Part shown: piece after piece, positions 1 through 64,000 of the stretch | How the letters are laid out: every line of letters starts with the position of its first letter | How positions within the stretch are numbered: the first letter of the stretch is position 1 | From: Dimorphilus gyrociliatus | Lineage: Eukaryota; Animalia; Annelida | Assembly: GCA_904063045.1 (NCBI GenBank) | Contig: CAJFCJ010000006.1 | Coordinates: 3,488,408-3,552,407 of the forward strand | DNA: 64,000 bases | Reading direction: 5' to 3' | Translations under genes and position numbers: made by a program | Notes under the pieces: generated by a model | Database searches by the model: none | The model's input: only the letters and a program-made list of their open reading frames with translations | Told to the model about the DNA's origin: nothing

Positions 1-1
1 A

Positions 2-1528
<1,527 letters not shown>

Positions 1529-1859
1529 TTTATTACATAAATTTACTTATTGTACGTATATATACAAAAATATATATATACATACGTAATACATGCACAC
1601 CGTGCTAAGTATCAGTATCTTTAAACGCAGATCCATTGTCAGTTTGAACACCGAAAAGGACAAAAAATTCTTAACATCTCTGTGAGGTAGAAAATTCGAA
1701 ACAAAACTCACAGATTAACAAGACGTTCATAAAATAAAGAAAAAAATATAAATAAAAACAGAGTGCAATTAGCAAAAATTAAGCACAAAAACCTCTATTC
1801 ATTTAAAAAATATGACTCAGACCACGACAAAAATATTACGATTGGTAGAAGAAACAGAA

Positions 1860-3036
1860 TCAAGTATCATTTGATTGACTTTCTGTCGTTTGTTGTTCAC
1901 TTACCGTCATTCGAGTACCGTGCCGTTCCATATGCTTGCTTAAATAGTCTTTTCGGATAAAGCCTTGATTACAAATTGTGCATGTGTATGGTTTCGCCTC
2001 ACTGTGCGTCCACATGTGCTGTTCCATATTGCCTTTTTTACTAAAATTTTTCCCACAAATTTCGCATCTGTATGGCTTCTCGCCTGTCGTAAATAAATCA
2101 TGGTACAATAGAGAACAAGACAGTTATTTGTTAAACCTGTATGAGTTCTTATGTGATTTTCCAAATTATGGCGATCAGTAAAGCTTCGTAAGCATTGGGT
2201 GCAATGGAATTTCCTACTTAAATTCTTGCTAGATGATAGTTTTTCTGCCGAAGGCTGTGACACATTTCCGGTCGCGTTTGAAGTGGTGTGCTGTTGCTGA
2301 GAGGTCTGCGAAAGTTAACAGATGCAAATACGCGTATTTAGAGTGACCTTTTAAGCCCACCTGCTCTGACGATTGGGACGTTGAATGACAGCCATTTTTT
2401 ACAAGGGCTGGTATAGATGGTAGAGTTGTGTTTGTACTTTCAAATGTTCTTCGTACTGTGAATCCAAACAATCAGCAGACGCACAAACATTAATGAAAAA
2501 CAGGTGGCCTTACCTTTGTCCGTTGACGGTGGTAAATTAATACTAACGGTTGCTGCCTCACTAAAAGATGCTAGGTCAGGTCTAGCTGCCCATGTAGCCA
2601 TTGCGCCAAAAGAGGCTAATTGGGACATCGGTTGGTGGGATAAAGTCCAAAATGGATTAGGAACAGTCGGTAGACATGTTCGACTTACTGTGGTTAAGGT
2701 TCCTTCACTAATATCGTCATTTTCTTCCTTCCGGTTTCGATTATGAGTAGGAGATGGTCGTTCTTTTTTCACTGGTGTTGTTTCTGAATCAGAGTCTATT
2801 TTTCTTTTCACTGGTTCTGGTGATATTGCCATTACACCGTCTTCATCGTCTTCTTTAGAACTATCATCTTCTGCAATTGTCTTATTTATGTTTATTAAGA
2901 GAACATCATCATTTTCCAAAGTTATGCCTAAAAGACCTTCAACTGTAAATTTTTGTTGAACTAGACTAGATTTGCACACCATTGTCACAGTATCCTCTAA
3001 AAGAGACTTTAATCTTTGTTTGTCGAGCTGTGACAT
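1860..3036 (-). CDS. C2H2 zinc-finger protein (3 fingers) with an unnamed N-terminal domain, paralog A
   Basis: Exons 3036-2514, 2455-2361, 2305-2137 and 2083-1860 join in frame through GT-AG introns of 53-58 nt. Fingers: CTQC..H..H, CEIC..H..H, CTIC..H..H, with TGEKPY and SEAKPY linkers. Confidence 0.85.
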
Positions 3037-3458
3037 CGTTGAACGCTCCAGTAGAAATCTGATACCTAGAGCGATAATAGGACGAATGAAATTAAACGAG
3101 GTAGAATGAAGAAATCTCTCTTCTTCGGACAGCTGTATTTGTTATTCGAACGAAGTGAACGAGTTCGCAGAAGCTTTATGCTGCCAATCAGACGTACATC
3201 TGTTTCTAAATTATAAATACAGTTGGCACAATCGACGAAAAACTTAGCAGCTGTCGCACACTTTGTTTCTCTACGTTGAATCGAATATCGACAGTAAGCG
3301 CCCTGTTTTTAAGTAGTGTGGTACCGTTTCATGCTCCAAAGTTGCTGGATGCAATATGATTGCTGCAAGATACCATGCATTTCTAACTGGGTATAAAATT
3401 ATTTATATCACGTGCTAGATATACGGTGTACTTGCTAATAACTAAACTTGATCCCGCT

Positions 3459-4126
<668 letters not shown>

Positions 4127-4491
4127 AAAGAGAGAGAGAAGACTTAGACGATTAAAGTGCCCAATTATTTCATAACCTGCTGAAAGAGACTTTAATATTT
4201 ATTTATTATATCAGTAAATCTCTTGCCGCCATGAGTGTTTATCTTTATTATGTTCAATGTACATGTCTGACATAAAAAAGTACGGTATATAATTCCTTTT
4301 ACAGCTGCTAAAAAATTGTACTTTGATCTGGGAAACAGTTGTGAATTCTCAATACTTGATAAGAAAACAATACAGGCAAAATTTATTCAAGAAATATAGC
4401 CTTTTTTTGTATGCACCGAAAAAAAACTAATTACTTTGCACCAAAATAAACAAATAAATAACAAAATAAAAGATCATAGTTTCGTTGTTAA

Positions 4492-5518
4492 CTATTTCAC
4501 CTTTTTAAATCCATGAACATTATTCATATGCTTGGTTAAATGATCCCGTCGTTTACAACCGTAATTACAATGCGAACATTTAAAAGGTTTGGCATCGGAA
4601 TGTGTCAATGTGTGACGAACCAGCATATCTTTTCTACTAAAACTTCGCAGGCATATATCGCATATGTATGGTTTTTGGCCAGTATGAATTTTAAAGTGTA
4701 TATCTAATAGCGAAGCTGTGGCAAACGATTTATGGCAGTTGGAGCATAACCACTCTTCCCTATTGTTATTGTTATTAATTGGTTTATTCTTATCTCTCAT
4801 AATGTCATCAGGCTGAAGTGTCAATAAAAATATATTTACTGTATATAATTTGAATAAATATAAAGTTTTAAACTACCTCTTCCTTTTTTATCTTTTCTAT
4901 CTTTTTTAATATTTGACCTATAGATATTTGACACGATGTATTTATTGACTTAAAATTGACTGTAATTACTTACCGGAAGCTTCTTTTCCGCCTGATAATA
5001 AATCATCAATTAGTCTATCTTCTGTTAAATCGAGTTGAGAATTAACATTTGGCTTAATTATAGCTTTATTATTATTTGAATTTTCTAAATCGTTTCTAGA
5101 GTCTGTTGAAGGGAAAACTGGCGCTAGATATTAAAAAAAAGAATATAACTCTATAACAAAAAGAACAAATTTTTTTTTTTATAAATATACCCCCGCATGC
5201 TTGAACATTCCATGAAGAACATTCCACGTCACTGGAGCTGTCATCTTCTTGGCCAACATTAATTTTCCTTTTTAAACCCTGTTTCCTTTTGTTGGGTATT
5301 GAATAAGAAGAATTTGATGGCGTGCTTGCCGATGAAGTGCACGGAGAGTGTATTTCCAAGTTTTCAGAAATTTTTTCCTTAATATTTATCAATACAACTT
5401 CTCCGCTTTGAAGAGTTACGCCGACTAACGCATCCACTTTAAAATCACCTTCCAGAGTACTTCGACAAGCACATAAAATTGCATTTTCTATAAGTAGTTT
5501 CGTCTTTTCCTTATCCAT
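4492..5518 (-). CDS. C2H2 zinc-finger protein (3 fingers) with an unnamed N-terminal domain, paralog B
   Basis: Exons 5518-5191, 5123-4974, 4917-4877 and 4812-4492 join in frame. Fingers have TGQKPY and SDAKPF linkers. A probable non-coding first exon ends at the donor near 5657. Confidence 0.85.
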
Positions 5519-6183
5519 TGCCGCTGTCTGAAATATGTAGGCGTGCTTAATGTGGGAGTATTGAGTGGGCGTTTATCTAATACTACTTCCAGCTGCAACA
5601 TGTAAATCGCTGGGCGATAATGCGCCTGTTCTCAACCCGCTAGCTTTTTAATCTTACCTTACTAGTGAAATCGGTATCAAAGTAATATGAAAAAGTCCAG
5701 AGATGAGAGTTAAGAAAGGTTTGTTTTGGTTCCCTCTTTTAGATTTTAAGAAATCGCCTTGATGTTCTCTTCGAACGCTGAAATCGATAAAGATCGAGAA
5801 TTTGACTGCCGATACCTGCGTAGATGGCAGCACCGTCGCGATCAAGGAAAGTTTGATAGCCCTGTTACGTCATACTAGCCAGGGGTGTTGCTGCGTCATT
5901 AAGATCTTAAGTTTAATCGTCTGATCATTCTTCTCCAACAATAGATATTCTAATTTCAATGTCTCTGGTTTAATCGACCATAGCACTAATTTGAACCTCT
6001 TTCAAAGAATCAAAAAGAGCCGTATAACAAATTGCCTTTTACTTTTATAACCTTGTGTTTATTTATGTTTAAGCTGATAAATATATATATTCAATATATA
6101 AAAAGATACTTGAACAAAGTTGCCTTAAAAATATCTTTTTTAAACTTTATTTTCCAGCCAAAACGAATCTTACAAAATTTCTT

Positions 6184-8228
6184 TTATTCAAAAATTACTT
6201 CTACATCGAAAAGAACGATGTTCTCCGACATTGATGATCGAAACAATTGGGCATGTTGCCAAGCGTTATCTCCCTGACCCTCGCTTAATAAAGCCGTCAA
6301 GGTCACACGATTCCTTCCCTTCGAGAAATCGTTTACATTGGTATCTTCGACATTAGCTTCAAAATAGAATATATGTTAATAATATTGAATAATTATGCTA
6401 CCTGTTTGATATTACTTCTAATTCTTTGTATATCTTCATCTGATTTGACACTCCAGGTAACTTCTCCGTCAGAAAATGTTTTATGTATAAGCTTCACATT
6501 AAATTCTTTAATCTTTCCTCTTACATCTCTGAGATCAAACTTCCAAGATATTTTACCGAAATCATAACCAGGAACTCTCGCCAAATAAACCATTTTCCAG
6601 TCGTGCTCCTCCTTTCTAAATATATCTATACACTCAAAGAGCATTTCACGCCATCCGGAGACGGTGGAATTATCCGATAATCTCCTGTATTCATCTTTTG
6701 AGGGACAATATTGAAGATGAATACGCTTGGATTTTGCTTCCTTTTCTGTGGGTTTTATAACGTACGGTCTAAATCTTTTCCCCGTTTCTCCTCTGGATAA
6801 ACGCCATGCTAAAGAACCAGAAGTTCTTCCTTGACCCTCTGAATCTAACGTAGCTTTTTCAATCATCAACTCAAAAAGTTCTTTACAAATTCTTCTTTGA
6901 AGCACTAGCTTTCTCCCAGGAGTGAGTAGTAACGTTCTCCATCGATTAATTCTTATATTATGTATGGTTTTAGCTAGCCATTCTTCTCTCACCTACGTTA
7001 ATTGATTCCAAATTAAGTGATATAATTTGAGGAAATTGGCTGTAATTGACTTTTATACCTGAGTACGTCTCGCTAATACTGCCTGATGATTATTTGAATA
7101 TCTCCAGGTAACATCTTGGAGATCGTCATGGGAAAATCCAAAAACGTACATTTGCTCTTTATCCCATCCTTTTTCGTAGGTTAAAGGTAGATCAAAGGCA
7201 TTTTCACACGGGTCTACATGAATATAGCGATCTTGCGCAATTGAAAAGAACTCACACCATACATGATCCTAGAATAAATATAGAGAATGTTAAGAAAAAT
7301 CTTTGAAAAATGACTATATTACTTGATTATCTGTTATGAAACGAGCTTCAAATCCTAAAGTTCTGAGAAATAAATAGAAACAGTTAGCCCACTCTCCACA
7401 TCGACCTCGTCTACTTTCGAGTAACTTTTCAGGATCATTGTAACGGGGAAATCGGGTACCGTGGCCACATTTTTTACAAGTGTGAATTTCAACTCGCTGG
7501 GCCATGTATTTACTCTCTTCCGGGGTTGGAACTCCAGCTTTGCCACCAACCGATTCGCCCCCGCATATCTCACAAGGTAAAGTGTCAACCCACTTAAAGA
7601 AACTAGTTTTAAACCAAGTCAGCAAGAAAATAATGATAACGTCTCGAAATTCAGGATTCGAGAACAGAGGTGGTCCAGGAAAATTCTTACTGGCGTCTTC
7701 AATTAGAGTTTCCATGGGTAAAACGGATCTAGCTCTGTCCTGTTTATGGACTTGTTCAAATATTGTCATACGTTCCAAGTTCCGTGTTAATTCCAAATAC
7801 ATTTGACTTTCATTTTGCTAAATTATTAATAAATATAGTAATAAAGGCTTAAGTTATACTTATTAATATTATAAAACTATTATGACTCTTACAATTAGAG
7901 TAGTTTGATTTACACTAGCAGATATTCTTAAACGGGCATTTTGCAGATTAATTATCATTCTGTTTAATGCTACTAAATTGCCATTTTGAGGGAAAATGTA
8001 ACCTTCTTCTGTTTCTGTGAAACCCATATCAAATAGACATTTTTTAGCCCCTGGAACATTTATCACTTTTTCTTTGATAATTTTATTCCCAGAGCGAATT
8101 TTTCGATATTTTTCGTCCTGTGGATGTTTGATAATATTGTATCCTATTTGTAAAAGAATATCAACAGTTTCTAAGGACACATTTCTGGGATTAGATATAA
8201 GCTGTCTAATTGATTCTTCCATTTTCAC
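6184..8228 (-). CDS. NGLY1: Peptide-N(4)-(N-acetyl-beta-glucosaminyl)asparagine amidase (PNGase)
   Basis: N-terminal PUB domain ([15 protein letters not shown]), transglutaminase core with RCGEWANC and DHVWCE, zinc CxxC pairs, and a C-terminal PAW domain ending [13 protein letters not shown]...FE* at 6184. Confidence 0.95.
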
Positions 8229-9217
8229 CCTTATAAGTAGTTAACAATTCTTCAAGCGTGGCTAAAAGAATAAAAGTTTATACAAATTTTGAACAAATGC
8301 AAGACCGATAATGTCTTTCACATTTTATAATTATGAAAATGTATGTTATAAGATAGAAATATTTACTTTAAAGCACAAAATGAACAGGAATACTGAGAGT
8401 ATGCAATTCTTGATATGAATACGAAAATGTTGAATAGTTACCAGTTTATATAGTTACAAAACAGATGTTTCCGGTTTGCTGACGATGAAAGCTCAGGTAC
8501 CGTATTTTTCTTAATAAAAGCTTTATTCTAGCGATCGAGTATTCATCACAAATAAATATATATTTTATTAATGACCTAATTTCTAAATTTGAAAAAATCA
8601 TTATAAATTAATATATGCAAACGTTATTCCTGATATATTAAGATAAATTATAATAATATAATTCAACTTAACCTATCACAAACACAAATGATTGGGCTTG
8701 AAACATAAACTAAATTATTCCATTAAAAAAATGGCAATAGTTACTTAAAAGAATATTTATAAATAAACTATCAAGAAGATAGTTATTATCTCTTTTCAAT
8801 AACAATGTAAACTAAACGTTTATTTGGAAGGAAAAGAATGGAAGAAAAGGATTTTTACCTTTCTCCATTAATCTTAACTTTCATTAAAACTTATAGTAAA
8901 TGAAATATTTAAAACATCAGAAAATGTTAAGGGAAAAGAATAATTATAAACATGGCGCCTGCTATAATGTTTATCTCGCAAGAACAACCATTATTGACAA
9001 TTACCTTTAACATAGAACAAATGTTACTATCCCATAAACTGAGGAGAATAAATCAAAAGAGATGTTTCTATAAAATTCGTCAATATTTTTTATTTACATA
9101 TAGCAATGTTAATGTATATAAACATTAAATATAAATGTTGTTTTCTTTCTATATTAGAATGTGAGTGATACATTCTTCTTATTCTGTTCTTGTTTCAGAC
9201 GAAAGACTAAGGAGAGA

Positions 9218-11698
9218 ATGACTTCAAAATACAATTCTAAAGATCGGCCAGCAATTTTTTACCGCCAAGTTGTTATAAATCTGTTTAACTTTTCGCTGGC
9301 CTCATCTAAATTTTGCCTTCTTCCATTCCTTACTTTATACTTGAAATTTTTAGGACTAGAACCATTACACGTTGGTTTGATATTTGCTGTTTATTCTTTC
9401 TTACCTATAATTGGAAAATGGACTTGTTCTAAATGCGCTACCTCTTGCGGTTTTCGACGTGCTGCATTGATGCTATCCCTTTTCTTTACCATTTTGGGCT
9501 ATGTAGTTATTATGTTTATACCGCCGAAAACGTCTGCCTATGATAAGAATTTCTTATGCATTCCAAAAAACGATAGTGATAAACAGTTTCCTCCATCTGT
9601 ACCATCGACAACTACCGAATTCGTAACAAAATTTAATTTGGTAACTGAAAGGAAAACTGAGTTGCCAACAGAATTCAGGTTATTGAATTTCTATTGAAGA
9701 TTTTATTAGTAATCTATAAGTTTAAACTATAAAATAACGTGTTTTTTACTTTTTTTTATAGGGAATTAACAAAGGCTATTACGGAAAAAATTACAACTAG
9801 AAATGTTGTGTCAAATTCACCGATTTCCTCTTTTGATTTATTATCGGAAAGAGATAAGAATTTACTAGCATCGCGCACCGATGTCAATAAACTAAGATTA
9901 TTGACAAGAGAACAATTAACGATGGTCCTTGCTAAGATAAAAGAGAAATCTCGAAGGGTGAGTCGTTCACCGACAACACCCGCTACTGATTTTTTATCGC
10001 GAACGCTTAACAAAATGACGTCGGGAGTGCATAGCGTCGCTGATAAGTTGTATTTTTTGGAATTATTAATTATTAATAATAATTAGAATTTTCATTTTTA
10101 CAGATTGAAAAATGTGGAAAATAAAACGTTGCTTTTCGTTCTTTTAACAATATCTGGAATTAGCTTATTTGGTTCGGCTGTTGAACCTGTTGCAGACGAT
10201 ATATGGCACGATTTTCTCGATAGATTTGATAGATTGGATAAATATGGTAGCCATTCTACTTGGTATGATTTTGGAACAATTTGGACACCGGTTACAATAG
10301 CCGCAGCTGTCGAATTTGGAAATTGTGAAAGAATTATGCATTTACCAACTGTCTATCTTTTCTTCCTATCATTCGCCTGTTTAATGGGATTTTGTCTTAT
10401 CCTATCCATATTCTTCCCTAATAAAACTGCTCATAGAAAGCGTAAATTTCTTTTTGGTTTAAGGACAACGTTTGGAGATGTTAGATCAATTTTTCTAACA
10501 ATAACTGCAATGGCGTGTGGTTTTGCAACATCAACTGTTGAAATATTTCTATTTTGGAAAATGTTTAAGGATGGTAATTGGTTAAGTTTAGGAATAGTCG
10601 TGTCAGCTTCCAGAGTCGGTATGTTATACAGTTATCTATTTTTAACTATTTAAACATTTACAATCTTTATTTTTAACTTGAAGAAATTTACTTAGCCTTT
10701 AATGAAAAGATATATAAGAAAATATACTATATATATACTGTATTTATCTGTTAAAATAATATGTATACTTTCTTATTGATCCAAATAACAAAACTCTCTT
10801 TTTCTATACTTTATATAAATAGAAAGAAAATATTAAAAGAAGGAGAGGAAAGTGAAATAGAATTAATGATTTAATTAGATAGAAATGTAAAAAAAATGAC
10901 TTATAAATATTTTCCGTATTACCCAGGATACAACAGACTACGTTTAATAATGTTAATCAATAACACTTTTAAATGCTTTAATGCCACTTTTTAAATAACG
11001 GCAGAAACAATAAATAACTTGAATAATAGTCTTTTCTGTTTTTGAATAGGTCAAGTTGTATCGTCGACTATCGTTGGTAGGGCGTTGAAAAATCTAATTT
11101 TCTTTGAAACTTGCCTTGGTTTATTCTTTATATCTGCTGGTCTAGTTTGGTGTAGTTTAGTTGAAAAGGCAGGTGGGTTATGGTTAACTCCAGCTTGTGT
11201 TGGTGTAATGGGTTTCGGAAAAGGATTCATTTTAAGCGCTAGACACTGGCATCCAGAATTTAGGATTAACTCAATTATAGTTAATCGTAGAGCTCAATCG
11301 GTTGTCAACCATTTTGAAAATCATATTGGATTCGGTATTGGTGCTTTAATATCTGGCCCAATTTACTCCAAATGGGGTGTTGAAGTCCTAATGCAAATTG
11401 GAGCAATTCTTCTAGGCCTATTCCTCATTGCCAATATTCTGGTTGCTAAATGTTCACCGCCAAGGCCAACTGTTAAGTTAGTAACAATAAGATAATCATT
11501 AATTACTTTAAAAATAGACTATTCTCTTCAAAAACAAATCATAAATTAAGACAAAATCAATAACTGTCTTACAGATATTCGAAATTATTACCGGACGTTG
11601 AATTGGATGACGACGAGGAAGACAGCGATAAGGAAGAGGATGATTGGTTAGAACACGCATTGATAAGGGATAAAATGGGCACTAAGATTATAAAATAA
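9218..11698 (+). CDS. MFSD6/MFSD6L-like major facilitator transporter
   Basis: Multi-exon. N-terminal LPFLTLYLKFLGL motif of the MFS_1_like family, multiple transmembrane helices, acidic C-terminus EDDWLEHAL. Confidence 0.8.
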
Positions 11699-12060
11699 AT
11701 AGCCAAAGAAAAACAATTCTTTTCTAAAATTTGTCATTTAATGTATAAATTTTTGTTTTTTTTTTTACAATTTCCATTTTTTATTGGGTTCTGGGAAAAT
11801 TTTTCGTTCTTGTCTTCCAAAGGTAAACCTTTCACCGTAAATTTTTTTAGTTTAAACTTTAAAGACAGCTCAAATTACAAAACTTTTAAAGTTTTCCTTG
11901 CTTTAAAGCTATGCAAAAATTAAGATATTGAGAGAGGGAGGGAGGGAATGTGGAATGCGGAATGTACAAGAACAAGAGACTGATTAATCATGCATTTTAA
12001 AAAATTTATATTATCTCTCTAATTTTCTCTTTTTCCCTCTCTCTCTTTTTTATCTATCGC

Positions 12061-12130
<70 letters not shown>
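12061..12130. repeat. Compound microsatellite (TCTG)n/(TCTA)n/(TC)n
   Basis: Direct reading of tandem units. Confidence 0.95.
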
Positions 12131-13513
12131 ACACTCGCTCGTTCATTTACATATAGACTTTTTTATGATGGTTTCTGCTTTTTTATGTATTCTAACTCTG
12201 GAACATGTTTTAATAGATAATTTTAAATAATTGCTTTTACGCTAATTATACATATATTTTATATACACAATATACTATATATACAGTATATATACGTTTA
12301 TTAAAGATAATATTTCTATACAGTAGAGTCATGAGGAAGATTTAGATTAGTATTGGCCTATTAACCCACTAAATATACTTAATATCATTGTTAGGTTATT
12401 TAAAGTACTTATTAGCCTTAATTTATAAATTTTAAAGAAAAGGAAATAAGGGAAAATATATTAAGCGTAAAATATGAGATTAGAGAAAAAATTAACCTTA
12501 TTATTCATTTCTATTCAGAAAAAAGAGTATTTTTAAATTTTTCTCATTATTAATGATTAATCTATGTATTAGGAAAATACCTTAATCTTTGAGATTATCT
12601 AAATCGATAAATTTATAGTATAGAGTAGTTAATTGACAGTTTATTCACAAAATTTTTATAAGAGAAAAGAAGAGAAATATCTGATTAAAGATTATACAAT
12701 ACAATGAAAAGTTTCAATTATCTAACGTTTCCTTTAAGATTTATTCAAGATAAACAAAATATCGGAACGTCGTAATACATTGATAAATCCAACATATACT
12801 GTATATATATATATATTATACTGTATTCATACTTGAATATGAAATATACATATTCATTATCTATGTTATTCTTATTTTGTATGCTTTCTTTGTATGTTTC
12901 CTCTTCTTCAGTTCCATTGTTTAAAATGAAATATGATATATATATTTTAATTAAAGCTATGAATATTTATGAGGATGTGTTTATTTCTTTATTACTACTA
13001 TTCATATTCAATACAAGTTCAATAATAAATTTATACATTCAAGCTCTGTTGTTGTTTTATTTGTTTTGTTCTTCCCGCTAAAAACGCAATGAAAAAGGCA
13101 TGAAAGAATGGATAAAAAAGTTGTAATTAACATTTGATGCTAATGATTATCTGGGTCAATAATTTTAATTAAATTTGATTTATTTTAGTTAGAATTGTTA
13201 AGAGAAAAAAAAGAAGAGAGAAGAGAAATGAGAAAAGAAAATGAAAAGGGAAATTAAAGTCTTAAGCATTACTTGAAAGGGAGTGGATTCGTTTATATAA
13301 GTATCGCTAGAATTAATCTGTTTTTGGCTTTCGTTCAAATAAGAGACGAATGCATATTTAATCGGTACATATAGGCCTTTGTCAAGTGGGAGCTTGCTAT
13401 TAAAATCCAATATACGATTGACGAATATATCGCAATTACATAAAAAAGTCTTTTTCTTTTTCTTCTCTTTGAAACGACCCTGGACGTAAAAAAATGCAGA
13501 CAAATATTCCTTT

Positions 13514-14563
13514 TCACTTTTCTTCCCTGCTTCTTCTATCCCTTCGATTTTTAACCTTACTCCTTCTATGATAGGCGGGAGTGTCTTTTTCTTTAGTCTC
13601 ATCTACTTCGTTAACATCCGGTACATTCTTTGCTGGAGGTCTAAAAGTGTTGTAAGATTGTTCAGTCAATAAGTTCATCATATCAAATATTACTCTGTCG
13701 TTTTTTCTTATCGAAGGCAAGGTGATATTGGCTTTTTTACGCTTCGGTGCCTCAAGTTCCCTGCTCGTCGATTTCGGTCGTTCGATAAGGAAGCCTTCCA
13801 GTGTTTTTCTCTCCCTTTTAGACGGTACTATTCGTACATTATTTATATTGAATTCAGCTTTAACGAGTGCTGGCAGACGACCGAATGTTTTCAGCTCGAT
13901 AATCTTTTGTTTCCTCTCCTTGTTCATCTTTTCTATTTGAATTCTTTTAGTTGTTATACTCTCGTCTGCATTTTGCCTTGTAATTTGGTCTTTTTCTATG
14001 AGAATATCTGTGCATTTATTGTGTCCAGCTCTACTGGCCAAAGTATACGGTGTATAACCATTGGAATCTTCAAAATCCGCATTCAATCCATACTTTTGGA
14101 GGGCACAGGCAACAGCCTCAGTTAACTCGACGTCTCCCCTTTCGCATGCGTAATGAAGAGGGCTTCTACCATTCTGGTCCCTTAAAGTTAGTTTAGTATC
14201 AGCACCAATTTCTTTAAGCAGGAGGAGAGCTTCAGTTCTGCGTCCAAGCGCACAAGCCCACGTCATAACATCTCTTCCGCTTTCTTCCTCAATATCGTTA
14301 TAATTCCTAAATTTTGGTAAAAGTATACGAAACATCTTTAAACGTCTCTGACCATCTTCAATTCTGAGGGCGGCAATTAAAGAGTCTCTTGTCGGTGCTA
14401 ATCCATTCCTAGCAAGGAATTTTACCTGCTTAAATCGACAAGATTTCACAGCATCCAACATTAAAGTTCCACTCGTCATAATTTTCCTATTGAACTGTGC
14501 ACTGGTAGTATTCCCTAATTCTTTCACTCTCTTTCTTTTTTCTGTCACAATTATGTCTCTCAC
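13514..14563 (-). CDS. Ankyrin-repeat protein, ANKRD34/ANKRD63-like, intronless
   Basis: 349-aa ORF with ankyrin motifs GRDVMTWAC, GRSPLHYAC and GYTPYTLAS, followed by a basic low-complexity tail. Confidence 0.8.
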   Translation of the reverse strand: MRDIIVTEKRKRVKELGNTTSAQFNRKIMTSGTLMLDAVKSCRFKQVKFLARNGLAPTRDSLIAALRIEDGQRRLKMFRILLPKFRNYNDIEEESGRDVMTWACALGRRTEALLLLKEIGADTKLTLRDQNGRSPLHYACERGDVELTEAVACALQKYGLNADFEDSNGYTPYTLASRAGHNKCTDILIEKDQITRQNADESITTKRIQIEKMNKERKQKIIELKTFGRLPALVKAEFNINNVRIVPSKRERKTLEGFLIERPKSTSRELEAPKRKKANITLPSIRKNDRVIFDMMNLLTEQSYNTFRPPAKNVPDVNEVDETKEKDTPAYHRRSKVKNRRDRRSREEK

Positions 14564-14843
14564 TCTTTAAATCTTTTCTTGTGATAAACTATTAAAGTTC
14601 TTTTAGACCCATGAATTTATATAATAAATAAATAAATATATATACATATATGTTTAAGTATTCGTCTCTTTTTACGTTCAATATCCGATCAATTCGCTTG
14701 CTGTCTCTCAACTGCACAAACCCACGTTTTATATAGTTTGCTTACCTAGGTGATTTATGCATTATTCAACCGGCTTTCCATTCTGTAACTGTCACGTAAT
14801 CGCAAGTAATTAGCTTTAAATTGTATTTTAAATAGAAATACGC

Positions 14844-15812
14844 TTACAACAATTGTTTATTTTTATTATAGACAGTTAGTAGTAAATCATCAACAAATTC
14901 CGACCTTGACTTGAACTTTTCCCAACTCTTTTCTAGCATTGAAATATTTTTTGACAACAAAACATTACGAAATCTATCTGCGTCTTGTATAGACAACAAG
15001 CGACATTTTTCAACATTACATAGATCGTTATAGTCTTTCAATTTTGGTAACAGTTTTACACCTAAATAGTTTTCTATTGTTTTATAGTTGACGCTAAAAG
15101 TTCTTAAAGGGATAGTATTATTAACAGATTCATTGGGAATGACGAAAGAACCGGTTATTGTTTGTTCATGTGGTTGTTTAATAACTATTATTTTATATAA
15201 ATGAGTCGGAACAGCCACGAAATTTTTACCAATCACTTTAAAATTAACAGTAAATTGGGAATTTTTCATTTCCGGTAGAAATAGAGGTCCAGAGAAGACT
15301 GAAATTTCGTTGTATTTTTCAACTAATAGCCTAACGTAAAATTCAATTTGAGACCAATAAATTTGATTATTTTCCCGATTCTGAGGTACAATATTTGTTA
15401 AGAGAAACGTCTCATCCATAGCCTTTTGATCATGCTTATGATTTGCAGCAGACGCTAAATGACCTCTTGTATAATCGCTATGTCCGTAGTCAAAATTCTG
15501 GGAGATAAACGGTTGAACGTCGTTATCACTCTTAAAAATTTTCTTCTTCTTTGCTGAACCACGGTAGTTTTTAACAGTTAATTTTTCAAAAACCCATTGG
15601 GGAACTCTTAACGCTGTGTTGTAACTAGTAAAATAGGATCGTCTTACTAAAAATTCGCCAGGTTTTTGCGGCCTTCCGAATGGAAATGGATCATTAATCG
15701 AGTATTTATCCAAATTTTTAGTGCAAACTTGAATACTAGACACAGTTAAGCAGTAATTTCGCGTTTCCCAGAAACTGAGTATCCCTAAGAGTATTGATAA
15801 TGTTTCAGTCAT
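14844..15812 (-). CDS. EXOG: Mitochondrial endo/exonuclease G-like nuclease, intronless
   Basis: YTRGHLASAANH active-site motif, ETFLLTNIVPQ, VAVPTHLYKII, plus the extra C-terminal helical domain that distinguishes EXOG from EndoG. Confidence 0.85.
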   Translation of the reverse strand: MTETLSILLGILSFWETRNYCLTVSSIQVCTKNLDKYSINDPFPFGRPQKPGEFLVRRSYFTSYNTALRVPQWVFEKLTVKNYRGSAKKKKIFKSDNDVQPFISQNFDYGHSDYTRGHLASAANHKHDQKAMDETFLLTNIVPQNRENNQIYWSQIEFYVRLLVEKYNEISVFSGPLFLPEMKNSQFTVNFKVIGKNFVAVPTHLYKIIVIKQPHEQTITGSFVIPNESVNNTIPLRTFSVNYKTIENYLGVKLLPKLKDYNDLCNVEKCRLLSIQDADRFRNVLLSKNISMLEKSWEKFKSRSEFVDDLLLTVYNKNKQLL

Positions 15813-16128
15813 CTTCTCTAATCTTTATGTTATCCAGTCTGCAACTGCTTGCTTTTGTTACATATACAGTATATATATATATGTTGGTATATCCGCATTT
15901 CCTCAAAACCTTTTAACTAGTTTCTTTCTTAATCGAAACAGTACGACGAAAAAACCTTTTGATAAGCCTACAAGTACTTTGAATTCTCGGTCTATAAGCG
16001 CTGGCCTAACAAGACAGAATACAATTTTTTTGTTTTATATAGGCTTATACTCTGTACACTGCATAATTTTGAAATATTAACATGTTTTTTTATTAATTTA
16101 CAAGAAAATGTAGTTTGTTATTAAACTG

Positions 16129-19100
16129 TTAGTACTTTCCGTAAGTTTTTTTAGAACGTTCTCGTAAGTGATAACGAGTTGGCGTTGAACCTGCAGATGT
16201 TTCATTAGAGGCTATCTCTGGGGTTGATAGGCCGTTATTTTGTCTTTGTTTCTTTTTCAAAGGAGTTTGAGGTGATTTTTCTCGTTCTGGAATGGGAATT
16301 TCTTTTTCTATTGGTGTTTTAGAAGAGTTATTCAGCTTCCTCTTTCTGGGTGAGCCTTTATTGCTAGAAGCTTTATTACTATTTTTACCAGCTTCAATGA
16401 AAGATTCTTTAACAGATGTGGTAACTGGATCAGAATTATTAGATATTTCAGCATCATTAAAAGTTTCTTTATTCTTTGAATTTCCCCTTTTTTCGTTTAT
16501 TTCCGTAGTGTTAGCAGTCGACTTGGGACTTTTCCTGGATTTTTTTACCTGAGGTTTACGGAAATTAAATTATAAATTATAATAAAAATAAAATTTTTAT
16601 ATTAGTCCTTACAGATGTATTTTTCTCTTCTGTTGATTGTATCGATTTTTCAGGTGAATCTATGGCTTTCTTTATTTTATTTAATATTTCAATATTTGAT
16701 GTCTTCCTAATAACTTTTTCATCTTTTTTTAGTTGAGAGTCTTTGTATTTAATTTGAAAGACGCATGTTTCAAAGGCTTTCTCACTTCTTTTAACGCACT
16801 GAGCTGATTCGACTCGTTTCTTTTTTTCATTATCAGTTGTATGAAACGTTCATTAAAAACGGATAATAAACATATTTTCTACTTACTTCGACTCCATTCG
16901 ACATTTTTTTTGCAATATTAACAATATTTTCATTCTCTCCCAGTATATCTTCTTCATCATCGTCAGAACTGTCAACCATTTTTTCTTCAATCTTTTCCTC
17001 TTCAAGTTCTGTATCCGCCTCGGATGATTTGACACATTCCCAAAAATAATTGATGATTGTCCTCTTCTGTTCAAGGGTACTTATTCTTGTATAATGTCTC
17101 TCTGTAAAACGGATATTAGGGAAAATATTATTAAAAACGATTACAATAGCATTTTAAAGAAACATACCACTGTAAGATATGAAACTTTCTATGAAGGATT
17201 TAATATTTGAAAGAGAAAGTAAACGCTCTTTTGAAAAGGTTTTCAACATACAGTTTACCAATGTTTGCGCAACCATGCAGTGCTTGCTGTTTTTATTCCA
17301 ATCAGAGGCGAAGGATAGTAGAACATCTAAAGGGACAAATATTAAGAATTTCCAATGAAATATACCCATAAAGAATCACCTAAGTGGAAGTCTTCCAATT
17401 TCAGTAAAACACTGGCCAATCCTTCACAGTCTTTATCATTACTGATTATTCCAGATTTAATAATCACTTTGAAATAAGTCATATTTATTAAAACATATAA
17501 ATTTGTTAATTAGGTGTATACTTTTTAAAATGCTGAGAGACTTGAATGGTAGTTCGAGATTTATGGACATTCTTAAAGCTTTTAATAATTTTCCTTGATG
17601 TAAAAAGTTCTCTAATTTCTGTTGTCTACAGAAAACAATTGATGTCTCATATTATGCTGTTTGCTGCAATGATAATAAAAATGATAAATGTCAAGCTTAC
17701 TTTAAGTATAGTTGACTTCTTTTCTCTGCTTCAGCTATCAACTCTTCTTCAGTTACATCCTATAAAATGAAAACGAGAAGAAAATTAATGAGTGTATTTA
17801 AACAAATCTTTTAACTCACCTTCCATAGTAATAAAACAGAATCGGCAGCACCGGAAACAATTCGGTCACCAGCTTTATTTGTAGCCAAGGCCCAAATCTA
17901 GTAAAAAAGAAAAACTTAAACTATCTTATGCTAAGTTAAGATATCAGTTACTTTGTCGTCGTGTTCACTGTAGGTTTTGAGGCATTCTCGTGTCTTGATA
18001 CTCCACAATTTGATGTTTCCATCCGCAGCAGAACTGATTAAATCTTGACCGTTATTAACAAATGCTACGTGTAAAACTGATACCGAATGACCTTCAAATG
18101 TCTAAAACAAATTACTTTTTATTATGAAGTTATTGTACCTATATGTATATTAATTTACATTTAGGCAAGAAAAGTCTTTAGAGGACCATAGTTTCAAAGT
18201 TCCATCCACAGAAGCAGTTACTACAGTCTGGAAAAGAAAGAATGTGAGATTTTACTTGTAAATAAAAGAACATCAAACCGGTTCTGTTGGTGAAAATTGA
18301 GTACACCAAATACCCCTTTTGTGTCCTGTACAGGTTCCTTTTAACTGCAAATCTGGTAGAGACCACACCTGAAAGATTACACTTTTACTGAAATTTTTTG
18401 AAGAAAAATTAGAGTTTTAGATACCTTGGCAGTCTTATCCTTTGATGCAGTCACCACTAATTTGTCTTTTCTCGATATATCAATACTATTAATGTCTTTA
18501 TCGTGAGCTAATTCAGTGCTTAAGCAAATTAGTTTATTTTCTTCATTATCAACATCTTCCAATTTCCATAGCTTCAAAATTCTGTCACTACCTCCACTAA
18601 CAATATACTTATCAAGTCTGAAATTTTATATTACAATATCGAAGTTAATGGTATTTTCCAAGAATTAATACTTTACTTTGCGAAAGCTACAGCTCCAACA
18701 GCCTGGGAATGACCCGAACCGACTGCGACTTGACGTATTTTATTATCTTTGAATTGCCAAACTCTAACTGTTGTATCCTGATGTAATTAAAGAAATTAGA
18801 GTTTAAAAAAAAACTAAATGCCTATTACTTACTTTACTACCAGTTACGAATAATTCTTTAGAATGAACGTCTATACAAGTAACAATATCTTCATGCCCCG
18901 ATATAATTGTGCATGACCATGTAGTTATATCAAAAATTTTAATAAGATGACTATTAGTTGCTAACAAAATTTTTTCATCATCCAAGAATTTAACAGAAAT
19001 AATTTCATCGTTGTAACCAACAAGCTTCGAGCAGAAAGACAAAATTTGATTAATATTATATTTGATCATCTAAGAAAGAAGTAAAGGATCTAATTTCTCT

Positions 19101-20779
19101 TACCTGCCTCGACATGCGCATGGAGGCTAAATCATAGAATAAGATATTTTGATCATTTGATACAAAAGCTAATTGTTTTTTATCATAAGAAAGGAAACCA
19201 GATGTTATTAAAACGTCAGTGTCTTCATTTCTCTTTCTTGTCTGTTGATGATTATATAATATTTGTTCAAGGTCATAAAAAATATGACAGAATGCTAACT
19301 TACCTTTGGAACGATGCGATCGTGAGTATACACATTGCACGCTGATTTAGCATTCCAAATTTTTAATTGGCCTAAAAAGGGGACAGAATGCTCAAAGGGT
19401 CGTTTAATATAAGAAGCGTAATTTTACCTTTAGATCCACCAGTTAAGAAGTAATCATTATTATCTTTTACTCCATATTTTTCAGCTTGCATTTCAGGTGG
19501 AACAAGCATCAAAACTTCAACAGACTGTTAGGTAAAACAAACGATTGTTTATATATAAATTAATATACATTTGTTTTAAATATAGCTTACCTCAAATATT
19601 GCAATAACTTTCATTTTTTCATTATCTTCTAGATTCCAAATAATTACTACGTTATCTCTTCCACCACTAATAAGAAATTTAAAAATTTTTAACTGAAATA
19701 TGTTAAAATATTTCTACTGTGTAAAAAATAAAATAATACCTAAATAGTCTTTTCTCATCAGCAGAGAAACATAAAGTTGTCACGAAACTCGTGTGACTTT
19801 GTAGATCTGCTATACATTTTGACTTTACCAAATCCCATCTCTTTATCATTCCATCTTGGTAGCAAGTAAAAGTTTGTAATTTTTCCGAGTTCGGGTGATA
19901 CGTTATAGTTCTATTATAAATAATTAAAAATTCAATAAAATTAAAACGTTATTTGTATTTAACTAACGTAACAACTCCATTTTGAGCTTTCAAGTTATGT
20001 GTATAATATTGCTTGTCAATATCCCAAATTTTGCATGTTCCATCAGAGCTACCTGTCGCTAGTAAAGTTGAACTAACGTCAAATTCCATACATAGAATAG
20101 GCAAATTATGAACAGCCTGAAAAGTTTCTTGTTATAAATAATTCTAACAAACTTTTGACATTTATTGAAATATACCTTGAATTTTCTTATTAGTTCATTA
20201 TCTTTTAAATTATATTGTTTTATAAGTAAAGTTCGTTCAGCAGTTAATATATACTATATTAGGAGAACTTAAATTATAGTTTTTATATTAATAATTGAAG
20301 ACTTACCTTATTATCGGGAGTTACAACGAAACAGGTAATTTCTTCTCCATCAATCTGTGTAAAAATTGAAAATTACTTTTTTTTAGATCTTTTACATAAA
20401 ATTATAAAAGAAAGCAAAACTGAATAAATGCAATAGAAAACCTACTTCACCAAAAGAGTGTTTAATAATGCCTTTTTCCGAAACGCAGTGAACTTGGTTT
20501 CCACACAACGTGAATAGATTATCTTTTCCTTCCTAAATATTTTAATTAGAAAATCATAATAAATAACGTATAGCATTCTAAATACAAACTATTATCTTTC
20601 CACCAGTATAAAATGGATGAAACTTTGCGTCCACTGCATAGCTGAATAAAAAGATTCATAATAAAAAAAAATGCTAATATTTTAACGACACATAATATCG
20701 CTCGCTAACTTCTAAAGCTTGTATCATAGATTTTGAAACGAAAATAATCAAAGTCTAGTGAAACTTACTTCTTAGCCAT
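16129..20779 (-). CDS. TBL3: Transducin beta-like 3 / UTP13 (SSU processome), with a long C-terminal extension
   Basis: Starts MAKK|NYAVDAKFHPFYTGGK. Many WD40 exons (AHDKDINSIDIS, GHEDIVTCID), Utp13 domain (WNKNSKHCMVAQ...ERHYTRI), and last exon 16548-16129. Confidence 0.9.
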
Positions 20780-21684
20780 TTTTCTTATGAAATCTTCCTA
20801 TTTTGATAAAAAATAATTTCAGTTTAGTTTATATTCTTTAGAACTCACGTTATTAGAAACGTGCTGCACGACGAAATATACTTTTTAAAATTACCAGTTT
20901 TCATTCTAAAAATTATTCCAATTACTTACAAAATATAACTTTACAATTGTTATGGATTTGACATACTTATTAATAGTTAATATATATACACTTATATCTA
21001 CTAATGATAAAAAATAGATATACAAAATATGGGAATATAATATAAAAAACATAGAACTAGTTACTTAATAGTTAAATCAAATATTCGATAAAGCAAATAG
21101 AAAGGAAGAGAGAATAAATTTGTCTTTTTCTTTATCTTTCTTTAAAAAAAAGAAAAACTTAAGATAATTTTATAAATTAAAAAAAAGCTTAATAGAAATG
21201 ATATTGCTAATTTATTAATAAAACTAATTTTCATTAAATAGCTTACAAGTGAAATATTATAGGCGTTGCGTTATTGTTTCTTGTAGGATAAAATTCTGAT
21301 AGTTGTTACTATTATATTTTATTAGCTTGAAAGGGTTTTTGTTCTATTAATAGTAAATGTAATATTTAAAAAAAATAGAAATAGTTAAATTTACTCTATT
21401 AACCATATTTTATTGATAAAATATTCAACTACTTTGTTTGATTATATAATTCACAAAACAAATGTATATAAATAATGTATAAGTATAATTTAATAGTTGT
21501 ATATTTGAGAGTCGTCTTGAATAATTGCTTTTTTGTGTGTTTGGAAGGAAAAAAGATAAAATTATTTTGGCTCCCATCCAAATCTATTTTGTCTTTCTTT
21601 ACAGGTCGCTTAGTTCAATTCTGCAAAAACAATCCTAAGAAATCCGTTACCCTCGTTTAGCCAATTAGAAACTCGGTAACGTGT

Positions 21685-21903
21685 CACGTGAGACATCTGA
21701 GAAGGATCGCTGGATATGACATGCAAATGGGCCTAGAATTTGAAAAAAATAGAGGCGACACCTAGAAGGGAAGTTCCTCATTTCAGAACAAAAAAGATAC
21801 CAGTATACTCATAAAGATTACGTATTTTAACCCTTTACATTCTCTGATGGCTCGTCATAAAAGAAGCTCTACTTAACACAAGTCAAAAGAACACATGACG
21901 TAA
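21685..21903 (+). promoter_or_regulatory. Motif cluster (E-boxes, octamer, kappaB site, CRE-like) upstream of the Ig-domain gene
   Basis: CACGTG 21685, CATCTG 21694, ATGCAAAT 21721, GGGAAGTTCC 21768 (fits GGGRNNYYCC), TGACGTAA ~21896. Function is inferred only. Confidence 0.4.
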
Positions 21904-22674
21904 CTTCAAAATACTACTAGTTATCTCACGAAAGCTTGTCTGTATTAATCATTTGTCAACAAATCAGCAACAAAAGACTACTGTTTTTCATCCTTCCTCT
22001 TTATTCTATACTCAACTTATCAAAAAGACATTCTAAAACAGTAAGAATAATAAAAAAAGGAGGAAAACTGAAGAAAAATTTTTTTTAGGCCTCCATTATA
22101 GTCGAGCATTTATTACGTTCCCATTGTTGCGAACGTTTACTTCTTTAACAAAACATATATAGAGACATTTATCAAGATATTCAAGTAGAATTTTTTATTT
22201 GGATTAAAACTTTCGAAGAAAAGAGAAGTTTATCCTCTCCTCTCACTTTATATTCGATTTTTGTTATTCCTTTGACGAAGAACTGGAAGGAATTTAATCA
22301 AGAAAAAGAGAAACGGAATATTTAAAATAGACAAATACAAACCAATTGTCTTAAGGTTTTTTTCAGAAAGGTTCAAAGCTCAAAAGCCTGTAAGTAACTT
22401 GTCAATTTATGTTCTTATTGTTTATACAATAACCATCAGCCAATACTAAGTAACAGTGATAAAGAGAATGACAATTTTTTAGGTTAAAAAAAATGGAACG
22501 TTTCTCGTCCTTTGAACCCTTCGTTATTTAACGTTAACGAAATAAAAGCGTAAAAGACTCTTATCTAAAAAAAAATGCCCTAATTACATAATTATTTTAG
22601 ACTTTATTACAGTTTTACGCATAACTACTCTACATACTTTTTTATTACTATTCCAGATCTGAACGTAATGAAAA

Positions 22675-23677
22675 ATGTATCGAAAATGGATAAATATTGC
22701 TCTATTAGGTAATATCTTTCGAATGTTTATCGATTGATAGATATTTAATGTATTTATTCATGTATAGGTCTAGTAATCATTGCAACTTCTTCGTATTCAA
22801 AAGTCTTTGTGAAAAAAAAAGTGGAATTAGCAAGAGGTAGCTGCTTTAGGCTGGAGTGTTTCAAGGGGCGGAAAAACGGAAGCAGCGCCTATTTTATAGC
22901 TAATACAACAGGTAAAGGCCTAAAGAAACGTCATCTACTGATTGGTGGACGCCTTTGGGAAATGCACAATAAAAAGGATATAACTGTTGAAGAAATTCAC
23001 AATATGTTTATTTTCAACTTTTGTAATTTAACAGCTAATGATTCCGGTAATTATAATTTCACATTAGATCACAGTATTCTAGACTACTTTCATACATTGC
23101 TCTTCCTCGATTAATATGTTCTTCTTTGCATCGAATCAGCTGATAACTATATATTAGCATATACAGTATATCTTAGAAAAATAAAGAAAAAAAATGATAC
23201 CTATTATTGTACTAGATTATTAATTTCATGTCTTTTACTCTCTTCATTAGGAGAATACGTTTGCAAATTATTCGACTACGATCATGATCGTATAAGAAAA
23301 GTTGTGAATAAAACGAAAATTGAATTACGTGTAGTTAACATAAATCGAAAATATACTGGTAAGTTTGTTATTGAAAAGATTTAAAAAAAAAACATATGAT
23401 AAGGATTATCACGTGTATACTATATACTGTATAAATATTAAATCTATATATTGCATGTATATGTGTTATGATAATTTAACAGACATAGCTGTAATAAGGG
23501 AAACGAATGTAGGGAATTCAACAATTTCTTACTCATCAATCGGCAAAAGTATTACAATTGATTCAGAGAGAAATATATATAATATAAAAATAGGTTGTTC
23601 TATATATCATATAAAATATAATTTACTTTATCTAACTGTTTAATTAATTATTAATATAATTTGTCTTTGTTTGTTTC

Positions 23678-23732
<55 letters not shown>

Positions 23733-24238
23733 CTTATGAGACTTTACCTGCAACTTCAACCGCTCAGAATTCTATAGTTATAAACGGACTATCTATTGAG
23801 AAAATATGGTGGACTATAATAATATTGCTAATTAGTTTACTAATACTCCTGTCTGTTTTGCTGTTTTGCTTTTTAAAGCATACGAGAAGGTATGTAATTT
23901 AAGTTAAAGTGTTAGAATATTGACTCCATATCATTCTTGGCTAATCTATCTTTTAAAGGAAAAAGAAGAAAAATCTTTACATTGAAGGATGTAGATTTGA
24001 CTTTACATCGGATTTGCCTGATGTTGCCAAGTACGGCACGGTTGAAAAAGATAAAAGCAACTCGAGAAATTTGAATTACAGAAAGGCGTTAGATTGTCAA
24101 AATAATTTGTAAGTAAATAATAAAGTTTTTATACAACAGTTACTTTATTGAAATTCTTTTAGGAATGTTAAAGTTAATAGGAAAAATGAAGAAGTGGAAG
24201 AGAGTATTAAACTATGGTCTTCAACACAGAATCTTTAA
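22675..24238 (+). CDS. Orphan type I membrane protein with a single Ig-like domain
   Basis: Signal peptide MYRKWINIALLGLVIIATSSYS. Ig domain with RLEC and DSG|EYVC across the intron 23047-23250. TM exon 23733-23889 (IWWTIIILLISLLILLSVLLFCFL). Cytoplasmic exons end at TAA 24238. Splice phases are consistent. Confidence 0.7.
23679..23731. repeat. (CA)n(TA)n microsatellite abutting a 3' splice site
   Basis: Direct reading; ends at the AG acceptor 23731-23732. Confidence 0.95.
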
Positions 24239-26330
24239 TCTTGTTTATTGTCTGTAATTGAACTCCGTTGATATTCATGAAAATTTATGGTCAAGATATA
24301 TTTTTAATCTATTAGATGTTTATTTTAAATTCCTGTGTTCATATTTGTCTTTTTTCCTTCCTCTATACCTTTTATTAATACCTTTTTACATAAGAGATTT
24401 TACAGCTTGTAAAAAGAAATTTTCAAATATAACAAAGTTAAAAATAACTCGTAGATATACAGTATATATGGAAATACTTAGATTTGTATATAAAATATTT
24501 CAGATCAGTTAACAAATTCATTCTATAGCAAACTCTATACACATGTACTATGGTAAATGAATTCTTTTTCTTTCATTCATTCTCTTTTTACCTCTTCACA
24601 GTCGGTACAGAAATTCTCTTTAGCAAAGCTAGTGTACTTGTCACAGAAATATGTCAAACAATAATTGAATATTGAAAGGTGGATAAAATTGTCGAAAAAA
24701 GATATAACTCTCACACTTTAGTCAATGTGCCGTTGCATTATACTTAATATATAAATTACTTGAACTTAATGATACAATCTTAATTCCTCCATTTTAAACT
24801 CATATTTTATTCCTTTTTCCTTTTTTTTTATTATAATTTCTCAATTATTATTGTTTACATTCTATATTCAAAACAAAGTAAAAACTACAAAATCCTTTCT
24901 AAACAAATAGTCGAATTACAATTTAGGAATTAATAATATCTACATAAAAAGAAAACAAACAAACTATAATGTATTCATACTTTAACGCTTGTTTTCACAT
25001 TCCTTTATTTTCGTTTAAAAAGAGAAAGAAAAAAAAATTTATATGAATATTAATTATTATTATTAATTATCTCTGTTTAGCTGGAAAAAACCCTATATAT
25101 AATTGATATTCTCTCTCTGTCTCTGTCTCTCTGTTTTTTTATAGTCTTTTATTTTCCATACACAGCTATTTTCCCTTGAAAGGGAGAAAAAAATTATCCT
25201 TTTTTGTATTGGTATTTGTAGACTTGAGTTTCATTATTGAAAGTAAGTTTACCAAGGAGACAGAGAGAGAGAGAAGACCGAGGGGGGTATATATGGGAAA
25301 GAGAAACGATCAAATTTGATGAAAAGAAGAGCCGACTAAAGCGCAAAAAAAATTCAACAACAAATTAAATGAAGCATGAAAGTAGAGAATATCTTAGTAA
25401 AGCAGGCGTAACGATCACCTTTGCATACCATTGATGGTCACAGGGTGTGGCTTATTACAACTATAAGTTAGAGGCGGGGTCTGCAACCTCATTTTTATTT
25501 AACAATCGCCACTTTAACCTCAATTTGCATTTTAACGTCTTAATAGCAAATAAAATTTTATGTTTAGTTTAGATTGTTTAATTGATTAATACTTAAGAAA
25601 TGAGAATTTATAAAATATACTTTCATTCTTTTCCGTCAGTTAGACGATTGACTTTCTCAGCCTTATTAACACGCAAAATGACGACAATGCAGTATATGCT
25701 ATTTTTCCACTCTTCATTAAATTATCTAATGAAATCAGAGAAGGAAAACAGAGTGGAAGATAATGATGTACAGTTAATCAATTAAGTAAGGTCCTCTCTT
25801 CTCTCTCCTCCTGTCTAACGCAATGCCTTTCCAATTAGAACAACTTTCTCAAATAGAAAAGCAATACACATGCGATGAATAAACTATACAATATGTATAA
25901 AATTATAAATATATAGGCATTTGAAAGAATAATGGTTAATTAAGAACAAATTAAAGAAATTACTACTTATAGTTAATTATTCGCTTTTTACTTAATTTTT
26001 AAAATTACTTGTAATTAGTACTGACTAAGAAGAAAGCCTGTGGCTTTTATATATCTTTCTATCTTCTTATATAGTTTATTTCATTAGAAAAGATAATTTA
26101 TCTTTTTTCGAAGAATCTTAAAATTATAAAATGAATATACTGAAGAAAGTTTAGTAAATTGTCTCCTTAATATATCGTCTATGGTTTGTAGTTATATGGT
26201 ATATTATTAATTTTTTCCATTTATAAAATATTGTATAGGAAATGGAGAATGTTAAATTGAAATCACGTGCAAGAAGATATATTTAGCCGTGTTTTTTGTT
26301 AGGAAAACAGAATAAAGACTTCAATTTCAA

Positions 26331-28731
26331 TTATAATTTAGACTTGAAAATTAATTCGTATTCTCCATCGCAAACAGTAGATTTATAATCTCCTTTTTCG
26401 TGGGATGTTAGAACTGGAGTTAAATCTTGGCTACACCATTTCTTCGCTATAAGAACATCGTCTGCTCTTCCATAAGGATTCTTTGAGAAATCAATAAGCA
26501 AAGAAGCTGAAAGTGATAATGATCAATGTAAATGAAATTTTTAAGAAAACCTTTTGTTTGCAAACCTATATAAATCCTTGCCAAACTATAGGAAAGATCC
26601 CTTGCGGCAACTTCTAAACTATCTTGATTTCCACCTATGAAACGTATTATATTCCTTGCCGAATCTTTAACTCTAACTCTTTCTTCGTCTAATTGACTTG
26701 AAACTTCTCCATCGCATTTCCGGTCGATTTCGTTTGCAAATGCCGATAAGACAGCACCCTTACTCTTTACTATACAACGAAGTACATCTAACGAAAGAAT
26801 ATTTGTTGTTCCTTCCCAAATCGGAAGAACTTGAGAATCTCTCAATATCATAGGCAATCCAGTATCTTCAATGTATCCTTGTCCGCCGAAACACTCTAAA
26901 CCTTCCGACGCGATGGCAACAGCCTTTATATTTAAATATTATTAAAACATGCATAACTATTTGTCTACGTGAATTTGCCTTACTTGTTTAGCCGTGTATA
27001 ATTTTGCAATTGGAGTTAATAATCTTAAAAGTTGGTCCTCTTCCTCATTGGACACTTTACATTCCTGTCTGCCTAATAATTTAGCAACCTCAAAAGCTAA
27101 AAGTTCCGCTCCTCTTGCTTCAACCTAAACGAAAATAAAAAATTGTAACTTTTCAAAGGCTTTATTTGGATATCGTTATTTTTTGGCAATAGTAACCTCC
27201 ATTCTGGCGAGTACTTTCGTATGGAGAGGATAATCTTTAATCAATTTCCCGAAAGCCTCTCTCTTAAAACTGTAATCGTTCACAAGAGTCATCGTCCTGT
27301 AACGTAATTTGACAATATGATAAATTAATGTTGACTTGAAATATAAAGTAAAATTTTTTAGGAACACCTTCTCATTACTCCAGCCGCCGCTAGAGTATTA
27401 TGAATTCTTGTTAATGTTAACATATCTGATATACTAGGTATTCCTTGACCAATCGGTGAGACCTAAAAGCATTATCATCATCATTTTGACAAGTTGTTAG
27501 TTAAAATTCTCTATTTTAAAATAGCTACCAGTTTGGCAACTGTTCCATCTAATAGTAGTTCAGCAGTTGGTACTTGTCTTGTTCCCAATTTATCTTTAAG
27601 CTTTTGAACTTGAATATTATTAAGATTTCCTTCTTTATCACGAGTTTCTAGGTAAAACATTGATAAGCCTTTTGTTCCCTATTACGTAAGTATTTTATAA
27701 CGTTTAAAAATATTTATCGATATTTTTTAATTGTAACAAACTTTGATTGAGGTTCCATCGTTAGAAACTATTCTTGCCAAGGTTAATGACATATTGCTGT
27801 CTGTTGCCGAAGTAAACCATTTATATCCGTATAACTTGTATGAACCGTCGTCTTGTAGTACGGCTACAGTTTCTGTTCCATTTGCTAAGGATTAAGGTAC
27901 AATTGTACAATTTGTTTTGGAGCATTAATTCCTAATAATAATTATAATAGAATTAAACTAACCAACATCGGATCCTCCTTTTTTCTCCGTCATCCATTGA
28001 CCTGATGTCCAAAAATCCTTTGGATTTGTTGTGATCAAATGCTCATATGGAACTTTCATTGCACTATCAGGTCCTATAGTTAACAAACATTTAGCAGCAC
28101 CGTCAGTCATTGCCAATGGACATGAAAAGAGTCCAGAGGATGGAGAAAATAGATAAAGCTTGATCATTTGATATAATCTACTGTGTTCCTTATGTTTTTT
28201 TGTATAAGCGTGAGCAATGAGACCTTCTTCCGCCGCTATATCTTTCAACTTTTTCCAAGAGTCGCACGTCTTTATATCATCTACTCTTTTGCCCCATGCA
28301 TCAAACTATTGATTTATGAAATTGCATTAATAAGGGTCTTCTGCATAAATAATATTGCAAATTCCTTACATGTTTCAATTGTGGTTGTTCTTTTTCACAA
28401 TTCCATCCCAACTCGGCAATTTCATTAGCAACCCGATCACCAAATTGTCTGAGATCAGGTTCAATAGCTTGAGCAACCTTTTGGATTCAGAATAATCTTG
28501 ATTATTTTACAAATAATTGGAAGAAATATAACATACTTCAGGTCCCATTGTTTTTTTAATATAACGGCTTAAAATCGGATGAGATGTATACTGATTAGAG
28601 ATCTGAGGAGCTGCTTGTTGGAAGTCGCCTCTTTTCTCTCTTGCAAACGGTATTTGAACAGACATAGTACGATGATTTAATATCTGTGCTCGGCTAGTTT
28701 TCACCAGAGCTTGAATATTTTTACGATGCAT
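26331..28731 (-). CDS. AidB-like / ACAD11-like acyl-CoA dehydrogenase
   Basis: Motifs GQWMTEKKGGSDV, CPLAMTDGAA, KLGTRQVPTAEL and QVLPIWEGTTNILSLDVLR. The last exon ends ...IFKSKL*. Confidence 0.9.
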
Positions 28732-28974
28732 ATTGACTATGCTCTACTTTGTTACTTATATGATATTTGTACTATCAGCTGTTAGAACCTTCACCTTCGT
28801 TGTTTACCAGTTTTCATTCGTTTAAAGTGACTACTTTAAGAGTTTATTTTTTTTAAAGACTTGCTTTCCAAGAAGTTTCTATTAAAGATTCGAAATTAAA
28901 TACTTAAAATAGAAAACTTAAAAGCAGAACGTTCTATGAAAAACATCAAACAATTATAAAGTAACCTTATTCGC

Positions 28975-29005
<31 letters not shown>

Positions 29006-29927
29006 ACATTGATCTTTCATCAAAGAAAAAAGAACAAATAATGTCTCTTTATGTTCTAAATGCAATAATACAGATGTTAAGAATTGATAGTTTTCTTAAA
29101 CTGAAAGTAAATAATAGTAGTATTTCTTCTTCTGGTCTATAGATTGTTACATTGTAATATAATATACAGTATATATACATATATATATATATATATCTGT
29201 ATAGATATCTTTAATTTCCTACTAAATTATACTAAACTCTAAATGCGTAGTTGTAGCTATCAACTCCAATAAAGTAATAAAATAAATATCCATCATTTTG
29301 AGAGATTTTAAATCTATTATAACTAAGCTAGGCCTATATTATGTCCAGGCATTAAAGAATATATAACTTTTTCACTAGTTGATTACAGCGTTTTTGGCTA
29401 TCAATAGTTCATACTGTATATATCTTAATAAGCTTTTATTGTTTTGACAAGCAAACACTATCATTATCTTCTCTCCTTTGACTCTTTCTTATTGAAGGAT
29501 TCATACCGAAAAATTAACCTTTTATTGACTTTGCTATAACCTTTGTTTATCATTAAAGGACACCAAAGTTTAATTTGAACAATAAATCTTCCTTTATTTG
29601 TTTTATTATTTTAAAAACTTAACTAATTGATAGATAATGAAAGCCAATCTAAATAACTAATATACATCAATACTTGTGACATATTAGCCTTATCTATAAA
29701 TCTGATAAAAAGCAAATAGACGATTGTAAAAGGAAAAGTTCCTTCTACTCTATTTGGGACATTTAAACAATTATAAGAATATAAAGTTATTGATCTATTG
29801 AAATTAAACAAAATTCTAATTGTATTCTATTTTCAATGAAATAATTCATATTCTAGTTTAAATATGAAAAGTTGAAATATTATAGGTTTGCAAAAGAAAT
29901 ACGACAAGAATAAACATTTCTAACATC

Positions 29928-30962
29928 CTATTCTTTAATTATAGTTGGAGCGATCATTTTCTTAAATTGATAATATTTGCATTCCTTCTCTGGCTCGATT
30001 GGCATCACTTCAGTGCTAATATTTTCCTTCTTGAATCCAGATTCGATCAAATGACTCATTTGAGTTTCCTAATTTTTGAGAAAAATAATAAAGATTATCA
30101 AAGGAATTGAACAATAGATTTATTATTTGTTCTTACTTCGAACATTTTTTCGATATCGTTGTATTTTTCTTTTAGAAGATCACCCCATGAGGTCAGATTG
30201 CAATAAGTTAAAACACCTCCTTTCTTTAAAAGCCTATAGGCGTGATTTTTAATGAATTCGAATTGATGTGTATGCCAAGTTTCTTCGCTCAATGGATAGG
30301 TATCGTAAAGAATACCATCTAGGGAGTTGTCCGGAACATTGTTTATAACTTCCTATTGATTAAATATCTTTTATTAATTAAAGTAAATCATTCTTTCTTT
30401 CTTTTTTTTTTTTACATATAAAGATATACGAGGGAATGGGGAATAGACCAATGATAACGGTCAAGGTCGGTGAAAAGTTCACTAGGTTATCTTTTTTTTT
30501 TTTAAAGATCAGACAAGTGCGCAACAATGTCAAGAAGATCAAGTGGTCAATAAAGGTTAAGTAGACTATCTCTAGTATAGCATACCAATAAGGAGAAAAG
30601 AGAAATTATGTAATAACCTGCCATAACCCCTTCATTGGGGTAATTTTATGAGGTTGTGTCTTAGCCCATTCGGTTAGTCTAGAAAAGACACCATCGTTGC
30701 ATTCGATGATAAGGTGTTCATCGATATTCTGTTCTTCAAGCTTAGTTGCGGAGATAGCCATCCCGAATCCAATTTCTAAAACTCTACCACCCTTACTACC
30801 AGCAATCTCGGCTAATTTATGCATATAAGGTGTTTCCCATCTTTCCATAACTGGTTTTCCCATAATTTCCAAATGGGTATCGGTACCATCGTAATCGGCG
30901 GAAGCTTGCTTCCAGTCAGGTTGACAGTTTTCGTTCGCCTTGAAGATTTTTGCAGATTCCAT
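29928..30962 (-). CDS. GAMT: Guanidinoacetate N-methyltransferase
   Basis: Exons 30962-30618, 30352-30137 and 30068-29928. Motifs [43 protein letters not shown] and [13 protein letters not shown]. Confidence 0.97.
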
Positions 30963-31285
30963 TTTTCTTTTCTAAAAAGTATAGTTGTCTTAAATAAGCA
31001 CTCTGACCTTTCTATATTATATTATACATCGTAGCGAACAATATATTTAATACTTAGAGCTGTTGTTATGAGGCAATATTAGCATCTATGTATGAATTAT
31101 AAATATAACATGTAATATTTGCATAAAATCAACTTATTATATAAATAGAATGCATTTAAAAGAAGACAGCACTTTTCAAACTTAACATACCTAACAGGTT
31201 TTGTTGTGTTGTGGTCTGGGCGGCGAATGATTGTCAACTCAGAATTCACTGTCTATATACTATTCGTAGTTTAAATAAGAATGAG

Positions 31286-34083
31286 CTATCGTAAGGTATC
31301 TATTCGCAGCTGTCTAGTTTCAATTACACGTGGTAGTGTTGTAGATGGCGTTATTAATAATTTGACCTTCAAAATTTAAAATATCATTGTTAAATTAGAT
31401 AATGTTTTTTTTAATGCATTAGAAAGTTTTTATATCGATAATTTACTGAACAAATATTAAAAGTCTCATTAATGACACAAGTTTATAAATTGTATAAGTA
31501 AAATTAAAGTCAGAATTATCAATTATCAGCCTTGACCGAGTATTTGCCAAATCTTTTATACAAGTATGATATATATCTGCCCTAACAGTTGAATTTCCCT
31601 CTTTATCCTCTTTCCATTGTACAGAACTATCTTTAATATCGACAATAATCGATCTTACTTTTGAAGCCATTAGAGTTTTCCAAGAACAATCAGATAATAC
31701 TCGCTTATTATCTACATTTTCCAATACTTTTAATACGATTTTATCAGTTTCATTTACCAATCTATTCCATCTGCGTATATTTAAAGAAATGTATTAATAA
31801 CGTTCTATTATCTTAAAAATTTTAATTAATCAACTTTGAATTCGCCACAGCGAATGCAGGAGCTATTAGAGAAATTGATCGATAAAGCCTTTCTTCTAGA
31901 GAGGCGTCTTTTATCAGTGTATTAACGTAATTTTTAGCGTCATTCGTTGGGAAAATATTTAAACCGATATCTTTTAATTGTCGAACGAATATCGACGGTT
32001 CGAATTCTCCTTGTAAAATATTAGGATTAATAAGCGTTACCAAATTATTTGTAACTTTTATTTCAATTCTTATCATTGTTGTATAGAGGATTATAACAAC
32101 TGTATTCTCATAAATAGGTTGTATAATCCAATCTTTAAAAGGGTACTGACAATGTAAATCGTAAAATATGCCATAAGGACCAAATTCTTTTGGTCTAAAT
32201 GTGATACTTTTATTGTTATCGTCATACTTTTCATAATAGAATCCTTTTTAGTTTAGAATATTTTTCATTAGATAATCTAATTAATTAGTTATATATTAAA
32301 TAGTCTTACCATTAGTTACCCAATCATCTCCGTCCCATCTGGCTAAAAAGATGTTTCCAGAAGTGAACAACAAAGTCGATATTTTTATTGTAATAACGAT
32401 ATTATTTTCCGAATCATTTGAATAAATCTTACTCAAAGACTCGGAAAGATCACTTTTAATGTGTTTCATAAACGAATATGTACTCTCAACAAATGACGAT
32501 CTAGCCGTTACTATAGTCTCTTTTACGCTATTCGTTTCCGGTACAATAACATTATGAAAATATTTTAATACTCCTTTCGGTTCCTCAATCTATAAGATAA
32601 AAAAAATAACAATAAAATGCACTCAAAAGTGGAATGAAAAGTATAACGCTACCTTACGGAGAATAGTACCTGGTTTAATTTGATGAGGTTGAGGTGGCAA
32701 TTGAACAAGATCAATATGATATATACTATATAAGAGACTATAACTTCGTAAATCAACAATATACGGTTTATTATAATATTTTTGATACAATTTTGTAGTA
32801 GTTGAATCAAAAAAATTACTATCTTGCGAGTCTTTTAACGTATCAGATACTATATATTGTTCATCGTCGCTATTCACACGAATAATAGGATAATCAATTT
32901 GTTCTATATTTTTCAAGTGGAATAAATTCATTTGAAATTTACATAATTTCTCTAAAAATGGAAATTCTTTTTTATCTTTGTCATCGAAATAGATAAAGGA
33001 TTTCTCTCTTTCAGTCGTTGTTTTACCCCTCAAATTATTATTCTTTATTGTTGTATTCTATAAATAAATGAACTAGAATGTTAAGTATATACAAGTTTTC
33101 ATAGATATTTTTCAATAAAATAACCTCAATCTTCTCTTTTTTTAAAAATGACTTGGATTTATGACTAAGATGATCGTAGTCTATTTTGAGAATTCGAATA
33201 CCGTAATCAATGTTAAAAATATGTTTTGGAATTGTTATATTCATATCTAGACATTCCATTGTTATTGTACGACCTTTTGAACTTTTACTTAAATTTCCCC
33301 ATACTCCTAGGCGGATCTCATTGAAATTTAATTCTTTGTGTAAATTCTCAGCAAACTTATCGGAAACATATTTTTCAGCATCGAATAGAATCTTTTCGCT
33401 TATTCTATCCAATCTATCAATTAAATTATCTTCAAGCTTTAAAATGCATTCATGTCTACTATTCGAAAAGTTTTCGTCAGATTGAATATGATTAACTGCG
33501 TTAATAATTTGTAAAACCTATATAAAAACGATTAAAATCTTTGCAATTTTATAATAAAATAATCAAACAATATGTTTAGTTTCAAAAAAGAAAAAACCTT
33601 TTGACATCTGTTCAATTCTGTGTTAATACCAATAAATTGAGATTCTTTAAGTATTGCTAAGAATGTATTAATATCTCTTTCCGATGATTGATTTGGGAAT
33701 TTACCATTTATATAATCTTGCCATTCACTTTTTAATCTATTCGTCTCATTTCTTTTATTAAATTCTTCTAATTGATAATTCCATATTTCAATTAGTTCTT
33801 TCAACTCTTCGCCACATTTTCTTCTTTCTTCACTTTCCATTATTTTTAACTCTTTCTTTACTTTAAAATTCATCATCAGATTTTCTCGATCTTCTTCATC
33901 TTTCGATTTATCGTTAGTAGTAATGAAAAGTTCTTCAACGTTAGTAACATCATTCTTAACCTTTCGTCGCCTCTTTTTAGACTTTTTCCCAGTACGCTTT
34001 TGTTTAACTCCTCCACCTTTTCCCACACTTTTCGAAAATGTCTTTTTGATTCTTCTTATCTTATTAGAAACTGTCGTTTCCAT
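31286..34083 (-). CDS. DNAI7: CASC1 / dynein axonemal intermediate chain 7-like
   Basis: Basic coiled-coil N-terminus and CASC1-type segments (RLGVWGNLSK, IRILKIDYDHLS, PYIVDLRSY..YHIDLVQLPPQP, GLNIFP). Multi-exon. Confidence 0.8.
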
Positions 34084-34630
34084 ATTTTCTTTAAAATTTT
34101 TTTCAAAATAATCACCATAAAAACTTAAAAATTTGAAATACGTAAAATAAACTGGTAGTATATTAATATAAAGGAAAATATGTTAAGAATTTCACTAATT
34201 AACGGGAATTCGAAAGTTACGTTTTCGTTCCCATAATAACATTACGTAATAGATAATGTTATCGCTATTGAATTCTTATCAACTCCTTTTTTAGGGAAAG
34301 ATATTTACATTGAAACTATAATACTTTAATCTTTCGCCGTTAATGAATGTATGTATAGCTGGTTTAAAATAATTTGTCAATCAATTAACTATTCGTATCA
34401 AGATTAAAGTTAAATTTGAATTCAGTCTTGTTTTCAGTAGAATTTTCTTGTTGTGAATGCGATTTTCTTACGAAACGACCAGTCTTTTGTTCTTCTAATT
34501 TAACTGAACATACCGATGATTTTTTCTCTTCTTTAGTTGTTTCGAGTAATTATAGAATAATTGAAAAGTAATGTTTAGTATTTGTTTCTTGTCTTTGAAT
34601 AATATGATGGGATGGGGGCGGGCGAGGGGT

Positions 34631-35161
34631 TTACTTACTAGATTTTAAAGATTTTTCTTCATCCATCATCTTCTTTCTATAATCGCCAAAAGTTTTTCGC
34701 ATAATTTGACGTTTCTTTACCAGAGGAGCTTTAGGATTTTTTAATGATCTAATTAATTTTGCAGCTTCTTCAACTAGAATGAATTATATTATTAGAAAAA
34801 AAAACGAGTATAAAAAATACTTTACATACTCTGTGAAGCATCTGGATCTTTTTTAGTTGTTAAGCCTAATTCTAGCTGTTCAATACACCAGTATAATTCT
34901 TTTTCAAAATTTTCATCTGGATGAACTGATTCTGAACTTGATGAAGTTGGTTGTGGTGGCTGAAAAATACATATTACGAAATTGAAACACGAGTTACCCA
35001 ATTATCGCTAGCAGCTTTATAGCCTATTTTAAGCCCTTAGATATTTAATTAACGAAATAAAATTTCGACAACATATTAAAAACGTTATAATAAATTTATA
35101 CATTTAATTTAGGAGGAGGAGCAGTTTTTCCAGATTTAGGAATTCGTCGTCTTCCAGACAT
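34631..35161 (-). CDS. UPF0488 / C8orf33-like protein
   Basis: Three exons encoding FEKELYWCIEQLELGL and APLVKKRQIMRKTFGDYRKKM. Confidence 0.85.
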
Positions 35162-37271
35162 ATCGTCTCGGCAGTAAAAATTTGTAAAAATCGAAATATA
35201 TTCAATTTTTTTTCAAATTATTATAGTGTCTTATATAAGGCCTATAAAGAAAAAAAAGCTATTAAAAGTAATAAGGTATAGAACACCCTTGGAGTAAATT
35301 GAATCGTTCTGCCAGTCAATGTTTATTCAAAAAGAAAATTCAAAACATCAAAAAAAGTTCAATATAACTGTAATTACAATAATTAGCGAACTACTTTAGC
35401 CTTTTTATAGGTGAAAATAAAAGCGAGAAAAGGGCATATAGAGTACAAAAAATTGTTAATAAAAGAAGAAAATCTATTAAAAAAGGCTAGAAGCTAGAGT
35501 AGAAATAATAATTATTTGTACAAAGGTTATTTATTTAGGGAAGTGATTGTATTGTTTGTATATTATGTAGAGTATCAAAACATTCTCGTGTCAAAGTTTA
35601 GACTTTTCTCTTGCTGTGGCTTCTTTCTCTCATTCTCTCTTTCTCTCTCTCTCTATTATATTGTGCACTAAAAAGAAAAATACAGTAATTTTCTATAGAT
35701 AATTATCAATAATTGTCTTGTCTGATTAAACCTTGGAATACCCTAGATATTTTGAAGAGAATTTTTTTTTTCAATATTCTGAGTAAAGTACCCTTTTTTA
35801 ACTATTAAAAAGTACGAAATTCCCCTTATGAACTTGTCATTTTTTAAGGTCAAATTATTATTTCTTCACTCTATTAATAAATAATAAATGAAACAGTAAA
35901 GTAAACTATGTCGAAACAAGAAAAAGATAGCTTTACAATTAATTATTGAATAGATTTTAGGTAAAATTCATTGCAGTAATTAATTCAGATTAAACAGCTA
36001 AGGGAAATATATATATATATATATCTTAAGCCGATTAATTTGTAACATGAATTTTTAAAATTAGTAATCGTTGAACGATGGGATTATCGATTCACTTCTG
36101 TGGGGTAAAACGTGCTTGGACTAGGCATATTCGCTTGAATGAATGCTTAAATTGCAAAAGTAGATTTAGCTTGTTGGGAATGTTAAAAAAATTGACTAAA
36201 TCGTTCAAAACTAATCCTTTTCTCTTGTCAACCGCTTAGTTTTGAATAAAATTGAATCTAGCTCCATCTACAGTATAATAGTCTGGTGCTATTCCGTTAA
36301 AAGAGAATAGGTATCCGAATAAACGCGGAATATTGTACCGTATTTTATTTACCTCATGAAAGTGACGGCTCATTAATTCACCGTATTTTCCTCGTTATAT
36401 CTGCAGGTATGTATATAAAATGTTAAGAACTTGTGCAAATTATAAATGAAACTTGTATAAGTTATTCGTAGTAAAAGACATTGAAAATTAAAAATTGTAA
36501 CAAGGTAATCACTATAAAAGCTTACCATTTCGCGTAGAGTCCTACTGATGACTCTAATTTTGATATTGACTAACATAGTATTAAACTACATTATAGAAAA
36601 GAAGATGTATATAAAAATCATTTTATATTTTGTTTCTACAGGGATAAAATAAATTTCACAAAAATGAATATTGAGGTAGTTTGCTATATAAAAAAATGAA
36701 ATAATTATTAAAAATTATTAAAAATAGTGTATTATAACATTATTTATCTTCTATGGTTGTTTTTATTTTATAAATAATATATAACATAATTTAGAGCTTT
36801 TGTATTTTTCTTCCTTTTGTTTTGTTTTAACAATTGAACTAATTAATTAATAAAAATCATATATTTTAGAGAAATTGTTTTTTTTTTCCACCTATTTTAG
36901 TATCATTTTTAACGTTCTCTAACGTGTTTTGTTTGTCTAATTGTAAAGCTTTTGTAGTTTTTAGTATAGTAGACATACGCAAAAAATCAAAAGTGAAGAT
37001 TTTATTAAAGGAAACGAAAGATTAGGTGCTATGTGAGTGAGAGAAAGGGAAAAGGAAGGAAGGGAGGGGGGGGGAGAAAGCTTTACCTCTTAGATAAAAA
37101 CTTTCACTTTAATTTTTGATACTGATACTTTTTTGATATATATTAAAAAAAGGAACATACTTTTACATATTCTCTATATTCTCTCTTATCTATCATATAT
37201 TTTTCTTATCAGATAAATTATTCAATCTTGAAAAAATGTGCTGCTGAAAACAAAAAAAAATCACATAAAGC

Positions 37272-37307
37272 TAGATAGATAGACAGACAGATAGATAGAT
37301 AGATAGA
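37272..37307. repeat. (TAGA/CAGA)n microsatellite
   Basis: Direct reading. Confidence 0.9.
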
Positions 37308-39232
37308 AGAAAAAAAAAGAGAGATATTGAGACGTTTCTTTTTAAAATCTATATCAATGAATGATATTTTTTATTATTATTTCTGATTTATCTATATATT
37401 TAATAATATTCTTTGATTAACAAGTATTTATTGTCTGTATGCTTTATCTATTCTAGTAAAGGATTCAATTTTGTCTTTATCTCTTCTATCCTTTCATTTA
37501 ACCTCTCCTGTCTCCCTTTCCTCCCTCCCTTCCTCTACCTGTCTTTCTTTCATGCGTCGTTTCATTTCTTATTTGTTAGAACTGAAGAGAATTGATCTGT
37601 TTAAAAAAAAGAATAAAAAGGTTCTATATTTTTTTTTTTCAACACTTCCACCCCCCTCTAACCTTTCTTCCACTCCCTTTCCCCCCCCCCTCCCCTGCCA
37701 TTTATTCGAGATATGATGTGAATAGAATTTAGAACACCTTAACCTAATAGTCTTTAGAGGTTGATCAATTGCTCTTAAGCAATTTAATAAGATTTTTTTT
37801 TAACGTGAAAAGTGAATTTTTTCAAAACATAAATAACATATGTAATAAAATCAATTAATTAATCAATTGATTAAGTAACAACAGATGCTTTATCTTGTCA
37901 AGAATTATAAAAAGAAAAAGAGATTAACTTGAATTACGTTAGCCCTTCATCTAGCTACAAGAACACTTAAACTTTAGTTTATCTTGCCTTTATAGCTTAT
38001 TTGCTATTGTAAATAGCTTGTTATAGGCTTAAAACATTTAAAACTTATATGTTATAGTATTTTGAACTTTTATTATCGATACAACAATTTATTTTGTCTA
38101 GTATTGATTGTAAAACGTATCTTCTTAAAAATTAAAAGAATTAATAGCGATAAGATAAATCGACGAAATCTAGCATAGTAAATCTAGTAATCTTACTAAT
38201 ATTACCTGATAAATATACTGTATATATACATATATATATGTATACAGTATATATGGATGCATGTGTGTATGCATGTAGGACAAATAGCTATTTATGCATT
38301 CGTGACTCTATCTCTCTTTTTTTTTTTAACTAAACAATCAATAGTTTAATAGTCGAAAAGTATATTGATCAGGCACTAGCCAGATAATAGCTTTAAATTT
38401 TTTAAAGAGGTTGATACAGATTTATTTTTCTAATATTCCTAAACGAAAAACTATCCGTTACTAATAGTAAATTCTTTTATTTTTAAAAATTCAGGCCTTA
38501 AGTTTTAGTACTAAACTTTGTTTTATTGCATCCTAGTACTAATATATATATATATATCTCTACCTCTTTTATATGTATAACGTAACATACGAAAGGAGTT
38601 GTTTGTCTTCAAACTTATTTTGTAAGTTGTTTCCTTTGTTTTTCATTATTTCAATTATTGTTATATATAAAAGTAATAGCGTATATTGTCATTATTAATT
38701 TTTCAATACTATAAATCATTTATTTTTGTTGGTAATTGATCAACGAATAATTTGTAAGTCTTAGTCTGATAAATATCAATACAAATAGAGGGGATAGTAA
38801 AGAATACAAGATAATAATCATTTTTAATTAAGATCTTATAGATTAAATGTCTCGCGTAAATAATAGAAAGTAATTTATAGTATTAATATCTTTATACTGT
38901 CATCAATCCTTACTTAAATAGTAAAAAAGAGAGAGAGACAATCTGGTTTGATCTTGTTTGGTTTCTTTTGTTTTTTATTCGAAAGAAGAGACGGAGAGAG
39001 ATAGGTCTTCTATTACGTAATAGTGATTATTAAAGAAATATATTAAAATAGTAAGAATTTATAGAGTAAGATTTATTTTTCTCCTTATCAATCAAGTGTT
39101 TCGAAAACGTTATTTCTTTCACAAAGGATTGTTGACGATATTTATTTACAGAATACTTATGCATGTGCGTTTATGTAGGTGTCGTTTTTTTTAATTTTTT
39201 ATTGCCTTCTCTCCATTTCCTTATAAGGAAGG

Positions 39233-39258
<26 letters not shown>
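39233..39258. repeat. (GA)n microsatellite
   Basis: Direct reading. Confidence 0.9.
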
Positions 39259-39263
<5 letters not shown>

Positions 39264-40278
39264 CTATGTTTCTTTTTCTTTCTTGAAGGTAAAGAAAATT
39301 TTTAATATACTTATATACTGTTCTTTCGATAGGCTAATAACTATATACCAAATTTAAATAAGCCTATATAGAAGCTAAAATATTTACAATGCAAGGCTTT
39401 CTTAAACTTAAATCTTCCATAAATTTACTTATGCTATATATTGGCTATAGCGATTTCGGTATCTCAGGGGTGTTAGGTTCGTTAATATTGTTTCGTTTAT
39501 AGAATAGTTTTCAAGGTAAAGTATTAAAAACTAGCAAAGTTAACTATCTATTATTAAAGATACGTAGTACGATACTTTGTATTATTACTCTTAATATACT
39601 GTATAGTAAATATAATCTAATTATCTTTGTTCTACCATTAATCGGTAGGTAAAGAGATCTTATGTATAATTAATATAATCTTATTCAATATAGATAATAT
39701 TTTTATTCGAGTATAGAAAACTATACTATTTTTCTTATAGTAAATCTATTCGTAAAAAGGTTAAAAGTTTATGTTGAGAAATTGATTTCCGGTTTTGAAT
39801 TAATTATATTTTTATTCAATTTTCTATTTTATTTAAGAATATCAATAATAAGCTATTTATTTAAGATATAAACTTAATAATCTAATGACACACAAAATCA
39901 GTATTATTAATAATAATAACAACAACAACTTTTGTTTATTGTTAAGATTACGTAATACTTTTTTTACTATCCTTTTTCTTTTATTAATCTATTGTTAATA
40001 AATAAATAGAGTAAACTTGTCTACTACTATACAGAACATTTTGTAACAGATTTATGTTAAACTCTGTTTTTATATATATATATATATATATAAATTTATA
40101 TATTCTGAAGCATATTGCAAGCAGTCATTTCTATTGATTTCACTTTTTTGAAATATCCTTATGTTAATTGCTTCTTAATGACAGATTTCTTTTTTTATAC
40201 TAAGTTTGATGGTTTGAGGTTAATATATATATATATATATATATAATATACTGTATATTCGTTGTATACTACTGTGTA

Positions 40279-40309
<31 letters not shown>

Positions 40310-40831
40310 TATTCTATATAGGCCTGTTACTCTCACGACTACCACTCTCTTTAATTTCAATAAGTATTGTAATGCAACATTAAATTCTAACTTCTTCTTC
40401 TATATAATATTCACTTAAAGACTTACCAGAGGCAATTTTTTTCAAAGTATTTTAAGTGGTAAAATTTGGGAGAGTTTGGAATATATAGAACGATAATTTG
40501 TTTTATATATTTTAATATAATATATTCTATTTATCATTATCCATTAAGGATAAATAGAGATAATAATTATTAGGTAAAAATTATTATTGTTGTTTAAATT
40601 AACGCTTTGAATAGATGCTTTTTTCTTTGTTTATTAAGTTAAAGAGTGTTTCTGCTTTAAAAAAAGAAAAACAAAATTGAAAAATTTATCCTCCTATGCC
40701 TTTCTATTTTTTTATTTTCATTCTCTCTCTCTTTTTTTTTAATCCGCAATTAATTCAATTACTAATCTATATACTAATATATGTATATGTATATTCATTT
40801 ATTCATATATTTCGTTTTTCTATAATCTTAG

Positions 40832-44566
<3,735 letters not shown>

Positions 44567-44792
44567 TATTAGAATCATCAGTATTTTATTTTTTACTTTA
44601 AAAAGAAAAAAAAGTATATTGTCATATATTGGTATTATTTTTTTTTCTTTCATTATTTTTAATTCCTGGGAAGACTAAAACGAAAATTAAATTATAAAAA
44701 TATTAATATTTTTATCACTTTTTACATAAAAATAAAAAAAAAGAACCACTTTAAAAAATGCTTTGTTTATTTTATTATTTATAAGCGATCAT

Positions 44793-46115
44793 TTATTTTG
44801 AAAGTACGTAGTACATTTCAAAATCATCTGGCATTGGGAATTTACCGTATAACTCAAAGCCAGAATCTTTAAACATTTCTTGCGCCTTTTCAATTCCCCA
44901 GGAGGCTCCTAGGCCAGCACTATCTGGTAGAGAATAGGACATGGGCAAACAGTGCAAAAGTGAGTTGCCGTAGACAAAAGGTGCTACCATATTATCTTTA
45001 TTCTGCGAATGTCTAGTATGACAGTTTATGTCGACAATGCTGAGGTATCCTCCTTTTTTCAAAATTCTAAATGCTTCCTTCAAAGCTTTGTCTGGATACG
45101 GTAGATCATGAATAACATCACAGGTAAGAATCCAATCAAAGGATTCATCATCTGTTTCTGATTTTACACAAGCATCCTGAACGGAAAACGTTACATTTTC
45201 CATATTGGCCGACATTTTCTTTGCCTCCATAATCCCCTCACTAGTTAAATCTTGACCAACAAAAGTTGACTTTGGAAACATTTTTGCGAATGAAATCAAA
45301 TTATGGCCACGATTACATCCAATTTCTAATACTTTATAGTTACCAGTTTCTATAGAAAACGAAACAAAGTTTAATGAATCAATTAATAATCGTAAACGTG
45401 TTTCTATTTAGTAAAACAATACCTAACTTTTCTTTCAATCCTGGTACTTGTTTAATAATTGCGTCCTGTTCAGCAGAAGAATCCGCTAACGAGCGAAATT
45501 TTCCAAGAAGGTCAAATGCTCCATTAGAGTCGTAGGTTTCGTGAGTAATTCCTATATAATGAAAATTATGGAATAATTTTTAATGATTTTAAAAAGATGA
45601 CAAGAACCTCTTGGTCCATCCGGTTTAAAGCAAGAAATAAGCTTATCACTATGTTCAATAAACTTATTCGCAAGTTCTGTAAGTATCATTACTTTTCCTG
45701 ACTCTTTAATGCCAGTCTTTTGATCTTCACTAAGAAAGTATTTGTCTTCATCTTCAGAACCATCAACCGAAATTACTCGTCCTGAAACCATTAAACCCAA
45801 CCATTCTCTTATATACCTGAATATTTTCGAAAAGATAAATAATCAACTTTCCATGTTTTAAATAAAAATCTCAATACCTTTCCTTCAAGTCGCATTTAAT
45901 AGCAAATTCGTTGCAAGTTACAGGCGAATCCAACTGTAGAAGCTTATCGAAGAGGTTCAAATTACTCCCGATTGCTATACCTTATTTTTTTTTGAATGTT
46001 TTACATATCGATTAAAATTCTTTTATAATATTTATATATTAGTTTATTTACCCGCCGAAAAGAATGTTGATGTTAAAGAATTCATGAAGAATTGTTTAGT
46101 TTCTGCTGCATTCAT
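44793..46115 (-). CDS. Rv2258c-like SAM-dependent methyltransferase
   Basis: N-terminal winged-helix segment (LKERYIREWLGLM), SAM motif VLEIGCNRG, DVIHDLPYP, and YGNSLLHCLPMS..GLGASWG. Several short introns. Confidence 0.85.
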
Positions 46116-47530
46116 GATGTCTTATTCTATATGTGTATATTAACATCATTATCCATGGTAAAACAAAACTGGTATTGATATAGATATTTATGACAAATGT
46201 AATTTAAATAGGAATTATTAAAATATTTCATTCTTAATATGAATTTTCTTTAATTGAATATTTACTAATTAACTGACTAATATTAATTTCCAATTTAAAT
46301 ACATCGGTTGCAATTTGATTGTTTTGTACATCTAAACATAAATAAGATACCTTTACGTTTACTACTACAATTTCTCAAAAAAAAAAATTACTGTAACAGT
46401 TTATTAACGTTTAAGAGAAATTTATTTTCTCCCTTGATCTCTATGAAAACTTGAAGTTAAGAGAACGAAACAGGGAAATCACGTGACGAATCAGGTGATC
46501 ACCAGCGCCCTCTACTTATACATCAATTATTTCATTAAACATACCTATTTTAAATTGAATTTAACTATTTATGTAAATATATAGTTCGAAACTTCTTTTT
46601 TTACAATTTTACAAATAATAAACAATTGAAAAAATTACATTTAGTCGTTAATTATTATTTTATCCTTAGCAAAAAAGCAGTTTAAAAGTTCCAGCTAATT
46701 TCTTAGAAAAACTAGACACCATTTTTAATAGGACTGTCTATCTCTTTTGAAATATTGGACAGTTTACTTTTAATCTTTACCCATGTAGCAAGCACTCTAT
46801 AAAAATAATATATAACTACAATTCAGTTGTAATAAAGGTCGCTAATTGTTATAATTATATATTACACTTTATAACTATGAATATTTTCCTTTTTCCTCTT
46901 ATAATGTTATTATTGTTTATTGGGTCAGTTTTACTATTTAAATGACCTCTAAACGAGTTTTTAAAATCTGCTGAGTAATATCTCATCGATCTGAGGTTAA
47001 AACTATTTACCTTTTTATATGTTGATATTTACAAACTGTTTTCAACATGTACATTTTGAGGATTAATTCATTTTGCAATTATTTTTTCCTTCAAATTAAC
47101 CCGATTCTTTCTGGAAAATTTACATAATTAAAACGTTCTTTCTTAAGAACGGTATTATGAAAATTAAAAACATTAGTTTATTTTATATCATAAAAAAGTT
47201 GAATAAACCATTAAAACTTTCTCGATTGAGAGAAATTATGTATTGTAAAATTTTCTCATCGCTTTTCTAGTAGATAAAACGATTAACAATAATAATAATA
47301 ATGATAATACTTGTCTATATAATATGTTCCATAAAAAATTGTTTTTTTTTACTTATATCGAAACTATAAAGCATTACGTAATAATTTTGTTTAGATAACA
47401 CTCTTTTTTTAGAAATAGTAATAATAATTTCATTTTTAAAATTCTTTTTTTTTAAAATTCTTTTCGGTTAAGATTTTTGTTAATTTTTCGATTTATTCTT
47501 CAACGCATTACTCCGCCTTCATAAACAAAG

Positions 47531-50357
47531 ATGGCGGTTTTCGAAAGAGAAAGAAGCGCGAAACTAACTCTGGACGATTCCATACCTTTATATTGCTTTA
47601 TTGAAACATCCCAAAATGTCAAAGATCATACGGTTAATATTTTCTAGAAATGGTTTTAAGAATCATTTTTTAATTACAATAAATCATTAAGAATTCTAAT
47701 TGTAGGAATATGTCATTCGAGTTCAAAGGGGTCCTTTATCGGATAAAAGCTGGAAAATTATGAAACGATATAGTGATTTTGTGGCATTAGATTATTATCT
47801 AAAATTTACTACTATTGAACTAACCTTGCCACCAAAAAAAGTATTTGGCAATAAGGAGAGAGAGTTCATCGCCGAAAGACAAAGAGGTCTGCAAAATTAT
47901 TTAAATAGTATATTATCGTATCCCTGCTTGGCAAACTGCTTGGAGGTAAAGAGATTCTTAGATTATGAAAATTACAAGGAAAATTTTTTGGGTAAATAAT
48001 ATATTCATCTATGCTTTGAATATTTTGCTTATCAAAATTCATTATCATTGTAGAGAAGGCATTAGAACATGTGTCAATGATGTTCAGGGCAGACCCAACT
48101 TGGCAAGTAGTAGAAGCTATTCCAGATATTGGATGGCGTATACGAAAAGAATACGTTTTAACTCGCCAAGTGTCAAACCCTAAAGGCAGATATGTTCTCA
48201 GCTGGGTAGGCTTCATTATGAACTGTTTAGTAAATGTGGTATAGATTTAGAAACTTAGCACAGTTTCAATCTAGTTTAGGAGATGTTATTATACTTTTTA
48301 TTTTTATTTGAAAAATAAAAACAATAAACTAAAACAACAGTAGAGAAAGTACTTAGCAGACGATTGTTTTTTTTCTTTAACAGACAGTATATGGTCCAGA
48401 TGCACCTCTGGGAGATAAATATTTTCAATCTTCTCTTGAATTATTATCACAATTTCAGGTAAGAGAATAAATTCATTGATACATAACTATACAAGCTTAT
48501 TAAATTTATCTTTTTATCTAGCACGATTTCATAGGAAAAATTGACAGGGTATTATCAAATACCTCTGGAGCATTAGTCGTTAGAGAATTTTATGAGGGTG
48601 GAACTTTAAAAGATATTATATACAAGGTATCTTATTAAAAAATGATGGAATTAAAAACAAGAAAAATTTCTAATTTCTTTCCCCTTTAGTCGAAGCCAAA
48701 GGTTTCGTATTTAAAAAAATACGCATCAATTAAAAAGTGTACTCCCCTCGATTACGTCACGATTCGTACATATTCAAAGCAGATTATAACAACTCTAAAA
48801 TATCTATACGAAAAGGGTTACTGTTACGGTAAAATTTTTAAAATTAATTTTATATTATACGTTTTTAACATTAATATATTTCTTATCAATTTTAAGGTCA
48901 TTTGCATACTGGAAATGTTGCTGTAGTCGATGGTAAATGCAAATTACTAGATCTTGAAAATTTTCTTCTCGGTGTGCCATCTCAATATAGACCTTATTAT
49001 ACCCAGTATAGAAAGATTCAGGTATTAAATATTTTCATTAGACTATTACGCTTACAATAAATATATTTTATTTATTTGTAAATAGACACTTGAACAAATA
49101 GACGTTTATAATTTTGGTCATACTCTGTACGAGATGGCTATTGGAAAGCCATTGATGTCACCAATTTGCCAATCATTTCCAATAGAGTGCCAACCCGATA
49201 TTCGTTCGATCTTAGAAAGTATTTTAACTAGCGAAGCTTGCAAAAATGGACTCCCAACTCTAGAGCAACTTCTTCAACATCCGTAAGTATTAACAGACAA
49301 ACTTTACATAAACTTTGTAGAAAATCTATATTTTAGAATTACCGATTGATTTATTTTTAAAAACTTTTCCTCAGATTTTTGTCGTCGGCCCCAAATACAT
49401 TATCAACTAAGCCGATAATAAAAATACCGAGAAAGTTAAAAGAATCATTAAGAGAGGCTGAGCTTAATTTTGAAGCAAGGTTGAGAGAAGAACAAAAAAC
49501 TGTTAGTTTAAAATTTTATTTTACTTGTTCAATCACTTTTAATAATGCGTCTTTATAGATTAGTCAACAAAAAAAAATAGAAAAATCTCGCGATTTTCAT
49601 ATGTCCGATACTGAAAAGCAAAAGAGGAAAAAAGCTTTAAAGGTTTGGAATGATTAATTAAATGTGAAATCTTTTATCTGCATTGTTTCAATTTCAATTT
49701 TAGAAATCTGGTTCTATAATGGAAAAAAGTAGTGAGAATTCTAACGTAGTTGAAGAAGAGCCGAAACAAAATGGTACTGCTCCACCCCCTCCTGTGCCTC
49801 AGGCTCCCCCACCCCCTGCTCCTCCTTCATTAGATTCTTCTTCAGGTAAAATTCGATTCTAACAGTAGTTTTCTATCTTGATACTGGTCATCACATATAT
49901 CTAATATCGTAGGAGATTCAGTTCCTAGTTTTTTGATATCAGTAAAGTCCCAAAACTTTTCTGGATATTTGCAATCATGCTTTAGTTTATAATCTTTTAT
50001 TTTATAAAGAGATTTTTCCGCCAAACTATTGAGAATTCCTGCGAGTTTCTCTTTGTCAATTTCTAGATTCATTTTCTGTTTGATATGATAATATTGATGA
50101 ATAATTATGCATATGAAAATGCAAACACCAATAGCCAATGATATGAGAAATACTGAAAGTGTTCTCTGTGAAAAAATATTGTCTTCCATTCCGTTTAAAT
50201 GTTCTTTATGACGTGTTTCTTTTTTTTATATTCAGAAACTGCAAAGTCACCTCCTGAAAACAGTAACAGATCGGCATTTTTAGGTTCAATTGCGTCATTT
50301 AATAAAACAGGTTTAAAGAAGACAACAACTGTTGATAAAAGTGCTCCAAAACTTTGA
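47531..50357 (+). CDS. PXK: PX domain-containing protein kinase-like protein
   Basis: LDDSIPL, PX domain (KRYSDF, LPPKKVFGN), pseudokinase domain (DIGWRIRKEY, GHLHTGNV), polyproline stretch, and C-terminal WH2 (RSAFLGSIASFNKTGLKKT). Confidence 0.95.
49842..50189 (-). CDS. Putative single-exon membrane protein nested antisense in the last PXK intron
   Basis: 115-aa ATG ORF almost entirely within PXK intron 49846-50235, with an N-terminal hydrophobic helix (LSVFLISLAIGVCIFICIII). Confidence 0.5.
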   Translation of the reverse strand: MEDNIFSQRTLSVFLISLAIGVCIFICIIIHQYYHIKQKMNLEIDKEKLAGILNSLAEKSLYKIKDYKLKHDCKYPEKFWDFTDIKKLGTESPTILDICDDQYQDRKLLLESNFT

Positions 50358-50578
50358 TAAAAGTTTACTCAAACTGCAATGACAATTTCATAATGTAATT
50401 GTGCTTTTTTCGTCTACAGTCAGAATGTGTTATTCGTATTGATAACAAAGTTCAAGTTATATAAATTGATTCAAATAAATATCTTTATATTTTTCTTCAA
50501 GTCGTATTACTTTTATGCAGCAATTATATACTTTCATACATTATGAGGCTAATAAAAAGTTACTTAAAGTTAGAACTT

Positions 50579-52618
50579 TCAATAATCTCCTCCTAAATCC
50601 CATAGACTACACATAGGGGAATCTATATCCATGTATGGTTTTATACCAAACAACCATCGATCGATTACTTGATACAGTTCAATGAATTCTTTTAAAACGT
50701 TTTGGCAGTTAGCTTCTACGTATCGAAACGTGATGCCTAATTTCTTTAAAATTCTTAAACCTCGCCGTATTAAAATTATCAGTCGCTCTTCCTTACTGTT
50801 TTTTGGTAATCTCCTCAACCAAGGATCCTTCTCAAATTCTTGAAAACTTTCTTCTCCTGATAATTGTTCCTTTATTAATATACTATAAAGAGAATGGGTA
50901 TATAAAATTAAACATCTACTGATTTCAGTAGAACATTTGCAGAAAGTTTGCAATGTATCGCCGTCGCAAGAATATATCATTGTCTGACACATAGATATTA
51001 CTCTTTCGGCTATGCTCATTCTAATTTCATCGTTCCTTCTCCTAAAGCATTTCAGGGTGTACAGTAAAGCTTTAAATACGCAGGTATCAGCCTTTAACTC
51101 AGATTTACTCTTTGAACATAATCGTCCAGCTATATCAGGAAAAGAACAAATCCGTATAATTAAATTTAGCAACTGAAGACAAAATTTAGCATATTCATCA
51201 TTATCTCTTTGACTATCATTCGTTTCTAACATAACTTTACTCATGCTCTGGTTCAAGAAAATACTCCTCACAAGCACTAAAATATCTTCACTACTTAAGG
51301 TGCCGTAGCTTATCCTTTCAAGAATCCTTAAAATAGCCGTTAGAACTTCATATTTTTCATTTAAATTGCCGTAATTCAAATTTGGCACAAAAAAAGAAGC
51401 TAAGAGTGATATAGGAGATGAATAAAGTCGAATCGAATCATCAATATCCATCTTAACATCACTTTCCTTCTCGTTCTTAAACCAATCAGCAACTAATATG
51501 GATCTATCAACGACCAGGTAATACAAAATATCAATACAATCTCGAAATAGTTTGCTTAGCTTTTCTGGCGGTACGCTGGAATTTCTTTCTGAGGTAGATA
51601 GGAACTGTAAATAGTTATTTATGTGTTCTAGTAAAAATGGCAATAGTCTCTTAGCACCCGCTGTTGCTTCGATTTCGTTGAATTCACTAACGTTTGAGCA
51701 GAGCAGATGATGTATAGCCCTCTCTACTTCCAATACTTCGCTTTCCTGGAGTGATGATAAAAAGGTATCAGTGATTAAATGCTTGTTGTAAAGGGCCATA
51801 TCATTGGTAGTTTGTAAAACTTCAAAATCAAATTCCCTCTTCTTTGATATTTTCGTTGGTATGCTTTTAGTTTGTTTAGACTTATCAGGACTTTCAGATA
51901 CATTTGGACCCATTAGAAATGAAGATTTATTCGGAAAGTCACCACTAGTTTTAACGGGAGATTTCTTTTTACTTTTAACAGGAGTGATATTACCTAAGTT
52001 AGTTGATGCATTCATCTCCATTTCATGAGTAAGTTTTTTACAAAATTGTTCTGTTTCAGTTATCTCATGATTTTTAAATGCCAGCTCTCCCTTATATCTT
52101 TCAACTTCTTTCTGTAACTGTTTAATTTTCTCAATGTTGTCTTTTTGGTTTTTTTCTTGATAGTCCAACTTTTCATTGCGTAATTTAGCCAATTGGTCAT
52201 CTCTTTGTCTTATAGACTGTCTCAGGTTGTATATTTCACCATCTTGCTGATATCTGTGATTTTTCATTTGATCTAGTTTTTGTTTGTAATTTTCAATTTC
52301 TTGCCTAGCGCGTTCCATGGGATCTTTGATTGTTGGATTTTCTTTAAAGGATGATTGCGTATCATCAAGATCCAGGATTGAGCAAGAGACTGGAGCATTC
52401 GTTAGATTAGTCTTTGAACCCAAAATGTTCTTGTTCACTATATGTATTGATTGAGATGCACATTGCGAGAGTGTTTCATCATCGACCTTTGATAATTCAT
52501 CATCAATCATTCCATCATCATCTCCCCAAAGATCAAATTTATCGCTTTCCTTCAGTTTTTTGTCAGGAGGACCGTTTAGCTGATTATCCCCGTCGTTTTT
52601 ATGTTTTCGGGATATCAT
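50579..52618 (-). CDS. ATRIP: ATR-interacting protein-like, single coding exon
   Basis: Acidic N-terminal motif with SQ sites, coiled coil with GEIYNLR and ELAFKNHE, SP sites, and a helical C-terminal region. First ATG is at 52618 behind a splice acceptor. Confidence 0.7.
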   Translation of the reverse strand: MISRKHKNDGDNQLNGPPDKKLKESDKFDLWGDDDGMIDDELSKVDDETLSQCASQSIHIVNKNILGSKTNLTNAPVSCSILDLDDTQSSFKENPTIKDPMERARQEIENYKQKLDQMKNHRYQQDGEIYNLRQSIRQRDDQLAKLRNEKLDYQEKNQKDNIEKIKQLQKEVERYKGELAFKNHEITETEQFCKKLTHEMEMNASTNLGNITPVKSKKKSPVKTSGDFPNKSSFLMGPNVSESPDKSKQTKSIPTKISKKREFDFEVLQTTNDMALYNKHLITDTFLSSLQESEVLEVERAIHHLLCSNVSEFNEIEATAGAKRLLPFLLEHINNYLQFLSTSERNSSVPPEKLSKLFRDCIDILYYLVVDRSILVADWFKNEKESDVKMDIDDSIRLYSSPISLLASFFVPNLNYGNLNEKYEVLTAILRILERISYGTLSSEDILVLVRSIFLNQSMSKVMLETNDSQRDNDEYAKFCLQLLNLIIRICSFPDIAGRLCSKSKSELKADTCVFKALLYTLKCFRRRNDEIRMSIAERVISMCQTMIYSCDGDTLQTFCKCSTEISRCLILYTHSLYSILIKEQLSGEESFQEFEKDPWLRRLPKNSKEERLIILIRRGLRILKKLGITFRYVEANCQNVLKEFIELYQVIDRWLFGIKPYMDIDSPMCSLWDLGGDY

Positions 52619-53111
52619 GTTTAGTTCTGGGGAAAAGTAAAGAGTGATAAGTACATCAATAGTTGTTAATCTACAAATCAAACGAACCCTATAAAAAACT
52701 TGTTGCAACTCCTTAAGGAATCTTCTATTTTCTATAAGGCATACTTAGTGGTAATACCAAAAAAAAAAGAGATTTCGGGTGAGCGAAAACACGAGTAGAA
52801 GGAACGCAACGGTCTTACTAAAAACCGGAACACTGAAATGGAATATGAATAAAATAATGTTCTCTTGAAAATCTCTGCAAATAATTTACTTTTTGATAAT
52901 CGATTTAACAAAATTATTTTATTTATATGTCTTTAAAATATATATTTTGATTAAACTTACAGATTTGATTTTCCTCGCCAAATATTTACTTTAACGAAAA
53001 ACCCATTAAAAAGAGCGCGGTTTCCAAGGTGTCTATAACTTTCAATAGAATGAAAAAAATGCTCTATAGGCCTAAGATTTATTACGTTACGTTAAGTTTT
53101 TGAATAAACCG

Positions 53112-55981
53112 ATGGATTTGTTAGCAATTGTTGTTTGTTCAATAACTCTACTGTTATTTAGAAAAGGGCTTAGTATAAAAGTGTGCCCATTTTACTTTTC
53201 TGAAGAATATCCATCTGATCTTTTCTTAGAAAATCCTATTGAAAATAGTTCTTCATTCATCATTCAAAATTTATTAGAATTAAAATCAAGCATTAGAATA
53301 TTACAAGAAAAAAAGTGTGAAATAATTGTTGGTCCTCAAAATAGTGAATTATATTCCATTATCGATCAAACAACTAATTTTAACGGTATCCATATAGTTC
53401 CATTTCGTTTGATTGAAAAGAAAAGTTCAATATTAGAGGTTAATAAATTTTTAACACGTTTTTCTATTTTTCAAATAACTAATTTGGTATTCTTTATTCA
53501 ATTTGTGTCTTTTAATAGTTTCTACCAACTATTTATGATCAAATTTCAATTTCAAAACTTATATTAAAAGACTTATGGCCGAATGAAATTGGTTTTGTAG
53601 CCGAGGATAATGGGGATTGCTTATCAGCCCTTTATGAGCTAGAGGAAATAGGCATTAAAGTTGAAGTACTACCTATAATAAAGTTATCAACAACAAAAAC
53701 TTTAAGTAAAAGTATACAAAAAATCGAAAAACACGGTAGGAATACGATAGATGGCGAGACTCTTTATATATAGTATCAAGATATATATATATTGGTTATT
53801 TAACACCTTATAGGGTTTTCAACCGTATTAATATGTACCAGAGATAGTAGATTGTCCTACTCGATAGTGGAAAAATCTAAAGATAAAGATTTAACTTGGA
53901 TATGGATTGATCCAACTTTAAATTTAATGAACTCGAATCAACCATCTAACTTAACATTTTCCGGGAAATTTTATGCTTTCGGTTTGAAATTCGATAATTA
54001 TCTCGATTCCACTTGGAAATTGGCTGTTCGGTTTGCTAATCATATTGCCAAAGTAGGCTTCTCCACGGTTGATGAAGCACGTGAACTGTTGGCAGACAAT
54101 TTAGTATTAGCCGCCTTAAAACTAGAAGAAAATTGGCATTGGATTGGAGATGGTAGACTACAGGACGGTTTGTTAAATGTAACAAACTCTAGCAACTTTC
54201 TTCCACCTGTTAAAAAAGGTAGAAAAATAATTTACGCATCATTGTCACCTGAAATGGTTAAGATTATAAAAAAATATCTTCAAAGCAGTCCTTTATTAAA
54301 ATAGTTCAATTTCAGGATTCTTTTTCCGTTCTCCTTCAACCAGAAAATAGCTTGACACTCTGTAAAAAAGAGTTTTCAGATCGTCACACTCACGAAGATG
54401 TTCACGTCAATGATATCTATTCTGGGCTATACGTAGCACTTTTGAGAAACTTTACAAAATCTCGAAACCTTTCTTGGACTTTCGATGCTCAAATTCCATC
54501 AACTTGTAAACGTCGGAATTGTAAGATTGGTGCATCAAAATACGATCAAGCAATTCTTGACTCTCTTACAGAAGGTCGTTCAGATGTATCAGTTGCGGGT
54601 ATCTATAATAAACCAGAATATGAGCGTTATGTTAGCTTTTCTGAGCCTTTGGGCAGAGTTTGTCTATCTGTAGTAACGCTACACGAGCCATTAAAAGATA
54701 GAATTGCAGAACTGTCGTCTATTATTGATACTTCGACATTGTTGAGAATTTTTGGCCTTGTAATAAGCTGCAGCATAGTTTTTTCAATTCTTTATTTTTT
54801 AAGCCCGTTTAGAGCAACATCCAATCCTTGTCGGTGTTTAAACAATGGCTATAAATATAAACGAAGCTTCTCATGCGATAGATCACTTTACGGTTGGTTA
54901 TCTTCCGTTACATCTGCATTAGTCTACAATGGATTTGGTCCTGCTCCAGCATCTTATTCTTCGAAGTTCTTTCTCTTCATGATTTATTATGTTTCATTTG
55001 TTCTATTAAACGCTTTTAGGTCTTTAACTATTTCATCCATTCTAAAATGGAGAATACTTCCGAGTTTAGGAGTTGATGATTTAAATGATGCTGTCGATGC
55101 ATTAGACAATGGGATTGAGGTATGGATTGAAAACGACAGTTACGTTCACGACTTTTTACGATCAAGATCTCACAAATCACCCTATTCGTATATAATAAAT
55201 GATATCGAGAAACACAAATGGTTTGTTAATAATACAAAAACTGGAATAAACATAGTTTTGGACGGTGTTAACGGTAAAAGGCGTATATTTATCGGAGAAA
55301 ATTTTAGGGTATATCATCATATAATAAAAGCTAAACCAAGGTATTCATGTTAATATGAAATATGTCTCCAAATAGAAATCTTAATGATTATCAATACTAT
55401 TTAGATGTAAATTAAAGATTGTAGAAGATTGTCGCTATGGTTATACACATTTGTCAGTTGCGATGGCGTTTCGAAAAGAATCCAATTTACACATTGACTT
55501 TAACAATTATCTTCATGAGATATTACCCACCAGAAAAATTGAGACTATAGCTAATGACTATATGGAGAGTAGGCCAATGGATGATTGCGGAGGAGTTTCT
55601 TATTTCTCAGTTCCGTTATTCAGACACATTAATCTTAGCCCAACACCAAACCAGCTATATAGGATATTTAGATACAATATTTTCTTGATTATAGGTGTAT
55701 TCTTTTTTGGCTTAGTTCACCGTCAACTATATTCATTAGTACAAAATTTCCGTATGAAGAGAGATCGTATTTATCAAGCTCAAATTAATGAATGGAGATT
55801 AATTAAACGATTTGGCAAAAGCCAGTTATCTGAGCAACTGACTGAGCTAAGTGATGAGGAAGAGGAAGATGACATCAATGGTCCATTTGTTACATTAAAG
55901 GACAAACTTTTAAAATATTTAAGTTCTAATCTAGAGCGACCAGCCCTAGTAACTTTCAAAGAGAGATCTGCTATACCATGA
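53112..55981 (+). CDS. Divergent ionotropic glutamate receptor / IR-family channel
   Basis: Five exons. Signal peptide, ATD-like region, S1 (DVSVAG..VSFSEP), M1, pore loop (SALVYNGFGPAPAS), M3, S2 (C.LKIV...MAFRKES) and M4. Confidence 0.8.
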
Positions 55982-56496
55982 TCTGTCATGTAAAAAAAAA
56001 AAACGAGTATTTTTACCTTTCGCTACATAACAATCAAATATTTTTTCTAGATAAAAGCATTATCAAAAGTCTGTATGCTTTATAGAACAAAGAAATTCAT
56101 ATGTCATATAATGCCTAGATGAAAGAACACCTTATGACACTCAAACCATTTTTAATTTACTTTCGTACTTTAGTTGCACCTTTGTCAAAAAAAAAGAAAC
56201 AATTCTATAACTATATTTAGGAAAAAATCATTTAAGAAATGGAAGGGAATCTTGTTTTAAAGGAACTTTAATCATAAACATTTTCTTTTATAAACTTTTT
56301 GCCTTATATCACAAAAAACGTGATATTTTATGATATTTCGTAATTTTTTTATGTCTTTCGTGTATTTTTTGTATTAAAAAAATCCAATAAAAATAATTTC
56401 ATTAAGTTTTTATTATTTATGTTAAAAATAGAATAGAATTTCCTTAAAATATTTGAAAAATACGTGCTTTCAATGCCTGGAAAAAAAATTTTGAAG

Positions 56497-56514
56497 GTCA
56501 CGTGACATCTATAA
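56497..56514 (+). promoter_or_regulatory. Ferritin A promoter: GTCACGTGAC palindrome plus TATA-like element
   Basis: GTCACGTGAC at 56497-56506 followed by CTATAA; the same arrangement occurs at ferritin B. Confidence 0.5.
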
Positions 56515-56542
56515 TTGTGTTGTTTCTGAGAGCGCCATTCTA

Positions 56543-56574
56543 TTGCTTAGCTGCGTCAGGGAACGTACAAGCAA
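56543..56574 (+). promoter_or_regulatory. Iron-responsive element (ferritin type) in the 5' UTR, loop CAGGGA
   Basis: TTGCTT-A-G-C(bulge)-TGCGT-[CAGGGA]-ACGTA-C-AAGCAA folds by eye into the ferritin IRE architecture. Confidence 0.8.
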
Positions 56575-56661
56575 GAAAAGCGTTGAATTTTTCACAGAAA
56601 ATTCTTTATTATCGTTAAACGATTACTCTACCGTGCTAATTTTATTGAATTACGGAAGAAT

Positions 56662-57685
56662 ATGTCTGCAATTCGTCAAAATTTTCACTCTGATTGTGAG
56701 GCTGCCATCAACAAGCTGATAAACTATAAACTACATATTTCTTACGTTTATCAGTCCATGGTATAATATACTTTAGTTTTTCTTTTTAGTTATAATATTC
56801 AAAATCCTAGTTTTAGTAAAATATTAACAAAAATACAACGACAAAAATCCGGTAAAGGAAATGACCTTGAAAACGTGACTTGCTTGACACAGACAACTCC
56901 AGGTTAAAAAAAACAGCTGTAAAATAAACATCTGATTACGTAATATATCGTAATATTTCATAAAAACCAATGAAAAATATTCAAGTGCTTTTAATATTAA
57001 GTAATTTATTATTACTTATATACTAATCACATAAATCAATAAAAACAACTAAGTTGTAATCAATTTTTGTTAACTTTCTGCATTGGATCCTGTAAAATAC
57101 ATTTTATATTGACTGAAATTTAATGTATATTTTGAAATAGGCTTGGCATTTTGATCGTGATGATGTCGCCTTACCTGGATTTCACAAGTTCTTCAAGCAC
57201 ATGTCAAATGAGAAACGCAATACTGCTACAATGCTGATGAAATGTCAAAATCTGCGTGGTGGAAGGATCATTTATCAAGATATTAAGGTAATTTGTAACA
57301 TTAAAAACTATAAATGTATAATATAGTAGTGGTAATTTTATCTCAGAGTCCAGAAAAGGAAAAATGGGGATGCGGTTTGGAATGTATGCAAGTAGCTTTG
57401 AACTTGGAGAAGAAAGTTAACGAGAATCTTTTGGAAATGCATAAACTAGCTTCTTCCCATAAGGATCCTATTTTATGCGACATGCTGGAAGATGACTATC
57501 TTCGTAAGCAAGTTCACAGCATCAGACGCTTGGGAAAATTCACAACCCAACTTAAACGTGTTGGTTCTGGTTTGGGAGAATTCACTTTTGATCATGAAGT
57601 TCTCCAAGATTTTGAACCAGGAGTTGCAAGAAAAGCTAACAATCAACAGATTGTAACCAAACTTAACGAAGATACCCAAAAATGA
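56662..57685 (+). CDS. Cytosolic ferritin paralog A, ferroxidase-deficient, C-terminally extended
   Basis: Exons 56662-56760, 57141-57287 and 57347-57685. [18 protein letters not shown] and LGEFTFD motifs are present; ferroxidase ligands are substituted. Confidence 0.95.
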
Positions 57686-58519
57686 ATATCATTGATTATT
57701 CTAAAATGCATTTCCCGTTGATTACTTTAAAATTGATTCTATCAATAGTATTTTGCTGAACCTGAAATCCTGATCCTCCCAACTGACAATAAATAAACTT
57801 CAATTGAAAATTTAAATAATACAAAAAAAATTACGCAAAGTATTTTTCTTTTTTCGTTAAGCTATTAACACATCTTAAACTTGGAAAGAAAATGAGGTTA
57901 ATAGGATATTTAACATTATTATCATCCGTCTATTATCAAGTAGAGGTTATTATGGTAGCTTGTAAGAATGTTCAAATTACAATTTGTACTGGGAGTAAAG
58001 TTTGAACAAAAGAATAAAAGAGATATCTAGGTTTACATATAAAACAATTAGTATTTATTTGAAATAAGAAGAAAAGCTTATTGAAATTTTTTGTAATATT
58101 TCTTTACGATAATTCTAAAGATTAATATAATCCCACAGACAACTCTATGTTGAGTCATTTGTAATTATTTCTCTTTTGTTGAAAATATTCCGTTCCTGTT
58201 GGAAAGAAAAAAACTGATATAAATATTTTACTTTATACTTTAATAGGTTGGGGGAATTTCCTATAAACTTCTTATAGTGCAAAGAGACTATTTTTTGAAA
58301 AGTCATAGCTATTATGGAAAATGCTCTCTGGTGCAAACAAGACCTATTTTGAAGATAAGTGCAGCAATGATTCACTTTAATAAGTATAGCCGTTTACAAA
58401 AATTTTGTTCATGTCCTAAAAAATACAACCTCGATCTAATGACTAACAAAACTGAAACTGAGAGGAGAAGATTTCAATATATTATATGGACTAAACGCTG
58501 CAAAAAAACGATATTTAAT

Positions 58520-58705
58520 ATGAAGAGATTAATCCTAACGTTTAGTGGAATAAAACGTTTAAATTATTTAACAAATAAGGAAATATCCAATAGAACTGAA
58601 GATAGAAAGAGAAAGTTCTTTTTTATTACATATATAGTTGCTATGTTAGTAGTCATCATCATCATCTTAGATAACTATTACCAAGACAATAGAGAAGGTC
58701 AATAG
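58520..58705 (+). CDS. Possible small single-pass membrane protein between the ferritins
   Basis: ATG ORF (part of a longer open frame from 58277) with RKRK followed by the hydrophobic FFFITYIVAMLVVIIIIL. No homolog recognised. Confidence 0.25.
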   Translation: MKRLILTFSGIKRLNYLTNKEISNRTEDRKRKFFFITYIVAMLVVIIIILDNYYQDNREGQ

Positions 58706-59489
58706 AAAAACATTTACATCACAACTAAAGTCGAAAGTCTCTACTAAGCTTTTTGATAAATCAAACGAAAACAAAGTAGAAGTATTGTTTCACTTCTCTA
58801 AATAGGTGTAAGGTTAACCACGAAAATAGATTTAAGAACATATGCGTTTTTTCATTAAATACAATATGGTATTTCTATTAAGTTAACGTTGGATACTTGA
58901 TCGATTTCTAGTAAATATTCTTTATGCCATTCAAGAAAAATATCTACACTTCTACATATAAATGTCTATATATATATATATATATATTCGTTTTGACACG
59001 ATATGAAATTATCTAATCTAAATTGATTATCAGATATATTAAAATTTACAGATTTATTTAACAATGTCGAATCAAAGTTATAGATTCTTTAAGATTCTAT
59101 GAAACAATATAGAATAGGCGTAGGAAAACTGTCCAGACAAATGCACTTAATAAAAATTGAAATTTATCTTTTTCTAGTTCAGATCAATTTTCAAATATTG
59201 ATAGATATTTTGAACAGAATAATCTTTTTAGCACAAATATCTTGGGTTTAATATCAGTTCTCTATTTATCATCTTCAATTTGAGAAGGTTTTAAGTGTAA
59301 ATATCTCGAGTTTAACAAGATTCCATAATATATTTTGATAACTATAATTCTTAAAAATATTCAAACTGCTTCTGCTTATGTAAAACCAAAAAAAATGAAC
59401 GATATGTACTAATTATTTAACCCTAATTGCTCGGAAGATAATGTCGAGTAAACAACACGTGACTCGAGAATGTAGGCCGTGTATAGCAA

Positions 59490-59548
59490 GTGACGTCACC
59501 TTTGGCCAACCATCAAATAGGCAATAGGCGAATCACGTGATATAAATA
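59490..59548 (+). promoter_or_regulatory. Ferritin B promoter: CRE, E-box and TATA
   Basis: TGACGTCA near 59492, ATCACGTGAT near 59532, TATAAATA at 59541. Confidence 0.6.
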
Positions 59549-59575
59549 GAGATCGTCTACGCAGAACCGCCATTC

Positions 59576-59609
59576 TTTGCTTTGCTACGTGAGAGAACGT
59601 ACAAGCAAA
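59576..59609 (+). promoter_or_regulatory. Iron-responsive element (ferritin type) in the 5' UTR, loop GAGAGA
   Basis: TTTGCTT-T-G-C(bulge)-TACGT-[GAGAGA]-ACGTA-C-AAGCAAA. Confidence 0.8.
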
Positions 59610-59672
59610 TTTCAGACTCTTCAGACTCGTTTTTTAAGCGTCAAATTCTTCAACAACCCTCTGAAAAACACC

Positions 59673-60557
59673 ATGTCTTCGATACGTCAAAATTTCAATT
59701 CTGAATGTGAAGCTGCTATCAACAAGCAGATAAACATGGAGCTCTATGCTTCCTACGTTTATCAAGCTATGGTAAGATTTTTTGAAAAACATTTATCCGA
59801 AAAAGAAGGGAATGTATTTTGCATAGTAGCGAGTAGAATGTTAGGCGAAACAAGTGTTATTAATTCAGGTTACAGCAAAGTGACTAGAATGACCTTGTCG
59901 CCATTTTGATATGTTTATGAATCAAATAACAAATAAGTTTAGACGCAGCATGCAAAAACCCTTTCTTAAGCTGTTTTACCCTAAAATCATTTCTGAGTCT
60001 GTAAAAAAATGGCAAAGTATAAGCGTTTTAGTGCGAACGTTCTTTTTTTAGAACATCCGCCATGTTGACTCAAATATGAAGGGTGAAATATTTTGCAAAT
60101 CATCATGACTAAAAAAATTTTAATGAATGTTTTTCTGTAACAGGCTTTCTTTTTTGACCGCGATGATGTGGCTCTTAAAGGATTCCACAACTTCTTTAAG
60201 AAGTCATCGGAAGAGGAAAGAGAACATGCTGAAAAGCTTATGAAGTACCAAAATATGAGAGGTGGTCGCATTATCCTTCAAGATATCAAAAGACCTGACA
60301 AAGAAGAGTGGGGAACTGGCTGTGAAGCCATGCAAACTGCTCTTGTTTTGGAAAAGAAGGTGAATGAAAGTTTGTTGGAAATTCACAGATTATCTGACAA
60401 ACACGGAGACCCACAATTGTGCGACTTCTTGGAAGGTGAATACCTTAAGGAGCAAGTTGACGCTATTAAGCAACTCTCTGACTATGTCACACAATTGAAA
60501 CGTGTTGGACCTGGTTTGGGAGAATTCACTTTCGACAAGGAGGTTCTCCAAGAATAA
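59673..60557 (+). CDS. Cytosolic ferritin paralog B, H-type with an intact ferroxidase centre
   Basis: Exons 59673-59771 and 60144-60557. E27 (MELYASY), E61/E62/H65 (SEEEREHAE), E107 and Q141 are all present. Confidence 0.97.
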
Positions 60558-60884
60558 GAACCAGAAGTCGGCAGTTTCCTCCCTATTATTCGCAATATGC
60601 ATTGATTAACTATGTATTTCAATAGTAATTTGGCTTTGTTCTTTATTAATCTAAACTTCTATACAGTAAATTTTCATTAAACTGATGGAAACTGTAAGAG
60701 CATAAATAAACAAGAATTGTACGCATTCAAAAACTTTTGTTCTTTTTTTTTAAAAATTATATCAAAAGATAACAGAAATCGGTTACCGTGTTACTTTAAA
60801 GCTTTTCAAAAATAACAGCCTATAAGACAATTAAATAAAGAGGTGCCATCTACTGTAATGTGATACGAATGATAATAGATTGAA

Positions 60885-61671
60885 ATGACATTCAATGCCA
60901 ATGGAACAAGAGATATTTCTCTAGTATTTGAAAATAAATTCGAAACAGTATAATATTCAAATGTCAATTAGTTTATTTTTATTATGAAAGCAAATTATTC
61001 ATTAACTAAGAAAAAGAATTCAAAATTTGATTTAACAAGACCCTTAGTTGATATTCAGAAAGTGTCGGATGTAATCGATAAACCGGATACACGCGGGGAC
61101 AATTCAGCTAGTCTAACATGGGTGCCCGGAATGTATATTGAGATATACTTTTCAAGCGCATCAACTATACTAGTTAACCCTCATAGTCATAAAATCGGAA
61201 TCATCACATATATTATACATCATTATAATTATGATGATAATCTTGATAAAGATCTTATTGATCTTGTTGGAATTGACGGAGAACTGGTAGATTTACGAAA
61301 GCTCGATGGTAGAGAATATATATGGCCTTTTGTTCAGAATAGGTAAAGTTACAAATTAATTTCAATTATATCAAACAACTTCAATATTCAATAGACGTCA
61401 TAATTTGCCTACTAAAAATACTAAAGATTAATATCTTTTGTTGACTTTTAATGAATTTTTCTTCTTGTCTTTGACATATCTTCTTGTTAGGAAAGTATAC
61501 GTTCCCGTTTTAGTAAAGGATGGAATAATTCGTCTATTACTTGATCCAGATGATGAAATGAGTATAAAATTATCAGGGATATTTCGTACTCGTCAACTGC
61601 AATTAGAACATCAGAAAATTCTGTCTCCAAGAGCTAAAGACAAAAAATTAAAGGTAAAAAAGAAGACCTAA
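60885..61671 (+). CDS. Uncharacterised ~190-aa protein (3 exons)
   Basis: Exons 60885-60947, 61011-61342 and 61491-61671 join in frame through GT-AG introns. Family not recognised. Confidence 0.6.
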
Positions 61672-61854
61672 ATACAAAATGTCAAACCATATTGTTATAT
61701 TGTTAATCGTTAATCTACAAATTAGAATAAAATGCTCGCATCAACAATTGAGTTTTTATACTGAATGTATTAATTGTAATATTTTATTTGAGGACTGTAA
61801 TGTAGGAACTGCAAAAAATTTTTTTAAGGCTAAGTTTTAGCGGAAGATAAGATA

Positions 61855-61874
61855 ATGATGATGATGATGATGAT
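61855..61874. repeat. (GAT)n microsatellite
   Basis: Direct reading. Confidence 0.85.
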
Positions 61875-63118
61875 CAGTAAGAGTGAGAAAATGAACTGGA
61901 AAGAATATAAATCTATTAATTCTAGTCACTCAATGCCGTGAGGCTATCAATATAAGTGATTAAGGTGAAAACACACTGTTTTTTCTTGCAGTTTGTATTC
62001 CTCACCTAGTCTAATTATTTACTTCAGTGGCACTTGAAAGACCTCTACCGGAAGTTAACTCAATAATCAACTCATTATTCAACTTTTTGTCCATTTTTTA
62101 TTGCTAAAGTTGAAAAAAAAACTTGAAGAAATTTACTTATCCATAATTATATCATCATAAGTAATAAGAAAAAAAGAAACGTGAGCTGTAATTAGCGTCT
62201 TATCATCTTCTTTAAACCTATTAGTAGCCAATGTTTTATTATATTCCTTATTCATCTTCTCCCCACATATATAGACTTGGATTGTTCTCTTTATAATGGA
62301 AATTTTCAATTCTAACTATATTCTTATCTATTCGTTTAATCGTCGTACTGCTTCTTCCAATAACTTTTTTGTCTTCATCTCTTTCATGTATCATGTTCAG
62401 TTTTCTCTTTCTCTTGACCGCTTATTAATCAGATAGGAAAAGAATAGAGAAAAACGAACTAAAAAGGCGTATCGAGAATCTTTGTCTTTCTAAAGACTAA
62501 AGAACAAGGAATATAGGAAAAGCGTAGAAAAGAGTTAGTTTAAAAATCTTTCATATCTTGAATAATTTCATTACATTATCATCAAAAGGAAAAGGGAAAA
62601 ATGAAACTAAAAATACATCCAATATATGAAGCATAGTTTGCCAATAAGGATTCTATATAGAATATTTTTCAACGATGACTACTTTGTACAACATATATAA
62701 ATTATTTTAAATTGAAATTAGATGCAGCAATAATCCTACAATCATTTTTAGCGCTTATTAGACTAGTTTAGTATGACCTTGTTATAGTCTTAGCTTACTA
62801 TACCTCTTTTGTTCCTTTGGTTGTAAACACTTCCTCTTTTTTATCAATAGAGTTTTTTGTCTTTCTATGGTCGAATTTTATAAAAAAAAAAATTAAAATT
62901 CTATCTTTTTTTAGTTTATTATCTCTTTCCATATCGATAATGTGTAATTGGTTATCAAAAAGTTGAAGGTAATATGTCTCGTCCTACTTTGGACCATCTA
63001 GTCTCTTATTAATAGTATTATAAATATTCTGTAAATCAATATATATTTTATTATTTATAAAAGATACATACAGCAGCAAGAGTCAATACAAACAGAAAAA
63101 AAATACCTTTTTCGGCTA

Positions 63119-64000
63119 TTAACATGAGCTAAAGTCCCACAACTTGACAGTTTTATCATAGGAGCCAGACACAATCATTTTATCATTAAATTGAATGCAG
63201 GTAACGCCGTCTGAATGCTTTTTAAGGGTTACCAATCTCTTACCATTTGTCGAACTCCATATTTTTATTGTTTTATCATCTGAGGCACTTACCATTCTCC
63301 ATCTATCTGTTTGTATACATCTTACAACCCCAGTATGGCCTTCCGACGCCATCCAATCGATCGTTTTAGCGCAAGTATCGTTTTCCCAAAATTTTATTGT
63401 ACAATCAACACTGCCACTTATGATCCTTTTATAATCCAATTGTACGCACGTAACAGCATCGGCGTGACCAATTAGAGTACCTATACAACGACCGTCTCTC
63501 CAGATTTTAATAGTTTTATCGCACGATCCACTAACGATAGTCTCTTCGTTCTGCTGAACGCATAGGACCGCTGCGTCATGACCAGCTAGCGTCTGAACGC
63601 ACTCCCTTGTGGTCATATCCCAAACTTTTAAAGTTTTATCATAAGAGCCACTTACCAATCTCGAATCGTGAACGCTAACACATCTTACAGCGTCTGTATG
63701 ACCCTGGAGAGTAGCCCTACAAGCAATGCTACTCCAAGTTAAGCTATCAGATAGATCCCAGATTTTTATTGTGCAATCTGTAGAACCACTAACCAATTGA
63801 TTGGCACATAAATAAAGGCACCTTACGGTTCCGGAGTGTCCAACAAGCGTTTGGACAGCTAAGTGACTGTTTGTTCTCATATTCCAAACTTTAATAGTTT
63901 TGTCACTAGATCCACTAACTATTCGTGTTTCGTCAAACTGAACACACGAAACACCCTGCGTGTGGCCTTCAAATGTTCTGACATGACATCTTCCAGTCAA
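63119..64000 (-). CDS. F-box/WD40 protein (FBXW7/Met30-SconB-like), C-terminal propeller; the 5' part lies beyond the window
   Basis: Seven GH..V.C....IVSGS.D.TIK.W repeats, and the frame is open at the window edge. The F-box is not visible, so that part is inferred. Confidence 0.8.
   Translation of the reverse strand: MTGRCHVRTFEGHTQGVSCVQFDETRIVSGSSDKTIKVWNMRTNSHLAVQTLVGHSGTVRCLYLCANQLVSGSTDCTIKIWDLSDSLTWSSIACRATLQGHTDAVRCVSVHDSRLVSGSYDKTLKVWDMTTRECVQTLAGHDAAVLCVQQNEETIVSGSCDKTIKIWRDGRCIGTLIGHADAVTCVQLDYKRIISGSVDCTIKFWENDTCAKTIDWMASEGHTGVVRCIQTDRWRMVSASDDKTIKIWSSTNGKRLVTLKKHSDGVTCIQFNDKMIVSGSYDKTVKLWDFSSC

Follow-up and report, generated by a model that had tools for sequence, protein, structure and literature searches.

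A transcribed and selectively constrained tandem ferritin paralog of the annelid Dimorphilus gyrociliatus has lost key ferroxidase ligands and appears to parallel the vertebrate light chain

A 64,000-nucleotide stretch of the genome of the annelid Dimorphilus gyrociliatus (the window, within which all positions below are given) contains two ferritin genes in tandem. The upstream copy, gene A, is transcribed, correctly spliced and under purifying selection, and it lacks the complete di-iron ligand set of a catalytic H/M-type ferritin. The loss of its ferroxidase site appears to be convergent with that of the vertebrate ferritin light chain, an independent parallel that sequence comparison supports well. 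We somewhat favor the reading in which gene A encodes a minor, noncatalytic subunit that is made under the same control as the neighboring gene B and is built into B-rich cages.

Gene A comprises three exons on the plus strand (56662-56760, 57141-57287 and 57347-57685) whose translation gives a product of 194 aa. Exon 1 (codons 1 to 33) begins with the first AUG of the transcript, there being no upstream AUG in the 5' untranslated region (UTR). Exon 2 is 147 nt long (codons 34 to 82), and exon 3 encodes the remainder of the core with helices C, D and E (57347-57604, codons 83 to 168), followed by a C-terminal extension that is absent from canonical ferritins and by the stop codon (57605-57685, codons 169 to 194). 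Intron 1 (56761-57140, 380 nt) follows the residues ...YQSM and intron 2 (57288-57346, 59 nt) the residues ...QDIK, both ancestral ferritin positions; all introns are in phase 0 with GT..AG ends. The 3' UTR (57686-57797) was assigned from an AATAAA at 57788-57797 read from the sequence, and RNA coverage reaches 57773. Exons 2 and 3 each exceeded the gathering score of Pfam Ferritin (PF00210), with E values of 8e-8 and 7e-12, respectively, and comparison with solved ferritins gave an E value of 1e-38, the nearest solved relatives being ordinary invertebrate ferritins. Gene A has neither a signal peptide nor an N-terminal extension. Its exon 3 is 100% identical to the public protein DgyrCDS5090, a model of 141 aa that begins at an internal methionine and is missing 53 N-terminal residues, including helix A (56662-57212). 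Since RNA contigs join exon 1 to exon 2, the true product of gene A is 53 residues longer than DgyrCDS5090, and the public annotation is corrected by the transcript evidence.

Gene B lies 3 kb downstream of gene A on the same strand (59673-60557, plus strand; exons 59673-59771 and 60144-60557) and encodes an intact H/M-type ferritin of 170 aa, with a Pfam Ferritin match at E 5e-31 and, as its best solved relatives, invertebrate ferritins at E 3e-64. The products of the two genes are 67% identical over a 168-residue core. No 100% identical protein was returned for gene B by the protein search, and the gene may be missing or mis-modelled in the public protein set.

Apart from the worm's own model, a protein search with exon 3 of gene A returned a single cluster of orthologs (P0002), which was located on Logan contigs L001 to L004 of a relative, referred to here as the second species. 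A syntenic tandem A/B pair was present on contigs L001 to L003, and the layout of L001 comprises the same upstream genes, a three-exon A ortholog, a small open reading frame (ORF) and a two-exon B ortholog. The small ORF of D. gyrociliatus between the ferritin genes (58277-58705, plus strand) has a hydrophobic, tail-anchor-like C-terminal segment (…IVAMLVVIIIILD…); the ORF at the same place in the second species (L001 9886-10191) is weakly similar to it (30% identity, E 8e-4). An unspliced contig from one of the RNA runs described below (X4) covers this region from 58032 to 58952. The same intergenic region also contains a short (AT)n microsatellite at 58968-58990.

In human H numbering, which is gene A's own number plus 4, gene A is altered at K27 (own number K23, replacing E27; 56728-56730, exon 1), at K62 (K58, replacing E62; 57213-57215), N64 (N60, replacing E64), T65 (T61, replacing H65; 57222-57224) and T67 (T63, replacing E67) in exon 2, and at K140 (K136, replacing E140) in exon 3. 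It retains Y34, E61 (E57, exon 2) and, in exon 3, E107 (E103), D131 (D127), E134 (E130) and Q141 (Q137). Across the seven ferroxidase ligand columns (E27, Y34, E61, E62, H65, E107 and Q141), gene A therefore reads KYEKTEQ. The protein search supplied the 107 nearest full-length ferritins for alignment; 106 of them read EYEEHEQ at these columns and one reads HYEEHEQ. The A ortholog of the second species reads KYEKFEE, and its B ortholog reads EYEEHEQ; neither A copy has the complete ligand set. The ligand changes of gene A are far from the chance variation of the family. Alignment with human H numbering showed the residue-level description of gene A in the original prediction to be exact, and gene B, as had also been stated there, has E27, Y34, E61, E62, H65, E107 and Q141 all present.

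The A ortholog of the second species keeps K27 and K62 and carries K64, F65, M67, N131 and E141; positions 64, 65, 67, 131 and 141 all differ between the two A orthologs. H65, D131 and Q141 are invariant in the 107 ferritins, yet these positions differ between the A orthologs. The A-specific substitutions that are fixed in both species cluster near the cavity face and the site that once bound metal (Q23L, E27K, Y29H, K57H, E62K, K68M and E140K), and the combination of Lys62 with a retained Glu107 is present in gene A (K58 and E103) and in its ortholog. Within the acidic nucleation cluster (E57/E60/E61/E64/E67), E61 alone is kept in the A copies: position 57 is H, position 60 is N or C, position 64 is N or K, and position 67 is T or M. 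The claim that A, unlike L chains, is without this cluster was borne out, with E64 and E67 replaced by different residues in the two species.

A protein that keeps part of the site could be altered rather than dead, handling iron or another metal through a site rebuilt from E61, E107, Y34, Q141 and new histidines. Gene A of D. gyrociliatus retains four of the seven ligands, and three A-specific histidines (Y29H, K57H and K169H) are fixed in both species, with the histidine content doubled (9 to 12 in the A copies versus 4 to 5 in the B copies and 4 to 6 across the canonical ferritins tabulated). However, lysines occupy the bridging and terminal carboxylate positions (27 and 62) in both species, and position 65 is T or F and position 141 is Q or E depending on the species, so that no common alternative ligand set is conserved. 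Moreover, in L chains it is a lysine at position 62 that takes the place of the iron-binding site (PMC11396501). We consider a rebuilt site improbable, and the noncatalytic-subunit reading is carried forward below.

The expression of gene A was assessed from the contigs of four public RNA runs (X1 to X4) that contain parts of the window; X1 is a coral metatranscriptome, X2 an invertebrate transcriptome library and X3 a marine metatranscriptome. One contig of 788 nt from X4 spans 56548-57773, with both introns of gene A removed exactly at the predicted junctions. Both junctions were also found in X1 and the first in X2; the joint across intron 1 (380 nt skipped) is thus seen in three runs (X1, X2 and X4) and that across intron 2 (59 nt skipped) in two (X1 and X4). 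Spliced gene A transcripts were recovered from three independent studies (X1, X2 and X4), and spliced contigs of gene B were found in all four runs. The splice sites of gene A had been described as intact, which these contigs confirm, and the possibility that gene A is not expressed is contradicted by them. Transcripts of A and B co-occur in the same four runs. Contig word depths, which are a poor measure of level, were 8 for A versus 91 for B, 3 versus 30, 4 versus 23, and 4,499 versus approximately 150,000, and gene A is probably a minor transcript relative to B.

The contig from X3 (57352-57719) represents a third lineage that is approximately 95% identical to gene A, with four amino-acid and four synonymous changes in the core of exon 3 (codons 83 to 168). 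Near-identical D. gyrociliatus ferritin transcripts were found in the coral, invertebrate and marine metatranscriptomes (X1 to X3), which suggests that D. gyrociliatus or its close kin often occurs unnoticed in samples of this kind.

Neutral evolution of the gene A core is excluded. Between the two full A orthologs compared, the core had a dN/dS of 0.08 to 0.15 (168 codons, four methods), against 0.055 to 0.084 for the B pair, values that are approximate because the dS between the species is approximately 1 and near saturation. Nei-Gojobori counts for the A core gave a pN of 0.107 versus a pS of 0.635 (Fisher p 3.7e-26). The possibility that gene A evolves neutrally, which had been set against the original prediction, is contradicted by these values. 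Differences between the A orthologs were not significantly concentrated on highly conserved columns (10 of 27, versus 4 of 18 in the B pair; Fisher p 0.34). Comparison of the orthologs indicates that constraint is gone from the iron-handling residues of A and still strong on the fold. That the fold is strongly constrained although the iron-handling residues drift shows that gene A retains some function.

A decaying duplicate, that is, a young pseudogene whose frame is still open, would fit the loss of catalytic residues, the faster evolution of the protein relative to B (dN between orthologs of 0.115 for A versus 0.058 for B) and the apparently lower transcript depth. However, two species at a dS of approximately 1 have both preserved the open frame, the two introns, the first AUG, the promoter block and the 5' hairpin, the core has a dN/dS of approximately 0.1 with a p of 3.7e-26 against neutrality, and correctly spliced mRNA is present in three studies. 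Ancestral introns, selection and expression together rule out a pseudogene, and we give this alternative hardly any credence. The argument that an intact frame and intact splice sites speak against a pseudogene is thus strengthened by spliced mRNA from three studies and by purifying selection on the core.

The origin of gene A was examined by maximum likelihood, in a tree that combined A and B with their orthologs and 22 further ferritins (three named annelid sequences, named mollusc, chelicerate and hemichordate sequences, and unnamed environmental sequences). The four A and B genes of the two species group in a single clade with a support of 100/100, apart from the other sampled ferritins. 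The stem of the A pair has a length of 0.56 to 0.72 substitutions per site, with 21 fixed stem changes in A versus 1 in B, and a relative-rate comparison gave 35 versus 9 changes (chi-square 15.4). Six derived residues are common to all four A/B genes. In the ferritin genes of Magallana gigas (L005) and Lottia gigantea (L006), introns are found after ...YQSM, after ...QDIK (with an exon 2 of 147 nt) and before MCDF/MQDF; gene A has the first two of these and gene B the first only, in both species.

Because of this intron pattern and the tree, gene A is best explained as a DNA-level tandem duplicate that predates both the loss of the intron from B and the species split. A retrocopy is ruled out by the introns at ancestral positions, and their retention, with the tree, likewise indicates that gene A is not a recent copy of present-day B. 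There was no indication of gene conversion between A and B, as the orthologs group by gene and not by species; the sole hint was a match of 11 of 15 nt after the stop position, described below. Collectively, these data point to a tandem duplication specific to this lineage, after which A changed in a burst and then came under constraint. An independent origin by local duplication, as originally predicted, is upheld by the 100/100 clade, the same tandem order in both species and the six shared derived residues. The claim of independence rests on the tree and not on the absence of A-like proteins elsewhere; a word-based search with exon 3 found none elsewhere, by a method that sees only proteins sharing 5-residue words.

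Gene A extends 26 residues past the end point of gene B, and the TAA stop codon of B aligns with TTT in both A orthologs. In D. gyrociliatus, 11 of the 15 nt after the stop position match the 3' UTR of gene B (p of approximately 7e-4 at a fixed position), a match that is absent in the second species. These findings suggest that the tail arose through loss of the stop codon and read-through into the former 3' UTR. The tail is 26 aa long in both orthologs, its sequence has a dN/dS of approximately 1, and it is Q/N-rich in one species. A 1-nt deletion at 57651 in the X3 lineage would shorten it by 10 residues, although this was seen in one contig at a depth of 4 and may be an error. The tail had no matches among solved chains. 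Given the geometry of ferritin, residues added at the C terminus after helix E would be expected to project into the cavity.

The A copies also differ from other ferritins in charge. The pI is 8.7 for gene A and 6.3 for its ortholog, versus 5.1 to 5.5 for B and the other ferritins, and the core of gene A has 21 acidic residues versus 30, a loss of approximately 9. There are 5 cysteines in A versus 2 to 3 in B. Being near-neutral to basic and having a tail of 26 residues inside, the subunit might assemble into cages of its own or have a role unrelated to iron storage, which weighs against a place as a minor subunit of B-rich cages. The absence of the acidic nucleation cluster, to which L chains owe their part in mineralisation, weighs in the same direction, as "L-like" then covers only positions 62 and 107.

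Gene A may have left iron storage altogether, its product assembling by itself, as cages or dimers, with an interior that is inert to iron, de-acidified and partly filled by the tail, and serving, for example, as a stress chaperone like artemin of Artemia or as a carrier of another ligand or metal. The pI shift of 1 to 3.5 units, the increase in histidine and cysteine relative to B, the replacement of the 3-fold channel residue D131 by N in the second species, and a strongly constrained fold in which the iron-handling residues drift are all consistent with such a departure. Like artemin, A has both its ferroxidase centre and its nucleation site modified, together with an extension at the C terminus that is expected inside the cavity (PMC9742257). 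However, the C-terminal helix of artemin is functionally important, whereas the sequence of the A tail evolves neutrally (dN/dS of approximately 1) and may have been cut by 10 residues in the third lineage. A conserved hairpin derived from the ferritin iron-responsive element (IRE) points to iron-linked control, and the nearest solved relatives of A are ordinary invertebrate ferritins, with no specific similarity to artemin and an independent origin. We regard an exit from iron storage as possible but unlikely, and the reading of gene A as a minor subunit of B-rich cages is retained in what follows.

An IRE-like hairpin precedes each of the two genes. That of gene A (56543-56574, plus strand) folds with a lower stem of TTGCTT/AAGCAA, an AGC/C internal loop, a 5-bp upper stem of TGCGT/ACGTA and the loop CAGGGA. 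That of gene B (59576-59609, plus strand) has the loop GAGAGA and a fold z of -2.1 and is identical in the second species. Both are cap-proximal, with a UGC/C-type internal loop between the lower stem and a 5-bp upper stem that ends in a six-base loop, and each forms a conserved island in the 5' region between the two species. The gene A contig of X4 starts at 56548, and the hairpin lies approximately 5 to 10 nt after the likely transcription start. Its upper stem is identical to that of the oyster (Magallana gigas) ferritin IRE (C TGCGT CAGTGA ACGTA in the oyster, C TGCGT CAGGGA ACGTA in gene A), and the upper stem of gene B (C TACGT GAGAGA ACGTA) is reported as identical to that of the Lottia ferritin IRE (C TACGT CAGTGT ATGTA).

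The IRE of gene A had been described as intact in the original prediction, and this held in part. Its architecture, a cap-proximal 5-bp upper stem that carries a six-base loop, with a bulged C five bases upstream of that loop, and its homology to the oyster ferritin IRE were confirmed; the loop CAGGGA, with G at the fourth position, departs from the canonical loop CAGWGH (PMC2896125). The Rfam IRE models (IRE_I and IRE_II) gave no match to either hairpin at E<=10, on 5 kb and on two 71-base stretches, and we therefore term the hairpins IRE-derived rather than canonical IREs. By sequence comparison, both hairpins descend from the ferritin IRE, with paralog-specific changes in the loop. Since each loop is conserved in the second species at a dS of approximately 1, these changes look functional rather than decayed.

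Upstream of the hairpin, gene A has a putative core promoter that consists of the palindrome GTCACGTGAC (CLEAR/E-box type; 56497-56506, plus strand) and a TATAAT (56510-56515, plus strand), separated by 3 nt (56507-56509). The palindrome is part of a perfectly conserved 17-nt block (the GAAGGTCACGTGACAT region), the flanks of which have otherwise diverged in the second species (L001, approximately 7930-7950). The promoter motifs reported for gene A were therefore found again, as the conserved upstream GTCACGTGAC and TATAAT. The promoter of gene B contains two CACGTG boxes and a TGACGTCA, which are conserved between the species.

We propose the following course of events for gene A as a minor subunit of B-rich cages. 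An H/M-type ferritin gene was duplicated in tandem in the lineage of Dimorphilus and its close relative, before the species split and before B lost intron 2. A burst of substitutions in A then dismantled the di-iron site, through E27K, E62K and the loss of H65. The same burst took away inner-surface carboxylates (E64, E67 and E140), lowered the net negative charge and probably abolished the stop codon, giving the 26-residue tail. Afterwards, the 168-residue fold came under strong purifying selection, with positions 64, 65, 67, 131 and 141 and the tail left to drift freely.

By analogy with the K62-E107 pair of the vertebrate L chain, K27 and K62 are predicted to pair with the retained E61 and E107, so that salt bridges would fill the former metal site. 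With that site so occupied, A would fold stably but would be unable to oxidise Fe(II). Two features of A, its transcription alongside B and its retention of a homologous cap-proximal IRE-type hairpin, make it most likely that A is produced under the same iron-linked control as B. Against such shared control, the loops CAGGGA and GAGAGA are unlike one another, neither is the canonical loop, and no IRE model matches them. Subunits of A would enter B-rich 24-mers as a minority, less acidic component, which may reduce the number of ferroxidase sites and alter the cavity surface.

A bolder reading would take the two loops as different settings on the same iron sensor (CAGGGA in A versus GAGAGA in B). 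Gene A would then encode an iron-regulated but iron-inert cage protein, in which reversed charges at the metal site and a former stop codon that is now read through have produced a nonacidic, tail-filled shell with a function other than iron storage, such as stress protection or the carriage of other cargo. We hold this reading to be doubtful; if true, it would constitute a second, independent, artemin-like exit from iron storage, observed at an earlier stage.

Noncatalytic ferritin subunits are textbook knowledge for vertebrates, in the form of the L chain, and for insects. The ferritins of lophotrochozoans are usually said to be of the H or M kind, with the ferroxidase centre complete. A literature search, which may have missed older shellfish work, turned up no account of an annelid or mollusc cytosolic ferritin without a ferroxidase site, and ferritin of D. 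gyrociliatus received one passing mention in a literature coverage that was incomplete. In the A/B pair, a dead subunit would have originated once more, recently and in a traceable way, adopting the E62K solution of the L chain without its nucleation chemistry. As the progenitor gene is still 3 kb away and an ortholog pair is at hand, the pair forms a compact natural experiment. It bears on which features of L chains a noncatalytic partner needs, on how constraint shifts after the loss of a catalytic site, and on the evolution of paralog-specific IRE loops.

Among known systems, the stress protein artemin, a ferritin homologue that acts as a diapause chaperone in Artemia, resembles A in its altered ferroxidase centre and nucleation site, in a changed 3-fold channel (in one species of A) and in a C-terminal extension expected within the cage (PMC9742257). 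Unlike A, artemin is 45 to 50 residues longer than ferritins and thiol-rich, with an N-terminal extension and a structured C-terminal helix F. In A, the tail has 26 residues and is unconstrained, there is no N-terminal extension, and only 5 cysteines are present; the two proteins show no specific sequence relationship. Artemin is not known to carry an IRE.

The secreted ferritin light-chain homologue (LCH) of insects offers a second comparison, as a noncatalytic partner of a catalytic subunit in an invertebrate, a role that is proposed for A. The genes for the insect ferritin subunits are adjacent. However, insect LCH is secreted by means of a signal peptide, diverged anciently and forms fixed H-L heterodimers, whereas A has no signal peptide and is a recent, lineage-specific derivative. 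A structure of an insect ferritin heteropolymer is cited in PMC11719527.

The H/M-type "soma" ferritins of lophotrochozoans (for example, those of Magallana, Lottia, Perinereis and Chaetopterus) have the fold of A, introns at the same first two positions, a 5' IRE stem homologous to that of A and 55 to 60% identity to it. Unlike A, they keep all seven ligands and the acidic inner surface, and none has the tail. On these sequence features, lophotrochozoan H/M-type ferritins appear to be the ancestral type from which A is derived.

The vertebrate light chain (FTL) is a further known system with which A can be compared. Like FTL, A is a cytosolic-type subunit, has Lys62 opposite Glu107, lies next to, or is expressed together with, an H-type gene, has a 5' IRE-type hairpin, and is predicted to have no ferroxidase activity. 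Position 141 is E in L chains, as it is in the A ortholog of the second species. Unlike FTL, A groups with the worm's own H/M-type gene B (100/100) rather than sharing descent with FTL, has K27 and not Y27, lacks the acidic nucleation residues (E64 and E67 being replaced), and is near-neutral to basic instead of acidic. It also has the 26-residue C-terminal tail and a noncanonical hairpin loop, and co-assembly, which is established for FTL, is only proposed for A. In L ferritin, a salt bridge between K62 and E107 replaces the iron site (PMC11396501), and gene A would have arrived at the same solution independently.

Follow-up and report, generated by a model that had tools for sequence, protein, structure and literature searches.

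The 5'UTRs of both ferritin genes of the annelid Dimorphilus gyrociliatus carry a hairpin that keeps the scaffold of a ferritin IRE and departs from the IRE consensus in its loop, which reads GAGAGA in ferritin B and CAGGGA in ferritin A. We interpret these hairpins, with a probability of roughly 0.55, as natural, selected loop variants of the ferritin IRE that are read by an ordinary IRP, probably more weakly than a canonical element and differently in each paralog. They are not a new regulatory system. The wording of the initial annotation, which spoke of an "undescribed regulatory system" and of a "loop rewired", was overstated, given that loops of the CAGGG(N) and GAGAG(G/U) types have already been selected in vitro as ligands of IRP1/2.

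The window, by which we mean the whole analysed stretch of 64,000 nt, is AT-rich (30% GC) and contains two tandem, intron-containing ferritin genes (Table 1). A genome-wide search of the assembly (77.9 Mb, 349 contigs) recovered these as the only two ferritin genes; the ferritin and IRP proteins entered the searches one exon at a time. Ferritin A is a 100% match to NCBI DgyrCDS5090 from the same species. Every splice joint of ferritin A and B is present in RNA contigs from four public runs, and the ferritin B joint 59771|60144 was seen in four. Ferritin B, an H-type subunit, has its EEREH ferroxidase motif intact; ferritin A has lost ferroxidase ligands (E27K, E62K, H65T). The ferritin A of a related species with ~85% coding identity (L020:8537-9082) is also dead, with an exon 2 that reads ...SCEKRKFAMML (E62K, H65 lost), which makes the inactive subunit an old one that has been maintained.

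Table 1. Positions of the ferritin genes, their leader hairpins and the ferritin B core promoter in the 64,000-nt window.
Feature	Position	Strand	Basis or remark
Ferritin A 5'UTR hairpin, variant IRE	56543..56574	+	sequence, fold, covariance model R1 (53.3 bits)
Hairpin A hexaloop CAGGGA	56557-56562	+	
Ferritin A gene	56662..57685	+	exons 56662-56760, 57141-57287, 57347-57685
Ferritin B core promoter	59533..59576	+	motifs conserved between paralogs and between species
E-box TCACGTGA	59533-59540	+	ferritin B promoter
TATA-like TATAAATA	59541-59548	+	ends 28 nt before hairpin B
Inr-like CCATTCT	59570-59576	+	abuts hairpin B
Ferritin B 5'UTR hairpin, variant IRE	59576..59609	+	sequence, fold, covariance model R1 (55.6 bits)
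Hairpin B lower stem, 7 bp	59576-59582/59603-59609	+	
Hairpin B internal loop UGC/C	U59583; G59584 (pairs with C59602); bulged C8 = 59585	+	
Hairpin B upper helix, 5 bp	59586-59590/59597-59601	+	
Hairpin B hexaloop GAGAGA	59591-59596	+	
Ferritin B exon 1	59673..59771	+	ATG at 59673; translation
Ferritin B exon 2, including stop codon	60144..60557	+	PF00210, E 6e-72 to relatives

The hairpin in the ferritin B leader reads TTTGCTT/TGC/TACGT/GAGAGA/ACGTA/C/AAGCAAA. The stem-loop that had been claimed for this stretch folds as predicted (-11.5 kcal/mol; z = -2.5 to -2.9 against shuffles), and its computed architecture is that of a ferritin-type IRE. The upper helix, UACGU/ACGUA, consists of five Watson-Crick pairs, the length expected of a classic IRE, and C59585, within UGC and opposite C59602, supplies the bulged C8 that is also present in the orthologue. 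The loop runs G14 A G A G18 A, so that G14 faces G18 and the C14-G18 cross-loop pair is missing; the initial annotation had correctly stated that GAGAGA cannot form this pair and that neither paralog has CAGUGN. The A15-G16-U17 triplet is also incomplete: A15 and G16 are found in both copies, and position 17 is A in hairpin B and G in hairpin A. Both paralogs and every relative have A at N19, which is thus present and not G. An alternative fold of GAGAGA, as a GNRA tetraloop closed by U13.G18, was rejected on energy (-4.4 versus -10.7 kcal/mol for the hexaloop). Two RNA contigs from D. gyrociliatus itself, spanning 59588-59770 and 59592-59770, agree at every position, and a contig from a ~96%-identical relative spans 59531-59772, with its first listed difference at 59604 (A>G), where a U.G pair is kept. 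Because these contigs carry the same loop letters, a sequencing error at GAGAGA is excluded.

Hairpin A, which reads TTGCTT/AGC/TGCGT/CAGGGA/ACGTA/C/AAGCAA, has an AGC/C internal loop and an upper helix, UGCGU/ACGUA, with one G.U pair; its loop retains the C14-G18 cross-loop feature. The difference between TGCGT and TACGT in the two upper helices had been taken for a compensatory change, and is really a one-sided exchange of A-U and G.U. A covariation test on seven aligned hairpin sequences found no pairs changed on both sides; the case for structure therefore rests on conservation, wobble changes and homology. Conservation between the paralogs is concentrated in a 41-nt island (CGCCATTCT...AAGC), in which 35 of 41 positions (85%) are identical, compared with 24-34% identity in flanking non-coding DNA, 64-77% in coding sequence and 44-61% at third codon positions. 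A pattern for the core shared by the two hairpins matches twice in the 64,000-nt window, against 0.14 matches expected.

A comparison between species extends this picture. Genomic contigs of the related species (L020, 13.7 kb; L021; L022; ~85% coding identity) carry the two ferritin genes as a tandem in the same order, and our covariance model R1 finds both hairpins there. Hairpin B is identical to its orthologue (L020:11029-11072) at 33 of 34 positions with GAGAGA unchanged, and hairpin A to its own (L020:7979-8022) at 31 of 32 with CAGGGA unchanged, or 64/66 for the two together. The remaining 5'UTR shows 48% (B) and 36% (A) identity, ferritin B exon 2 84% nucleotide identity, and 4-fold degenerate sites 25 identities in 50; introns are mostly unalignable. 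Hairpin B is thus conserved at critical sites in a related species, as a classic IRE should be. The sole stem changes preserve pairing on the sense strand as wobbles (A-U/G.U and U-A/U.G, including 59604 A>G). None of the 12 loop letters differs, for which the probability by chance is ~2e-4 at ~50% neutral identity; as judged from these two species, the comparison therefore shows purifying selection on the stems and on both paralog-specific variant loops. The initial annotation's claim that the hairpin is under selection is borne out both by this identity and by the contrast between the island and its flanks.

The position of hairpin B in the transcript can be predicted from the surrounding promoter motifs. 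A TATA box had been claimed ~30 nt upstream of the hairpin, in agreement with the TATA-like motif that we locate there, and the TATA/Inr spacing places the predicted start ~4 nt ahead of the stem. The hairpin stands 64 nt upstream of the ferritin B ATG, and spliced RNA contigs extend into it. Trans-splicing is absent in D. gyrociliatus (PMC7854359), and the ferritin leader should therefore be retained. A cap-proximal position is plausible on these grounds, namely the conserved TATA/Inr motifs and the absence of trans-splicing. The contig of the ~96% relative starts at 59531, upstream of the TATA-like motif, and given this start the distance between cap and hairpin could exceed the assumed value; contig starts above the TATA-like motif could also stem from rare upstream or unspliced molecules. 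A spliced, cDNA-like outgroup contig (L012:1-54) likewise extends above the TATA-like motif. Several other promoter features are conserved between species and partly between paralogs: the palindromic E-box TCACGTGA, which abuts the TATA-like box, the CRE-like GTGACGTCA, and also AACACGTGACT, upstream of ferritin B. These conserved motifs lie at 59453-59548 and 56498-56515 of the window and at L020:10906-11010.

The origin of the variant loops is suggested by ferritin mRNAs from marine samples (L009-L012, L015-L017), the proteins of which are 74-79% identical to ferritin B. Their leaders read TTTGCTT-TG(G/C)-GACGT-CAGTGA-ACGTA-C-GAGCAAA; the stem is nearly letter-identical to the D. gyrociliatus hairpins, and the loop is the canonical CAGUGA. 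Since the same stem carries a canonical loop in these relatives, both D. gyrociliatus hairpins are derived IREs, true descendants of a normal ancestral annelid ferritin IRE. Most of these mRNAs (L009, L010, L015-L017) combine CAGUGA with a G8 bulge, a feature reported in annelid ferritin IREs (PMC8466369; PMC4184891). Compared with the outgroups, hairpins A and B both show C8 and U9, the latter completing the fifth pair; hairpin A additionally shows U17->G and A10->G, and hairpin B C14->G and U17->A. A pattern scan of metagenomes returned two loci only, both with the canonical loop.

Searches with general IRE models bear less on this interpretation than might be expected. Rfam RF00037 and RF02253 have no match in the window, either at the gathering threshold or at E<=10. 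The same two models give no match at E<=10 on the canonical CAGUGA annelid hairpins (L009:8-51, L010, L011/L012, L015-L017), the apparent cause being a G8 (or C8) combined with a G9.A24 mismatch. Because Rfam also misses annelid IREs with canonical loops, the failure of hairpin B against these covariance models says little in annelids. A scan of the whole genome with RF00037 and RF02253 scored 82-87 candidates and found no convincing IRE, so that absence elsewhere is weakly established. The best Rfam candidate (L001, 20.5 bits) was not convincing. Our own model R1 matches the two ferritin hairpins only in the 78-Mb genome, and is biased toward ferritin stems and would miss other IRE genes.

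Compared with the classical ferritin IRE (RF00037 IRE_I), the D. gyrociliatus hairpins share the ferritin host gene, the 5'UTR position, the length of ~30 nt, C8 in UGC/C, the 5-bp upper helix, the 6-nt loop, A15, G16 and a non-G N19. They differ in that hairpin B has G14.G18 in place of C14-G18 and A17 in place of U17, in that hairpin A has G17, and in that neither has an Rfam match even at E<=10. The closest loop variants are known from SELEX. SIREs motif 8 (C8 with CAGGG(N)) and motif 15 (C8 with GAGAG(G/U), a G-G cross-loop) were selected in vitro and bind mammalian IRP1 and/or IRP2 at >20% of wild type (PMC2896125, PMC12230718); motif 17, GAGUG[A/U], is listed beside them. Hairpin A (CAGGGA) is an exact match to motif 8. 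Hairpin B agrees with motif 15 at C8 and at positions 14-18, and differs from the exact hexaloop in that its N19, A, lies outside the listed G/U. N19 has no protein contact (PMC8466369), and an A should therefore be tolerated there; A occupies N19 in 16% of classic IREs (PMC8466369). As ligands, the SELEX motifs are either artificial or weakly supported, whereas the D. gyrociliatus loops are natural, evolutionarily fixed and located in the primordial IRE gene.

The literature is divided on what such loops can do. G-G cross-loops were found adequate for binding (Volz, PMC8466369). The same source argues that in-vivo regulation needs C14-G18 and A15-G16-U17, and notes that human ferritin elements with a single change at such a position still bind in vitro but no longer regulate in vivo (PMC8466369). 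Curated IRE seeds show no variation at C14-G18 and U17, which counts against reading the hairpins as IRP targets. Departures from the consensus that are specific to a lineage are found within the same phylum: G8-type IREs occur in annelids, brachiopods and crustaceans (Periserrula, crayfish; SIREs motif 18). The D. gyrociliatus hairpins, by contrast, have the canonical C8 as their bulge and depart from the consensus in the loop; the G8-type outgroups carry a G9.A24 mismatch, and D. gyrociliatus has U9-A24. The earthworm Eisenia andrei offers another comparison, with an annelid IRP1 orthologue that has Arg at the K379 position and keeps the other contacts; its IRE keeps the CAGUGN loop, however, and its peculiarity is the predicted bulge position (PMC4184891).

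The likely reader of these hairpins appears conventional. The genome contains one gene of the aconitase_1/IRP1 type (G000:C7, L006-L008), beside one mitochondrial aconitase. We aligned the exons of the IRP gene individually with human IRP1 (2B3X) and rabbit IRP1 (3SNP/3SN2) and checked the IRE-contact residues named in PMC4184891 and PMC8466369. The gene keeps L262, R269, N298, E302, S371, C437, T438, N439, S681, P682, R713, R780, D781 and W782; K379R is the only change among the checked residues. The earthworm Eisenia IRP likewise has Arg at this position and binds its own ferritin IRE in EMSA (PMC4184891). Nothing in the known contacts, as predicted from the translated gene, suggests an altered specificity, and the initial annotation's proposal of a co-evolved IRP with altered specificity finds little footing in a contact set that is intact except for a change common to an IRE-binding earthworm IRP. 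The conserved IRP1 residues may also be held, partly or alone, by aconitase function. Two further features of these loci may be recorded. An open frame containing CPFH lies in an intron of the IRP gene (L006:2778-3080, - strand), at the position of the vertebrate IRP2 insert; it has no detectable similarity to solved IRP2. The mitochondrial aconitase (G000:C28:5-1021, L005) is a single intronless open frame of 564 aa at the very start of a short contig.

If the preferred interpretation is correct, both hairpins would sit at the extreme 5' end of the two ferritin mRNAs and would preserve the two-point geometry of IRP1 recognition: C8 in UGC/C, an upper helix of exactly 5 bp, and a hexaloop with A15 and G16. 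The lone conventional IRP1/cytosolic aconitase would bind them at low iron, and its presence on the hairpin would block ribosome recruitment and repress ferritin translation. Its affinity would probably be below that for a canonical IRE and unequal between the paralogs, and iron would then govern how much ferritin is made in total as well as the ratio of active (B) to ferroxidase-dead (A) subunits. As the loop of either paralog is unchanged in a species with ~50% 4-fold identity, paralog-specific tuning by the two hairpins stays a live idea.

Other interpretations have to be weighed against this one. It is conceivable, and in our judgement unlikely, that the hairpins are selected but are no longer IRP targets, and instead serve another RNA-binding protein or a structure-only role, at the cap, in translation or mRNA stability. 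Both loops break features held essential for IRE function in vivo; their conservation across species shows sequence-specific reading without naming the reader; and the genome scan found a canonical IRE nowhere else, so that nothing else forces IRP1 to bind RNA. A new reader, however, would not be expected to preserve every IRP-specific determinant, and C8, UGC/C, the 5-bp spacer, the hexaloop size, A15 and G16 are all kept in the two paralogs of either species. The contact residues of IRP1 are also intact, and both loops fall inside known IRP-binding sequence space. A change on the protein side—a co-evolved IRP, or two splice forms, one carrying an IRP2-like insert exon and one lacking it, that prefer different loops and would give each ferritin paralog its own reader—seems improbable. 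Some SELEX G-G loops are reportedly IRP2-preferring, the loops here are paralog-specific and conserved, and the CPFH open frame occupies the vertebrate insert position; but that candidate insert lacks detectable similarity to solved IRP2, and the sole contact change, K379R, is not specific to the lineage (PMC4184891).

The inverted repeat TACGT-N6-ACGTA could be a DNA-level promoter element beside the initiator, read by a transcription factor, with any RNA role vestigial. ACGT cores are typical bZIP/bHLH half-sites, and the island starts at the Inr-like CGCCATTCT, just downstream of the conserved TATA and E-box motifs. We consider this very unlikely, however, since the hairpins are homologous to canonical ferritin IREs, the lower stem and bulge are conserved too, and the substitutions are G.U wobbles that keep pairing only in sense-strand RNA. 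Also disfavoured, and hardly credible on the present comparisons, is a functionless, decaying relic, or a likeness to ferritin A produced by gene conversion. Some lineages, C. elegans and Schistosoma among them, no longer have a ferritin IRE (PMC4184891), and the D. gyrociliatus genome is compacted. A relic, however, would not be expected to remain 64/66 identical where about half of the neutral sites have changed, and gene conversion would not give loops that differ between paralogs and yet are fixed within orthologue pairs.

Functional IREs are held to have an invariant C14, G18 and U17, and opinions differ on whether the in-vitro binding of IRPs by SELEX-type loops ever carries over to function in vivo. 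The ferritin IRE, the oldest IRE, here carries two SELEX-type loops, each kept by selection in at least two species beside a conventional IRP. There is also a practical blind spot, in that Rfam IRE models miss annelid ferritin IREs, canonical loops included. A more far-reaching scenario, which we regard as a long shot, is a re-specified IRE/IRP circuit in which the loops CAGGGA and GAGAGA were fixed before the dinophilid split and are read with unequal affinity, or by different splice isoforms of the single IRP gene, with or without an IRP2-like insert, with iron setting the active:inactive ratio. If true, it would parallel H/L ferritin tuning in an invertebrate and would prove for the first time, from a natural case, that an IRE can function in vivo without the C14-G18 pair and U17. 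D. gyrociliatus offers a natural, culturable test case for the minimal needs of IRP recognition and for which loop positions are indispensable, and its two hairpins may allow separate control of the active and the inactive ferritin subunit.
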